Assembly: GCA_045120555.1 (NCBI GenBank)
Contig: JBGVEZ010000153.1
Location: forward strand, 1 to 40,803
Source: Eubacteriales bacterium
GTDB lineage: Bacteria; Bacillota; Clostridia; Oscillospirales; CAG-272
DNA: 40,803 nt
Direction of reading: 5' to 3'
Part shown: positions 1 to 40,803 of the stretch, piece by piece
How the letters are laid out: every line of letters begins with the position of its first letter
Numbering within the stretch: position 1 is the first letter of the stretch
The notes under the pieces: model-generated
What the model was told of the DNA's origin: nothing
The model's database searches: none
The model's input: the letters and a program-made list of their open reading frames with translations, nothing else
Position numbers and translations under genes: made by a program

Positions 1-1479
1 CGTTTCGGGGTTGTGCTTATACGCGTCACCGATACACTCATCAAGAAGCGCTTCGAGCTTGGGGTTCGAGAAGCAGAGCCAGCGGCGGTGTGCGATACCG
101 TTCGTTACGTTGTCGAAGCGGTTGTGGTACATTCTGTAGAAATCCTTGAATACGGTATCCACGAGAATTTCAGAGTGGAGCTTTGATACGCCGTTGATGG
201 TGTGAGATGCGATAACAGAAAGGTTTGCCATTTTGACCATGCCGTGGCTGATCACCGCAAGATTACCGATCCTGTCCCAGTTACCGGGGAACGCATTCCA
301 TGCCTCGCGGCAGAATCTCTCGTTGATCTCCTTAACGATCGCGTAGATTCTCGGAAGCTTGAGTCTGAAGAGATCCTCTCTCCACGTCTCGAGAGCCTCG
401 GGCATTACAGTGTGGTTGGTGTAGGAAACGGTTCTTGTAACGATGTCCCATGCAGTATCCCAATCGAGTCTGTATTCATCCATGAGAATTCTCATAAGCT
501 CGGGGATGCAGAGCGCGGGGTGCGTATCGTTGATGTGAATGGATACCTTGTCGGGAAGGTTGTGGATAGTTCCGTAGACCGCCATGTGGTCGCGAATAAT
601 GCTCTGTGTTGACGCGGACGCAAGGAAATACTGCTGAGAAAGACGAAGAAGCTTACCCTCTGTGTGGTTATCCGAAGGATAAAGAACCTTCGAAATGATC
701 TCCGCGTTGTTGCTTTCCTCAAGTGCCTTTGTATACTGACCCTGAGAGAAAAGACCCATATTGAAATTCTGGATGTCGCGGGCTCTCCAAAGACGGAGCT
801 GGTTTACTGCCTCGCAGCCATGACCGGAGATCATCATATCGTAAGGAACAGCCTCGATCTCCTCATAGTTCTGATAGATTATCTCGCAGTGACCGTCTTT
901 CCATTCCTCCTTGACCTCGCCGCCGAATTTTACCTTGAAAACTCTGTCAGTTCTCGGAATGAGCCAGACCTCACCGCCGGGAAGCCATACGTCGGGGATC
1001 TCAACCTGCACGCCGTCGATTATTCTCTGCTTGAAAAGTCCGTATTCGTAGCAGATTGAAAAACCTGTTGCGGGGTAATTGAGTGACGTGAGCGAATCCA
1101 TAAAGCACGCGGCAAGTCTTCCGAGACCGCCGTTGCCAAGACCCGCGTCGGGCTCGCACTCGTAAAGAGTTTCAAGGTCGGTTCCGTAATCCTTCAGGAC
1201 CTCATCGTAAACGCCGTTAAGGCCGAGGTTGTGAAGATTCGTCTTAAGAGAGCGTCCGAGAAGGAATTCCATGGACATGTAGTAAACTCTCTTCATGCCA
1301 TCTCTGTTTACGTTCGTTTTGAATTCGGAACGCTTTTCTGTGAGTATATCCTTAACCGAAAGAGCGCACGCCTTGTACAGCTGCTCCTTGGTTGCTTCAT
1401 TGGGGGTCGCGCCAAAGTGTCTTGCAAGCTTTTGCTTAATGATTTCTCCAACTTCCTTTACGCCGGGATTGTAGTTCAT
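1..1479 (-). CDS. glgP: Glycogen/maltodextrin phosphorylase (GT35), N-terminal 493 codons; the 3' end runs off the left edge of the window
   Basis: Absent from the supplied ORF track because there is no stop codon in the window. My reverse-strand translation from the ATG at 1479-1477 is open all the way to position 1. It reads MNYNPGVKEVGEIIKQKL...EPDAGLGNGGLGRLAACFMDSLTSL...HINDTHPALCIPELMRIL...NGVSKLHSEIL, which are hallmark alpha-glucan phosphorylase motifs. It is the last gene of a glgBCDAP-type cluster. Confidence 0.9.
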   Translation of the reverse strand, partial: MNYNPGVKEVGEIIKQKLARHFGATPNEATKEQLYKACALSVKDILTEKRSEFKTNVNRDGMKRVYYMSMEFLLGRSLKTNLHNLGLNGVYDEVLKDYGTDLETLYECEPDAGLGNGGLGRLAACFMDSLTSLNYPATGFSICYEYGLFKQRIIDGVQVEIPDVWLPGGEVWLIPRTDRVFKVKFGGEVKEEWKDGHCEIIYQNYEEIEAVPYDMMISGHGCEAVNQLRLWRARDIQNFNMGLFSQGQYTKALEESNNAEIISKVLYPSDNHTEGKLLRLSQQYFLASASTQSIIRDHMAVYGTIHNLPDKVSIHINDTHPALCIPELMRILMDEYRLDWDTAWDIVTRTVSYTNHTVMPEALETWREDLFRLKLPRIYAIVKEINERFCREAWNAFPGNWDRIGNLAVISHGMVKMANLSVIASHTINGVSKLHSEILVDTVFKDFYRMYHNRFDNVTNGIAHRRWLCFSNPKLEALLDECIGDAYKHNPET

Positions 1480-1627
1480 TGGTTATCAGTACCTTTCGTG
1501 AAATTATTTTGTTCTCTTCTTTTTTATTGGTTACAATATATTATATAATAAAACCGCGGTGGGTGTTCCTCGGGATATTGTCTTTGCCTTTTTATCGATC
1601 TATATTAAAATACCGTCATTTCCGAAC

Positions 1628-1677
1628 CTCGGGGACCGGTATACAGATCCCCGAGATCCTTGTGTGACAACTCACAC
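1628..1677 (-). terminator. Two stem-loops in the 203-nt glgA-glgP spacer; possible partial terminator or processing site
   Basis: On the - strand just after the glgA stop: GTGTGA-gttg-TCACAC (1662-1677), then CTCGGGGA-12 nt-TCCCCGAG (1628-1655). No U-tract directly follows, so this is not a classical intrinsic terminator. Confidence 0.3.
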
Positions 1678-1682
1678 CTTAA

Positions 1683-3116
1683 TTACTTATAAAGCTCAAC
1701 GTATTCCTTTGCGGATTTCTCCCATGAAAAATCCTCGTTCATTACCTTGCGGTAAAGTCTCTTCCAGCGGGTCCTGTCCTCATAAAGTGCAAGAGCCTCT
1801 CTGATTTTTCCGTAAAGAGCCTCGGACGAGTAATCTGCAAAGGTAAATCCGTTTCCGAGAACCCTGCTGTCCTGCTCACTGTAATTCTTTATCGAGTCGT
1901 AAAGTCCGCCCGTCTCACGTGTTACCGGAACCGCGCCGTATCTCGACGCTATCATCTGAGAAAGCCCGCACGGCTCGCTCTTAGAGGGCATAAGGAAGAC
2001 GTCTGCCGCAGAGTAGATCCTCTTGGAAAGAGGACGGTCAAACGTAATAAGCGCTTTCACTCTGCCGGGGAACGCATATTCAAGTCCCGAGAAGAATCGC
2101 TCAAGCGCAGGCTCTCCCGTTCCGAGAAGGACGAAATTGCAGTTTGTTTCGTTCATCATGCGGTATGCGTTCTCCGCAACGAGATCAAGTCCCTTGTGGG
2201 TTGCAAGGCGGGAAATTACTGCAACGAGAGGAGTGTTCTTGTCGCCGTTAAGTCCGAGCTCCTTAAAGAGCGCTACCTTGTTCTTCTGCTTTGCCGCATA
2301 ATGTGCCGAATCGAAATTGGACGCTATAGCCTCGTCTGTCGTCGGGTTGTAGTAATCGTAATCGATACCGTTAAGTATGCCCGAAAGCTTATACGAGTTT
2401 GCGCAAAGTATGCCCGAAAGTCCGTGGGAATATTCCTCCGTAAGAATTTCGGATGCGTAACGCGGGCTTACCGTCGAAACCTTATCGGCAACAGCAATAG
2501 CTCCCTTCATAAGGTTTATGCAGCCGTCGTTTTCAACGATGGATCTGTACTTTTCGGGAAGCGCGAAAACGTCACCGAGAATGTTAAAATCATATTTACC
2601 CTGATATTCGATATTATGAATGGTGAAGATCGCCTTCACGTTTTCAAATCCGGGTACGTTTGCGTATATAGTCTTAAGATAAACGGTGGTAAGAGCCGCC
2701 TGCCAATCGTGAGAATGGAGAATGTCCGGAATAAAGCCGGTGACCTCCATAAGCTTCATAACTGCCATTGAGAAATACGCGTATCTTTCTCCGTCATCGT
2801 AGTGACCGTAAAGAGCGTGGCGCTTGAAATAGTATTCGTTATCAATAAAATACCACGTAACTCCGTTTTCCTTCAGCTCGTAGATACCGCAGTAAAGTCT
2901 TCTCCACGCAAGCGGGACCTCAAGAGTTGCAACGAGAGTCATTCTCTCTCTGTACTTTTCACCGACAGCGGAATAAAGCGGCATTACCGCTCTTATGTCG
3001 GCGTTTTTGCCGTATTCAACGACAAGGGATTTGGGCAGGGAGCCGAGAACGTCACCAAGTCCGCCGGTAGAGGCGAATGGCATTATCTCCGCACCTGCAA
3101 ATAATATTTTTTTCAT
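1683..3116 (-). CDS. glgA: Glycogen synthase (ADP-glucose type, GT5)
   Basis: 477-aa ORF. The N-terminus MKKILFAGAEIMPFASTGGLGDVLGSLPK is the canonical GlgA K-x-G-G-L box region. It lies between glgD and glgP. Confidence 0.95.
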   Translation of the reverse strand: MKKILFAGAEIMPFASTGGLGDVLGSLPKSLVVEYGKNADIRAVMPLYSAVGEKYRERMTLVATLEVPLAWRRLYCGIYELKENGVTWYFIDNEYYFKRHALYGHYDDGERYAYFSMAVMKLMEVTGFIPDILHSHDWQAALTTVYLKTIYANVPGFENVKAIFTIHNIEYQGKYDFNILGDVFALPEKYRSIVENDGCINLMKGAIAVADKVSTVSPRYASEILTEEYSHGLSGILCANSYKLSGILNGIDYDYYNPTTDEAIASNFDSAHYAAKQKNKVALFKELGLNGDKNTPLVAVISRLATHKGLDLVAENAYRMMNETNCNFVLLGTGEPALERFFSGLEYAFPGRVKALITFDRPLSKRIYSAADVFLMPSKSEPCGLSQMIASRYGAVPVTRETGGLYDSIKNYSEQDSRVLGNGFTFADYSSEALYGKIREALALYEDRTRWKRLYRKVMNEDFSWEKSAKEYVELYK

Positions 3117-3136
3117 AGCTTATTTCCTTTTATTGT

Positions 3137-4282
3137 TTAAATCATTGTTCCCTTCGGTACAAAGAACGGAAGCGATTCATCACCCTTAAGGCTTCTGTTA
3201 TCGCGAATAACAGCCGCTTTATCCGTAACAACGCAGTCAAGTGTCGCGTTATTACCGATGTAAGTATCCTGAAGGATTACCGAATTGCGTACAACCGTTC
3301 CGCGTCCTACCTTTACACCTCTGAAGATAACCGAGTTTTCAACCACACCCTCAATAACACATCCGTCGGCGATAAGTGAATTCTTTATATTCGAGCCGGG
3401 GTGATATGACGTAGGAGCGGTGTTTCTTATCTTTGTGTAAATGCTTCTGCCGTCGATATCAAAGAGAGCTTTTCTGCTTTCGGGGCAAAGGAGATTAAGG
3501 TTTTCTCTATAATATCCCGCAAGAGATGCTATCTTTGCATAATATCCGTCGTATTCGTACGCGCGGATGTTTGCCTTTTCGATATTTGCGCTGATGATGT
3601 TACGGTAGAAGTTTCTGTAGCCTCTTACGCGCGCGTCAAGGAGAAGATCGAGAAGGTATCTGCGCTTGAATACGAAGATGTTGGTGGATATCTTAAGCTC
3701 GTCAGCGTCAAGATCCGTATCCGTGACTTCGGTAAGGTCGGTAAGTCTGCCATCGGCATTCGTTCTTAAACAATAGCTCTGCTTTGCTATATTACAGCTC
3801 TTCGGAGCGAGATTCTTCGTAACTATAGTAATATCCGCGCCGGACTTTTCGTGTGCCTTGATCACCTTCTTGAAGTCGATATTAAGAACCACGTCGCTGT
3901 CCATAAGAACGATATATTCCTCGGTACAGTTTGTAATGAAGTTCATAACACCGAGAAGCGCTTCAAGTCTCGTTTCGTACACCTTTGCGGCAACCGAGTT
4001 ATCGAATGCAGTAATAAATGGCGGAAGTATCTTGATACCTCCAGTTCTTCTTGCAAGGTCCCAGTCCTTTCCGTTTCCGATATGTTCAACGAGAGACTGA
4101 TAGTTGTAGTGAGTAATAATTCCCACACGGGTCATGCCCGAGTTTACAACGTTTGAAAGAGCAAAGTCTATAAGGCGGTATCTTCCCGCAAAGGGAACGG
4201 ACGCCATCGTACGCACCGCGGTAAATTCGGGAATGGTGCTGTCGTGAATATTAGAAAAAATCAAGCTTGCTGCGTTCATCAT
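3137..4282 (-). CDS. glgD: Glucose-1-phosphate adenylyltransferase, regulatory GlgD subunit
   Basis: The ORF-track frame was trimmed to the ATG at 4282 (MMNAASLIFSNIHDST...). This start sits 10 nt downstream of an AAGGAGG that itself follows the glgC stop. The protein shows nucleotidyl-transferase fold motifs (VPFAGRYRLIDFALSN) and C-terminal left-handed beta-helix repeats, and it lacks the GlgC GGxGxRL box. Confidence 0.85.
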   Translation of the reverse strand: MMNAASLIFSNIHDSTIPEFTAVRTMASVPFAGRYRLIDFALSNVVNSGMTRVGIITHYNYQSLVEHIGNGKDWDLARRTGGIKILPPFITAFDNSVAAKVYETRLEALLGVMNFITNCTEEYIVLMDSDVVLNIDFKKVIKAHEKSGADITIVTKNLAPKSCNIAKQSYCLRTNADGRLTDLTEVTDTDLDADELKISTNIFVFKRRYLLDLLLDARVRGYRNFYRNIISANIEKANIRAYEYDGYYAKIASLAGYYRENLNLLCPESRKALFDIDGRSIYTKIRNTAPTSYHPGSNIKNSLIADGCVIEGVVENSVIFRGVKVGRGTVVRNSVILQDTYIGNNATLDCVVTDKAAVIRDNRSLKGDESLPFFVPKGTMI

Positions 4283-4301
4283 AATTGCATCTGCCTCCTT
4301 T

Positions 4302-5492
4302 TTATGCCTCGGGGCTGTACACCATTGCTCCGGGAGCAACGACGTCGCCGCATTCAATTACGTTTCCGGGACCTATAAGAGCTATATCGGCGCCGTCCGC
4401 ATGAGGACATCCGACCTTCGCTCCGCTCTTTACCGTTACGTTTGCACCGACAATACTGTTTCCTACGTATGCGCCGTCCTCTATAACGGTATCACTCATA
4501 ACAACGCTGTCCTCAACGACCGCTCCGACGCCAATCTTGACGTTTGCACCGATAACGCTGTTCTTAACCGTACCGAATATCTCACAGCCCTCTGTTATCG
4601 CGCAGTTGTCAACAGTTGCGTCCGCACCAACGTACTGAGGAGCATGAGCATCGTGACGCGCGTATATTCTCCAGTCCTCACTGCCGCAGTCAAGGTTCGG
4701 CTTGTCACCGAGGAGGTCCATATTCGCTTCCCAGAGCGAGGAGATGGTTCCGACGTCCTTCCAATAGCCCTCGAAGGGATATGCAAACATTCTTTCCTTC
4801 GCCTCAAGCATTGCGGGAATGATATTCTTACCGAAGTCATTTGCCGAGCCCTCGGTCTTTTCATCCTCCTCAAGATAGCTTGCAAGCTTCTTTCTGTTAA
4901 AAATGTAAATACCCATGGACGCAAGAGTGCTGTCGGGGTTCTTCGGCTTTTCCGAGAACTTATAAATGCTTCCGTCCTCATTTGCGCTCATTATACCGAA
5001 TCTGCTGGCCTCCTCTATCGGAACGTCAATTACAGCGATCGTGCAGTCGGCGTTGTTTTCCTTATGGAAGTCGAGCATCTTTGCGTAGTCCATCTTGTAG
5101 ATATGGTCACCCGAGAGAACGAGAACGTAATCGGGATCGTACAGATCTATAAAGTGAAGATTCTGATAAATAGCATTAGCCGTTCCGCGATACCAATCGC
5201 TCTTTCCCTGTCCCTGATAGGGAGGAAGGATCTTTACACCGCCTATTGTGCGGTCAAGGTCCCAGGGGAGACCGTTTCCGATGTAATCGTTAAGTTCGAG
5301 GGGCTGATACTGCGTAAGAACACCGACGGTATCAATGCCGGAGTTGATGCAGTTTGAGAGGGTGAAGTCGATGATACGGTACTTTCCGCCGAACTGAACG
5401 GCGGGCTTTGCCACAGAGCTTGTCAAGGCATAGAGTCGTGAACCCTGACCGCCTGCGAGCAGCATTGCAACGCATTCTTTTTTCTTGTACAT
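4302..5492 (-). CDS. glgC: Glucose-1-phosphate adenylyltransferase (ADP-glucose pyrophosphorylase)
   Basis: [24 protein letters not shown]... carries the GGxGxRL box. The start was moved to the ATG at 5492, giving GGAGG-ttttt-ATG; the upstream ATG overlaps the SD itself. Confidence 0.93.
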
Positions 5493-5591
5493 AAAAACCT
5501 CCATTTTCCTTTGCGCTGTAGTTGCGCTGTATTTTCTTTCTTTTGGTTACTGTATTATTATAAACGGGACTCTCCCGCAGGTTACCTTACT

Positions 5592-7592
5592 TTACTGCTC
5601 CTTTGACGCACGGCGGGGCTTTGCACCTCTCGTCGCACGCGCGGATGCGTCATCACGCTCAAAAACACGCCTTTCGACAGTCTTTACGTTTCTCGGGCGC
5701 TTTCCGTTAAAGATAAGCGCGCCGTATGCGGGCATTTTTATTTTCGTACCGAAGCCCGAGCGTGACGTATGACTTCCGGTACCTATAAGAACAGAATCGT
5801 CCGTGTCGCAATATCCGCCGTACTGCTTATCGGCAGAATTGAACACGCATTTAAAGCGTCCGTCAAACGGCAAGGGAAGCTCAAAATCGCGGTATTCAAC
5901 CGGTGTGAAGTTGATTGCAACAACAAGCACCTCGCCCTTCTTGTTTCTTCTGCAGAAGGAGATTATGCTCTTGTCCGCATTGTCAGGGTCAAGCCACCAA
6001 AAGCCCTCCCACGAATTTTCGATCTCCCACAGCTGGCTGTGCTCAAGATAGAATTTATTGAGCGCGGCAACAAAGCTCTGGAATCGCTCGTGCATGGGAT
6101 AGTCAAGCAAAAACCATTCGATCGAATTTTCGTAGTCCCATTCTCTGAACTGTCCTATCTCCGAGCCCATGAAGTTGAGCTTTTTACCGGGATGCGTCAT
6201 CTGCCATACAAGAAGCGCACGCGCCGTTGCAAATTTATCCTCATACGAAACGGGAGCCTTGTCAAGCAGCGATTTCTTTCCGTGAACGACCTCATCGTGT
6301 GAAAACGGCAGAACGTATTTCTCGGAAAAGGCATATGTCAGCGAGAAGGTAAGCTTATCGTGCGAATACTTTCTGTATATAGGGTCCTGCTCAACGTAGG
6401 CGAGCGAATCGTTCATCCAGCCCATATTCCACTTCATCGTAAAGCCGAGTCCGTCGTTTTCAAAGCCGGTGATGTTCGAATATGCGCTCGATTCCTCCGC
6501 TATCATCATAACGTCCGGGAATTTATCGTGCATATATCCGTTCAGCTTCTTGAAGAACGCGATCGCCTCAAGGTTACGGTTGTCTCCGTAAACGTTCGGA
6601 ACCCATTCTCCCGGCATGCGGTCGTAGTCAAGGTAGAGCATGGATGCAACCGCATCAACTCTCAGTCCGTCAACGTGGAATTTCTCCGCCCAATATGCGG
6701 CGTTCGACACGAGGAAGCACTGAACCTCGTTTCTTCCAACGTCAAAGCATCTCGTTCCCCAGCCTCTGTGCTCAATGCGATCGCTTCCCTGATACTCGTA
6801 AAGCGGGCTTCCGTCAAATTCGTAAAGCCCGTGTGCATCCTTCGGGAAATGAGCGGGAACCCAGTCCATAATAACGCCTATGCCCGCACAGTGCAGCATA
6901 TCCACAAACTCGCAGAAATCGGTGGGTGTTCCGAATCGGGAGGTGGGTGCGTAGTAGCCGCAAACCTGATAGCCCCAGGAGCCGTCATAGGGATGCTCGG
7001 CGACCGGCATTATCTCAACGTGTGTGTAGCCCATCTGCTTTACGTAGGTGCAAAGCTCGGTGGCAAGCTGCTTGTAGGTCAGATATTCGCCCTCAGCATT
7101 CCGCATAAACGAGCCGAGATGGACCTCGTATATATTTATAGGTGATGCCTCAAAGCCGTAGCTTGCACGTCTTTGCCTGTTTCGCATCCAGAGCGAATCC
7201 TTCCATTTATATTCCGCCGACGTAAAAACGGATGCCGTAAGAGGAGGCTTTTCACACATGAAGGCATACGGATCTGCCTTATATATCGTCCTTCCGTTAC
7301 GCTCGATTATATACTTGTATTTCTGATTTTCGCCAAAGCTGTCCCCGGGAAGTCTGCACTCAAAAATTCCGCCCTCGGTTATGCGTGTCATTTGCGTGGA
7401 TTTTGACCAATTGTTAAAATCCCCCGTAACGTATACCGCGTCCGCATTCGGCGCCCAGACACGGAATACGTATCCTCCGTTGACCTTATGCGCCCCCATA
7501 TAGTCGTACGCCTTGTAGTTCGTACCCTGATGGAAGAAATACGCAGGCAGATCGTCTCTTATCTGAACGCTTTTATCGGTGGCTCGTTCCAT
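5592..7592 (-). CDS. glgB: 1,4-alpha-glucan branching enzyme (GH13)
   Basis: GH13 catalytic motifs are visible: GVIMDWVPAHF, GLRVDAVASMLY, MIAEESSA, LPFSHDEVVHGK. The start was set at the ATG at 7592, preceded by GGAGGGG; the 21 extra N-terminal codons in the ORF track have no RBS. The protein carries a basic C-terminal tail of about 35 aa (..RNVKTVERRVFERDDASARATRGAKPRRASKEQ). Confidence 0.93.
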   Translation of the reverse strand: MERATDKSVQIRDDLPAYFFHQGTNYKAYDYMGAHKVNGGYVFRVWAPNADAVYVTGDFNNWSKSTQMTRITEGGIFECRLPGDSFGENQKYKYIIERNGRTIYKADPYAFMCEKPPLTASVFTSAEYKWKDSLWMRNRQRRASYGFEASPINIYEVHLGSFMRNAEGEYLTYKQLATELCTYVKQMGYTHVEIMPVAEHPYDGSWGYQVCGYYAPTSRFGTPTDFCEFVDMLHCAGIGVIMDWVPAHFPKDAHGLYEFDGSPLYEYQGSDRIEHRGWGTRCFDVGRNEVQCFLVSNAAYWAEKFHVDGLRVDAVASMLYLDYDRMPGEWVPNVYGDNRNLEAIAFFKKLNGYMHDKFPDVMMIAEESSAYSNITGFENDGLGFTMKWNMGWMNDSLAYVEQDPIYRKYSHDKLTFSLTYAFSEKYVLPFSHDEVVHGKKSLLDKAPVSYEDKFATARALLVWQMTHPGKKLNFMGSEIGQFREWDYENSIEWFLLDYPMHERFQSFVAALNKFYLEHSQLWEIENSWEGFWWLDPDNADKSIISFCRRNKKGEVLVVAINFTPVEYRDFELPLPFDGRFKCVFNSADKQYGGYCDTDDSVLIGTGSHTSRSGFGTKIKMPAYGALIFNGKRPRNVKTVERRVFERDDASARATRGAKPRRASKEQ

Positions 7593-7675
7593 AAAACCCC
7601 TCCATTCGACAATTTTGGATGCTTTTAATCTTTTATTTACAATTTTTCGATACATAGTCCATTTTTACTAATAAT

Positions 7676-7704
7676 ATTATACTACTAAATCCTATGTTTA
7701 ACAA
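7676..7704 (-). promoter_or_regulatory. Candidate sigma-A promoter of the glg operon
   Basis: - strand: TTGTTA (7704-7699), a 17-nt spacer, then TATAAT (7681-7676). This lies about 85 nt upstream of the glgB ATG. Confidence 0.5.
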
Positions 7705-7727
7705 TAGATTTTTTGATAATTTATAAT

Positions 7728-7771
7728 TTGGAAACATTTTTTAACAACATATCACCAATTGGGAAACATTT
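7728..7771. promoter_or_regulatory. Direct repeat TTGG(G)AAACATTT x2 upstream of the glg promoter (candidate operator)
   Basis: ttggaaacatttt at 7728-7740 and ttgggaaacattt at 7759-7771, with a 32-nt register. The repeats lie between the hlyIII terminator and the glg -35 element. Confidence 0.3.
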
Positions 7772-7805
7772 AAAAAGCCGACCCGGTAATATATTCCGGA
7801 TCGGC
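7772..7805 (-). terminator. Rho-independent terminator of the hemolysin-III gene
   Basis: - strand RNA: GCCGAUCCGG-aauauauua-CCGGGUCGGC (10 bp, one G.U pair) followed directly by UUUUU. It starts 19 nt after the stop codon. Confidence 0.75.
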
Positions 7806-7824
7806 AACATCTATTTATAAAAGT

Positions 7825-8502
7825 CTACAGAACGTAAATAAGCACAGCGGCGATGTGAAGTGCGCTTCCGATGCAGGTGAAGATGTGGAACACCGAATGC
7901 ATATAGCGGCGTTTTTTTGTAAATCCGTAGAATATTGCTCCGATACTGTACATAATACCTCCTATAAGCACAAGCACGCTTCCCTCGGTGCCAACACTTT
8001 TTTGCATAGTATCTCCGGTAAAAACAATACACCAGCCCATGGTAAGATAGCAGATCATCGAAAATTTACTGTATTTTTTTATGTCGATCGAATTAAGTAT
8101 GATCCCGACAGCCGCCGCCACCCAAACCGTACCGAATACCGTCCATCCGATAACGGGATTATACTCTCGGATGTTACATATCGTTATCGGAGTATACGTT
8201 CCGGCTATAAGAACGAAGATGGTACAATGATCAAGTATCTGAAATACCTTTTTTGCAGTCGGCACGTTAACACTAAGACCGTGATATATGCTTGACATCG
8301 TATACAGGATTATCAAAGAAAATCCGAACACAAGAGCACCCGCAACAGCATATCCATCTCCAGACAACGCCGCCTTCACAGTTCCGAGAACGAGGGCAAT
8401 AACTCCCATGCCTCCTCCGACGATGTGCGTTACCATATTCATTATTTCTTCGCCTCTCGAATATCTCGGAAGCTGTCTTTCGGAAAGCCTTGTTCTTGTC
8501 AT
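7825..8502 (-). CDS. Hemolysin III / PAQR-family integral membrane protein
   Basis: Seven hydrophobic segments. Family-typical motifs are present: EEIMNMVTHIVGG, SSIYHG, DHCTIFVLIAGTYTP, HSVFHIF. The start was set at the ATG at 8502 (GAGGTG-ttatat-ATG). Confidence 0.85.
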   Translation of the reverse strand: MTRTRLSERQLPRYSRGEEIMNMVTHIVGGGMGVIALVLGTVKAALSGDGYAVAGALVFGFSLIILYTMSSIYHGLSVNVPTAKKVFQILDHCTIFVLIAGTYTPITICNIREYNPVIGWTVFGTVWVAAAVGIILNSIDIKKYSKFSMICYLTMGWCIVFTGDTMQKSVGTEGSVLVLIGGIMYSIGAIFYGFTKKRRYMHSVFHIFTCIGSALHIAAVLIYVL

Positions 8503-8657
8503 ATATAACACCTCTTTTTTCGATTTCTTAACTGATTTTAAGTGTTTTTAACACCACCAAATATAGTATACCAAACTATTATTAGAAACATTCGTATTAT
8601 TTTTATACTTTTTGTAAACAGTATTTCCGCAAGCCGAACTCACCGTGACGTTCTCTA

Positions 8658-8686
8658 TTGACAAATCAGCATTTGAGTGGTATAAT
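8658..8686 (+). promoter_or_regulatory. Consensus extended -10 sigma-A promoter (VanZ-like gene)
   Basis: TTGACA (8658-8663), an exact 17-nt spacer ending in TGG, then TATAAT (8681-8686). Confidence 0.75.
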
Positions 8687-8713
8687 ATTATATCCGAATA
8701 TACGGAGGCTTCT

Positions 8714-9352
8714 ATGATAAATGAAATCAACAAACGCAAATTCCAAATAATTACGGGTTGTGCGCTACTCGCCTTTTCCGCAATACTCATAATCACTTAC
8801 CTGTCACGCATAGCAGGCTATAAAAGCACCGATTTTCTTCTGCTTGTCGCATCATCCGCATCGGCTGTGGTCGCAGCACGGCTCTTAAAAAATAAAAGAC
8901 TTGATCTGATACTCTGCCGCGTGTTTTTCTGGCTGTCCATCGAATTTTTTCTGCGCGCGGCTATATACGGACGAAGCGATTTTTTTGAGTACACGGTTTT
9001 TGAGGCTGACGCAAGGAGACTTAAGTACTACTTTATACATAAAGTAAATCTCGTTCCGTTTAAGTCGATATCCCTCTTTTTTGGTCTTCCCTTTTCCGCA
9101 ATATTCACAAATATTCTCGGAAACATAGGTCTCATGGTTCCGCCGTCACTTCTTTCGCCGATAGCATATCCCGGTAAAAGGAAATTTATGCAAGCCTTTT
9201 TCACGGGTGTGGGGCTTTCACTGTTCGTCGAGCTTTCACAGTTTTATTATATGTGCGGAGCGTTTGACGTTGACGATCTCATATTAAATTCGACAGGTGC
9301 GCTTATAGGTGCATTAATGCTCCGTTTGCTTGATAAATACAGGAATTCCTGA
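8714..9352 (+). CDS. VanZ-like membrane protein
   Basis: The start is at the ATG at 8714 (GGAGG-cttct-ATG). The protein is multi-pass hydrophobic and has the VanZ-type pattern NLVPF...GNIGLMVP...ELSQ...FDVDDLILNSTGALIG. Confidence 0.7.
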   Translation: MINEINKRKFQIITGCALLAFSAILIITYLSRIAGYKSTDFLLLVASSASAVVAARLLKNKRLDLILCRVFFWLSIEFFLRAAIYGRSDFFEYTVFEADARRLKYYFIHKVNLVPFKSISLFFGLPFSAIFTNILGNIGLMVPPSLLSPIAYPGKRKFMQAFFTGVGLSLFVELSQFYYMCGAFDVDDLILNSTGALIGALMLRLLDKYRNS

Positions 9353-9381
9353 ATATTTTTACATTATTTCTGCATATATAC

Positions 9382-9410
9382 TTGACATTATACAAAAAAT
9401 GTGGTATAAT
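9382..9410 (+). promoter_or_regulatory. Consensus extended -10 sigma-A promoter (argH-argF)
   Basis: TTGACA (9382-9387), an exact 17-nt spacer ending in TGG, then TATAAT (9405-9410). It lies 41 nt upstream of the argH ATG. Confidence 0.75.
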
Positions 9411-9450
9411 TATGCATATTTTTATTTTCAAAAACAGGAGAATCAGAATA

Positions 9451-10830
9451 ATGGCAACAAAGATGTGGGCAGGGCGCTTCACGAAGGAAAGCGACGTTCT
9501 TGCGGACGATTTCAACTCGTCTATAGGCTTCGATTTTCGAATGTATAAAAACGATATAGAGGGATCGATAGCGCACGCAACAATGCTCGGCGCCTGCGGA
9601 ATAATTCCGAAAAGCGCGGCAGAGCATATTTGCGAGGGACTTTGCACAATACTTGACGACATAAACTGCGGAAGGCTTTGTGCCGATCCTGCCTGTGAGG
9701 ACGTGCATATGTTTATTGAGGCGGAGCTTACAAAAAGGATCGGCGACGAGGGTAAAATGCTCCACACTGCAAGGAGCAGAAACGATCAGGTAGCACTTGA
9801 TATCAGACTTTATCTGCGCAACGAAGCAAATGAGGTAGTCTCACTCATAAAGGAGCTTATTGCCGCGATTCACAAAACGGCATCCGAAAACACAGACGCG
9901 ATAATGCCCGGCTACACGCATCTGCAGAGGGCTCAGCCGATAGTTTTCGCACATCAGCTCCTCGCGTACGCCTTTATGCTCATACGCGATTGCGGAAGGA
10001 TAGAGGACGCGGCAAAGAGAATGAACTATTCTCCTCTCGGCTCATGTGCGCTTGCGGGAACCACGTATCCGATAGACCGCCACATGACGGCATCCGCCCT
10101 CGGCTTTGACGGCGTTGTAGAGAATTCGATAGACGGCGTTTCTGACAGAGATTTTTGCCTTGAGCTTATGAGCGCGTTTTCGATACTGATGATGCATCTT
10201 TCCCGTCTTTCGGAGGAGATAATCCTCTGGTCGAGCTGGGAATTCCGCTTCGTTGAGCTTGACGATGCTTACACTACCGGATCGAGCATAATGCCGCAAA
10301 AGAAAAACTCTGACATGGCAGAGCTCGTAAGAGGCAAGACCGGCAGAGTTTACGGCGATCTTATTGCACTTCTTACCACATTAAAGGGGCTTCCGCTTGC
10401 ATACAACAAGGATATGCAGGAGGACAAGGAGGCCATGTTCGACAGCCTTGACACGGTAAAGAAATGCCTTGAAATATTCGCGCCGATGGTTGCAACAATG
10501 AAGGTTAAAAAGAACGTAATGGCAGAGGCGGCAAGCCGCGGCTTTATCAACGCCACCGACCTTGCGGATTACTTAACGAAGAAGGGCGTTCCCTTCCGCA
10601 CGGCATACAAGCTTGTCGGCGGACTTGTCGGAAAATGCATCGCAGAGGGAAAAACTCTTGAGCAGCTGACGCTTGAGGAATTCAAGTCAGAGGACGCACG
10701 CTTCGACTTTGACGTATACGAGGCCATCTCTATGGCGGAATGTGTAAAGAGAAGGATCTCTTACGGAAGCACGGGACCTGAATCGGTAAGCGTACAGCTT
10801 AGCAGAATTTCGGAATTTTTGGGCAAATAA
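9451..10830 (+). CDS. argH: Argininosuccinate lyase
   Basis: [13 protein letters not shown]... together with the fumarate-lyase superfamily signature [15 protein letters not shown]. The start at 9451 is preceded by AGGAG; the ORF-track extension upstream covers the promoter. Confidence 0.95.
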
Positions 10831-10852
10831 ACGGCACGGAAAGGAGACTATT

Positions 10853-11848
10853 ATGGATCTCAAGGGTAGGGATTTTTTAAAGCTTTTGGACTTTAGCTCC
10901 GAGGAGATAGAATACCTCATATCTCTCGCGGCTAGCCTCAAGGTAAAGAAAAAGGTTGGTATTGCACACAAATACTGCGAGGGCAAGAACATAGCTCTCA
11001 TATTTGAAAAGACAAGCACACGCACGCGCTGCAGTTTTGAGGTTGCAGCGCACGATCTCGGCATGGGAGTTACTTATCTTGATCCGACGGGCTCACAAAT
11101 AGGCAAAAAGGAAAGCATTGCAGACACGGCGAGAGTGCTTTCCTCGATATACGACGGCATCGAGTACCGCGGATACGGTCAGGAGATCGTTGAGGAGCTG
11201 GCAAAATACTCGTCCGTCCCCGTCTGGAACGGTCTTACAAACGAATTTCACCCGACGCAGATACTTGCCGATTTTCTTACTATAAAGGAAAGATTCGGTC
11301 GCCTTAAGGGCATAAATTTCGTTTACACGGGCGACGCGCGCTACAACATGGGCAATTCCCTTATGGTCGGATGCGCAAAAATGGGCATGAATTTCACCGC
11401 TTGTGCGCCGAGGGAATATTTCCCGAGCGAGGAGCTTATTGCGGAATGTCAGAAGATCGCAAGCGAGACAGGTGCAACGCTCTCCTTTATCGAAAGCCCT
11501 ATGGATGCGGTAAAGGGTGCAGACGTAATTTACACCGACGTTTGGGTATCTATGGGAGAAAGCCCTGACGTTTGGGAAAAGAGGATAAAGGATCTTTCTC
11601 CGTATCGAGTCACCGCCGAGCTTATGGATGCGGCAGGAAAGGATTGCGTATTCATGCACTGTCTGCCCGCATTCCACGATCTGGGGACGGGTATCGGCAA
11701 GGAAATTCACGAAAAATTCGGTATTGACTGTATGGAGGTAACGGACGAGGTATTTGAATCCGACCGCTCCATTGTTTTTCCCGAGGCCGAAAACAGAATG
11801 CACACTATAAAGGCAGTTATGCTTGCTACACTGAAGGAAGAGCTGTAA
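10853..11848 (+). CDS. argF: Ornithine carbamoyltransferase
   Basis: Carries the STRTR carbamoyl-phosphate motif, HPTQ, and the HCLPA ornithine-binding motif. It sits 22 nt after argH with an AAGGAG RBS. The anabolic assignment is inferred only from linkage to argH. Confidence 0.88.
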
Positions 11849-11862
11849 CGCTCGTTCCTTCC

Positions 11863-11950
11863 GCGCCCCATCCGGGCTTCCGCTTGCGGAAGCCTCGCAG
11901 TCCTTTGGACTGCGACCTCCTTCGCTTTGCGAAGGAGGCGGATGGGGCGC
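11863..11950. other. 88-nt perfect nested palindrome: a 12-bp closing stem enclosing three abutting hairpins (four-way junction)
   Basis: GCGCCCCATCCG (11863-11874) pairs with CGGATGGGGCGC (11939-11950). Inside are three hairpins: GGCTTCCGC-tt-GCGGAAGCC (11875-11894), TCGCAGTCC-ttt-GGACTGCGA (11895-11915) and CCTCCTTCGC-ttt-GCGAAGGAGG (11916-11938). That is 40 Watson-Crick pairs with zero mismatches and zero unpaired junction nucleotides. The structure is certain from the sequence; its function is unknown. Confidence 0.85.
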
Positions 11951-11995
11951 GTATTTATTGATGCAGAATTATTTCATTGGTGATGCGGCACTTCA

Positions 11996-12367
11996 CTACT
12001 CATCAGCAACGATCACGGAAAACAGCTCCTCGATACGGTCAGCTCTGCCGCACGCGTGGAGGTAGCCGAAGAGGCATTCAAGCTCGGTTGCATGTCGGTA
12101 TTCGCCGATCGTTGCGTTTTTCGGAATGTTGTTGTGGGTAAGATTCCTTCCTCGCCTGCAAACGTTCTCCTCCTCTTCTGTAAGGAGGGAGCGGATCTTC
12201 TCCATTGCTATCGCCTGCTTCGGCGCGGTAACGAAGGCGAGCGCGGAGCGGTTGAGATCGGCGGAGCGGGACTTTCCCAGCTTTACGAGGTATGTCCTGA
12301 CGCAAAGCTCGTAAACGCAATCGCCGAGATAGGCAAGCGCCTGCGTGGTAAGCTCTGAGGGTATCAT
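11996..12367 (-). CDS. mrnC: Mini-ribonuclease 3 (Mini-III, 23S rRNA maturation)
   Basis: 123 aa. ALAYLGDCVYELCVRTYL is the single RNase III catalytic-domain signature, followed by ...EYRHATELECLFGYL. The size and the lack of a dsRBD fit Mini-III. Confidence 0.85.
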   Translation of the reverse strand: MIPSELTTQALAYLGDCVYELCVRTYLVKLGKSRSADLNRSALAFVTAPKQAIAMEKIRSLLTEEEENVCRRGRNLTHNNIPKNATIGEYRHATELECLFGYLHACGRADRIEELFSVIVADE

Positions 12368-12371
12368 AGGC

Positions 12372-13499
12372 TTATAAATTCTCGATATCCGAAAGAGCGA
12401 CCTTGATTATAGCCGCGATGCTGTCAGCCATCTTGGAGAAGCCCATATCGTTGGGATGGACGGTATCCATCGTGCAATCGTTCTCCTCGTGACCCATAAA
12501 GAAGGTCTCGCCGTCGATGTAATAAACCTTCTTGTCGCCTCTCTCGTAGGCATATTTAAGGGTGTCCATAACAACGCTTCTTCTATCTGCGGACGCTTTC
12601 TTCGACCAGGACTTGTTGTAGATAACGTTCGGGCTTGAGATAATGACAACGGGAACGTCGGGGCGAACCTCACGGAAACGCTGATATGCGCGGAGATGCG
12701 TGTTTCTGAGGTATTCCGCGTTCGGAGCGTTGTGATCGTAGTCGAGAACGAAAACGGACATGGGAAGCGTGCGGAGATAGTTGATTATCGCATCCTCTGC
12801 CTTTGCGTTGCCCGAAAAGCCGTAGTTCTGAACGTCAGCGTTGAGCTTGCGGCAAAGCATGTTGGTATACGTAAGTCCGGGGCGGCTTGCGGCGGTACCG
12901 TGAACGATGGATGAGCCGTAAATAACGATGGGCTCTTTATGCATGTAGGGCATACCCTTACCAAGCGTCGCATCCTTCTGGATACCGACGTAAAGATTCT
13001 TCACCACCGAATGGATCGGGAAATTGATCGTGAAATAGCGCTGACGTCTCTCGCCCTTGAGATCGATAACACTTTCGTAGATAAGATCTCCGCCCGTTAT
13101 ATCTGCAAAGGGTGGCAGAAACGCCACGGTGTACTTTGAATCGTATTCGGTATCGGTGTAGAGGTCAAAGCCCGCGCTCTCAGCAAGCGGAATGTGCGAA
13201 TTCTTGCCTGCCTTAACGAATTCAACCTTAATAGCAATGTAGCCGGAGTCGGTGGAGAAGCGCACGCGAGTACCGCTGCTCTCCTTTTCAAGTCCCGAGA
13301 CCTTCGCGCTCGTCGCCTTGCCCACCTCTGTAGGGAGGCGGTGGAAATAGGGCTCGGTGGTCGGCTCATACGCGCCGTAGATCTCAAACGGAGCCTTTCT
13401 TACATCATAAAACACAACGTCGGGCTTGTTGATGTTCGTTTCTATCTTCATATTGTTGTCGAGCTCGACGTAAACTTCCTTCTTTACTTCTTCTGCCAT
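12372..13499 (-). CDS. SGNH/GDSL-family hydrolase with an N-terminal GxDLY domain
   Basis: The N-terminal half contains GFDLY. The C-terminal half carries the SGNH blocks: IVIYGSSIVHG (block I Ser), GFSGN (block II), DYDHN (block III) and DTVHPND (block V Asp/His). The substrate cannot be inferred. Confidence 0.75.
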   Translation of the reverse strand: MAEEVKKEVYVELDNNMKIETNINKPDVVFYDVRKAPFEIYGAYEPTTEPYFHRLPTEVGKATSAKVSGLEKESSGTRVRFSTDSGYIAIKVEFVKAGKNSHIPLAESAGFDLYTDTEYDSKYTVAFLPPFADITGGDLIYESVIDLKGERRQRYFTINFPIHSVVKNLYVGIQKDATLGKGMPYMHKEPIVIYGSSIVHGTAASRPGLTYTNMLCRKLNADVQNYGFSGNAKAEDAIINYLRTLPMSVFVLDYDHNAPNAEYLRNTHLRAYQRFREVRPDVPVVIISSPNVIYNKSWSKKASADRRSVVMDTLKYAYERGDKKVYYIDGETFFMGHEENDCTMDTVHPNDMGFSKMADSIAAIIKVALSDIENL

Positions 13500-13525
13500 G
13501 ATCTTAATTCCTTTCTTTATATCGG

Positions 13526-14266
13526 TTATTTGAGCAAAAATGCGAGTGCCTCGTGCACCTTTTCAAAATCGTCAACGCAGACGAACGGGAAATCCGACTT
13601 AAAAACTGCCTCGTCGTTGCCACCGCTTCCGTAGTCGTCACCGCAGTAAACAACGTTTTCGTGGGAGAGTCCGTGCTCCTTGCAGTAATTGTCAAGCGCA
13701 TAGTACTTATCGTAGGGCGCGGGTACCATGTCGAAGGAGGACGAGCCGCCAACGAAAACGGTGTATTCGGAGAAGATGTCGCAGACCTCAGCGTAGATCT
13801 TGCGGCGCTTCGAGCGGTCGGGGTCAAAGGAAAGCTTCTCGTCGATGGGTGCCTTTGTGCCGATTATCGGGATCGTTACCGCACCCGACGCGTGGAATTC
13901 AACCGTATCGCCATAGTATTCGGTAAAGCCGTGCTTTTGGCGGATGCCCTCAACTCTCTCGGTAACGCTTTCGCGGTCGCAGGGGAGGACGTGCTCGGCA
14001 ACGATGTCGATGTCGCCGGTTTCCTTGTTGTATTCGGCGTACTGGAGGCCGTAGTTACCGATAATGTCGATCGGGTAGCCGTCCATCTGATTGAAAATTC
14101 GACGGCAAGCACCCGCTCCGACCATAAGGAGCTTGTACCTTTCGGAAAGCGCATCGAGCATATTTTTTGAGTTCTCGCCGAGCTTTGACTTGTGCTGTGT
14201 AAGAGTGCCGTCAAGGTCGAACGCAACAAGCTTTATTTTTTTCGGATCAACGCTTGTTATCTTCAT
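13526..14266 (-). CDS. HAD-superfamily hydrolase (Cof/IIB-like phosphatase)
   Basis: VAFDLDGTLT is HAD motif I; GGSSSFD and CGDDYGSGGNDEA are motifs III/IV. 246 aa. Confidence 0.8.
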   Translation of the reverse strand: MKITSVDPKKIKLVAFDLDGTLTQHKSKLGENSKNMLDALSERYKLLMVGAGACRRIFNQMDGYPIDIIGNYGLQYAEYNKETGDIDIVAEHVLPCDRESVTERVEGIRQKHGFTEYYGDTVEFHASGAVTIPIIGTKAPIDEKLSFDPDRSKRRKIYAEVCDIFSEYTVFVGGSSSFDMVPAPYDKYYALDNYCKEHGLSHENVVYCGDDYGSGGNDEAVFKSDFPFVCVDDFEKVHEALAFLLK

Positions 14267-14327
14267 AATTTAATGTCCTTTTCTAATATATTTGCGGAGT
14301 GTCCGCACAACGAAAATCATCTATATA

Positions 14328-14356
14328 ATTATATCACATTTTACCCGAATTGTCAA
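14328..14356 (-). promoter_or_regulatory. Consensus extended -10 sigma-A promoter (HAD-SGNH-mrnC operon)
   Basis: - strand: TTGACA (14356-14351), an exact 17-nt spacer ending in TGA, then TATAAT (14333-14328). Confidence 0.7.
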
Positions 14357-14375
14357 TAGAAAAGCGAATATTGCG

Positions 14376-14407
14376 AAAAAAGGATCGCCCCGAGCAGAGC
14401 TCGGGGC
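14376..14407 (-). terminator. Rho-independent terminator after the LRR gene
   Basis: - strand RNA: GCCCCGAGC-ucu-GCUCGGGGC, then GAUCC and UUUUUU. It starts 9 nt after the stop codon. Confidence 0.7.
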
Positions 14408-14415
14408 AAATTATT

Positions 14416-17400
14416 TTACTGCTTGTTTGCGGGGACGGTTACCGTGCCGTCGGTGCAGATGATTTTGATCTCACCGCATTGCCAATTCCAGTCATCGCGA
14501 ATGTTTTTCAGGTTTTTCCATTCGGTACGCGTTCCTTGATATACTATATTTTTCAAATTCTTACAGCCTCTCATAGAATGCTCTTCCAAGGTACAGCTGT
14601 TATTCGGCAGAACTATCTCCTCCAGCGTTGTATTAAACGTAAAAGCCCCCTTATAAATAGTTTTTACACCGTCGGGAATCGTGTAAGAGGTTTCCTGCTT
14701 TCCTCTCGGATAGAGATAGAGAGTTTGGCCGCTCTTGGAAAAAAGGATATTATCTACTACCTTATAGTAATTATTATCATCCGAAACTATGACCGTTTTC
14801 AGATTTTCCAAATGAACGAGCATCGAAGTGGTTACACAAGTATCCTTCCCCAATATTTCAAGGACCTCTACTGATGAGCATCCGTAAAATACATTCACAT
14901 ACAAAGTAGTTTCTCCAAGAAAAGTTATCTTCTCAAGCCCTGTATTCCAAAAAGCTCCGTCAGCAATCACTTCTATATGATCGGGAACGACCAGCTCCTT
15001 AATTGATGTACAGCCCTTAAAAGCGTTTTTAGTTATATATTTCAAGCTCTCCGGAAATTCAGGAACTTTTTTCAGAGATGAACAATATTGAAACGCTCCT
15101 TCGTAAAGAGCGGTTACGGAATCCGGGAGGGTTATTTCCTGAAGACTCCTGCATCCGTCAAACGCATACTTTGATATAATCTTCAGCCCTTCAGGAAGAA
15201 GGATAGACTCAAGCACAGAGTTGTTAAAGGCATAGGTCCCGATAGTTTCAACACCGTTAAGAACAGTATATTCCTTTTCATCCTTTCCGCTCGGATAATA
15301 TACTAATTGCTTTCCGTCCGATGAATAAATAACACCATCCACCACTTTATAGCTATTGTGGTCTCCTATATCAATCGATTCAATTGATTCACAGCCTGCA
15401 AACATATCTCCGCTGATCGATTCCACAGAGCTTGAAAGGACTAACTTTTCAAGTGCTTTGCAGTTATGGAAGGCCTCGGTACCGACCTTCTGTACACCTT
15501 GTGCATTTATATAAGTTAGAGCCGCACATCCTTTGAACGCACTGTCACCAATGACCGTAAGGGTGTCTGTCAGGTCTATCTTATTCAAGGCAGTGCCTAA
15601 AAAGGCAGACGCGCCTATTTCCTTTACGCCCGGGGCGCTTACGTAAGTCAACGACCCGCAATTTTCGAATGCGCTCTCGCCGATAAATGTAAGCGATTTG
15701 GGAAACTCTATGGATTTAAGCTTTGTGTTTCTCCAGAAGCACTTACTTCCTATGCTCGTTACGTTCGTCAGCTTCACGCTCGCAAGGCTCGTACAGGTGT
15801 TAAATGCGTGCTCACCTATTGCAAACGAGCTTCCGGAAGCACTAAAGCTTTCAAGCGCACTACATTTGTAGAACGCATAGTCTCCGATAGATTTCACACC
15901 CGTAACATTAACCTTCTTCAGCTTGCTGCAACCGTAAAAGGCATTATCTCCTATAGCGAGATCTTTGCCGACGGAATTAACCTCGGTGATCTGGTAGCAT
16001 CCGTAAAACGCCTTTTCACCTACGTAAGTAAGAACCGGCGGCACATTTATAAATGCCTTTGTGCATCCCTCAAATGCGCTCATTCCGATGTATGTTACGG
16101 AATCGGGAATACTTATGCTCGTCAGATTATAACAGCCCTTAAAGGCCTCCCAGCTTATCGTCTTAATGCCATTCGGAATAACGACCACCCTAAGATTTCG
16201 GCAGTCCCTCATACCGCCTACACGGCTCTGATTCGCTGAAAACTTTACATAACTCAGAGCATCGCAAAACTCAAAAGCATCGCTTCCAACATAAGTAACG
16301 CTGTCCGGTATCTCGAGCCTTTCAAGGTTCTTGCACCACATGAAGGATCTATAGCCTATAGTCTTTAGGGTGTTTGGCAAATTGAGTTCCTTTATATCCA
16401 TACTTTGGAATGAATATTCACCTATCGACTCAAGCCCGGGCTCTGAAAAGATGAGCTCGGTGAGTGCATTCTCCATCAGCACGTAGGAGCCTATCTTCTT
16501 AACACTACCGGGAATAACGAGCTTTTTCAGATGTGTTGTTGTTTTGAAAACATAATCCCCTATCTCGACAACGCCATCCGGAACGGTATATTCGGTTTCG
16601 GGCTTGCCTTCGGGATACGCTACAAGCTTCTTACCGTCAGCCGTAAATACGATTCCTTCAACCGATTTATAATATTTTCCGTTTCCTATGTTTATTGCGG
16701 TAAAGCACGTGGTGTTAACGTGCGACTGATAGTCGTAGACAAACTCTCTCAAGCTCGGTGCAAGATCGACTACCTCAAGAGAACGGCAGCTTCCAAAGGC
16801 ATATTTTTTAACTACCTCTATTCCGGGAGCGCTTATATACTTTATCTTATCGCAACTATAAAACGCACCCGTACCAAGTATCTTCAAGCTTTTGGGAAGA
16901 ATAATTTTTTCAAGACTTACGCATTGCGAAAACGCGCTGCTGCCTATCTCATTCAAATTTTCCGAAAATCTTATATCGACAAGGGATTCGCAGTAATAAA
17001 ATGCTCCTCCCCCTATTTTTGTAACCGATTCAGGGATGTATACCGATTCAAGCAAATCACAGCCATAAAACACTTCGGTTTTTATTTCGGAAATTCCGCT
17101 GGGAAATTTCACAGATTTGAGCGATTGACAATAGCGAAATGCCGCATTTCCGATGTCAGTCATACTATCAGGAAATTCGATCGTCTTCACAGAGCTACAG
17201 TTATAAAATGCAAAATCCCCGATATATTCAAGGCTTTGAGGAAATAAAATTTTACCAATGAATATCTGTCCGTCAAATGCGTTTTTTGAGATGGTGATCA
17301 CTCCCTCATCAATAACAAGCTCACCGGTTCCAGCGGACGAATTAAGACTTGATCCGGTATAAAACGCTTTCTCACCGATAACCTTAACGCTTCCGGGAAT

Positions 17401-18039
17401 ATATATCCCCGTGTAGTACGTTCCCGCAAGTGCGCTTTTACCTATTTCCGCGACGGGGAGTCCGTTGTGCGTTGAAGGAATTATAACCTTTCTATCGGTA
17501 AATGTTCCCTTACCTGAGAGGATATAGTACGTTTTATCTGCGCTGAGGGTAAATTCAAAGCCCTCAGACGGAGTAAGCTCAACGTTTCTTTCAAGCTTTG
17601 AGCAGTATTTGCAGAAATGATTCACATACTCGTGATCTACGATAGGGATAATTTCATGTTCTCTGTATCCGCATTTAGTACACGAATGGTATTGGTCACC
17701 TTCATGACGACACGTTGGAGTCTCGCCTACTGTCCACTCCCCAAAGCTGTGCTCGTGAGCTGTGGTTTCAGGCGGTGCTTCCGTTGTGGGCGTTCCCGTC
17801 GTCATCGGTGCGCTTGTAGTCCCCGGAACGGACGTTGTTTCCTGCTGATTCGGGAGGGTATCGCTTTCCGGGGAGCGGGTTTCGGTTGTGAAAGCGTTGT
17901 CCGAGGAGACGGTGGGGGCGGTGCTTTCGATCGGCCCTGCGTTTCTATAGATAAGAGTGAACATTGTACTGCCGAGGACGACCGCAAAGACGAGGATGAT
18001 GGTTGAGGTGATGGCGAGCACCTTAGTTAATCTTTTCAT
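14416..18039 (-). CDS. BspA-type leucine-rich-repeat (LRR_5-like) cell-surface protein, N-terminally membrane-anchored
   Basis: 1207 aa. Domain order: an N-terminal TM segment (VLAITSTIILVFAVVLGSTMF), a Thr/Pro-rich linker, a Cys/His-rich module, then dozens of roughly 23-aa repeats of the form I(P/G)xxAFxxCxxLxx(I/V)x(I/L)Pxx(V/L). There are three super-repeats, each opening with YYK(V/S)V(D/E)G(I/V)...YP.GK.E..YT(V/I).(D/N)G. Confidence 0.85.
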   Translation of the reverse strand: MKRLTKVLAITSTIILVFAVVLGSTMFTLIYRNAGPIESTAPTVSSDNAFTTETRSPESDTLPNQQETTSVPGTTSAPMTTGTPTTEAPPETTAHEHSFGEWTVGETPTCRHEGDQYHSCTKCGYREHEIIPIVDHEYVNHFCKYCSKLERNVELTPSEGFEFTLSADKTYYILSGKGTFTDRKVIIPSTHNGLPVAEIGKSALAGTYYTGIYIPGSVKVIGEKAFYTGSSLNSSAGTGELVIDEGVITISKNAFDGQIFIGKILFPQSLEYIGDFAFYNCSSVKTIEFPDSMTDIGNAAFRYCQSLKSVKFPSGISEIKTEVFYGCDLLESVYIPESVTKIGGGAFYYCESLVDIRFSENLNEIGSSAFSQCVSLEKIILPKSLKILGTGAFYSCDKIKYISAPGIEVVKKYAFGSCRSLEVVDLAPSLREFVYDYQSHVNTTCFTAINIGNGKYYKSVEGIVFTADGKKLVAYPEGKPETEYTVPDGVVEIGDYVFKTTTHLKKLVIPGSVKKIGSYVLMENALTELIFSEPGLESIGEYSFQSMDIKELNLPNTLKTIGYRSFMWCKNLERLEIPDSVTYVGSDAFEFCDALSYVKFSANQSRVGGMRDCRNLRVVVIPNGIKTISWEAFKGCYNLTSISIPDSVTYIGMSAFEGCTKAFINVPPVLTYVGEKAFYGCYQITEVNSVGKDLAIGDNAFYGCSKLKKVNVTGVKSIGDYAFYKCSALESFSASGSSFAIGEHAFNTCTSLASVKLTNVTSIGSKCFWRNTKLKSIEFPKSLTFIGESAFENCGSLTYVSAPGVKEIGASAFLGTALNKIDLTDTLTVIGDSAFKGCAALTYINAQGVQKVGTEAFHNCKALEKLVLSSSVESISGDMFAGCESIESIDIGDHNSYKVVDGVIYSSDGKQLVYYPSGKDEKEYTVLNGVETIGTYAFNNSVLESILLPEGLKIISKYAFDGCRSLQEITLPDSVTALYEGAFQYCSSLKKVPEFPESLKYITKNAFKGCTSIKELVVPDHIEVIADGAFWNTGLEKITFLGETTLYVNVFYGCSSVEVLEILGKDTCVTTSMLVHLENLKTVIVSDDNNYYKVVDNILFSKSGQTLYLYPRGKQETSYTIPDGVKTIYKGAFTFNTTLEEIVLPNNSCTLEEHSMRGCKNLKNIVYQGTRTEWKNLKNIRDDWNWQCGEIKIICTDGTVTVPANKQ

Positions 18040-18056
18040 TGTTCTTTCTCCTTCGT

Positions 18057-18215
18057 TCAGATTTTTTCGTCAAGGAAGGCTGTCTCCGTGACGGGTGGTG
18101 GGGTGTTTACGGCTTTTGGGAAGGTCATAATGTAGATCATGGCTGCCGAGAAGAGAGCCGCAAGCAAAGTAATGATAAGCACTGTTGTAAGAATGAATTT
18201 GGTATTTCGGTTCAC
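18057..18215 (-). CDS. 52-aa single-pass membrane micro-protein (hypothetical)
   Basis: GTG at 18215 preceded by AAAGGAG with a 7-nt spacing. The translation is VNRNTKFILTTVLIITLLAALFSAAMIYIMTFPKAVNTPPPVTETAFLDEKI. It is wedged between the kinase stop (18241) and the LRR start (18039). Confidence 0.5.
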   Translation of the reverse strand: MNRNTKFILTTVLIITLLAALFSAAMIYIMTFPKAVNTPPPVTETAFLDEKI

Positions 18216-18240
18216 GTCGAATCTCCTTTCGGTGTGCAAG

Positions 18241-19611
18241 TTAAAGCATCACGGTTACTGTCGTTCCGATATTCGGCTCGGATTCAAACGCAAGCGTTGC
18301 GCCGTGCGCATCGGCGATCTGCTTACAGAGTGCGAGCCCGAGGCCGGTTCCACCGTTTTTGCGATTTCGTGATTTGTCCGTTCTGTAGAACGGTTCACAA
18401 ACGTGGGCGAGCTGATCGTCGGTCATGCCCTTTCCGTTGTCCTTGACGGTAAATACCTGCTTTCCCGCCTTTATTTTAAACGAAAGCTCGACGCTGCCGC
18501 CATTGTCGCACGCTTTGATAGCATTGAAGCAGAGGTTACAGAGGAGAATATCGAGAAGGACGGCTTCCGCTTCGATATACGCGTTATCGACGTCGGACGT
18601 TGCGGTGAAGGTAACACCCTTTCGTACGGCATCTGTCTTAACGGTGCCTTCAACCTGCGAGATAACGTCAGAGACGCGGAGGCGTTCCTTTTTTATGCTT
18701 GTATTGCGGATAACGGCGATATCGAGGAAGGTTTCGGAGATCGAAAGCAGACGCTCGGTCTGTGAGATAATATATTCCGCCGACTCCTGCTGTTCGTCCT
18801 CGGAGAGGGGAGCCATTGTCATATATTCGGCATAGCCTCGGATGGAGGTCAGCGGGGTACGGAGCTCGTGAGCGAGGTTATCTATAAGCATCTGCTTTTG
18901 CTCGTTTGCCGCCGTAAGCTCATCTATTTGGGAATTTATTGTGTCCAGCATTAAATTAAAGCTTTTTCCAAGTGCAGAAAATTCATCGTTTCCCTTCTCA
19001 CTTGCGCGCGAGGAATACTTGCCCTCAGAGATATCAACCGTAACCAGACGGAGCTTTTCGAGGGGTAAGGAGATTCTTTTGAGCATCAGATAAAGCATCA
19101 CGGCGAGGAAGACCGAAACGCCGACGTATATTGCAATAAAGCTTACGGTCATATCAAAGAAATTGCCGTCAAGCTCGGAGATATCCTTTCCGTAGACGAG
19201 AGTAATTCTGCCGTTTTGCAGGGAATGGACTATCACTATATGGCGTTTCCCGGCGATATTAAGATGCTTTGGAACGTTTTCCTGCGGTAGGTTAACGAGC
19301 CTCGGGAAGCGTTCGGCAACGTAAGTGCCGTCAAGCATAACGGAAAGCTCGGCGCCATGGCTTTCGGAATAAAGCTCAACGTACTGACGGCAGACGGTTG
19401 GAATCTCGCTGTCAGAGATTCCCTCAAACTCAAGCTCGAGAGTTTTTTTGATGTACGCCGCCTCGGTGATGCAGTTTTTTTCTGTGCCTTCAACCGTTTC
19501 GCCATAAGAATAATCTGCAATGGCGAAAACGCAGATTCCGAGAACGGCAAGGAAGAGAATGAGGGTCACGAGATATGCCTTTTGCCAGAAGCTGAAATGA
19601 TCGCCGTTCAT
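18241..19611 (-). CDS. Sensor histidine kinase (two TM segments, HAMP, HisKA, HATPase_c)
   Basis: H-box LAHELRTPLTSIRGY, N-box NLCFNAIKA, and G-boxes DNGKGM and GGTGLGLALCKQI. The start ATG overlaps the response-regulator stop (ATGA at 19608-19611). Confidence 0.9.
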   Translation of the reverse strand: MNGDHFSFWQKAYLVTLILFLAVLGICVFAIADYSYGETVEGTEKNCITEAAYIKKTLELEFEGISDSEIPTVCRQYVELYSESHGAELSVMLDGTYVAERFPRLVNLPQENVPKHLNIAGKRHIVIVHSLQNGRITLVYGKDISELDGNFFDMTVSFIAIYVGVSVFLAVMLYLMLKRISLPLEKLRLVTVDISEGKYSSRASEKGNDEFSALGKSFNLMLDTINSQIDELTAANEQKQMLIDNLAHELRTPLTSIRGYAEYMTMAPLSEDEQQESAEYIISQTERLLSISETFLDIAVIRNTSIKKERLRVSDVISQVEGTVKTDAVRKGVTFTATSDVDNAYIEAEAVLLDILLCNLCFNAIKACDNGGSVELSFKIKAGKQVFTVKDNGKGMTDDQLAHVCEPFYRTDKSRNRKNGGTGLGLALCKQIADAHGATLAFESEPNIGTTVTVML

Positions 19612-20273
19612 TTTATCACTTCCGCATGATCCAATTCGAAGCGGTAGCCTGTTTTGAAAACGGTTTTTATGCGTCCGTCAATATTCAACTTTTTGCGCAG
19701 GTTTCTTATATGAACGTCCACCGTTCTTTCGTCGCCCTCAAAATCGAATCCCCAGACGTGTGTGATCAGTTTATCTCGGGAGAGGGCGAGGTTTCGGTTT
19801 ATAATGAGTATCTCAAGCAACTCGAATTCCTTCGGCGAGAGCATTACTTCTTCATTATCAAGGTAGGCGCGCCTTGCAGAGAAATCAATTCTAACGTTAT
19901 CAAAGGCAATCGATGAGGTATTCTTCTTAACTCGGCGCAAAACTGCCTCAACTCTTGCGATAAGCTCAAGTATTTCAAACGGCTTTACGATGTAATCGTC
20001 CGCGAGCTTAAGGCCGCGAACCTTATCGGCAAGACCGGATTTAGCAGTGAGGAAGATGATCGGAGTATTTTCAACCTCAGCGGCAAACTCAAAGCCGTCC
20101 TTTTCGGGAAGCATGATATCGAGAATGATCAGGTCGAATTTTCCTTCGTCAAATATTTCGGATGCCTCGGCACCGTCAAATGCCTGAGTGCAGGAGTGTC
20201 CTATTCTCGTAAGGCTTTTTTTCACAAGGTCATTTATGGGCTGCTCGTCTTCAACTATAAGTATTTCTGCCAT
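19608..20273 (-). CDS. OmpR-family response regulator
   Basis: MAEILIVEDEQ.., DLIILDIMLPEKDG (the phospho-acceptor Asp region), and a C-terminal winged helix ..RTVDVHIRNLRKKL..TVFKTGYRFE. The start was set at the ATG at 20273, after GAAGGAGG. Confidence 0.9.
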   Translation of the reverse strand: MAEILIVEDEQPINDLVKKSLTRIGHSCTQAFDGAEASEIFDEGKFDLIILDIMLPEKDGFEFAAEVENTPIIFLTAKSGLADKVRGLKLADDYIVKPFEILELIARVEAVLRRVKKNTSSIAFDNVRIDFSARRAYLDNEEVMLSPKEFELLEILIINRNLALSRDKLITHVWGFDFEGDERTVDVHIRNLRKKLNIDGRIKTVFKTGYRFELDHAEVIK

Positions 20274-20355
20274 AACAGTACCTCCTTCGTTGACTATATT
20301 ATACACGCAACATATTATGCTTTTATTAAGGAAAAGGTAATTTTTGATTTTTTGC

Positions 20356-20385
20356 AAAAAAATTCCGCAGGTAAAACCTGCGGAA
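20356..20385 (-). terminator. Rho-independent terminator after the 66-aa ORF
   Basis: - strand RNA: UUCCGCAGG-uuuua-CCUGCGGAA followed directly by UUUUUUU. Confidence 0.8.
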
Positions 20386-20393
20386 AGCTTTAT

Positions 20394-20594
20394 TTACTGC
20401 TCCTTGACGTCCTTTTTCAGCGACAGCACCGAAAACACGGCAACGCCCGAAATAAGGATAACGAGAAGCGAGATAGCCAGATTATATAGATCTGTTCGCG
20501 AGAGTGACGGATAAACCGCATAAACGGTCACCGCTATTACGATCACCGCAATAAGCGGGATCACCACCGACAAAAGCGCAGCTATTCTTTTCAC
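20394..20594 (-). CDS. 66-aa two-TM membrane protein (hypothetical), monocistronic
   Basis: GTG at 20594 preceded by AAAGGAG with a 7-nt spacing. The translation is VKRIAALLSVVIPLIAVIVIAVTVYAVYPSLSRTDLYNLAISLLVILISGVAVFSVLSLKKDVKEQ. It is flanked by its own consensus promoter and terminator. Confidence 0.55.
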   Translation of the reverse strand: MKRIAALLSVVIPLIAVIVIAVTVYAVYPSLSRTDLYNLAISLLVILISGVAVFSVLSLKKDVKEQ

Positions 20595-20671
20595 AGCCCT
20601 GCTCCTTTCAAAAGCTCCAAAAACGTTATAAATATAAATCAAGTTAAATAATTCTTAATCTTTACACTTAT

Positions 20672-20700
20672 ATTATACCATATTTTTTCGTCTTTGTCAA
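20672..20700 (-). promoter_or_regulatory. Consensus extended -10 sigma-A promoter (66-aa ORF)
   Basis: - strand: TTGACA (20700-20695), an exact 17-nt spacer ending in TGG, then TATAAT (20677-20672). Confidence 0.7.
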
Positions 20701-20760
20701 CAGTTTTTTAAAAATATTCAGATATTTTCAAAAAGAAATCATATAAGATATAAACAAGGC

Positions 20761-21990
20761 TTACTTTTTATGTAATTTTATTGAATCAAAATACGCCTTA
20801 GCCGCCTGCTCGTGCTTATTGTCGCCGTAGGTGTAGTATTTCTTGTTCTTAAGTCTGTCGGGGAGGTACTGCTGCTCGACGTAATGGTTTTCGTAATCGT
20901 GCGGATACTTATAGCCGTCGTAAAGCGGGCTTTGGATATGCTTCGGTGGCGGATAGACGTGGCCGTCCTTGATGTCCTGCATTGCGGCGTCGAGCGCAAG
21001 ATATGCGGAATTTGATTTCGGGGAGGTTGCAAGAAGCACAGCCGCCTCCGCAAGCGGGATTCGCGCCTCGGGAAGACCGAGCTCGGTTGCGGAATGGCAG
21101 AGCGAATAGACGATCGGAGCCGCCATCGGGTATGCAAGTCCGATGTCCTCGGAGCATATGACGAGAAGTCTGCGGATCGCGGATAGAATATCGCCACTGT
21201 CGAGAATGCGCGCAAGGTAGTATACGGCGGCGTCGGGATCGCTTCCGCGGATCGATTTCTGAAGTCCCGAAAGAAGGTCGAAATGTGTATCGTCGTTGTA
21301 ATTCGATATATCGGGAATAAGCAAAGAAAGCACTTCCTCGGTTATCTCGCCGTCGATTGCGGCAAAATAAGCGTTTTCTATCGCGGTTATACCTCTGCGG
21401 ACGTCACCCGAGCAAGCAACGGCAAGCTTTTTAAGCAGCTCGTCGGAGACGGTAACGCTTCCTTTTTCGCCTTCCTCGTTCATCACGGAAAGAGCGTAAC
21501 GAAGGCGTGGTATCATCTCGTCGGGCGTTACCTGCTTGAATTCAAAGAGCGCGGAACGGGAAATGACCGCATTATAGATATACATATGCGGATTCTCGGT
21601 GGTTGATGCGATGAGAGTTACTCTGCCGTCCTCGATATACTGCAATATCGTCTGCTGCTGACGGCGGTTGAAGTACTGTATCTCGTCGATATAGAGAAGC
21701 ACGCCCGCCGCACCGAAAAGCCCGTCCGCCGCAGATATCGCCTCACGGACGTCCTGCGTGCTTGCGGAGGTAGCGTTGATATAGCGCATAGTCATGCCTG
21801 ATTCGTTGGCGATGACGTTTGCGGCTGTCGTTTTACCCGTACCGGGAGGGCCGTAGAAGATCATGTTTCCGATCCTGCCCGACTCGGTCATTCGTCTGAT
21901 TATTCCGTTTTTGCCGAAAAGCCTCTCCTGACCTACGATATCATCATAGGTCTTGGGGCGTATTCGTTCTGCGAGCGGGACGGTATTCAT
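20761..21990 (-). CDS. rarA: Replication-associated recombination protein A (AAA+ ATPase, MgsA/RarA)
   Basis: LAERIRPKTYDDIVGQ, Walker A GPPGTGKTT, Walker B LLYIDEIQYFN, and a C-terminal MgsA domain (..HFDLLSGLQKSIRGSDPDAAVYYLARIL..). The start is the ATG at 21990 (AAAGGAG-tgcct-ATG). Confidence 0.9.
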   Translation of the reverse strand: MNTVPLAERIRPKTYDDIVGQERLFGKNGIIRRMTESGRIGNMIFYGPPGTGKTTAANVIANESGMTMRYINATSASTQDVREAISAADGLFGAAGVLLYIDEIQYFNRRQQQTILQYIEDGRVTLIASTTENPHMYIYNAVISRSALFEFKQVTPDEMIPRLRYALSVMNEEGEKGSVTVSDELLKKLAVACSGDVRRGITAIENAYFAAIDGEITEEVLSLLIPDISNYNDDTHFDLLSGLQKSIRGSDPDAAVYYLARILDSGDILSAIRRLLVICSEDIGLAYPMAAPIVYSLCHSATELGLPEARIPLAEAAVLLATSPKSNSAYLALDAAMQDIKDGHVYPPPKHIQSPLYDGYKYPHDYENHYVEQQYLPDRLKNKKYYTYGDNKHEQAAKAYFDSIKLHKK

Positions 21991-22007
21991 AGGCACTCCT
22001 TTAGTGA

Positions 22008-23291
<1,284 letters not shown>

Positions 23292-23318
23292 TTACTGTTC
23301 CTTTTTTATTATATATGA

Positions 23319-23855
23319 TTACTTTGTCTGACCGTATTTTTCGTTATACGCGTCGATCGTTTCCTGAATGATTGCGATTGCCTTATCGGGGCCGTAAAGA
23401 TTTCTTATATCGGTCTCTTTTCTTTCAAGCTGCTTGTAGACCTTGAAGAAGTGGAGCATTTCATCGAAGATGTGGGGGGGAAGATCGTCGATGTGCTTTA
23501 TGGTGTTGTAGTTGGGGTCGAGGAAGGGGACAGCAATGATCTTATCATCCATTCTGCCGCCGTCAAGCATTCTCATAACACCGATGGGATACACCTGAAC
23601 GAGAGTGAGCGGGCTTATCGGCTCTGCGCAGATAACGAGAACGTCCAGTGGGTCGCCGTCATCGGCGTAGGTGCGCGGAATGAAGCCGTAGTTTGCGGGA
23701 TAATGTGTTGAGGTATAGAGAACTCGGTCAAGGCGGAGAAGACCCGTATCCTTGTCAAGCTCATACTTGTTCTTGCTTCCCTTCGGGATTTCGATTACAG
23801 CGGAAAAATTGTCGGGTTTGATAAATTCGGGAGACATGTCGTGCCAAATGTTCAT
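23319..23855 (-). CDS. ppa: Inorganic pyrophosphatase, family I
   Basis: 178 aa. EIPKGSKNKYELDK...YPANYGFIP.T..DDGDPLDVLV is the canonical family I PPase active-site region. Confidence 0.95.
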   Translation of the reverse strand: MNIWHDMSPEFIKPDNFSAVIEIPKGSKNKYELDKDTGLLRLDRVLYTSTHYPANYGFIPRTYADDGDPLDVLVICAEPISPLTLVQVYPIGVMRMLDGGRMDDKIIAVPFLDPNYNTIKHIDDLPPHIFDEMLHFFKVYKQLERKETDIRNLYGPDKAIAIIQETIDAYNEKYGQTK

Positions 23856-23918
23856 GGTATAAACTCCTTTTTTATTTATTATGATTAAAACAGAACTGTT
23901 ACATTCTTTATATACCGA

Positions 23919-26273
23919 TTATTCCTCATCGGATTCATCGGTATCGATTCCGTCGAAGACCTCGACGTCCGATTCATAGCTTTTCGCCTCGCGGGAAAGG
24001 AACCGTCTTGCGGCTATCTTGCCCTTATGGAAGATCACCGCGCCCTTGATACGTTCAAACGCCTCCATCGGCGCATCCGGATAAACGTCAATAACAACAT
24101 TCCTTCCGGAATATTTTGCCATGCTGTTCAGCATTCTTACGTTAGAGGGAAGAATGTCGATGCTGTCAAGATAGACGCCATCAACGTACGAATTAGTGTA
24201 TGAGCCTGAGGTAAGCTTTGACGTACGAACGACGACAAGCTCGCTCGATCTGTCGTTTTCCGTATAATTTATTACCGCCACCCATTCAAGACGGTCCTGA
24301 CAGAGCCGCAGAAGATCCTCGGACAGCTCTTCCCTTTCCTTATCAGAAAGTCGAGAGGGGGTACAACGGGATGAGAGACGCGCCTCGCCCTTTATATCGT
24401 CTTCGCTCCAGATCCTGTCGCCGCGAATTCTTTCGGCGCCGCATTTTATAACGCACGTCTTCACCGTAGCGCGAGCTGACCTCAGCTCTTCGTCGGAAAG
24501 GATAAGAGTAAAACGGTCAAGCAGGGTTGAATAAACGCTGTATGCAAGAGCGGGCTTTTCCTCGCAAGCGGAGAGAATAAGCTCGATTCCGCGCTTCTCA
24601 TGGAGACAGAGCCTTGCCACACCCTCAATAAATCTTGCCTGCACCGTACCACCGTTATCGAGCTCGGAAATAAGGCTTAGCGCGGCAGACGGCATTTTCA
24701 GAGTAAGATAATCGTTTGCGACCGAAAGTATCTCACCGTCCGATTTGAATGCGCCGTTTATGCGCTCGCCCTCAAAGGAGCGTATCCGCAAATTCGGCTC
24801 AAGGTAAACAGCTCTTCTCACGTTACGGTAATTTCCTCTTACGCAAAGAGCGAAGGCGGTATCAAAATCGCCCGAGAAATGCTTGACCTCCTCGTTATAC
24901 GCGCCCTTCGGACGCTTCCTAAGATCAACGTTACCGTTCCTTATCGCAAGCGCAAGCCTTTGCGGATCGTAAGGGAATACGGACGGCGGATCTTCACCGA
25001 TTTTTGAAAGGCGGTCGCAGATAAGGTCGGCGTTTTGCGAAAGATAGGTAGCATATCTGCGCATAAGCCGCTTATGGTAATCGGACACGGGATGCTTTCC
25101 CTTGAAAATGGATTCGTTAAATTCACGATCAGATCCGAATTCGTGATTTCTGTATACCCATTGCTTGATCTCGGCAACAATAGCATTTTTCTCTACGTCC
25201 TCTCCGTATCTTTCCGAAAAGAGGGAGAAAAAATTACTATCCGCCGCCTTCATAAGCTCGGGCATAGATGACATTTCCGCAAGAATATACGCGTTGAACG
25301 GCGTATAGACTCTCTCAAGCGGGTTCCATGATGAGCTTGAAAAGATAATTGATCGGTTAAATGCCATAAAGCGGTTGATCGAATCAAGGCAGGGACTTTT
25401 TTGACGCATTGCCTGACAGCAGATCTCGGCGTACAGCTCCTCCTCGGTAAGCGTTGAAAGCGCACTTACTCCGATGCTTACGTTGAATTTTTTCGGTGCA
25501 ATCGGTGAAAGCACCACTCTTTCGCCCATAACGATCTTCACCTCTACGGGAGCTGCGTGAACGGTTTTCAATGCGCTTTCCGCAACAGACCATATAACGG
25601 GGGATCTTTCTTTGGTGATAGGCTTTGTGATTATATTCCCGTGAGTTCCGCCTTCGTCTGTTTTAAGGAGCAGATACTCGTCGCTTCTGCGCACCTTTTC
25701 CTTGTTCTCAGACCTTTTCATGGAAACGTAGATCGGGAAGCAGAAAAGCTTCTTTCCGAAGAAGGTCAAAAAGGTAAGCATTACGAATATAAGCGGATAA
25801 AGCACCATTCCGTTTTTAAACAGGAAAGAGAACACGGCTGACGCATACAACCAGAGGAGGTATACGGAAGAGTAGAAAACGTACTGAAGCGTGATAGTCC
25901 TGCGGACGTGGCGTATTATCTGCTTTGACGAGAGCTTTTTACCCTCTTCAGCCTCTGATTCATTCTTAACAAGGATTCTTTTGAATATGAACCGAAGCAG
26001 ATCTGAAAACACGATCAAGGCGAGAACGGTTGCCGCTGCGGCAAGCGCAGACCAAAAGAACAGCGGAGACAGCTTGGTTGTAAGCAAATTACCGTTATGG
26101 ATCACAGTGGTCAGAATGCTTTCCTTATTCAGGCTGAGAATGATCACGAGCAACACGTAGAGCATTGTTGAAGCTGCTCCTGAAAGCAGAAGCAAGATAC
26201 CTTGATACATGAAGGTATGCTCAAACTCGAATTTCTGCCACGATACGAACTCATTCCTTCTTATTTTTTTCAT
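23919..26273 (-). CDS. 784-aa hypothetical membrane protein: 4 N-terminal TM segments, a large soluble region and an acidic tail; possible degenerate M48/M56-like segment
   Basis: A long uninterrupted ORF in operon register with its neighbours. The segment ..NVSIGVSALSTLTEEELYAEICCQAMRQ.. (aa 264-291) resembles the lead-in to the HExxH helix of M48/M56 peptidases, but it reads AEICC. No convincing SD precedes the ATG at 26273, so the exact start is uncertain. Confidence 0.6.
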   Translation of the reverse strand: MKKIRRNEFVSWQKFEFEHTFMYQGILLLLSGAASTMLYVLLVIILSLNKESILTTVIHNGNLLTTKLSPLFFWSALAAAATVLALIVFSDLLRFIFKRILVKNESEAEEGKKLSSKQIIRHVRRTITLQYVFYSSVYLLWLYASAVFSFLFKNGMVLYPLIFVMLTFLTFFGKKLFCFPIYVSMKRSENKEKVRRSDEYLLLKTDEGGTHGNIITKPITKERSPVIWSVAESALKTVHAAPVEVKIVMGERVVLSPIAPKKFNVSIGVSALSTLTEEELYAEICCQAMRQKSPCLDSINRFMAFNRSIIFSSSSWNPLERVYTPFNAYILAEMSSMPELMKAADSNFFSLFSERYGEDVEKNAIVAEIKQWVYRNHEFGSDREFNESIFKGKHPVSDYHKRLMRRYATYLSQNADLICDRLSKIGEDPPSVFPYDPQRLALAIRNGNVDLRKRPKGAYNEEVKHFSGDFDTAFALCVRGNYRNVRRAVYLEPNLRIRSFEGERINGAFKSDGEILSVANDYLTLKMPSAALSLISELDNGGTVQARFIEGVARLCLHEKRGIELILSACEEKPALAYSVYSTLLDRFTLILSDEELRSARATVKTCVIKCGAERIRGDRIWSEDDIKGEARLSSRCTPSRLSDKEREELSEDLLRLCQDRLEWVAVINYTENDRSSELVVVRTSKLTSGSYTNSYVDGVYLDSIDILPSNVRMLNSMAKYSGRNVVIDVYPDAPMEAFERIKGAVIFHKGKIAARRFLSREAKSYESDVEVFDGIDTDESDEE

Positions 26274-26296
26274 CGTTTAAGCTTTGTCGCGAAAGA

Positions 26297-27160
26297 TCAG
26301 CCCTCGTCTTCAAAGAAGACGTCACCGTCGACCATACCAACGTAAACGTATGATTCATAGCCGTAATAAAATGTCGTGAATTTATATTTCAGCTTTCCGC
26401 TATTGAAAGTAATACCTTTATACTCAAAGTCGCTGACATGATCACCGTACCAGCTTTCGCTTTCCGCGTAAACAATATCCTTTGCGTCGTCAACGGAAAT
26501 ATATGAGGATTTAAAGACAACGTGTGACGTGTCGATAAGAATACCACCGCGCAGCTCCTCCGGAAGGATGTCGTCTCTCATATAGTTAACGTAATAGGCA
26601 AGGCTTTCAAGGTCTGCAGGGGACACGGAATAAGAATCGACGTAGCAGTTTTCAACATTTTGGGTGCAGTATTCCGCAAAATCGGTAGCCACGGCGATTC
26701 TTCCGAGAGAAACCTCGAATGTATTAACGCGGTTCATATCGGTTTCGTTGTAATTACCGTATGCAACTATGTGGTTGCCGGAAATGGAATCCGACGCACG
26801 ATATGCAAGCTCCGAAAGCCTTTCTGAGGGAAGCTCGTTCTTTTCTGCGCCCGTTACGGTTACCATAACAATTTCATCATTCAGCGTTTGGTAGAGGAAT
26901 GCGGCGGCATCGGCGATATCCATCCCCATTACTTTTTTTACGCTTTCCTTGATCTCGTACGATTTTCTGTTTTGTGCCTCAAGCGAAATGATCTTTCCGG
27001 ATGATGAAACGTTCATATCGAAGGAGTACGTATTACTCGAATAAGAGAAAACCGCGTACTCGGCAAAGCTTCCCTTATATATACTCAGCGTAAGGAAGCA
27101 CGCTACGACAAGCAAAAGAGCGATTGCAATCGGCAAATATTTTAAAATTATCTTTTTCAT
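26297..27160 (-). CDS. 287-aa hypothetical membrane-anchored protein (N-terminal signal-anchor; weak PepSY-like C-terminal region)
   Basis: The start was set at the ATG at 27160 (MKKIILKYLPIAIALLLVVACFL), which overlaps the upstream stop (ATGA at 27157-27160). The C-terminus reads ISVDDAKDIVYAESE...YKFTTFYYGYESYVYVGMVDGDVF. Confidence 0.6.
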   Translation of the reverse strand: MKKIILKYLPIAIALLLVVACFLTLSIYKGSFAEYAVFSYSSNTYSFDMNVSSSGKIISLEAQNRKSYEIKESVKKVMGMDIADAAAFLYQTLNDEIVMVTVTGAEKNELPSERLSELAYRASDSISGNHIVAYGNYNETDMNRVNTFEVSLGRIAVATDFAEYCTQNVENCYVDSYSVSPADLESLAYYVNYMRDDILPEELRGGILIDTSHVVFKSSYISVDDAKDIVYAESESWYGDHVSDFEYKGITFNSGKLKYKFTTFYYGYESYVYVGMVDGDVFFEDEG

Positions 27161-28143
27161 TCTCCGTATTCCTCCAGATTGCATCCATTCTTTTCAAATT
27201 CCGCGCGTATCTGCTCGTATTCCTCGTCGTCCTCGTCATCCTCGTCAGCATTTTCGTCAAGCTCCTCAGGATCGGGCTCGTAAAGCAGACTTCCGTCAGA
27301 CGTGGGAATTGCAAGGATCGCGGCAACTGCCATAACCGACATAAAGAAGAGAGCAAGCTTCATCGTATATATATCACCGAGAGTGGTGGTCTTAAGCATC
27401 AAATAAGATCCGAAGACGGGAGCAATTACCGAAAGCCTCGGGAACTTAAACAGAGCAATCGTGATAAGTCCGATGAAGATCATAATTATCGCCATGGTGG
27501 CAAGCGCACCCGGAGCGTTTGCGTCAAGGCGGTCAACAATCATTTTAAAGTCGCCAAAATCCTTTTCTTCCGCGTCCTCAACGTAATTCATGTACTTAAG
27601 ATAATCCGAATATTCTGTTTTCAAGCGCTCCATTCGGATGCAGAGGTACGCGATACCAAAGGAAATTGATGCAGAAAGCAAGGTAAGTGCAGGAATCAAA
27701 GGTGCTTTTCCCGAATTGCGTGCGTTGTTGTATCTCATAGAAGCACAGCAAAGCGCAGCGGCGAAGTAAACCGCATACACCGCAAGGAATCCGTTCGGAT
27801 AAGTTTTGATTATCTCGAAGGAGTGGACGTGCATAAAGTACACGAAAAGTCCACTGCTTGCAAAGAGGGAAACGCATGCAAAGCGTGCAGGCAGGAAGTT
27901 GAGTATACCTGCCACAAGCGAAAAGATCGCAAGCTTTATGATCGCTTTATTGGTATATGAGTTGTTGATAAACTGCTTGAGCTTGCCGTCGGTGATCTCC
28001 TCCCCGATCTGCGGCTTGAATTTCAGATATGCCGAGAGAATAATAAGTCCGAGCACTGCTACGGCAAAGAAAACAAGGCCGGACGAGATTCTGCGGAAGG
28101 CGCGTTCGGTTCGTATATTTCTGTTAAGTTCTTCCTGTTTCAT
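27157..28143 (-). CDS. 328-aa hypothetical multi-pass membrane protein with an acidic C-terminal tail
   Basis: About 8 hydrophobic segments. The tail reads EPDPEELDENADEDDEDDEEYEQ. The RBS is AAGGAAG, 6 nt before the ATG at 28143. It is the first gene downstream of a consensus promoter. Confidence 0.65.
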   Translation of the reverse strand: MKQEELNRNIRTERAFRRISSGLVFFAVAVLGLIILSAYLKFKPQIGEEITDGKLKQFINNSYTNKAIIKLAIFSLVAGILNFLPARFACVSLFASSGLFVYFMHVHSFEIIKTYPNGFLAVYAVYFAAALCCASMRYNNARNSGKAPLIPALTLLSASISFGIAYLCIRMERLKTEYSDYLKYMNYVEDAEEKDFGDFKMIVDRLDANAPGALATMAIIMIFIGLITIALFKFPRLSVIAPVFGSYLMLKTTTLGDIYTMKLALFFMSVMAVAAILAIPTSDGSLLYEPDPEELDENADEDDEDDEEYEQIRAEFEKNGCNLEEYGE

Positions 28144-28209
28144 GTTGGGCTTCCTTTTTTAGTTCTGAAATGAGGTCTGTATTTCAAATGGGCAGACTTC
28201 CCCATATAT

Positions 28210-28238
28210 ATTATACCACAAAGATGGCGTTTTGTCAA
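28210..28238 (-). promoter_or_regulatory. Consensus extended -10 sigma-A promoter (membrane module - ppa - obg - rarA operon)
   Basis: - strand: TTGACA (28238-28233), an exact 17-nt spacer ending in TGG, then TATAAT (28215-28210). Confidence 0.7.
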
Positions 28239-28248
28239 CCGTAAAAGT

Positions 28249-28286
28249 AAAAAAGGAGGACCGGCATACACAAAGTACGCCGATCC
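28249..28286 (-). terminator. Rho-independent terminator ending the alpha operon (after rplQ)
   Basis: - strand RNA: GGAUCGGCGUAC-uuugu-GUAUGCCGGUCC (12 bp, two G.U pairs), then UCCUUUUUU. Confidence 0.8.
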
Positions 28287-28300
28287 TGTTAAAACTGTAA

Positions 28301-28651
28301 TCAGTCTTCCTCAACAAGTGTGATTATAGCCATCTCAGCTGCATCGCCTCTACGGGGACCGAGCTTGTAAATGCGGGTGTAACCGCCGTTACGGTTCTCG
28401 TACTTGGGAGCGATTTCAACGAAGAGCTTCTTAGCTACATCTTCCTTTGTTATATATGCAAGTGCCTGACGGTAGCTTGCGAGAGTGTTCTTCTTGCCGA
28501 GAGTGATCATCTTTTCAGCAACAGAACGAACTTCTTTAGCTCTTGTAAGGGTGGTCTCAACCTTACCCTCTTCCAGCAGATATGTTACAAGGCCTCTGAG
28601 CATTGCTTTTCTGTGAGCGCTTGTTCTGCCGAGTTTTCTGGTTCCGGGCAT
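28301..28651 (-). CDS. rplQ: 50S ribosomal protein L17
   Basis: [23 protein letters not shown]..; follows rpoA. Confidence 0.95.
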
Positions 28652-28701
28652 TATAAATTCCCTCCTTCTGTAGGATTAGCTTTATTTTCAGTGTGGTGTT
28701 A

Positions 28702-29667
28702 TCAGTCTTCTTCTTTTCTGAGCTCGAGGCCGAGATTGTGAAGAGTGTTGATAACGTCTTCGAGAGATTTCTTACCGAGGTTACGAACCTTGATCATCTC
28801 ATCTTCTGTTTTATTTATAAGGTCCTCTACCGTATCAATACCTGCTCTCTTGAGGCAGTTAAAGCTACGAACGGACATGCTAAGTTCTTCAATGGGCATC
28901 TCAAGAACCCTGTCACGCTTGGTTTCTTCGCGTTCAACAAGGACCTCGGTCTTCTTTGCTTCGTCGCTGAGCTCGACGAACAAATTGAGATGTTCAGTGA
29001 GAAACTTTGCGCCAAGGGAAATTGCTTCCTTAGCGGAAATCGTACCGTTGGTCTTAACTTCAATCGTAAGCTTATCGAAGTTGGTATTATTACCTACGCG
29101 GGTATTTTCAACCTCGTACTTTACGTTATATACGGGAGTATATATTGAGTCAGTGAAAATGGTTCCGAGTATTGCATCGTAGCCAAGCTCGCTGTAGTTA
29201 CGCTTATTGACGTCTGCTCCGTCATAGCCTCTGCCTCTGCCGAATTCAAACTCAATATAGAGCTTGACGTCGCCTTCAAGAGTTGCAAGGTGATGATCGG
29301 GATTGATGATCTCAAGGTCGAAGTCTGTCTTGATGTCGCCTGCGGTTACTTCACCGGGGCCTGTAACGTCAAGGATCGCCTTCTTATGAGGTACGCCATG
29401 AAGCTTTGCAACGATTCCCTTGATATTGAGTACCATTTCCGTAACGTCTTCTCTGACGCCCTCGATGTGCGAGAATTCATGCTGAACACCGTTGATACGG
29501 ATGTTAGTTACTGCACAACCGGGAAGCGAGTTGAGGAGAACGCGGCGAAGCGAGTTACCGAGAGTCTGACCGTAGCCTCTTACGAGGGGCTCAACTACAA
29601 ATACGCCGCAGTTACCGTCTTCGGAAATATCTACTGATTTTATATTGGGCTTCTCTATCTCTATCAT
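28702..29667 (-). CDS. rpoA: DNA-directed RNA polymerase alpha subunit
   Basis: [10 protein letters not shown]...[18 protein letters not shown]-type N-terminal domain and a C-terminal domain ..[13 protein letters not shown].. The start ATG at 29667 lies 11 nt after AAGGAG. Confidence 0.95.
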
Positions 29668-29752
29668 TCCAAATAACACTCCTTATCTGTTTTTTATAAT
29701 GTTTACGTGTAAGGTTGCCGATAGTTTAAATGCCGTTTGGCGCGCTATCGTA

Positions 29753-30379
29753 TTACTTGGAATAAAGCTCGACGATAAGCTGCTCCTCGAACGGGAATTC
29801 GATGTCCTCTCTCTTAGGCATAGCAGTTACCTTAGCAGTGAAGCCGTCCTCGGAAACTTCGAGCCATACGGGAGATTCCTGTCTCTTAACTTCAGCAAGT
29901 TCCTTGAACTTAACGCTGTTGCGGCTGTTTTCCTTAACAACGATAACGTCGCCGGGCTTAACGAGAAGCGAGGGGATGTTTACGTTCTTGCCGTTAAGAG
30001 TAAAGTGTGCGTGAAGAACGAGCTGACGAGCTTCCTTTCTTGTAGAAGCCATACCCATTCTGTAAACTACGTTGTCGAGGCGGCGCTCAAGAAGAACGAG
30101 GAGGTTTTCACCTGTGATGCCTTCTTTTCTCTCAGCTTCTGCGAAGTAGTTAGCGAACTGCTTTTCGAGAACACCGTAGTATCTCTTAGCCTTCTGCTTT
30201 TCGCGGAGCTGTCTGCCGTATTCTTTTGTCTTCTTTGCTGCAGCTGCACCGTGCTGACCGGGAGCACTCTTTCTTCTGTCAAGTGCGCACTTGCCGGACA
30301 TACATCTATCGCCCTTGAGGTAAAGCTTAACGCCTTCTCTACGGCAGAGTCTGCATACGGGACCTGTGTATCTAGCCAT
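29753..30379 (-). CDS. rpsD: 30S ribosomal protein S4
   Basis: [26 protein letters not shown]... includes the Zn-ribbon Cys set. Confidence 0.95.
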
Positions 30380-30400
30380 TTTAATATGCCTCCTTTAAAA

Positions 30401-30796
30401 TTATACGCGTCTGCGCTTAGGCGGTCTGCAACCGTTGTGCGGAATAGGAGTTACGTCCTTGATGAGAGTGATCTGAAGACCAACTGTCTCAAGCGCACGA
30501 ATTGCGGATTCTCTTCCTGAGCCGGGACCCTTTACGAAAACCTCAACCTTCTTAAGACCATGTTCCATAGCGAGCTTTGCTGCTGTTTCGGAAGCTGTCT
30601 GTGCTGCGAAGGGAGTGGACTTACGGGAGCCCTTGAAGCCGAGTTCGCCTGCGGATGCCCAAGAGATTGCGTTACCCTTAGCATCTGTGATTGTAATAAT
30701 TGTGTTGTTGAAAGTAGACTGAATGTGTACTGCACCCTCTTCGATGTTCTTACGTTCGCGTCTCTTCTTAACAACTTTCTTTGCGACTTTTGCCAT
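30401..30796 (-). CDS. rpsK: 30S ribosomal protein S11
   Basis: ..[36 protein letters not shown].. Confidence 0.95.
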
Positions 30797-30811
30797 CTTA
30801 CCTATGCTCCT

Positions 30812-31180
30812 TTACTTCTTCTTGTTAGCAATGGTCTTTGCGGGACCCTTTCTGGTTCTCGCGTTTGTCTTTGTTCTCTGTCCTCTTACGGGAAGACCTT
30901 TTCTGTGTCTGATACCTCTGTAGCAGTTGATCTCTACGAGACGCTTGATGTTAAGCTGAACGTCTCTGCGAAGGTCACCTTCAACAGTGTATTCATTTTC
31001 GATTACGTCACGGAGCTTAGCAACCTCATCTTCGGTAAGGTCCTTAGCACGTGTATCGGGGTTTACACCTGTCTTTGCGAGGATATCGTTTGCGCTCTTG
31101 CGACCAATACCGTAAATGTATGTGAGTGCAATTTCAACGCGCTTCTGATTCGGAATATCAACACCAGCTATACGAGCCAT
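30812..31180 (-). CDS. rpsM: 30S ribosomal protein S13
   Basis: [26 protein letters not shown].. Confidence 0.95.
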
Positions 31181-31222
31181 TCTGTTATTTCCTTTCTTGT
31201 TATAAAAATTTAGAGTTTAAGC

Positions 31223-31336
31223 TCAACCCTGCTTCTGCTTATGCTTGGGGTTTTCGCAGATGACCATAACGCGGCCATGTCTTTTGATGATCTTGCACTT
31301 TTCGCAGATCTTTTTAACGGATGGTTTAACCTTCAT
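31223..31336 (-). CDS. rpmJ: 50S ribosomal protein L36 (zinc-binding form)
   Basis: Below the ORF-track size cutoff. My translation is [37 protein letters not shown] (37 aa), located between infA and rpsM. Confidence 0.9.
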
Positions 31337-31359
31337 TGTATGTCACCATGCCTTTCGTA

Positions 31360-31581
31360 TTATTTAGAGCGCCAGGTTATTCTGCCCTTTGTGAGGTCGT
31401 AAGCAGAAACCTCAACAGTGACTGTGTCACCCGGCAATATGCGGATATAGTTCATTCTGAGCTTTCCGGAGATATGCGCCGTTACGATATGTCCATTGGG
31501 AAGCTGAACCTTGAAGGTTGCGTTAGGAAGTGTTTCCACTACCTTGCCTTCGAATTCTATTACGTTTTCGTCCTTAGCCAA
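31360..31581 (-). CDS. infA: Translation initiation factor IF-1
   Basis: (M)[44 protein letters not shown].. The likely start is the TTG at 31581, 8 nt after AAGGAGG. The longer ORF-track version has no RBS and would overlap the end of map. Confidence 0.9.
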
Positions 31582-31613
31582 AGCTATTTCCTCCTTAATA
31601 ACATAAATATGAG

Positions 31614-32387
31614 TTAACAATTAAACGGGTAATCCTTTTCGATAAGGGTGAGTATCTCAACACCGTTATCGGTCAGTGCGACGGTGTTCTCGTAGTGAGC
31701 CGAGAGCGACTTGTCGACTGTTTTGACCGTCCATCCATCGGGAAGGACGTATACGTTTCCGCTTCCGATATTGACCATCGGCTCGATTGCCAGGGTCATA
31801 CCCTCGGAAAGACGGACTCCTCTGCCGGGGCGACCGAAGTTCGGGACCTCAGGACTTTCGTGAAGCTGCTCACCGATGCCGTGACCAACGAATTGAGTCA
31901 CGATTCCGTAGCCGTTCTGCGCGATATGCTCACCGATTGCCGAGCACACGTCACCGAGGCGGTTACCGAGCTGCATTTTTTCAAGTCCTTTGTAGAAGCT
32001 TTCTCGTGTTACCGAGATAAGTCTTTCTGCGTCCTTTGTGATCTTACCGACCGGGAAGGTTCTTGCCGAGTCGCCGTGGAAGCCCTTATAGTAGGCACCG
32101 ACGTCGATCTTAACGATATCGCCTTCCTTGAGGATAATACGCTTATTGGGAATTCCGTGGATCACCTCGTCGTTGACGCTTATGCAAGCGCTTGCGGGGA
32201 AGCCGCTGTAATTCAGGAATGACGGTCTTGCCTTGCAGGCAATGATGTAATCGTGAATTATCTTATCGAGCTCATAGGTTGAGACACCGGGCTTCACAGC
32301 ATCGCGGGCTTTAAGAAGAGCCTCACCGGTAATTCTGCCGGCATCTCTCATTCCCGCCAACTGCAAGGGATTTTTGATTGGTATCAT
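31614..32387 (-). CDS. map: Methionine aminopeptidase, type I
   Basis: Metal ligands are in context: ..[22 protein letters not shown].., ..FVGHGIG.., ..LAIEPM.. Confidence 0.93.
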
Positions 32388-32390
32388 ATT

Positions 32391-33026
32391 TTACGCCTCT
32401 TTGAGAGCCTTGAAGACGAGGGCGGTTGTATCCTCCACCTTTTCGCAGCCGTGAACGGTTACGAGAAGACCCTTTGCGGAGTAGAACTCCTTAAGAGGCT
32501 CTGTCTGTGCGTGGTAGATAGCGAGTCTGTCCTTAACGGTTTCTTCGTTATCGTCCGCACGGATAGTGAGAGCTGCGCCACAAGTGTCGCAAATGCCCTC
32601 TGCCTTGGGAGGATTGTATTTTGTGTGGAAGGTTGCACCGCACTTGGGGCAAACTCTTCTTCCGCTCATTCTTTCGATGATAGTTTCATCTTCAACCTCG
32701 ATGGAGAGAACGACGTCGAGCTTAACGCCCATTGCGTCGAGAGCCTCTGCCTGAGGAATCGAGCGGGGGAAACCGTCGAGGATGTAGCCGTTAGCCTGCT
32801 CGTCTGCGGAGAGGTAATCAGCGACCATACCGATAACGATCTCATCGGGAACAAGGTGACCCTTGTCCATATATTCTTTTGCTTTAACGCCGAGTTCAGT
32901 GCCTTCGCTCACGTTCTTACGGAGGATGGCTCCGGTACTCAGGGTAGGAATGTTGAATTCCTTAGCGATTTTCTCTGCCTGAGTACCTTTACCTGCACCG
33001 GGCGCACCGAGAAGAATTAACTTCAT
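32391..33026 (-). CDS. adk: Adenylate kinase (zinc-lid form)
   Basis: MKLILLGAPGAGKGTQA is the P-loop. The lid carries CPKCG...CDTCG. Confidence 0.95.
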   Translation of the reverse strand: MKLILLGAPGAGKGTQAEKIAKEFNIPTLSTGAILRKNVSEGTELGVKAKEYMDKGHLVPDEIVIGMVADYLSADEQANGYILDGFPRSIPQAEALDAMGVKLDVVLSIEVEDETIIERMSGRRVCPKCGATFHTKYNPPKAEGICDTCGAALTIRADDNEETVKDRLAIYHAQTEPLKEFYSAKGLLVTVHGCEKVEDTTALVFKALKEA

Positions 33027-33041
33027 GTGTGCCTCCTGTTC

Positions 33042-34436
33042 TTACTTAGAAGAGGTTTTATCGTCGGTTGTTCCTTCTGTAGCCTTAGCTCTCTTGCTTC
33101 TGCGTCCGCCCTCGAGGAGTCCGCGAGTCTGGCGGTTGCTGCTGTAGTTACGAACTGCGATCTGGCTTTCAAGGCTTCTTTCAACCTCCTGGATAACGCC
33201 GATGATGATAAGGAGCGAAGATCCGGAGAATGCGAAGTTCTGAAGAGCTGTGTAGTTGCAGAACGAAGCTACCATGTTAATGAGCATGGGGAAGCAAGCG
33301 ATAAATCCGAGGAAGAATGCACCGATAAGAGTTACACGGTTAAGAACCTTCTTGAGGTACTTGTAAGTGGGCTTACCGGGACGTCTGCCTGCGATAGAAC
33401 CACCCTGCTGCTGAATGTTGTTTGCAACCTCAACAGGGTCGAAGGAGATAAGAATATAGAAGTAGGAGAAGCCTACTATAAGAAGAAGGAATACAAGGAT
33501 GTAAAGGAGAGAATTGTAGTTGAATATCTCTGTTACAGTCTGGAGCCACTTAGCCTTCGGGAAGAAGGAAGCGATCGTTGCGGGGATAGATGCGATCGAG
33601 CTTGCGAAGATGATCGGCATAACGCCTGCCATGTTCAGCTTGAGGGGGAGGTCATTGGACTGACCGCCGTACATCTTACGACCTACAACGCGCTTTGCGT
33701 AGTTGACCTTGATTCTTCTTTCGGAGTTTGTTATCCAGATAGAGAGGATAACAGTTGCAATGATTACTGCGATCATGAATACTGCAACGAGGCATCCGAC
33801 CCAAGAGAAGGAGTCGAGAGTGCTCATCGGGAATACCATGAAGAAGAGGTTTGTAAACATGGAGGGGAGACCTGCGATGATACCTGCAAAGAGGATGATC
33901 GAGATACCGCTTCCCACGCCGTTGGAGTTGATCTTCTCAGCGAGCCACATTACGAGAGCTGCGCCTGCGGTATAAATTGCAACCATAACCAGCTTACCGA
34001 ACCAGTTGACATCCTTAACAAGCATGCCGTAGGATTCGAGGATGGTTGTGTAACCTATCGCTGTGATTACAGCGAGGAGAACAGTTACGATTCTTGTCCA
34101 CATGTTAAGCTTCTTCTTGCCGGCTTCGTCCTTACCGAGAGCACCGATGGAGTTCGGGAAGGCAACGCCGAGGAGCTGCATAACGATGGATGATGTGATA
34201 TAGGGGGATACGGAGAGAGCGAAGAGTGTTGCCTGTCCGAATGCGTCGTTGAGGGAGCCCATGTAAGCGAGGATAGAGCCCTGTGTGCTGTACTGGAACT
34301 GCTCCATAGCATCCTTAGCTACGTAAGGAACCGGGATGCTTGCGCCGATTCGGAAGAGCACGATGATCAGAAGAGTAAAGAGAAGCTTTGTACGAAGTTC
34401 TGTATTCTTCCAAGCATTCTTGAATGTCTGAAACAT
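33042..34436 (-). CDS. secY: Preprotein translocase subunit SecY
   Basis: The start was set at the ATG at 34436 (MFQTFKNAWKNTELRTKLLFTL..), 1 nt after the rplO stop. Ten hydrophobic segments. A basic C-terminal extension of about 30 aa follows ..LESQIAVRNY. Confidence 0.93.
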   Translation of the reverse strand: MFQTFKNAWKNTELRTKLLFTLLIIVLFRIGASIPVPYVAKDAMEQFQYSTQGSILAYMGSLNDAFGQATLFALSVSPYITSSIVMQLLGVAFPNSIGALGKDEAGKKKLNMWTRIVTVLLAVITAIGYTTILESYGMLVKDVNWFGKLVMVAIYTAGAALVMWLAEKINSNGVGSGISIILFAGIIAGLPSMFTNLFFMVFPMSTLDSFSWVGCLVAVFMIAVIIATVILSIWITNSERRIKVNYAKRVVGRKMYGGQSNDLPLKLNMAGVMPIIFASSIASIPATIASFFPKAKWLQTVTEIFNYNSLLYILVFLLLIVGFSYFYILISFDPVEVANNIQQQGGSIAGRRPGKPTYKYLKKVLNRVTLIGAFFLGFIACFPMLINMVASFCNYTALQNFAFSGSSLLIIIGVIQEVERSLESQIAVRNYSSNRQTRGLLEGGRRSKRAKATEGTTDDKTSSK

Positions 34437-34437
34437 C

Positions 34438-34881
34438 TTACTCCACCTCAGTCTTTCCACCTGCTGCTTCTATCTTTTCCTTAGCGGTTGCAGAAAAGAC
34501 TGCCGCTTTAACGGTTAATGCTTTGCTGATCTCACCGTTACCGAGGACCTTAACGCCGTCAAGCTCCTTCTTGATGAGGCCTGCTGCCTTGAGAGCTGCG
34601 AGGTCAACGACCGCACCGTTCTCGAACTTTTCATTGAGAGCTGCTACGTTTACGATTGCGTAGTTAGTAGCAAACTTGTTGTTAAAGCCTCTCTTAGGAA
34701 GCTTTCTGTAAAGCGGAATCTGTCCGCCTTCAAAACCGGGTCTTACACCGCCGCCGGAGCGAGCATTCTGACCCTTATGACCCTTACCTGCGGTCTTACC
34801 GTTACCGGAACCGGGGCCTCTTCCTTTTCTGTAGGAAGACTTTACGGAACCCGCTGCGGGCTGAAGTTCATGAAGCTTCAT
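34438..34881 (-). CDS. rplO: 50S ribosomal protein L15
   Basis: [38 protein letters not shown].. Confidence 0.95.
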
Positions 34882-34901
34882 ATAAAATTCCTCCTTACAA
34901 A

Positions 34902-35075
34902 TTAAACGTTCTCAACCTTGAGAAGGTGAGCGAGAACTTTGATTTTACCTGCTGTGCAAGCGTCGTCAACGAGGGTAATGCTGTCTCCGAGCTTCTTGAG
35001 GCCGAGAGATGCAGCAGTTGCCTTCTGAGCAGGCTTAGCACCGATAAGGCTCTTTACGAGAGTAAGTTTCTTCAT
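34902..35075 (-). CDS. rpmD: 50S ribosomal protein L30
   Basis: Below the ORF-track size cutoff. My translation is [57 protein letters not shown] (57 aa), located between rpsE and rplO. Confidence 0.9.
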
Positions 35076-35090
35076 TGATCGTTACCCCCC

Positions 35091-35597
35091 TTATGCCTGA
35101 ATGTCTTCTTCGCTGATTCCGCGGATTGCTGCTACTTCAGCTGCGGAGCGAAGTGTCTTAAGACCTTCCATTGTTGCCTTAACAACGTTGGTAGGATTGT
35201 TGGAACGGAGGCACTTTGCACGAACGTTCTTAATACCTGCGCATTCAAGAACAACTCTTACCTTACCACCTGCGATGATACCTGTACCGGTGGAAGCGGG
35301 CTTGAGAAGTACTCTGCCTGCACCGAACTCACCGAGGATCTCGTGGGGAATGGTGTCGCCCTTGAGCGGGATTTCGAACATATTCTTCTTTGCGTCTTCG
35401 ATACCTTTGCGAATAGCCTCGGGAACTTCTGCAGCCTTACCGAGACCTACGCCAACGTGTCCGTTGCCATCGCCTACTACCATGAGTGCTGCGAAACGAG
35501 CGATACGGCCACCCTTGACTGTCTTCGATACACGGTTCAGTGCTACAAGCTCTTCTCTGAGCTCGGTTGCAGCACCGGGATTGAATTTTGTTGCCAT
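35091..35597 (-). CDS. rpsE: 30S ribosomal protein S5
   Basis: ..[38 protein letters not shown].. Confidence 0.95.
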
Positions 35598-35659
35598 ATT
35601 AATTATTCTCCTGATATTTGTTCAATTAGTTAATTTGAACAGCGTACAAACCGGAAAAA

Positions 35660-36019
35660 TCAGAACTTGAGGCCGCCCTCGCGAGCGCCTTCAGCCAATT
35701 CCGATACGCGTCCGTGATAGAGATAGCCGCCGCGGTCGAAAACGACTTCGGTAACACCCTTATCCATAGCGCGCTCTGCTACGAGCTTGCCAATCTTCTT
35801 TGCTGCTTCCTTATTGGAGCCGATTCCTTCAAATCCTGCTTCGTAAGTGGAAGCTGCTGCAAGTGTAACGCCTGCTACATCGTCGATAACCTGCGCAGAA
35901 ATGTGTGCGTTGGAACGATATACAGCAAGACGAGGTCTTTCAGCTGTGCCGCTGATCTTGCCTCTGACTCTTGTATGTCTCTTAAGACGAGCGAGGTTTT
36001 TATCCTTCTTAGATACCAT
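35660..36019 (-). CDS. rplR: 50S ribosomal protein L18
   Basis: ..[39 protein letters not shown].. Confidence 0.95.
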
Positions 36020-36037
36020 TTGCGTTTGCCTCCTTTA

Positions 36038-36577
36038 TTATTTACCGGTCTTTCCGGCCTTGCGGCGGATTCTTTCATCGGCATACTTAACACCCTTGCC
36101 GTGGTACGGTTCAGGCGGTCTCTTGCCTCTGATTACTGCTGCTGTTTCACCGACAAGCTGCTTGTCGATACCCTTAACGATGATGGTGTTTGCATCGGGA
36201 GCCTCAAAGGTGATACCTTCAACAGGCTCAACAATGATGGGATGAGAATAGCCGAGACCGATGTTGAGGTTCTTGCCCTGAAGAGCAACTCTGTAACCAA
36301 CACCTACGATTTCGAGCTTCTTCTGATAGCCCTCTGTTACACCAACAACCATGTTGTTTATGAGAGCTCTGTAAAGACCGTGAAGGCTTCTGTCTTCCTT
36401 GTCTTCGCTGTGACGCTCAACGTAGATTACGTTGCCGTCAACCTTGACTGTGATCTTGGGGTTTACAGCCTGTGTAAGTTCGCCCTTGGGTCCCTTTACT
36501 GTTACAACGTTCTCAGCGGAAACTGTAACTGTGACGCCTGCGGGAACGGTAATCGGCATTCTACCAATTCTTGACAT
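36038..36577 (-). CDS. rplF: 50S ribosomal protein L6
   Basis: MSRIGRMPITVPAGVTVTV..LEIVGVGYRV.. Confidence 0.95.
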   Translation of the reverse strand: MSRIGRMPITVPAGVTVTVSAENVVTVKGPKGELTQAVNPKITVKVDGNVIYVERHSEDKEDRSLHGLYRALINNMVVGVTEGYQKKLEIVGVGYRVALQGKNLNIGLGYSHPIIVEPVEGITFEAPDANTIIVKGIDKQLVGETAAVIRGKRPPEPYHGKGVKYADERIRRKAGKTGK

Positions 36578-36592
36578 AGTTCGTTACCTCCC

Positions 36593-36991
36593 TTACCATA
36601 CGAAGCAGAGAACTTCGCCGCCAACGTTCTCCTTGCGTGCCTGCTTATCGGTCATAACACCCTTGGATGTAGAAACGATAGCAACACCGAGACCGTTCAT
36701 TACCTTAGGCATATCTTCGCAGGAAGCGTAGATACGAAGGCCGGGCTTGGATACTCTCTTGATGCCGCGGATAACCTTCTGCTTACCCTGAGCATACTTC
36801 AACTGGATTCTGATAATGCCCTGCTTGCCGTCCTCAACTACCTCGTAGGACTTGATATAGCCCTCATCGAGAAGGATCTGAGCAATGGACTTCTTCATTT
36901 TGGACGCCGGAACATCAACGCTCACGTGCTTTGCATTGTTTGCGTTACGGATTCTTGTGAGCATATCGGCGATTACATCTGACATTTGCAT
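36593..36991 (-). CDS. rpsH: 30S ribosomal protein S8
   Basis: [22 protein letters not shown].. AAGGAGG lies 9 nt upstream of the ATG. Confidence 0.95.
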
Positions 36992-37209
36992 ATTATTTTT
37001 CCTCCTTATGCAAGTTATAATTTATCTTGCTGCCGGGAACCTCCCCCGGCGGCGTGCCGTCGGTTAAAGAACTGTTTTATCTCCGTGCCTTTTTGGCTAA
37101 AAAACCTCAGCGCCCAATCTACGGGCTGCCGGGGCATGGAGGGAAGATCCTCCACGCATTCTTTCCTTACGGCAGTTTGGAGCTGAATTAGAAATTGAGA
37201 GTTGGCGTC
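36992..37209 (-). other. Atypical 218-nt GC-rich structured spacer inside the spc operon (between rpsN and rpsH)
   Basis: Every other junction of the ribosomal string in this window is between -1 and 85 nt. The spacer contains the nested hairpin CUGCCG..[GCGUGGAGG-aucuuc-CCUCCAUGC]..CGGCAG (37126-37175), a GC hairpin followed by U6 (U-tract at 37099-37104), the hairpin GCCGGG-ggagguu-CCCGGC (37032-37050), and a direct repeat GCTGCCGGG at 37029 and 37125. Confidence 0.6.
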
Positions 37210-37395
37210 TTACCAGCTTGCCTTCTTAACACCGGGGATCTGACCCTTGTAAGCAAGCTCTCTGAAGCAGATACGGCAGATACCGTACTTGCGCATGTAA
37301 GCATGAGGACGACCGCAGATCTTGCATCTGTTGTATTCTCTTGTGGAGAACTTCTGTGTCTTCTGCTGCTTATTGATCATAGATTTCTTTGCCAT
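37210..37395 (-). CDS. rpsN: 30S ribosomal protein S14, type Z (zinc-binding, 61 aa)
   Basis: [61 protein letters not shown], with CxxC...CxxC. Confidence 0.95.
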
Positions 37396-37408
37396 AGTGT
37401 TACTCTCC

Positions 37409-37948
37409 TCAGTTTGCGAACGGAGCGCCGAGAAGCTTAATAAGCTCTCTTGCTTCTTCGTCTGTGTTTGCTGTGGTTACGAAGCAGATGTCCATACCAC
37501 GAATCTTGTCGATCTTATCGTACTCGATTTCGGGGAATATAAGCTGTTCCTTGAGACCGAGTGCGTAGTTACCTCTTCCGTCGAACGCGTTGCGGTTGAT
37601 ACCCTTGAAGTCACGTACGCGGGGGAGAGCGAAGTTGAAGAGCTTGTCAACGAACTCGTACATGATGTCGCCGCGGAGTGTTACCTTTGCGCCGATCTTC
37701 ATGCCTTCACGAAGCTTGAAGTTAGCTACGGACTTATGTGCGTAAGTGGGAACTGCCTTCTGACCTGTGATGAGTGTGAGCTCGCCGATTACTGTGTCGA
37801 TAACCTTGGAGTTATCCTTTGCGTCGCCGCAGCCGACGTTGATAACGATCTTGTCGAGCTTGGGGATCTGCATTACGCTCTTATATTCGAATTTCTTCAT
37901 GAGAGCAGGAGCGATTTCTGCTGTATAGAGTTCTCTAAGTCTTGCCAT
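37409..37948 (-). CDS. rplE: 50S ribosomal protein L5
   Basis: [37 protein letters not shown].. Confidence 0.95.
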
Positions 37949-37962
37949 TATCTTACTCCTCC

Positions 37963-38304
37963 TCAGTTGAACTTATGGCCGCACTTTGCGCAAACACGAA
38001 CCTTTGCGCCGTCAACCACTTCATTGTGGGTTCTTACACCCTTCTTGCATTCGGGGCAGTAGAGAGCAACCTTGCAAGCGTAGAGAGCGCCTTCGGTCTC
38101 AACGATGCTGCTTGCCTCACCCTGTCTGCGTGCCTTAACGTGCTTCTTGATCACGTTAGCGCCCTCAATGATAACCTTGCCTTCCTTGGGGGAAACTGCG
38201 ATTACCTTGTGGGTCTTAACCTTACCGTTTTCGTCCTTCTTGTACTTGTACTGACCTGTAAGAAGAACAACTTCATCACCGGTTTTGATAACTGTTTTGC
38301 TCAT
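37963..38304 (-). CDS. rplX: 50S ribosomal protein L24 (with a C-terminal CxxC...CxxC)
   Basis: KOW region [15 protein letters not shown]; the C-terminus reads [32 protein letters not shown]. Confidence 0.93.
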
Positions 38305-38318
38305 TATTCTTCCTCCAA

Positions 38319-38687
38319 TTAAAGTACTTCGGGAGCGAGGGAGAGGATCTTAAGGTAGTCCTTCTCACGAAGCTCTCTTGCCACAGGGCCAAAAATACGG
38401 GTTCCTTTGGGGTTCTTATCTTCTTTAATGATTACCGCGGAGTTTTCGTCGAACTTGATGTAAGAGCCGTCAGCGCGCTTAACGCCCTTCTTGCTTCTTA
38501 CGATAACGGCCTTAACGACCTCGCCCTTCTTAACAACTCCACCGGGTGCTGCCTTCTTAACGGTAGCAACTACAACGTCGCCGATGTTTGCGTATCTACG
38601 GCCTGTACCGCCAAGAACGCGAATGCACATCAGTTCCTTAGCACCGGTGTTATCGGCAACCTTCATCATGGATTGCTGCTGTATCAC
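38319..38687 (-). CDS. rplN: 50S ribosomal protein L14
   Basis: [27 protein letters not shown].. Confidence 0.95.
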
Positions 38688-38748
38688 TTTAAATTCCTCC
38701 TGAATTCAATACGATTTTTGACGTATTTACTGTTATTTGATGGATGGA

Positions 38749-39003
38749 TTATTTAGCCTTTTCGATAATCTCAACAAGTCTCCATCTCTTTGTCTTGGAG
38801 AGGGGTCTTGTTTCCATTATCTCGACTGTATCACCGATTCCGCATTCGTTCTTCTCATCGTGAGCGTAAACCTTAAGAGTACGCTTGATGATCTTGCCGT
38901 ATGTCGGATGCTTTACGTTGTCCTCGATTGCTACGACGATAGTCTTGGACATCTTGTCGCTTACAACCTTACCAACACGAGTTTTTCTGAGATTTCTTTC
39001 CAT
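38749..39003 (-). CDS. rpsQ: 30S ribosomal protein S17
   Basis: ..[40 protein letters not shown].. Confidence 0.95.
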
Positions 39004-39014
39004 TGTGGACCTCC

Positions 39015-39203
39015 TTATGCATTCTTCGAACGAAGAACTGTAAGAACGCGAGCAATGTCCTTCTTAACCTCAGTCATCTTGTGAGGATTGTCAAGCTGGT
39101 TGATCGCGTGCTGGAAACGGAGGTTAAAAAGTTCTTCCTTGAGAGCCACGAGCTTACCGTTGAGCTCTTCAACTGTGAGTTCTTTGAGTTCTGTTGCCTT
39201 CAC
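39015..39203 (-). CDS. rpmC: 50S ribosomal protein L29
   Basis: [31 protein letters not shown].. Confidence 0.95.
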
Positions 39204-39206
39204 TTC

Positions 39207-39629
39207 TTATGCCTCCTCTGCAGTATTTCTTGCAATGAACTTTGTCTTGATAGGAAGCTTATGTCCTGCAAGACGCATAGCTTCTCTTGCAACTTCTTCA
39301 GAAACGCCGTTCATTTCGAACATGATTCTGCCCGGCTTAACAACTGCTACCCAGTATTCGGGAGAACCCTTACCGGAACCCATTCGAGTTTCAGCGGGCT
39401 TTTCAGTGATCGGCTTATCGGGGAAAATCTTGATCCAAACCTTACCGCCACGGCGAATGTAACGTGTCATAGCGATACGGGCTGCTTCTATCTGGTTGCT
39501 TGTGATCCAAGCGGGCTCAGCTGCTACGAGACCGAAATCACCGTATGCAAGAGTGTTACCTCTGGTTGCCTTACCCTTAAGTCTACCGCGCTGTACTCTG
39601 CGGTATTTTACTCTCTTAGGCATTAACAT
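39207..39629 (-). CDS. rplP: 50S ribosomal protein L16
   Basis: [25 protein letters not shown].. The start shares one nucleotide with the rpsC stop (TAATG). Confidence 0.95.
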
Positions 39630-40510
39630 TATTGCTCGCCTCCCTCTTTAGGTGCTTTTTCAGCGGGCTTTGTTTCCGGACGAGGTCTGCGTTCGCTTCT
39701 CTGGCCGTCCTTGCGTTCGCCTCTGTTATTGAAGCCACCCTTGCGGTCGCTGCCCTTGAAGCCGTCCTTGCGGTCACCCTTGTTGAAGGGCTTGCGGTCG
39801 CCGGGCTTGCGGTCCTTGCGGTTGCCTCTGTTGTTTTCGTTGCGGCGTCTTCTGTTGTCTTCCTCGCTGCGGTTTACAACGTTGAAAACCTCACCCTTGT
39901 AGATCCAGACCTTAACGCCGATCTTTCCGTAGGTTGTGTTAGCCTCGAAGAAACCGTAGTCGATGTCTGCTCTGAGGGTCTGGAGCGGGATAGTACCTTC
40001 ATGGTAGTGCTCTGTTCTTGCGATTTCAGCGCCTGCGAGACGACCGCTGCAAGAAATCTTAATACCCTTTGCGCCGTTCTTCATTGTGTTGCGGATAGCC
40101 ATCTTCATAGCTCTTCTGAATGCAACACGTCCCTCGAGCTGGCCGCAGATGTTCTCTGCAACGAGCTGAGCGTTGAGGTCAGGATTCTTGATCTCTGCTA
40201 CGTTGATTACTACAGCCTTACCTGTAAGCTTCTCAAGAGCCGCTCTGTATCTTTCGATCTCTACGCCGCCCTTACCGATAACGAGACCGGGCTTTGCGCA
40301 GTGGAGAACAACACGAACTCTCTCGTTGTTGTCTCTTTCGATCTCGATCTTTGCGAGACCAGCCTTCTGGAGCTCCTTCTTAAGGAAGGTTCTGACCTTA
40401 TAGTCGGATACGAGTGTGTCGCCGAACTTTTCGTCGGAAACGAACCATCTCGAATCCCAATCTTTGATTACGCCGACACGAATGCCGTGCGGATGAACTT
40501 TCTGTCCCAT
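39629..40510 (-). CDS. rpsC: 30S ribosomal protein S3 with an 83-aa basic low-complexity C-terminal extension
   Basis: [23 protein letters not shown].. is the KH plus S3-C core, running to about aa 210 (..VWIYKGEV). It is followed by ..[61 protein letters not shown].. Confidence 0.93.
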
Positions 40511-40521
40511 ATTTGCCTCCC

Positions 40522-40803
40522 TTATGCTCTCTCAGAGACTACGATAGTCACGTGAGAAGTTCTCTTCAGTATTCTGTCGCCGCTTCCCTTTGCTCTGGGC
40601 ATCATGCGCTTGAGTGTAGGTCCGGGGCATACATAGCACTCGGAAACGTAGAGTTTCGAGGCGTCCATATGGTGATTTGTTTCTGCGTTTGCCACTGCAC
40701 TTCCCAGCAACTTTACAAGGTATTCGGATGCGCTCTTGGGAGTATTCTTGAGAATAGCCATTGCAACACCTGCGTCCTTACCTCTGATGAGGTCGAGAAC
40801 GAT
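40522..40803 (-). CDS. rplV: 50S ribosomal protein L22, C-terminal part; the 5' end runs off the right edge
   Basis: The frame is open to the window edge upstream of the ORF-track Met. It reads ..[60 protein letters not shown]. Confidence 0.9.

Follow-up and report, generated by a model that had tools for sequence, protein, structure and literature searches.

An 88-nt perfect nested palindrome separates the convergent argF and mrnC genes in the stretch of DNA analysed here (40,803 nt, hereafter the window), and it occurs only once in these 40.8 kb. On the modelled folds and on the comparison of gene ends, we consider it rather probable, at somewhat better than even, that this element is a REP/MITE-like repeat that would act as a branched bidirectional terminator and/or as a protector of mRNA 3′-ends. 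Comparison of contigs establishes it as a discrete unit of about 90 bp, found at two or more loci in one species lineage of uncultured, Oscillospiraceae-like gut Clostridia; the same comparison places it in a terminator position at the ends of argF and mrnC, where relatives have canonical terminators.

The element spans positions 11863-11950 of the window and corresponds to GCGCCCCATCCG / GGCTTCCGC-TT-GCGGAAGCC / TCGCAGTCC-TTT-GGACTGCGA / CCTCCTTCGC-TTT-GCGAAGGAGG / CGGATGGGGCGC, that is, an outer stem of 12 bp, or 13 bp when the pair 11862/11951 is counted, which closes three abutting hairpins. The element and its neighbours are listed below by position in the window; a sign gives the strand where one applies.

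10853-11848, +: argF (ornithine carbamoyltransferase; NCBIfam TIGR00658), reading into the element, with its stop codon 14 nt before it
11849-11861, +: spacer on the argF side, without an arm; the opposite-strand tail GAAGGAAC has 0/8 T
11862-11951: complete core element, with the 13-bp closing stem and three abutting hairpins; the unit common to all copies
11863-11874: GCGCCCCATCCG, the 5′ arm of the outer stem; together with 11939-11950 it forms a terminal inverted repeat
11875-11894: hairpin 1, GGCTTCCGC TT GCGGAAGCC, 9 bp (8 bp plus a CUUG loop in the minimum free energy fold); stem invariant across copies, loop TT or TC
11895-11915: hairpin 2, TCGCAGTCC TTT GGACTGCGA, 9 bp; loop flipped to AAA in contigs L143, L011 and L012
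11916-11938: hairpin 3, CCTCCTTCGC TTT GCGAAGGAGG, 10 bp; an SD-like AAGGAGG is paired with an anti-SD-like CCTCCTT
11939-11950: 3′ arm of the outer stem, CGGATGGGGCGC, invariant across all copies
11952-11976, +: AT-rich arm on the mrnC side, TATTTATTGATGCAGAATTATTTCA, providing the T-rich tail for + strand transcripts (6/8 T)
11996-12367, -: mrnC-like gene (Mini-RNase III, 123 aa), reading into the element, with its stop codon 45 nt from it

The pairing comprises 40 Watson-Crick pairs, with no unpaired base at the junction; the start, (C)GCGCCCC, and the end, GGGGCGC(G), are paired at every base, and G-C pairs make up 11 of the 13 pairs of the closing stem, the GC content of the whole being 0.68 (60/88). 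The minimum free energy (MFE) structure is a four-way junction for the + strand RNA (-73.5 kcal/mol, z -10.4), for the - strand RNA (-72.9 kcal/mol, z -12.0) and for the DNA (-47.6 kcal/mol, z -11.1); the z-scores refer to 200 shuffles per substrate, and in each of the three sets 0/200 equalled the native sequence. In the MFE fold the innermost pair of hairpin 1 is open, with the consequent formation of a CUUG/CAAG tetraloop. The first-pass annotation, which had read the 12-bp stem, the hairpins of 9, 9 and 10 bp, the 40 pairs and the 60 G/C bases directly from the sequence, had predicted the four-way junction, the same fold for both transcripts and the CUUG tetraloop upon opening of the innermost pair; it was right in every structural detail, and folding of both strands and of the DNA confirmed the multibranch structure. 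The element is not an assembly artefact, because the identical 88-mer is present in contigs obtained from different samples and with different assemblers.

Genomic contexts of the element and the junction in the window

The mrnC product is a protein of 123 aa with a single RNase III domain, which matches solved Mini-III structures (4oun, E 6e-19; 6tnn). The exact protein is found in 23 contigs of public assemblies, four of which cross the element (L001, L002, L006 and L010); in these the 88-mer is identical, and the gene on the far side codes for an Imp-YgjV membrane protein, not for argF. The same convergent arrangement of mrnC and ygjV around an identical 88-mer is present in L123, a contig from a more diverged strain that was recovered by a metagenome scan with hairpin 1, bringing the assemblies with this context to five. 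A second context, in which argF reads into the element and a barnase-like RNase gene of the same orientation lies beyond it, occurs in two assemblies: L011, a 17-kb contig encoding the exact argF protein, where the copy is a variant one and mrnC is not nearby, and L146, whose argF protein is 95% identical. Variant copies are those of L011, L143 and L146. L011 also encodes a VanW protein, the cluster representative of which lies on a 1.7-kb contig.

In all three contexts the element follows the end of an ORF, and its neighbours either converge on it or read in the same direction; its distance downstream of mrnC is 45 nt both in this species and in a lineage with a Mini-III of 90% identity. The leading idea of the first-pass annotation, that of an element specific for the argF/mrnC locus, is not supported, given the occurrence of the same 88-mer with ygjV opposite mrnC and of the element with the RNase gene opposite argF.

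Alignment of the window with the mrnC contigs (L001, L002, L006 and L010) runs from 17536 down to 11861 and ends there, while the alignment with L011 runs from 4853 up to 11952, beyond which the sequences diverge; the overlap of the two collinearity blocks is exactly the element. Since collinearity switches exactly at this point, the argF-element-mrnC junction is a joint of two copies, produced either by recombination or by assembly. The contig alignments thus identify two ancestral loci, argF followed by the element and the barnase-like RNase gene, and mrnC and ygjV converging on the element; by the same evidence, the window combines the left side of the argF locus with the right side of the mrnC locus, joined exactly at the element. 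Three Logan unitigs built at k=31 (L003, L004 and L007) end at the last 31-mer containing an mrnC-specific flank base, as expected if the next k-mer has two contexts. Six further sequences (L005, L008, L009, L147, L148 and L155) likewise stop at or inside the element, and the contig L012 folds back on itself with hairpin 2 at its centre.

The joint may have originated from recombination between two copies of the element, with deletion as the outcome for direct copies and inversion for inverted ones, or from an assembler that bridged the repeat. The latter explanation, in which the junction, though not the element itself, is an assembly chimera bridged via the shared 88-bp repeat, has an appreciable but less than even probability. 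It is favoured by the distribution of contexts, mrnC facing ygjV across the element in five assemblies and argF being paired with the RNase gene in two, while argF and mrnC flank one element in no other assembly examined, and by the behaviour of most assemblers, which break at the element or, as in L012, fold back there. However, a read of normal length exceeds the element and should span it, and L012 independently joins argF to the variant found in the window (T at position 9, A-T in hairpin 2) and not to that of L011; moreover, a real deletion or inversion between copies would yield an identical sequence.

Gene ends, terminal tails and variation among copies

Seven contigs from genus-level relatives (L108-L113 and L144), in which Mini-III is 72-79% identical, keep the pair formed by a GDSL gene and mrnC; the element is absent downstream of mrnC in 7/7 of them, and an ordinary terminator made of an A-tract, a hairpin and a T-tract is found there, as in L108, L109, L111 and L144; one example reads AAAAAATCCGAGCAGGC-AAAA-GCCTGCTCGGATTTTTT. 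Similarly, in L150 (argF 83% identical) argF is followed by the canonical terminator AAAAAAGGGCAGTTC-GGGA-GAACTGCTCTTTTTT, and a canonical terminator is also used in the window itself, at 14385-14409. The native spacers contain no other terminator-like site: none besides the element was found in L011 between the argF stop codon and the promoter, which has a 12/12 consensus with TG and a start 56 nt after the element, nor in the mrnC-ygjV spacer of L001. A simple terminator scan, based on a hairpin plus U, did not report the element. A small hairpin covering the argF stop codon (11827-11862) was set aside, as it is not conserved in L146.

In L001 the whole mrnC-ygjV intergenic region forms a single extended imperfect palindrome around the element (MFE -92.8 kcal/mol), the AT-rich arms of which, TGAAATAAT...ATTATTTCA, are about 30 nt long and imperfectly paired. 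The tails, defined as the 8 bases after the 13-bp closing stem, are the following.

argF or ygjV reading in: TATTTATT, 6/8 T
mrnC reading in, L001: GTTTGCTT, 5/8 T
argF reading in, L011: TTTGCATT, 5/8 T
diverged contigs L123 and L146: TTACGTTC / TTCAAATT, 4/8 T
argF site, strand opposite to argF, entered by no gene: GAAGGAAC, 0/8 T; this is the tail faced by mrnC in the window

T-rich tails (4-6/8, interrupted) are therefore found, at the native loci, only where a gene reads in, and as U-tracts they are weak. The first-pass annotation had assigned a U-rich trailer to the + strand transcript only; for the window this holds, because its left flank belongs to the argF copy and leaves the mrnC strand devoid of a U-tract, but it is not a general trait, the native mrnC tail having 5/8 T.

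Comparison of the copies showed a sharp difference between the stems and their surroundings. In L146 the argF and argH coding sequences are 86.3% and 82.8% identical to the window at the nucleotide level, and the stems of the element are identical at 80/80 bases, with loops TC, TTC and AAG as against TT, TTT and TTT. In L143 identity is 86.3% for mrnC, 88.4% for the GDSL gene and about 70% for the spacer between stop codon and element; the stems are again 80/80 identical, and the loops of hairpins 2 and 3 are exact complements, with AAA for TTT. In L123 the element is identical at 88/88 bases, and the ygjV side at 81%. Overall, the intergenic DNA adjoining the element is 64-81% identical, as against 80/80 unchanged stem bases; from the measured identities, the chance that 80 bases remain unchanged at 14% divergence is 0.863^80, i.e., about 8e-6. 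The invariance of the stems, together with the changed loops, thus shows that the stems are constrained and the loops free, and inversion of the loops is frequent. No G-U occurs across the copies, all pairs being Watson-Crick. In the alignment of the copies 99.4% of the cells are paired (29/500 shuffles in the control, which is weak with only four distinct sequences).

The copy in L011 is the most divergent one, yet argF in this contig is only 0.4% diverged and the flanks are 99.6% identical. It has two compensatory, two-sided changes, from A-T to C-G in hairpin 2 and from C-G to T-A in hairpin 3, as well as one C·A mismatch in the outer stem and the loops AAA in hairpin 2 and TCC in hairpin 3. 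This divergence suggests an exchange with further copies, and the L011 copy was probably obtained from another, unseen member of the family. Template switching during replication is a source of perfect stems, of compensatory changes made in one step and of inverted loops (PMC8794818). Identical stems at paralogous loci and across 14% divergence point to sequence-specific constraint or gene conversion, and not to pairing alone.

Further copies and a possible wider family

A scan of genome contigs with the outer-stem pattern returned 95 stretches; nearly all were palindromes arising by chance in genomes of high GC content, and the element itself was not among them. The metagenome scan with hairpin 1 gave 29 matches, of which 28 were unrelated simple hairpins and one was the true copy of L123. 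In viral contigs the hairpin 1 pattern had 0 matches, and the outer-stem pattern a single one, in a high-GC contig, which was taken as chance without viewing the matched site; BLAST of the element against plasmids and phages gave no match. A search of the window against Rfam yielded 0 matches at the gathering threshold and, at E<=10, only chance matches to microRNAs and snoRNAs, so that no family was matched at either level. The covariance model R1, applied to about 355 kb, retrieved no additional copies. As to the alternative that the palindrome is one copy of a dispersed REP-like family, which had been raised from the window sequence, its repetition is borne out, but at two loci only, a small number for a dispersed family.

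Two of the 95 stretches resemble the element in their organization. One (L055:3553-3630; Oscillospiraceae, in a locus of 38% GC) is closed by a stem of 16 bp and contains three hairpins, their loops being TTT, GCC and AAAA, with only two bases unpaired; the other (L096:3091-3189; Oscillospiraceae) has a 17-bp closing stem and three hairpins. The ends of both correspond to the terminal 12-mer of the element, with R/Y at positions 8-9, and their inner hairpins are unrelated to those described here. A kinship is suggestive; since neither was recovered by the covariance model, it is drawn from the 12-mer ends and the architecture only.

Function of the element and comparison with known kinds

If the element is a bidirectional terminator, the inner hairpins would fold first as the transcript emerges; after exit of the 3′ arm, the 13-bp G+C-rich closing stem would form directly before the moderately U-rich tail, and stem and tail together would stop or release RNA polymerase, while the remaining 3′ structure, of about -73 kcal/mol, would block 3′ exonucleases. 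Termination would be workable from either side, because every arm is an exact palindrome. The stems would be kept perfect through selection on pairing, acting on both strands and probably helped by template switching; the same process in replication would also account for the loop flips and the one-step compensatory changes. The first-pass annotation had listed an unusual bidirectional terminator or 3′-end stabiliser among its alternatives, and the position of the element and its directional T-rich tails support this proposal. The weak and interrupted U-tracts (4-6/8 T), however, do not, and neither does the missing U-tail in the mrnC direction of the window; we are aware of no experimentally demonstrated branched terminator. 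The repeat component of the reading is weakened by the number of loci, only two having been seen, with 1 copy in the window and 0 in about 65 kb from genus-level relatives. Furthermore, it is the stem sequence, and not pairing alone, that is identical at paralogous loci, which would allow a protein-binding or recombination role, and the most divergent copy is held by L011, otherwise so close to the window.

Such a role is the core of the main rival, which considers the element a DNA-level site, i.e., a MITE-like mobile or recombinogenic element or a protein recognition site, whose position at gene ends would be only that of a tolerated insertion; its terminal inverted repeat, or an extruded fold resembling a Holliday junction, would be bound by a transposase, a recombinase or a structure-specific protein. 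We regard this as fairly unlikely. The collinearity breakpoint at the very edges of the element in three contexts, the identity of the stem sequence at paralogous loci and across about 14% divergence, and the presence of the terminal 12-mer around different inner hairpins in L055 and L096 are all in its favour; likewise, the imperfect inverted arms of about 30 nt at the mrnC/ygjV site recall a longer MITE, and the loop flips resemble the inversion of DNA hairpins. The exclusive use of Watson-Crick pairs also agrees with it, but an RNA element that functions from both strands would be expected to lack G-U as well. A target-site duplication is found in none of the contexts, no transposase or recombinase gene was found in the 4-5 kb available on the far side of either copy, plasmids, phages and viral contigs gave no match, and the directional T-rich tails would be unexplained. 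Lower still is the probability that the palindrome is selfish or neutral, tolerated downstream of genes and kept perfect by nothing other than template switching and gene conversion. Mutation by template switching agrees with the loop flips and with the two compensatory changes made in one step (PMC8794818), and a copy as different as that of L011 between flanks of 99.6% identity is what conversion by another copy would produce; neutral conversion, however, leaves the substitution rate unlowered, and it would not account for stems unchanged at 80/80 bases beside intergenic DNA of 64-81% identity. This explanation also has to face the fact that neither native spacer holds a terminator candidate other than the element, that relatives have canonical terminators there, and that T-richness of the tails is confined to the sides entered by a gene. 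A broader proposal, which we consider more doubtful again, is that of an undescribed class of Oscillospiraceae DNA elements, with a conserved terminal inverted repeat GCGCCCCRYCCG closing a variable set of three perfect hairpins; their fold resembling a Holliday junction, in single-stranded or extruded DNA, would serve as a substrate for a structure-specific recombinase or transposase, and the terminator use would be secondary and domesticated. If true, such elements would be mobile, their copies would swap sequence with one another, and rearrangements such as the argF/mrnC joint would be due to them.

The gene next to the element had also suggested, by analogy with RNase III and its rnc leader, a locus-specific 3′-UTR substrate through which Mini-III would control its own mrnC message. 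The constant distance of 45 nt from mrnC, also in the lineage with a Mini-III of 90% identity, would agree with this idea, and so would the presence of one ACCU, at the junction of hairpins 2 and 3, ACCU being a cleavage preference of Mini-III. This motif, however, spans the junction and is not contained in a helix, and the helices are only 9-13 bp long. Furthermore, a second copy is located downstream of argF with mrnC not nearby (L011 and L146), ygjV is the native gene opposite mrnC, so that the element is common to two convergent genes, and plain terminators take its place at the mrnC 3′ region in 7/7 contigs of the relatives. The proposal is thus very improbable: the element is found at argF without mrnC, and its association with mrnC is not conserved, being absent at the same gene end in relatives with 72-79% identical Mini-III.

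The element shares properties with several known groups. Similarly to the REP, BIME and REPIN sequences (PMC3733652, PMC3333891), it is a short G+C-rich palindromic repeat located downstream of ORFs, between convergent or tandem genes; for those repeats termination and protection of mRNA 3′-ends have been proposed, recombination between copies rearranges genomes, and units often combine into larger foldable structures (PMC3733652, PMC3333891). Unlike REPs, it lacks the unpaired GTAG/CGTC tag that defines them (PMC3733652), and it is one closed unit with three different hairpins inside an outer stem, as opposed to a single hairpin of 20-40 bp or a doublet; moreover, it is seen at two loci, whereas REPs number tens to hundreds per genome. 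A RAYT gene, coding for an IS200/IS605-like Y1 transposase, in the same genome is a further trait of REPs. A kinship with GTAG-REPs was rejected, since GATGGGGCG is only weakly like GTAGGGGCG and the window has no such motif. A genuine GTAG-tagged doublet, different in look, is present near one copy of the element (L001:9576-9623).

The bacterial MITE-like repeats, such as Correia/NEMIS, ERIC/IRU, RUP and BOX (PMC3184786, PMC2229807), are also intergenic and strain-polymorphic and have terminal inverted repeats, here 13 bp long and perfect; they measure about 90-150 bp and are co-transcribed with their neighbours into a long RNA structure that can affect termination or stability (PMC3184786, PMC2229807). 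The flanks TTCC|EL|GTAT, AACC|EL|GTAT, TTCC|EL|GTTT and TTTC|EL|GTTC, where EL stands for the element, contain no target-site duplication, with the true ends of the longer version being uncertain. In addition, the pairing is perfect and branched, forming an immobile four-way junction, in contrast to the long imperfect hairpin of those repeats; we know of no parent IS with the same ends. With bidirectional intrinsic terminators and the “hairpin cluster” terminators (PMC8355165) it shares the location 14-45 nt after the stop codons of inward-reading genes, the G+C-rich stem and the T-rich tail on the strands in use, and it takes the place of the canonical bidirectional terminators of relatives. 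However, intrinsic terminators are single unbranched hairpins with a loop of 3-8 nt, and in hairpin clusters the hairpins are merely adjacent, while those of the element are enclosed by the 13-bp stem with no unpaired junction base; its U-tracts are weak and the same sequence is repeated at different loci.

The inverted terminal repeat of AAV, a parvovirus, has an outer stem that closes small internal palindromes, with arms in flip and flop orientations, and it is a three-way, T-shaped structure at the end of a linear ssDNA genome, carrying a Rep-binding element and a nicking site. The element is likewise a nested palindrome with internal arms in either orientation, here as loop flips between TTT and AAA, but its junction is a four-way one and lies within a bacterial chromosome, where there is neither a Rep gene nor the end of a replicon. 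The rnc leader hairpin of RNase III is also a structured RNA adjoining a gene of the RNase III family; compared with it, the element has a 3′ and not a 5′ position, short helices, a non-conserved association with the RNase gene and a copy at an unrelated locus. Integron attC sites are imperfect palindromes with extrahelical bases and R''/R' core sites RYYYAAC / GTTRRRY; they were discarded, as the element is perfectly paired with no extrahelical base and its flanks GTTTGCA, GTTCAAA and GTATTTA misfit GTTRRRY. A tRNA-like cloverleaf was excluded by loops of only 2-3 nt, and an origin or nick site of a rolling-circle replicon by loops that are too small and by the lack of a Rep gene. Small palindromic repeats located at the ends of genes are a familiar class, but the architecture and the evolutionary behaviour of the element are unusual.

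The finding opens no new question about Mini-III. For users of MAGs there is a practical warning in an 88-bp repeat at which metagenome assemblies break and which marks either a rearrangement or a mis-join. The element also represents a clean natural case of perfect palindromes that remain intact over about 14% divergence, with a “flip-flop” of the loops and compensatory changes in one step, both of a type that has been ascribed to template switching. If it does terminate transcription or stabilise transcripts in both directions, a closed module of several hairpins, spreading as a repeat, could supply the function of an intrinsic terminator, which would be relevant to the prediction of terminators in gut Clostridia, where scans for a hairpin plus U would miss such sites.

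Hairpin 3 arms and an ordinary terminator

Within the four-way-junction palindrome (EL, window 11862-11951), the last base of hairpin 2 and the 5′ arm of hairpin 3 together read ACCTCCTTC (within window 11915-11938, which also includes the 3′ arm of hairpin 3), resembling the anti-SD sequence with which 16S rRNA ends; the counterpart of this stretch is ACCTCCTTT in L011, a contig carrying argF and a variant EL. The 3′ arm of hairpin 3 is a perfect SD (AAGGAGG), which pairs with the anti-SD-like 5′ arm, probably by coincidence. Elsewhere in the window, the following feature was identified:

Window 14385-14409: GCCCCGAGC-AGA-GCTCGGGGC, a bidirectional terminator of the ordinary type whose tails are T-rich on either strand

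It is located between the genes for an LRR protein and a HAD hydrolase; therefore, canonical terminators are also in use in the source species.

Comparable elements in other genomes

Intergenic elements made of three hairpins, closed by an EL-type terminal 12-mer (GCGCCCCGCCCG...CGGGCGGGGCGC), are found in two other Oscillospiraceae genomes (L055:3553-3630 and L096:3091-3189); the L055 element forms a GC-rich island in a locus of 38% GC. In Pseudoflavonifractor sp. 524-17, a short outer stem closes a further GC-rich cluster, which comprises four to five hairpins (L019:46-155, -76.8 kcal/mol).

Genes and repeats beyond the palindrome

At the argF locus of L011, the variant EL is followed by:

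L011:7211-10161: gene for a secreted barnase-like RNase (PF00545) and a downstream 794-aa protein

The RNase gene is preceded by a perfect consensus promoter (L011:7154-7182); the 794-aa protein is a fusion of an N-terminal Barstar domain and a rhamnosidase-type six-hairpin glycosidase domain. The search for argF homologues returned P0121, a protein of 510 aa in which the set of OTCase N- and C-terminal domains is present twice, coded by an unrelated high-GC contig (L145:892-2424).

In L001, where EL lies between mrnC and ygjV, the variable region past ygjV contains a REPIN-like doublet (9576-9623; GTAGGGGCGACCTGCGGTCGCCC / GGGCGTTCGCAGAACGCCCCTAC), in which two REP-like hairpins, each carrying a GTAG tag, are inverted relative to each other; the beginning of the doublet is also present at L006:4508, and its motif is absent from the window. 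L001 also has two tandem 82-nt units, 85% identical, and a partial third copy (6438-6601 and 7082-7128), within a 2.3-kb segment missing from L006 and L010, which share the mrnC-EL-ygjV arrangement.

The palindrome in metagenome assemblies

At L012:1489-1609 the assembly folds back on EL, so that the contig is an inverted duplication with the loop of hairpin 2 at its centre, and other contigs (L003-L005, L007-L009, L147, L148 and L155) end at or within the element. These fold-backs and contig breaks represent a practical hazard for MAGs of the source species.
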